From: Octopus sinensis
Lineage: Eukaryota
Length of the DNA: 11,225 nt
Direction: 5' to 3'
NCBI RefSeq assembly: GCF_006345805.1
Contig: NW_021827095.1
Coordinates: 1-11,225, forward strand
Part shown: positions 1 to 11,225 of the stretch, piece after piece
Numbering within the stretch: the stretch's first letter is position 1
Layout: each line of letters opens with the position of its first letter
Made by a program: the position numbers and the translations under genes
Notes under the pieces: generated by a model
Seen by the model: the letters and a program-made list of their open reading frames with translations, nothing else
The model's database searches: none
What the model was told of the DNA's origin: nothing

Positions 1-180
1 GCATGGCTTTTCGTAAATTAACGTTCTAGTATTTTTCGCATTACATGCTTGTTTCAACATTTCACATTAAAACTTATTAAAACTTGCATTGTTGAATGTT
101 TTGTCGTTGCAATGTTGTCATTTGCCGTCGTAATGTTTGTCATCACACACTAAATGCCAACTTCCTCAGTCTGGTTTCCT

Positions 181-204
181 CATTATCATCATTATTATAT
201 TATT

Positions 205-242
<38 letters not shown>

Positions 243-256
243 TATTATTATTATTA

Positions 257-308
<52 letters not shown>
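181..308. repeat. Compound (CAT)n/(TAT)n microsatellite
   Basis: Directly visible trinucleotide runs; explains the poly-His/Tyr and poly-Asn/Asp ORFs. Confidence 0.97.
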
Positions 309-309
<1 letters not shown>

Positions 310-979
310 ACAACTGTGTTTTGATATTAAAATTGAAAAAAATCCATCTAGTTCGTAAAAAAAATTTGGACCTGGGTTTGTACCCACTAAGCAAATTTCG
401 TTCTCGGGCCACTGGTGGAGGGACAATAAGTTAGCTCTCTTGTCATAATTTCATGAGTGGTGGCGCTACGAGTAAGATTGTTGCCGTTGGATGTTACAAA
501 TGATAATACAATTGGTGTTTGTGATAAGTAGCTATTTGTGTTAGGGATGTTGCCAGTGTTGTTTTACTCTAGGTCAGTTATAATCACTCGCATTCCATCC
601 GTGACCATTTCGGTTTTCCTCTTCAGAGTCTAGGGAACCCAGCACCACAATATTAAAATGGTTCCTTCTTTTTAAGACAGTGGCATATGACATGAAAGAA
701 ATTCCATTTCTATTTCTAACAGAGAAAACGACCACGTAGAGGAAATCGATGCTACACCCAAAAGTATGGTTATTGGGTTGTGTCAATAAACTGGAAACAT
801 CGATGTCTAGGATGCCTGATATATGGCGACACAGAACAAACCGGATGTCTTCACACCTTTTACCATAAGAAAGATATTTTCTCCACGGTATCTGCATTGT
901 ATTTGCCTTTTGACTGTTGGAATATGTCACAAACCTATTTTAACTAACCTAAATTTTAATCACTGTTGTTGTGGCTGTC

Positions 980-1254
980 GATGATGATGATGATGATGAT
1001 GAGGAGGAGGAGGAGGAATATGATGATGATGATGATGAGAGGAGGAGGAGGATGAATATGATGAATATGATGATGATGATGAGATGATGAGGAGGATGAA
1101 TATGATGATGAAGATGATGATGATGGCGATGATGATGATGTAGAGGAGGAGGAGGATGAAGATGATGATGATGATGATGATGAGGCGAAGGGTGAAGAGG
1201 ATGTGAAGATGATGATGATGAAGATGAGGAGGAGGAGGATGAAGATGATGAAGC

Positions 1255-1287
<33 letters not shown>

Positions 1288-1460
1288 CGACGACGAAAAT
1301 GATGATGTCGACGAAAATGATGATGACAACTCGACGATGGTGGTGGTGGTGGTGGTCTTGCTTCCTGTTGATAATATTGGCGATGAGATGACGATCATGA
1401 CGATGCTGGCGTCGGTAACGATAATGTCGACGGTGATGACGACAACAACGACGATGTGGT
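980..1460. repeat. Degenerate compound (GAT)n/(GAG)n/(GGT)n microsatellite
   Basis: Trinucleotide runs with a recurring GAATATGATG variant, decaying into GAC/GAT-rich low-complexity sequence after about 1290. Confidence 0.93.
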
Positions 1461-1769
1461 GATGGCAATTAAGTTCATGTGCCTCTTCACGATGCTGCCT
1501 CCACTCTCCGCTACATTCCTCAACCCCCCACCCCCCCACCCCCACACCGACGAACTTTATTATTTGAAAATGTCACTCAGGGTACTGTTACAAGTGTCGA
1601 TGACATACAGACAACAAAAAAAAATCATCGCAAAAAATGCTCAAATTAGAAAAAGCAAAATATAAAGCAAAACAACTAAAAGAAAAACACTATACAAAAA
1701 ACAACGAATAAAAAAAAAATAAACAAACGACCCCTTCCCCATCCCTCCCCCACCCCTTACTGAACTTAC

Positions 1770-1880
1770 CAAAATACTTCGAACGTGTTTCGGAGCTTGT
1801 TGGTAAGCGGTTTATACCGTTATTTATTTATTCGTTTTCAAAGAGCGATTTTAATGCTTCGACGCCATCTTTGCTGTCTT
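1770..1880 (-). promoter_or_regulatory. Possible non-coding (first) exon with YY1-like motif, ending at a consensus splice donor
   Basis: The minus strand reads ...AAGTATTTTG|GTAAGT (donor at 1769-1764) and AAGATGGCGTC (plus-strand GACGCCATCTT, about 1861-1871). The segment is locally CpG-rich. All three frames are closed between the upstream candidate acceptor and this donor. The 5' limit is arbitrary. Confidence 0.3.
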
Positions 1881-1928
1881 TTATTCCAAACAAGAGGTCG
1901 TCATTGTCAGACTGTATTTTATTGATGT

Positions 1929-2228
1929 CGTTGTTGCTGTTGTTGTTGTTGTTATTATTGTTGTTGTTGTTGCTATTATTATTATTGTTGTTGTTGTTGT
2001 TATTGTTGTTGTTGTTGCTATTATTATTATTGTTGTTGTTGTTGTTATTGTTGTTGTTGTTGTTGTTGCTATTATTATTATTGTTTTTGTTGTTGTTGTT
2101 ATTATTATTATTTTTATTATTATTATTGTTGTTGTTATTGTTGTTTTTGTTGTTGTTGCTATTATTATTATTATTATTATTATTATTGTTGTTGTTGTTG
2201 TTGTGGTTGTTATTATTATTATTGTTGA
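1929..2228. repeat. Compound (TTG)n/(TTA)n microsatellite with higher-order units
   Basis: Direct; source of the poly-Leu and poly-Thr/Ile ORFs. Confidence 0.97.
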
Positions 2229-2236
2229 TTTAAAGC

Positions 2237-2259
2237 ACGGAAACTGAAAGAAGACCGTC

Positions 2260-2299
<40 letters not shown>

Positions 2300-2525
2300 T
2301 TGCGTGTGTATGTGTGTGTGTGTTTGTGTGTCTCACTTTGTCCCCCACCATAATCGATTGACAACCGATGCTGGTGCGTTTACGTCCCCGTAACTTAGCG
2401 GTTCGGCAAAAAACACCAATAGAATAAGTACTATGCTTACAAAAAACAAACCCTGGGGTCGGTTTGCTCGACTAAAGGCACTGCTGCAGACTGGGCACAG
2501 TCAAATTACTGAAAGAAGGAAAATA
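2237..2525 (+). mobile_element. 5'-truncated octopus-type SINE (family A) with internal (TA)n(TG)n linker
   Basis: Begins ACGGAAACTGAAAGAAG, then the microsatellite linker and a 3' half (GACAACCGATGCTGGTG...TAAGTAC...GGGGTCG...TCGACTAAAGG...CAGTCAAAT.ACTGAAA) colinear with the reverse complement of 2708-2980. Confidence 0.85.
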
Positions 2526-2539
2526 ATTTATATATTCTT

Positions 2540-2703
2540 CTGTCTTCTACTTGTTTCAGTCATTAGACCGCGACCAAGCTGGAGCAACACTAACCTTTTT
2601 TTATTCTAAAGCCGGGTACTTATTTTCTAAGTCCCTTTGGCCGAACCGCTAACTTACTGGGACGTAAACACACCATTTTCTATTGTCAAGGGGCGGTGGG
2701 GAA
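2540..2703 (-). mobile_element. Diverged 3'-half fragment of SINE family A
   Basis: CTTGTTTCAGTCATT...GCTGGAGCA...GTACTTATT...GCCGAACCGCTAA...GGGACGTAAACACACCA matches 2720-2880 in the same orientation, with an internal deletion. Confidence 0.8.
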
Positions 2704-2707
2704 CTCA

Positions 2708-2921
2708 TACTCTCTTTCACTTGTTTCACTCATTTGACTGCGGCCATGCTGGAGCACCGCCTTTAGTCGAGCAAATCGACCCCGGGACTTATTCTTTGTA
2801 AGCCCAGTACTTATTCTATCGGTCTCTTTTGCCGAACCGCTAAGTGACGGGGACATAAACACACCAGCATCGGTTGTCATGCAATGCTAGGGGGACAAAC
2901 ACAGACACACACACATACACG

Positions 2922-2959
<38 letters not shown>

Positions 2960-3114
2960 TACGACAGGCTTCTTTCAGTTTCCGCCTACCAAATCCACTC
3001 ACAAGGCTTTGGTCGGCCCGAGGCTATAGTAGAAGACACTTGCCCAAGATGCCACGCCCAAGATGAACCCGGAACCATGTAGTTAGTAAGCAAGCTACTT
3101 ACCACACAGCCACA
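2708..3114 (-). mobile_element. Near full-length tRNA-derived SINE (family A)
   Basis: The minus-strand head (GTGGCTGTGTGGTAAGTAGCTTGCTTACT..CATGGTTCCGGGTTCA) aligns with the + copy at 6415, followed by the core (TTGGGCAAGTGTCTTCTACTATAGCCTCGGGCCGACCAAAGCCTTGTGAGTGGATTTGGTAGGCGGAAACTG), a (TA)n/(TG)n linker and the 3' half. Confidence 0.9.
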
Positions 3115-3124
3115 CTGTTTTCTG

Positions 3125-3350
3125 TGTTTCGTCTGCAGCCACGCTGGCGACAGTTTATTTATGGGTTTCCGTGAATTTTAAGGTCATTAAATCCAATATT
3201 TTTTCGCGGAATTCTGTTTTCTTCATCACGGGAGAGGTGACAGTAGTAGGAGCAGTGGTGGCCCTCATGGCAAAGAGGAAAAAAATAAGCTTTGATATGA
3301 GGGGAATACGTGGGAAGAGATCCCAGTAACACGACATATTGTTCAAAGTT
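3125..3350 (-). pseudogene. Decayed fragment of an RTE-clade LINE apurinic-like endonuclease (APE) domain
   Basis: The minus strand gives TAPTTVTSPVMKKTEFREKILDL (APT at 3253-3245), resembling RTE YAPTxTS...K..FYE.L, and ASVAAD (3148-3131), resembling (GDFN)ARVGAD. A neighbouring frame gives LLGSLP...FPLCHEGH, resembling LPKG...RLPL...HAT. Frameshifted and gapped; matched by eye only. Confidence 0.45.
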
Positions 3351-3377
3351 CCGATTCTGTCAGCCCTTGCTTGTATA

Positions 3378-3915
3378 TCCATGTATGTATGTATGTATGT
3401 ATGTATGTATGTATGAATGTATGTATGTGTGTGTGTATGTATGTATGTATGTATGTATGTATGTATGTATGTATGTATATATGTATGTATGTGTGTGTAT
3501 GTATGTATGTATGTATACATGTATGTATGTATGTATATATGTATGTATTTGTGTATGTATGTATGTATGTATGTATGTATGAAAGTGTTTATGTGCGTAT
3601 GTATATATGTATGTTGACCAAAATTGAGTGTATGATAGAAGAAGGCTTGCTCTTCATTCCGTAGGAGAAAAAATTCAAGTCGGACCATGTTAACACCAAA
3701 AATTATTTACATCAAAAAGGTGCTTTTTTTCTATGAAAATCCCTATTTTTTAACGATTTTTTGACTGGTGTGTCGCTATTTTTCGGTGTATTTCAACCAG
3801 CAAAATGTTCACTTAAAGAGAATAACAAGCTACATAATGCAAAATTTTTACTTTTCAAAAATTCCAATTCTAAAGGGTCGAAACAAACACGAGCAGCGTC
3901 GGGCTATACTGCTAG
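3378..3915 (+). mobile_element. Candidate non-autonomous Helitron-like element carrying an (ATGT)n microsatellite
   Basis: The 3' end is CTAG|T (3912-3916), preceded by a degenerate GC-rich hairpin CACGAGCAGCGTCGGG (3888-3903). A possible 5' end A|TC lies at 3377-3379. The terminus resembles insect Lep1-type ...CGGGC....GCTAGT ends. The 5' boundary is uncertain. Confidence 0.55.
3381..3612. repeat. (ATGT)n microsatellite
   Basis: Direct. Confidence 0.97.
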
Positions 3916-3983
3916 TCTTTATATAATTATAATAAAAAAATATCTTAGCTATTCGCAGTGCATTCGCAAATTCTATTTCTCCT

Positions 3984-4018
3984 ATACACACACACACGTA
4001 CACACACGTACACACACG

Positions 4019-4072
<54 letters not shown>

Positions 4073-4075
4073 CAT
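3984..4075. repeat. (CA)n/(TA)n microsatellite
   Basis: Direct. Confidence 0.95.
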
Positions 4076-4372
4076 GTATCTAAGTGTGTTCACTCATGTA
4101 TGCATTTATATATGTGTGTATCGACTTGCTTATCTTGCAGTACATGGAGTCGTTCCGATGCGTATGTTATTCCGTATAGTTCAAACACATGCCTGCTAAA
4201 ATACACTTCACAAAGAAAGGTTAACGACCGCTGAATTCACCCGAATATAAGAATAAATAAATACACAAATACTAATAATAATAATAATAATACTAATAAT
4301 ATTCCTGCTGTTGCAGTTCCTGCTGTGTGCTTTACTGCATGTCGAGAGCGAATGCTACAATCGTTACCCGAG

Positions 4373-4428
4373 CAGCAGCAGCAGCTAGATCCAGCAGCGG
4401 CAGCTACAGCAACAGCAGCAGTGACAGC

Positions 4429-4481
<53 letters not shown>

Positions 4482-4675
4482 AATTAGTAGTAGTAGTAGT
4501 AATAGTAGTAGTAGTAATAGCAGAAGTAGTAGTAGCAGCAGCAGTAGTAGTAGTAGTAGTAGCAGCAGAAGCAGTAGTAAAAGTAGTAGCTGCAGCAGCG
4601 GCAGCAGCGGCAGCAGCAGCAATAGTAGTAGTAGTAGTAGTAGTAGTAGCAGTAGTAGTAGTAGTAGTAGTAGTA
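4373..4675. repeat. Compound (GCA)n/(GTA)n microsatellite
   Basis: Direct; source of the poly-Val/Ala, poly-Ser, poly-Leu, poly-Thr and poly-Tyr ORFs. Confidence 0.96.
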
Positions 4676-4940
4676 ACAGAAATGGCAAGCACGCACTGTT
4701 GTTTAATTTCATTGGTTTAACCCACACCCTGCCACTACCGCCATCAAAATTAATAGCCATTTGTGCTTATTTAACAAGACTTAACCTTTTTGGCGTGGGA
4801 CGAAACGGTTGTGTTTGCGAAATGAAACCGCATCCGTAGACTTGTCCTATTTGCCATTTTTTACTGATTTACACTTCCTCTGGAGAACGAAAGATTATTT
4901 TGATTATGTGTCTCTAACTAGTATTTTGCATCACTGCTAT

Positions 4941-5070
4941 AGGCTGCGTGTTAGCAGAATTGTCAGGGCATCAGGTAAAAAAATCTTACGATATGAATTC
5001 CGGCTCTCTACGCTTATCTGAGTCCAAATACCACTGACGTCAAATTTTGCCATTTCAGTCTTTCTTGATA
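4941..5070 (+). mobile_element. Old, heavily diverged copy of SINE family C (same family as 10393-10624)
   Basis: AGGCTGCGTGTTAGCAGAAT...CTGAGTCCAAATACCACTGACGTCAAATTTTGCCATTTCAGTCTTTC aligns by eye with the reverse complement of 10500-10624 (AGGCGGCGAGCTGGCAGA...CTGAGTTCAAATTCCGCCGAGGTCAACTTTGCCTTTCATCCTTTC). Confidence 0.65.
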
Positions 5071-5369
5071 TAGAAAGAAAATGACAGCTTATTAATGACC
5101 TGTGTTAGCAGTGCTATTAAATCCCTTGTAGAACACACTATTGACTTATAAACGCGCTTAGTTACTTTACAATATATTACGGCTGCATAACGAAATACAG
5201 TCATCAATATTTAGGTACCAACTTCCTGGAATGTGTTTAATATGTAAAACTGGTATATGCAATAATGTTACACTGCTATATTTAGTATTTATAAAAGCAA
5301 TAAGTTTCTAGGTTAGATGGGTGCTGATGAAGGATCAAGAACTCCTGAAATATGGCATATGCAGCCATT

Positions 5370-5680
5370 TTTTTCGCCCTTTTCAAACCTAGTCAGGCTT
5401 ATGGGTGCGGTTTCCCGGTTTCTATGGCGTATGTGTTCCCCCCAGCTGGATGAGACGCCAGCCCATCGCAGCGTTACTCAAGGAACAGGAAGAGAGAGTG
5501 AGTGAGAGAAAGTTGTGGCGAAAGAGTACAACAGGGTTCACCACCACCCCCTGCCGGAACGTCGTGGAGTTTTTAGGTGTTTTCGCTCAATAATCACACA
5601 CAACTCCCGGTCTGGGAATCGAAACCGCGATCCTCCGGCCGCGAGTCTGCTGCCCTAACCACTGGGCCATTCCGCCTCGA
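5370..5680 (-). mobile_element. Full-length tRNA-derived SINE (family B) with 14-bp target-site duplication
   Basis: The minus-strand head GAGGCGGAATGGCCCAGTGGTTAGGGCAGCAGACTCGCGG...GGTTTCGATTCCCAGACC contains Pol III A- and B-box-like motifs, and the 3' end has a short A tail. It is flanked by the direct repeat CATATGCAGCCATT at 5356-5369 and 5681-5694. Confidence 0.9.
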
Positions 5681-6318
5681 CATATGCAGCCATTAGCCAT
5701 TTTTTTTATCTTCGGTCTCATTGTTGCTTAAATTAGGTGTACTGGGATACGAAACATCATAACAAAATCAAGGCTGGTTATAATTTTTATAGGAAATCTC
5801 TAAAGACTAAAGATAACCTTGACAAATGCCTCTTTATTACTGTGGATGGTACTTCTATTTCTTTCTGCAAGCAATCGAACGTGTTCATACCTGGAGAGGG
5901 AGCCGCTCAGCTTGGCCTTAAGATATATGCCTACTCTATAAATCACATTTATAATTTGTCATTATTCATCGATCTTAAAACGTGCGTAACAGATATGACA
6001 TAGAAGAATGATCAACTTCGTGTTACATGTTTTTCTCAGGGAAGGACGAGGAACTTGGTTTTCTTGTTTTCGTTTCGTTCTTCTCGTTCAATTTTCTATA
6101 TCAACCTTCTTTGCGTTTTTCTTCTCGTTTTTTTTTTTTTTGTCTTTTGTAAGTTTATAACTATCCAGCGTCATGGTTTTTAAAATATATATATAGCACA
6201 GAAACAGAGCCTGTACCACTGCTTGGAGATACATGGCGTATTTTGAAAATATGCCTATTTAAAGTATCACAAAAGCATGAAACTATTAGTAGCGTTTTCG
6301 TAATGTGTATTAAGTTAA

Positions 6319-6370
6319 TACATACGTACACACACACGCAAGAATACATACGTACACACACACGCAAGAA
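6319..6370. repeat. Perfect 26-bp tandem duplication (TACATACGTACACACACACGCAAGAA x2)
   Basis: 6319-6344 is identical to 6345-6370. Confidence 0.95.
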
Positions 6371-6414
6371 ACGCGCACGTACATATATGTATTTATATAT
6401 ATATATATATATAT

Positions 6415-6600
6415 AGGCCTAGGAGTGGCTGTGTGGTAAGTAGCTTGCTTACCAACCACATGGTTCCAGGTTCAGTCCCACTGCGTGGCAGCTTGGGCAA
6501 GTGTCTTCTACTATAGGCTCGGGCCGACGAAAGCCTTGTGAGTGGATTTGATAGACGGAAACTGAAAGAAGCCTGTAGTATATATATGTGTGTGTGTACG
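6415..6600 (+). mobile_element. 5' half of SINE family A (head and core) running into an expanded microsatellite
   Basis: A-box-like TGGCTGTGTGG (6426-6436) and B-box-like GGTTCAGTCCC (6469-6479); the core matches the reverse complement of 2965-3114; the 3' half is absent. Confidence 0.9.
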
Positions 6601-6733
6601 TATGTATGTATGTATGTATATATGTACGTACGTACGTATGTATGTATGTATGTACGTACATATGTATGTATGTATGTATGGTATGTATGTATGTGTGTGT
6701 GTATGTATGTATGTATGTATGTATGCATGTACG

Positions 6734-6767
<34 letters not shown>

Positions 6768-6792
6768 TGTATGTATGTATGCATGTACGTAC

Positions 6793-6823
<31 letters not shown>

Positions 6824-6880
6824 TGTATGTATGTATGTATGTATGTATGTATGTATGTATGAATGTGGGTATGTATGTAT
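6580..6880. repeat. (GTAT)n microsatellite
   Basis: Direct. Confidence 0.97.
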
Positions 6881-6931
6881 GAAAAGGAAGAGTCAGAAAA
6901 GTGAAATCATATCACGAAATGTCCTACTTGA

Positions 6932-7235
<304 letters not shown>

Positions 7236-7523
7236 TAAAGAGCCGCCGGAAAATAAAGGAATTAAAAGCACAATCAGACTACAATAAGCACAAAAGATTT
7301 CCTCAAAAGAATTCTAGCTTGTAACATTAATGGTTTGTTCTACAAAGACACAAAACTCCCACACAACTAAAGTTTATAGAAAACGGAAACTATGCATCCA
7401 TAAACGACATGACAATTAATAGACATTGAAAATTTAGCCACACATCGGTGCAGCGTTATCTATCATGGAATTTATATCTAGCGACATTTGTATTCACATG
7501 CACATGTACACACATGCATATGT

Positions 7524-7618
7524 ACTCAAACACACACACACATACATACATACATACATACATACATACATAACATACATACATACATACATATACATAT
7601 ATATATATATATATATAT
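7524..7618. repeat. (CA)n/(CATA)n/(TA)n microsatellite
   Basis: Direct. Confidence 0.95.
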
Positions 7619-7672
7619 AATAAAGCAATAATAAATCTCAGAGCGAGTTATAAACAGTAGCTGCAACACATC

Positions 7673-8080
7673 GTGACGTATATTTGCCATTTAAATATGG
7701 CTAACCCCCTAAGGGTGGATGCTACTGTAGTTTGTAGCCCCAGGAGGACACCTCCTCCAGCTGGCTATAGACACACTTTCTGTGCCCTGTCAGTATTTGC
7801 AAATATCGATACTGGAAAAAGGTATAAGTATTTGTGAAGGGAACCTACTTTTCATCGACAACTGTGATTGTCACACGCTGATGACGGGTCAATACCCAGA
7901 AACTGGAGTCCGTGTGTATCATAAGTTGGAGACGGGAAGGATGGCTTCCCTTTGCAAATACTGATAGGGCACAGAAAGTGTGTCTATAGCTAGCTGGAGG
8001 AGTTGTCCTCCTGGGGCTACAAACTACAGTAGCATCCACCCTTAGGGGTTAGCCATATTTATATGGCAAATATACGTCAC
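7673..8080. mobile_element. Fold-back element: about 130-bp inverted arms (7673-7803 and 7951-8080) around a 147-bp loop
   Basis: The left arm GTGACGTATATTTGCCAT...CAGTATTTGCAAA is the reverse complement of the right arm, with about five differences by manual comparison. No target-site duplication is evident; (TA)n tracts lie on both sides. Confidence 0.92.
7859..7928 (+). ncRNA. Type I hammerhead ribozyme (minimal stem III, Penelope/retrozyme type)
   Basis: Stem I CACACG (7872-7877)/CGTGTG (7911-7916); core CTGATGA (7878-7884); stem II GGGT-CAAT-ACCC (7886-7897); GAAA (7899-7902); stem III AC-TGGA-GT; cleavage triplet GTC (7908-7910). Stem I extends via TGAT/ATCA and CAACT/AGTTG. Positions 10.1/11.1 are a non-canonical C.A pair. 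Confidence 0.85.
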
Positions 8081-8125
8081 TATATATATATTATATATAT
8101 ATATATATATATAGATATTATATAT
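8081..8125. repeat. (TA)n microsatellite
   Basis: Direct. Confidence 0.95.
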
Positions 8126-8294
8126 ACAATACACACCATATACTTACAGTATACAGAAAGTCTAGCACAAATAAAAAAGATATAGAGAGTGTGGCGGCCA
8201 GATTAAATCGTAAGTAGCCATGAGAGCGAAGTAGTCAGACCGAATAGACAGACATACAGATAGATACACAAACAGAAGAGATAAACAGACAAAT

Positions 8295-8400
<106 letters not shown>

Positions 8401-8619
8401 GTAGGACGTAAACTTCATAAGAACCTTAGCAGCAGAAAAGAGGAATGAGAAGCAATTGAAGTAAATAATCATTAAATAGGAGAGGAGTTCGATGGAGGAA
8501 AAAAAAATTCTACTGAAATAAATTGTGCAGAAACCGGAAGCTGTGTATCCATTAAACGGCGTGAAACTTCTCAGAATCTTGTACGTCAGCCGATATTTTA
8601 CTACTGCTTAATCCACTCC

Positions 8620-8806
8620 GTGTGTGAGCGTGTGAATGTGTGTGTGTGTGTACAGAGACACATAGAGAGATAGATATATAATATATATTTATGCATATAC
8701 GCACATCCAAATAGACATATGTATGTACGTACGTATCTTCACATATGTATGTATATACATACATACGCACGCACACACGCACACACATATATATAAATGC
8801 GTATGC

Positions 8807-8874
<68 letters not shown>

Positions 8875-8994
8875 CATCTACATATTTATATACCCATACA
8901 CGCACGCCTCAAATGTGTAAACAGCATATACATACATACATGCGTGCACACACACACGCGCGTATGCATGTATGTATATATGCATGTATTTATG

Positions 8995-9042
<48 letters not shown>

Positions 9043-9090
9043 GTGTCTGTGTGTGTGTGTATGTGCATACAGACATATACGTATGTATAG
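8620..9090. repeat. Mixed degenerate (TG)n/(TA)n/(CA)n/(CATA)n low-complexity tract
   Basis: Direct. Confidence 0.92.
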
Positions 9091-9484
9091 GCTTAAGTAT
9101 ATTGTTAAATGTAGCGAAATATCAAAAGTATTTTTTTTCTTAATTTTTCTAATGCACGTCGTGTCGTGCATAAATATTCATTCATTATTTAATCACGCAA
9201 TCAACAAAGGCACATTATTCAAATTATATTAGGCCATTACAGCAAATTCTAGTTCGTTTCGGATTAAAATAGCAATTTGTAATAATTTCTATTCGTGGAC
9301 ATAAGAATTGATGTGTTCGCTTCCTCTCATGATCGCTGATCGCTTCCTTCCATGATCGAACCGCGAAGCATGTCAGGGCGAGACTTCTATGTCTTGGCTT
9401 GGGTTTTGGTGACTCAGTCCACTTCATGCCCCGAATGTGTCAGAGGACGCTGCCCTTGACTGAAACATAGGGTCTTTGTCAATC

Positions 9485-10069
9485 TCATTCACATTACTCT
9501 GTCAAATGTGATGTTTATTTATTCATTTATTAACCTGCGTGTATAAGCGAAAGCAGGGTTTTGTAGTCGCTCCTCTGTGTCTGTTTCTGTCTGTGTATTT
9601 GCAAAATTACTGGAAAATGGCTGAATAGGTTTTCAACAATTTGGCAGAAATACTCATTGGGTAAGTTGCTCGAACTCATTATTATGGTTTGATTATCTTC
9701 AAAACTGGCGGACGAATGAATCAAAATGTTTTCTTCTAATTTGTTTTATATGCATAAACGATAAGCGGGGGAAATAACTCATGGTGTCATTTTGTTGAAA
9801 TATGAATTCATCTGAAAATATATTTATCAAATAAAATTTATTTTTTTCTTGTGTGCGCAGGGTAAGCATCGCCCCTCTGATGCCTTTTTTCTCATTGTTT
9901 TCAATTGATCATGCATTATCTCCTAGCTTTAAGATTCCGATGATGTGTCTATTAAACTTTTAAAACGACAGTGTAGGGTAGGCGTGAGAGGCTGGATATG
10001 GCCAGCTTGAACATAAAACAGGTATAATATTTACGCTGAATGTGACCAGTTTAAATACTAAAGGGTTAA
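9485..10069. mobile_element. TTAA/piggyBac-type MITE, split by an insertion at 9526-9892; left terminus lost
   Basis: The right end is ...TACTAAAGGG|TTAA (TTAA at 10066-10069). Segments 9485-9525 (CATT.A.ATTACTCTGTCAAATGT...TTATTTATTCA) and 9893-10065 (CATTGTTTT...ATCATGCATTATCTC...GTAGGGTAGG...TGGCCAG.TTGAACATAAAACAGGTA) match consecutive parts of an abundant octopus MITE as I recall it; this needs database confirmation. Confidence 0.55.
9526..9892 (+). mobile_element. Candidate non-autonomous Helentron-associated element (HINE/DINE-1-like)
   Basis: T-rich ends; 5' subterminal AACCTGCG (9532-9539) with a nearby inverted partner GCAGGGTT (9553-9560); (TCTG)-like microsatellite at 9574-9596; 3' subterminal CGCAGG (9856-9861), complementary to CCTGCG; 3' stem-loop GCATC-N8-GATGC (9866-9883) followed by a T run. 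Confidence 0.6.
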
Positions 10070-10392
10070 AGCAATATACTGAGGAAAGAAGTTCCATAGA
10101 CTGCAACCATATTTTGCGCCATTAACGAGATATTCGCACAGGTTCCCTTTGTCAGTGGTCGAGTTCTGCCCTGATTCTTCGTCAGTCGTCGAGTATTGAG
10201 GTTGCTCTTTCGCTTCACCTGTTGATCCTAAACTCAGGAAAGAGAGCGGCCATATTCGTGAAACCAAGGTAATTAAAACTGCAAGCTAACGCCAACTCTT
10301 AATTGTTGATAACATTATTAGAAGTTTGGTTTTCTTCAGACTTCCAGGCAAACCGAAGTCTTGATAGGTCCTTGAAAAATTGCACATAGCCT

Positions 10393-10624
10393 ATTTCTTT
10401 ACTACCCACAAGGGGCTAAACACAGAGAGGACAAACAAGGACAGACAAACGGATTAAGTCGATTATATCGACCCCAGTGCGTAACTGGTACTTAATTTAT
10501 TGACCCCGAAAGGATGAAAGGCAAAGTTGACCTCGGCGGAATTTGAACTCAGAACGTAACGGCAGACGAAATAAGGTTACGCATTTCGCCCGGCGTGCTA
10601 ACGTGTCTGCCAGCTCGCCGCCTT
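10393..10624 (-). mobile_element. Full-length tRNA-derived SINE (family C, MetaSINE-like core) with 15-bp target-site duplication
   Basis: The minus strand reads AGGCGGCGAGCTGGCAGA...GAGTTCAAATTCC (B box)...GCCTTTCATCCTTTCGGGGTCAATAAATTAAGTACCAG, resembling the Meta central domain. Flanks AATTGCACATAGCCT (10378-10392) and AATTTCACATAGCCT (10625-10639) differ at one base. Confidence 0.88.
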
Positions 10625-10879
10625 AATTTCACATAGCCTGTTGCACATAACCTGTTGCCGTAACTCTTTAGAATGTATTCTTAGAGCGGCACCATTAGTA
10701 AACAACATAAATGACATGTTCGTCATAAATACTTAATGTACTTTGAATTCCACCCTCATCCGCGTCATACAAAACAGCCTCCGGACTAATCTACCTTTAA
10801 TGTGAACTTTTTCAATCGATGTTCCGAAGCATGCTTATGCATGAAAAAGGCCATTTTTATTGTAGGAGGATTTCAATGT

Positions 10880-11225
10880 CTTCGAAGAAGAAACGCCAAA
10901 TTGAACGACGCCCTTCATGCATGTGTGGAATTACTGAACTGCCCTCAATATGACTCCGAAGACACCCAGTGCTGGTGAGGACTTTGAACAGACCATCTCT
11001 GCTCACAAGCTCGAAGACCTTACTGTTAAGAAAAGTAGCAAAAAAGTGAAGAGAGAGATTCACTTTGGTTGTAATCTTTGGGAAGATCTTTGCTTGCGTG
11101 ATCACGAAGAGATAGGAAAATCGCCGAAATGGTGTTTAAGGATTCGCAATGTGACTCCGGGTCAGAGCGCTCTAAATTCCGCAGGTTGTTTTCTCTTTCG
11201 ACAGCTAGAAAACACAGCCGCCTCT
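10880..11225 (+). pseudogene. Decayed RTE (BovB-like) LINE reverse-transcriptase fragment, continuing off the window
   Basis: Frameshifted pieces follow RTE order: QCW (10967-10975); FTLVVIFGKIFACVITKR (11059-11112), resembling ISLLSIVGKVFARVILKRL; KIAEMVFKDSQCDSGSERS (11117-11173), resembling LAERVYPESQCGFRAERS; FS/RQLE (11191-11210), resembling FSLRQLQEK. The 5' boundary is approximate. Confidence 0.7.

What the first reader, a model, noticed from the sequence alone, without database searches (positions are those of the whole stretch)
7859..7928. Type I hammerhead ribozyme in the loop of a fold-back element
Seen: the hammerhead elements are present in the correct order and spacing on the + strand. 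These are a perfect 6-bp stem I (CACACG/CGTGTG), CTGATGA, a 4-bp stem II with CAAT loop, GAAA, a 2-bp stem III (AC/GT) and GTC, with predicted cleavage after C7910. Stem I continues past a bulge (TGAT/ATCA, then CAACT/AGTTG), as in natural ribozymes with loop-bulge tertiary contacts. Known: minimal type I hammerheads with a short stem III and palindromic loop mark Penelope-like retroelements and metazoan non-LTR retrozymes, and these cleave as dimers. Here ACTGGAGT is one base from the palindrome ACTGCAGT. Inference: this is a self-cleaving RNA module of a small cephalopod mobile element. The C.A pair at 10.1/11.1 and the broken palindrome suggest this copy may be partly inactivated.
Basis: partly seen in the sequence, partly recalled or inferred. 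Interest (0 to 1): 0.9.

Follow-up and report, generated by a model that had tools for sequence, protein, structure and literature searches.

The report
Solo hammerhead ribozyme in a fold-back repeat
A real hammerhead (self-cutting RNA) sequence of the usual animal type sits at the tip of a 408-base hairpin-shaped repeat inserted in a TA microsatellite; it is most likely a lone, probably weakened copy of a known class of ribozyme-carrying retroelements, so a new member rather than a new kind.

Summary
At 7872-7916 (+) every invariant hammerhead core base is present, in type I order. Helix I is 6 bp and continues past a 3x1 internal loop. Helix II is 4 bp with a CAAU loop. Helix III is 2 bp with a UGGA loop. 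The predicted cut is at C7910/C7911. Chance is an unlikely cause: a strict descriptor gave 0 hits in 40 Mb of random sequence, and a given 33-nt hairpin loop would carry these features about 5e-8 of the time.

Rfam gives no hammerhead hit, even at E<=10. The cause is the base of helix II, where C7885/A7898 replace G10.1-C11.1. Four natural hammerheads with the palindromic helix III (ACUGCAGU) from metagenomes also miss Rfam's gathering scores. A model built from three of them plus Rfam's consensus scores the candidate 40.6 bits; stemless core matches score 11-26.5.

The fold-back resolves into four parts: a 280-nt structured unit (7801-8080), an inverted copy of its last 128 nt (7673-7800, 96% identical), a 53-nt tail, and (TA)n on both sides. 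This is the published insertion architecture of Penelope-like elements. The best reading is a solo retrozyme/PLE-derived copy with a probably impaired ribozyme. No family copies, transcripts or host identity could be obtained.

The parts
7532..7619 (.). Left flank microsatellite, (ACAT)n running into (TA)12 at 7596-7619. Presumed target sequence.
7620..7672 (+). 53-nt unique 'tail' between the left (TA)n and the palindrome. It resembles nothing else in the window.
7673..7800 (-). Left arm. Inverted copy of the last 128 nt of the unit (123 of 128 positions identical to the reverse complement of 7954-8080: 4 substitutions, 1 indel). Complementarity drops abruptly at 7800/7801.
7801..8080 (+). 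Forward unit, 280 nt, GC 44%. On its own it is strongly structured (MFE -104.8 kcal/mol, z = -6.9).
7827..7962 (+). 136-nt imperfect hairpin inside the unit (helices of 17, 2, 6, 2, 5, 5 and 6 bp), with the hammerhead core at its tip. It amounts to a very long helix I.
7859..7871 (+). Distal helix I, 5' side: CAACT (7859-7863), bulged G7864, TGAT (7865-7868), internal-loop TGT (7869-7871).
7872..7877 (+). Helix I, 5' strand CACACG. Pairs with 7911-7916.
7878..7884 (+). Core box CUGAUGA (C3 U4 G5 A6 U7 G8 A9).
7885..7898 (+). Helix II. GGGU (7886-7889) pairs with ACCC (7894-7897); loop CAAU (7890-7893). It is flanked by C7885 and A7898, which read either as a C.A mismatch at 10.1/11.1 or as one extra nucleotide on each side.
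   Evidence: non-canonical pair marks in the alignment
7899..7902 (+). Core box GAAA (G12 A13 A14 A15.1).
7902..7909 (+). Helix III, ACUGGAGU: A15.1-U16.1 and C15.2-G16.2, loop UGGA. One base (G7906) from the palindrome ACUGCAGU.
7910..7911 (+). Predicted cleavage site, 3' of C17 (C7910), before C7911.
   Evidence: position rule of the hammerhead (established knowledge) applied
7911..7928 (+). Helix I, 3' strand: CGUGUG (7911-7916), U7917, AUCA (7918-7921), UA, AGUUG (7924-7928).
7954..8080 (+). Right arm, the 3' domain of the unit. It is a string of five short local hairpins (z = -3.1 on its own).
8081..8126 (.). Right flank (TA)n microsatellite.

Best explanation
Bases 7872-7916 (+) are a genuine type I hammerhead-ribozyme sequence of the canonical animal build. 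It tips a 136-nt imperfect hairpin inside a 280-nt, highly self-paired, low-GC unit (7801-8080). The unit is preceded by an inverted copy of its own last 128 nt (7673-7800) and a 53-nt tail, and the whole 461-bp block lies inside a (TA)n microsatellite. This is the insertion architecture described for Penelope-like elements (PLEs). PLE RT/endonuclease machinery is thought to mobilise the small hammerhead-carrying non-LTR retrozymes. I therefore read the block as a solo, non-autonomous retrozyme/PLE-pLTR-type retroelement copy. Inferred mechanism: in a transcript the core folds and G12 activates the 2'-OH of C7910. The chain is then cut between C7910 and C7911, leaving a 2',3'-cyclic phosphate and a 5'-OH. 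In tandem family copies this would release unit-length RNAs that a tRNA ligase circularises and a PLE reverse transcriptase copies back into DNA. Ribozymes with a 2-bp helix III usually act as dimers through the palindromic helix III. This particular copy is probably weak or dead, for three reasons. It has no partner within 11 kb. Its helix III is off-palindrome (G7906). The conserved G10.1-C11.1 pair is replaced by C7885/A7898. Shown here: the motif, its non-random nature, and the anatomy of the repeat. Inferred: retroelement origin, cleavage, and impairment.
For: All core bases and the three helices are present. Chance is excluded at the window scale and is unlikely at the genome scale. A covariance model (R1) built from Rfam's Hammerhead_1 consensus line plus three metagenome hammerheads, with the candidate left out, gives 40.6 bits full length, E 1.7e-11. 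About 95 stemless matches to the core and helix III pattern score only 11-26.5 bits with R1, so helices I and II add independent signal. An untrained natural hammerhead, L075, scores 38.6 bits. The build matches the published canonical metazoan type I: helix I 6 bp, helix II 4 bp, helix III 1-2 bp with a small palindromic loop (PMC4209133). The closest sequence found is L088, three tandem roughly 530-bp repeats each carrying AGCACG-CUGAUGA-CU-GGUC..GACC-GAAACUGCAGUC-CGUGCU. Like the candidate, it has extra nucleotides after A9. The arms end abruptly at 7800/7801 and 7953/7954, and the unit alone folds with z = -6.9. Unit GC is 44%. [quoted passage not shown] PLE insertions are described with an inverted 5'-truncated copy at the 5' end, a short tail at one end and (TA)n targets (PMC8557442). 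Solo retrozyme monomers are known (bioRxiv 10.64898/2026.07.22.740005).
Against: No Rfam hammerhead model reports the site, even at E<=10 in 86 nt. L011 and L075 reach 32-33 bits, and L088 and L115 reach 25 and 17 bits. The highly conserved G10.1-C11.1 pair is absent. No second copy, tandem partner or RT/GIY-YIG coding remnant was seen in the window. No family copy was found in any collection, so there is no covariation or consensus evidence. The tail is 53 nt against a published 30-40 nt. The (TA)n target preference is documented for Naiad PLEs, which lack canonical hammerheads. R1 is partly circular, because three of its four training sequences were fished with a pattern derived from the candidate. 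The predicted hammerhead fold is 5.6 kcal/mol above the MFE, although the same gap is seen in the natural comparators.
Confidence: 0.5

Rival explanations
1. Fold-back or MITE-type DNA transposon. The 128-nt arms are terminal inverted repeats recognised by a transposase, and the hammerhead sits in the internal region, either captured or inherited from a retroelement.
For: Long, 96% identical terminal inverted repeats enclose a 153-bp internal region. The overall size, about 410 bp, is typical of MITEs.
Against: No target-site duplication abuts the arms: the left flank is ...AACACATC and the right is TATATAT.... A 53-nt unique stretch lies between the left (TA)n and the left arm only. The termini match no transposon superfamily terminal motif that I know of (from my own knowledge). 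No transposase or other copies were found.
Confidence: 0.17
2. Same retroelement, but the ribozyme is active as it stands. The C7885/A7898 arrangement would be a tolerated family feature, and the very long helix I would let the monomer fold and cut without a partner.
For: About 60,000 axolotl HHR_Amex2 motifs carry a U.U mismatch at the base of helix II and still cleave: 22% per hour as a monomer, and better as a dimer (PMC7229834). Minizymes lacking helix II can retain activity (PMC544870). An extra nucleotide after A9 is conserved in PLE hammerheads (PMC4209133) and is seen in L088 and L115. The 3x1 internal loop after a 6-bp helix I, with a 4-bp helix II, has the geometry used for loop-loop contacts.
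Against: G10.1-C11.1 is described as highly conserved, and where it changes the changes are compensatory. Rfam models drop the site by more than 20 bits relative to L011 and L075. Helix III has only 2 bp, and its self-duplex is weakened by G.G mismatches (-8.0 against -12.5 kcal/mol).
Confidence: 0.2
3. Chance look-alike. A palindrome supplies helix I for free, and its loop happens to contain CUGAUGA...GAAA...UC.
For: Helix I is not independent evidence inside a palindrome. No Rfam hit. A second, relaxed-descriptor motif at 5318-5379 turned out to be chance.
Against: The probability for a given 33-nt loop is about 5e-8. There were 0 strict hits in 40 Mb of random sequence. The candidate scores 14 bits above the best of about 95 stemless pattern matches. 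Helix lengths, loop sizes and the near-palindromic helix III match the canonical animal type, although none of these were required by the search.
Confidence: 0.04
4. Ribozyme-tipped hairpin RNA gene. The locus is kept because its transcript forms a roughly 170-bp hairpin, and the hammerhead opens the loop to give free-ended double-stranded RNA for small-RNA production.
For: The full transcript would be an almost perfect long hairpin, with the cleavage site in its apical region.
Against: There is no evidence of transcription or small RNAs. Dicer does not need an opened loop (from my own knowledge). The ribozyme looks impaired. The near-perfect arms are better explained as a recent duplication (96% identity, abrupt ends).
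Confidence: 0.04

Closest known systems
Canonical metazoan type I hammerhead ribozymes (newt satellite 2, Schistosoma Sm-alpha, cave-cricket pDo500; Rfam RF00163 and RF02275)
   Same: Identical core boxes. Helix I is 6 bp followed by an asymmetric internal loop and a closing stem. Helix II is 4 bp with a loop beginning CAA. Helix III is 2 bp with a 4-nt loop, close to a palindrome. Cleavage is after a GUC triplet.
   Different: C7885/A7898 replace the G10.1-C11.1 pair. The helix III loop is not palindromic. There is no Rfam hit at E<=10. It is a solitary copy rather than part of a tandem array.
Non-LTR retrozymes of animals (Cervera and de la Pena 2020, PMC7229834; solo monomers in bioRxiv 10.64898/2026.07.22.740005)
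   Same: A small (280 nt), low-GC (44%), highly self-paired non-coding unit carrying one type I hammerhead. Monomeric 'solo' copies are documented.
   Different: No tandem repeat here. The ends of the unit are not at the cleavage site. An inverted partial copy is attached. CircRNA expression is untested.
Penelope-like element insertions and their pLTR hammerheads (PMC4209133, PMC8557442)
   Same: An inverted 5'-truncated copy abuts the 5' end of the forward copy, there is a short extra tail at one end only, and the insertion is in a (TA)n microsatellite. C7885 could be the extra nucleotide between A9 and helix II.
   Different: No RT/GIY-YIG ORF in the window. The tail is 53 nt, not 30-40. The hammerhead is of the canonical kind (6/4 bp helices) rather than the minimal PLE kind (helix II 6-8 bp, no helix III). 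The (TA)n preference is documented for Naiads, which lack canonical hammerheads.
Metagenome contig JGI11756J13266_100240 (locus L088): three tandem roughly 530-bp repeats, each with a type I hammerhead
   Same: It is the nearest sequence found. ACG-CUGAUGA-C and GAAACUG-AGUC-CGUG are shared. It has extra nucleotides (CU) after A9, a 4-bp GC-rich helix II, and helix I closed by a second stem after an internal loop.
   Different: It has a proper G10.1-C11.1 pair, a palindromic ACUGCAGU, a tandem arrangement and no long inverted repeat. The rest of the repeat is unrelated.
Axolotl HHR_Amex2 (PMC7229834)
   Same: A natural, abundant type I hammerhead with a 2-bp helix III plus tetraloop and a mismatch at the base of helix II.
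   Different: Its mismatch is U.U, it lies in 350-bp tandem repeats, and its activity was shown experimentally.

Membership tests
Hammerhead ribozyme, type I | Invariant core: C3 U4 G5 A6 N7 G8 A9, G12 A13 A14, A15.1-U16.1, H17 | tested here: met
   CUGAUGA 7878-7884, GAAA 7899-7902, A7902-U7909, C7910
Hammerhead ribozyme, type I | Three helices around the core, with helix I open-ended and helices II and III capped by loops | tested here: met
   Helix I is 6 bp plus an extension, helix II 4 bp, helix III 2 bp. The full-length alignment to model R1 scores 40.6 bits.
Hammerhead ribozyme, type I | G10.1-C11.1 pair closing helix II next to A9 and G12 (highly conserved, not absolute) | tested here: not met
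   C7885 and A7898 occupy these places, and the R1 alignment marks the pair as non-canonical. Natural exceptions exist: a U.U mismatch in axolotl HHR_Amex2 and compensatory changes in crickets.
Hammerhead ribozyme, type I | Match to the curated covariance models (Rfam RF00163, RF02275 and clan CL00010) at the gathering score | tested here: not met
   No hit at gathering or at E<=10. Control: four natural relatives also miss gathering, at 32.3/34, 33.3/34, 24.9/52 and 16.9/52 bits, but they are visible at E<=10.
Hammerhead ribozyme, type I | Covariation or conservation of helices and core across family copies | not testable with these tools
   No other copy in the window or in the viral, metagenome, prokaryotic-genome or protein collections.
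Hammerhead ribozyme, type I | Site-specific self-cleavage 3' of H17 | not testable with these tools
   Needs in vitro transcription or RNA end mapping.
Animal non-LTR retrozyme | Head-to-tail tandem repeats of a 150-450-bp unit, each with a type I hammerhead | tested here: not met
   There is a single unit and no second hammerhead in 11 kb. Solo monomers are, however, recognised derivatives.
Animal non-LTR retrozyme | Non-coding, low-GC (<45-50%), highly self-paired unit RNA of about 170-400 nt | tested here: met
   280 nt, GC 44.3%. MFE z = -6.9. Only short ORFs.
Animal non-LTR retrozyme | Expression as linear and circular unit-length RNA | not testable with these tools
   No transcript data.
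Penelope-like element insertion product | Inverted 5'-truncated copy abutting the 5' end of the forward copy | tested here: met
   7673-7800 is the reverse complement of 7954-8080 (123 of 128 positions), with an abrupt break at 7800/7801.
Penelope-like element insertion product | 30-40-bp tail at one end only; microsatellite, often (TA)n, target | tested here: inconclusive
   A 53-nt unique stretch lies on the left only, with (TA)n on both sides. The length is off, and the region is packed with microsatellites anyway.
Penelope-like element insertion product | RT plus GIY-YIG ORF (autonomous element), or sequence identity to a PLE pLTR | tested here: inconclusive
   No long non-repetitive ORF in the window. 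No profile search of the six frames was run, and no PLE library was available.
MITE / fold-back DNA transposon | Terminal inverted repeats flanked directly by a target-site duplication | tested here: not met
   TIR-like arms are present, but the flanks (...CACATC | ... | TATATA...) share no duplication.

The most novel reading that the evidence does not exclude
The unit is a working 'ribozyme-tipped hairpin'. On this reading a family of roughly 280-410-nt rod-shaped RNAs places a hammerhead exactly at the rod's tip. Self-cleavage either opens a long perfect hairpin into free-ended double-stranded RNA that feeds small-RNA pathways, or defines the ends of a viroid-like rod-shaped circular RNA. 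That would be a processing design not described for animal retrozymes, in a lineage (if the host is a cephalopod) where no hammerheads were reported in the papers I could search.
Probability: 0.05. Interest if true: 0.75.

Novelty: new member of a known kind. Interest (0 to 1): 0.35.

Why it matters
Type I hammerheads mark an unusual class of animal retroelements (retrozymes and Penelope-like elements) that spread through self-cleaved, circularised RNAs. If the host is a cephalopod, this locus would extend that class to a lineage for which the searchable literature reported none. It also gives a clean example of a canonical hammerhead unit packaged in the inverted-copy-plus-tail architecture of PLE insertions. 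That fits the recent proposal that retrozymes are non-autonomous PLE derivatives. There is a practical lesson too. Rfam gathering thresholds missed this site and four natural relatives, so genome annotation by Rfam alone under-counts such elements. On its own, a single and probably crippled copy is of modest interest.

Tried and rejected
1. Rfam cmscan was run at gathering on the whole window, then at E<=10 on 501 nt and on 86 nt. No hammerhead hit appeared; the only hits were low-complexity look-alikes in the TA repeat.

2. A second hammerhead-like motif at 5318-5379 (+) was found with a relaxed descriptor (expected about 0.05 per window). I rejected it for four reasons:
- It scores only 11.7 bits with R1.
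- Rfam does not report it.
- Its helix III is separated from U16.1 by a U-run.
- Its helix I 3' strand lies inside a SINE-like insert bounded by the direct repeat CATATGCAGCCATT (5356 and 5681), so the motif straddles an insertion junction.

3. The search for family copies found nothing in any of these:
- blastn of the element against the window;
- a 25-mer and a 24-mer from the arm in viral, metagenome and prokaryotic-genome contigs;
- the 64-aa ORF and a three-frame translation of the palindrome against the 5.8-billion-protein collection;
- an exact look-up of ten window ORFs.
Host identification therefore failed as well.

4. A viral-contig scan for the palindromic-helix-III hammerhead pattern gave 0 hits.

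5. Thermodynamics does not discriminate. The hammerhead fold is 5.6 kcal/mol above the MFE, and the natural comparators show the same 6-7 kcal/mol gap.

6. No tRNA genes were found.

7. An assembly-artefact palindrome is unlikely, because the centre is asymmetric (77 against 43 nt) and the arms carry substitutions.

8. The first MAFFT alignment (A1) misaligned the GAAA box and was discarded in favour of A2.

Full report
**Observation**

On the + strand the sequence reads CACACG (7872-7877), CUGAUGA (7878-7884), C7885, GGGU (7886-7889), CAAU, ACCC (7894-7897), A7898, GAAA (7899-7902), C-UGGA-G, U7909, C7910, CGUGUG (7911-7916). In hammerhead numbering this gives C3-A9, G12-A14, the A15.1-U16.1 pair and C17. 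Helix I is a perfect 6 bp, helix II is 4 bp and helix III is 2 bp. Helix I continues past a 3x1 internal loop (UGU / U) into UGAU/AUCA and CAACU/AGUUG. The predicted scissile bond is C7910/C7911.

**Chance**

- A strict type I descriptor hits the window only at this site, on either strand.
- The same descriptor gave 0 hits in 40 Mb of random sequence with the window's dinucleotide content. It gave 1 hit when helix I was relaxed to 5 bp.
- By extrapolation from that one hit, this implies far fewer than 0.001 hits per window, but perhaps tens per multi-gigabase genome.
- The site lies at the tip of a palindrome, so helix I is not independent evidence. I therefore computed the chance that a given 33-nt hairpin loop starts with CUGANGA, ends with UH, and contains a helix II of at least 4 bp, GAAA and a paired 15.2/16.2. 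It is about 5e-8.
- Chance is therefore a poor explanation.

**Covariance models**

Rfam release 15 reports no hammerhead at gathering scores. It also reports none at E<=10 in 501 nt or in 86 nt.

A metagenome scan for CTGATGA-N(10-24)-GAAACTGCAGTC, the candidate's helix III repaired to the palindrome, returned 120 loci. Most lack helices and are chance matches. Four are convincing hammerheads:
- L088 carries three copies in tandem repeats of about 530 bp.
- L011, L115 and L075 are single copies.

Rfam sees all four, but none reaches its gathering score:

| Locus | Rfam model | Bits | Gathering score |
|---|---|---|---|
| L011 | Hammerhead_1 | 32.3 | 34 |
| L075 | Hammerhead_1 | 33.3 | 34 |
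| L088 | Hammerhead_HH9 | 24.9 | 52 |
| L115 | Hammerhead_HH9 | 16.9 | 52 |

Failing the gathering score is therefore uninformative for this kind of hammerhead. Being invisible at E<=10 in an 86-nt search, where L075 scores 33 bits, is a real difference.

The pattern among the controls explains it. L011 and L075 have G10.1-C11.1 directly after A9 and score highest. L088 and L115 have one or two extra nucleotides after A9 and lose 8-16 bits. The candidate has C7885 before helix II and A7898 after it.

I built a small model, R1, from Rfam's Hammerhead_1 consensus line plus L088, L011 and L115, with the candidate excluded. With filters off it scores the candidate 40.6 bits over the full model, E 1.7e-11 in the window. 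The model is partly circular, because three training sequences were fished with a candidate-derived pattern. The scan supplies its own control for that. About 95 loci carry the same core and helix III by construction but have no helices, and they score 11-26.5 bits. The untrained L075 scores 38.6 bits. Helices I and II of the candidate therefore add roughly 14-24 bits that the pattern did not require.

**Departures from the consensus**

1. The base of helix II. This reads either as a C.A mismatch at 10.1/11.1, or as a PLE-style extra nucleotide after A9 plus an unusual extra A before G12. [quoted passage not shown] The literature calls G10.1-C11.1 highly conserved, with compensatory changes in cricket satellites. 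It also records about 60,000 axolotl motifs with a U.U mismatch at the base of helix II that still cleave, poorly as monomers and well as dimers.
2. Helix III. ACUGGAGU is one base from the palindrome ACUGCAGU found in all four comparators. The predicted self-duplex weakens from -12.5 to -8.0 kcal/mol.
3. No partner. No second hammerhead lies within the window, so an intramolecular dimer is impossible.

The nearest-neighbour energy of the hammerhead fold is 5.6 kcal/mol above the MFE. The three natural comparators show the same 6-7 kcal/mol gap, so this says nothing either way.

**Anatomy of the fold-back**

- The inverted repeat is real. The whole region folds at -298 kcal/mol, z = -30.
- Column-by-column comparison shows two regimes. 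Positions 7673-7800 match the reverse complement of 7954-8080 at 123 of 128 positions (4 substitutions, 1 indel). Complementarity then collapses abruptly.
- The 77 nt on the left (7801-7877) and the 43 nt on the right (7911-7953) pair only in patches. Uniform decay of one perfect palindrome cannot give that step.
- The simplest reading is a forward unit 7801-8080 (280 nt, GC 44%) plus an inverted copy of its last 128 nt.
- The unit alone is strongly structured (z = -6.9). A 136-nt imperfect hairpin (7827-7962, with helices of 17, 2, 6, 2, 5, 5 and 6 bp) carries the hammerhead core at its tip. Five small hairpins follow and make up the arm sequence.
- To the left of the palindrome lie 53 unique bases (7620-7672). 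Beyond both ends lies (TA)n, at 7596-7619 and 8081-8126.
- No target-site duplication abuts the arms.

**Interpretation**

This layout matches the published description of Penelope-like element insertions. [quoted passage not shown] They carry a 30-40-bp tail at one end, and they prefer microsatellite, often (TA)n, targets (PMC8557442).

Canonical type I hammerheads in animals belong to non-LTR retrozymes. These are small, low-GC, highly self-paired units expressed as circular RNAs (PMC7229834). Retrozymes are now argued to be non-autonomous derivatives of PLE pLTRs, and they occur as solo monomers as well as arrays (bioRxiv 10.64898/2026.07.22.740005).

I therefore read the locus as a solo retrozyme/PLE-derived unit with a probably weakened hammerhead. 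The steps of transcription, cleavage at C7910, ligation and reverse transcription are inferred from the family, not shown here.

Orientation is ambiguous on geometry alone, since the inner region could belong to either arm. I assign it to the + strand because that is the ribozyme's sense strand.

**Rivals**

- A MITE or fold-back DNA transposon fits the arms, but not the missing target-site duplication or the one-sided 53-nt stretch.
- An intact, active ribozyme cannot be excluded, given the axolotl precedent.
- Chance is very unlikely.
- A ribozyme-opened hairpin that makes small RNAs is possible but unsupported.

**What could not be done**

No family copy was found. I searched the window, viral, metagenome and prokaryotic-genome contigs and the protein collections. 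The window is non-coding, microsatellite-rich eukaryote-like DNA with a tRNA-derived SINE-like insert.

**Verdict**

This is a new member of a known kind: a canonical animal type I hammerhead in a retrozyme/PLE-type element. Here it is a single, probably crippled copy. Interest is modest. It would rise if genome-wide copies showed an active family, or if the hairpin-tip design proved functional.

Noticed in passing
window 5375-5680 (minus strand), direct repeats at 5356-5369 and 5681-5694: A tRNA-derived SINE-like insert. On the minus strand it carries an A-box-like TGGCCCAGTGG (reverse complement of 5659-5669) and a B-box-like GGTTTCGATTCCC (reverse complement of 5614-5626). It is bounded by the 14-nt direct repeat CATATGCAGCCATT, which looks like a target-site duplication. 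ARAGORN calls no tRNA.
   Followed up: partly
window 5318-5379 (+): A hammerhead-like string: GGGUG-CUGAUGA-AGGA..UCCU-GAAA-...-UC-GCCC. It shares 14 of 16 bases with the real motif around the CUGAUGA box. It scores 11.7 bits with model R1 and straddles the SINE insertion junction, so I judge it a chance look-alike.
   Followed up: yes
window 6933-7234 and 8258-8397: (ATAG)n arrays lie on both sides of the roughly 1-kb block that holds the fold-back. Inside them, (ACAT)n/(TA)n and (TA)n abut the element. The layout could reflect nested insertions into one microsatellite, or a local duplication.
   Followed up: no
whole window, e.g. 182-308, 980-1326, 1922-2227, 3381-3614, 4429-4675, 6581-6881: Microsatellite density is exceptionally high, with 30 TRF rows covering tri- and tetranucleotide arrays of 100-350 bp. 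No credible protein-coding ORF is present.
   Followed up: no
L088 1-1154 (metagenome contig JGI11756J13266_100240): Three head-to-tail repeats of about 530 bp, each with an identical type I hammerhead (60.2 bits with R1; Rfam HH9 24.9 bits, below gathering). It is a retrozyme-like tandem array sitting in a metagenome, and Rfam thresholds would not annotate it.
   Followed up: partly
L011 1426-1469 (-), L075 1199-1241 (-), L115 2854-2925 (-): Single-copy type I hammerheads with the palindromic helix III ACUGCAGU in metagenome contigs. All fall just or well below Rfam gathering scores, and the two checked (L011 and L115) have no inverted-repeat context.
   Followed up: partly
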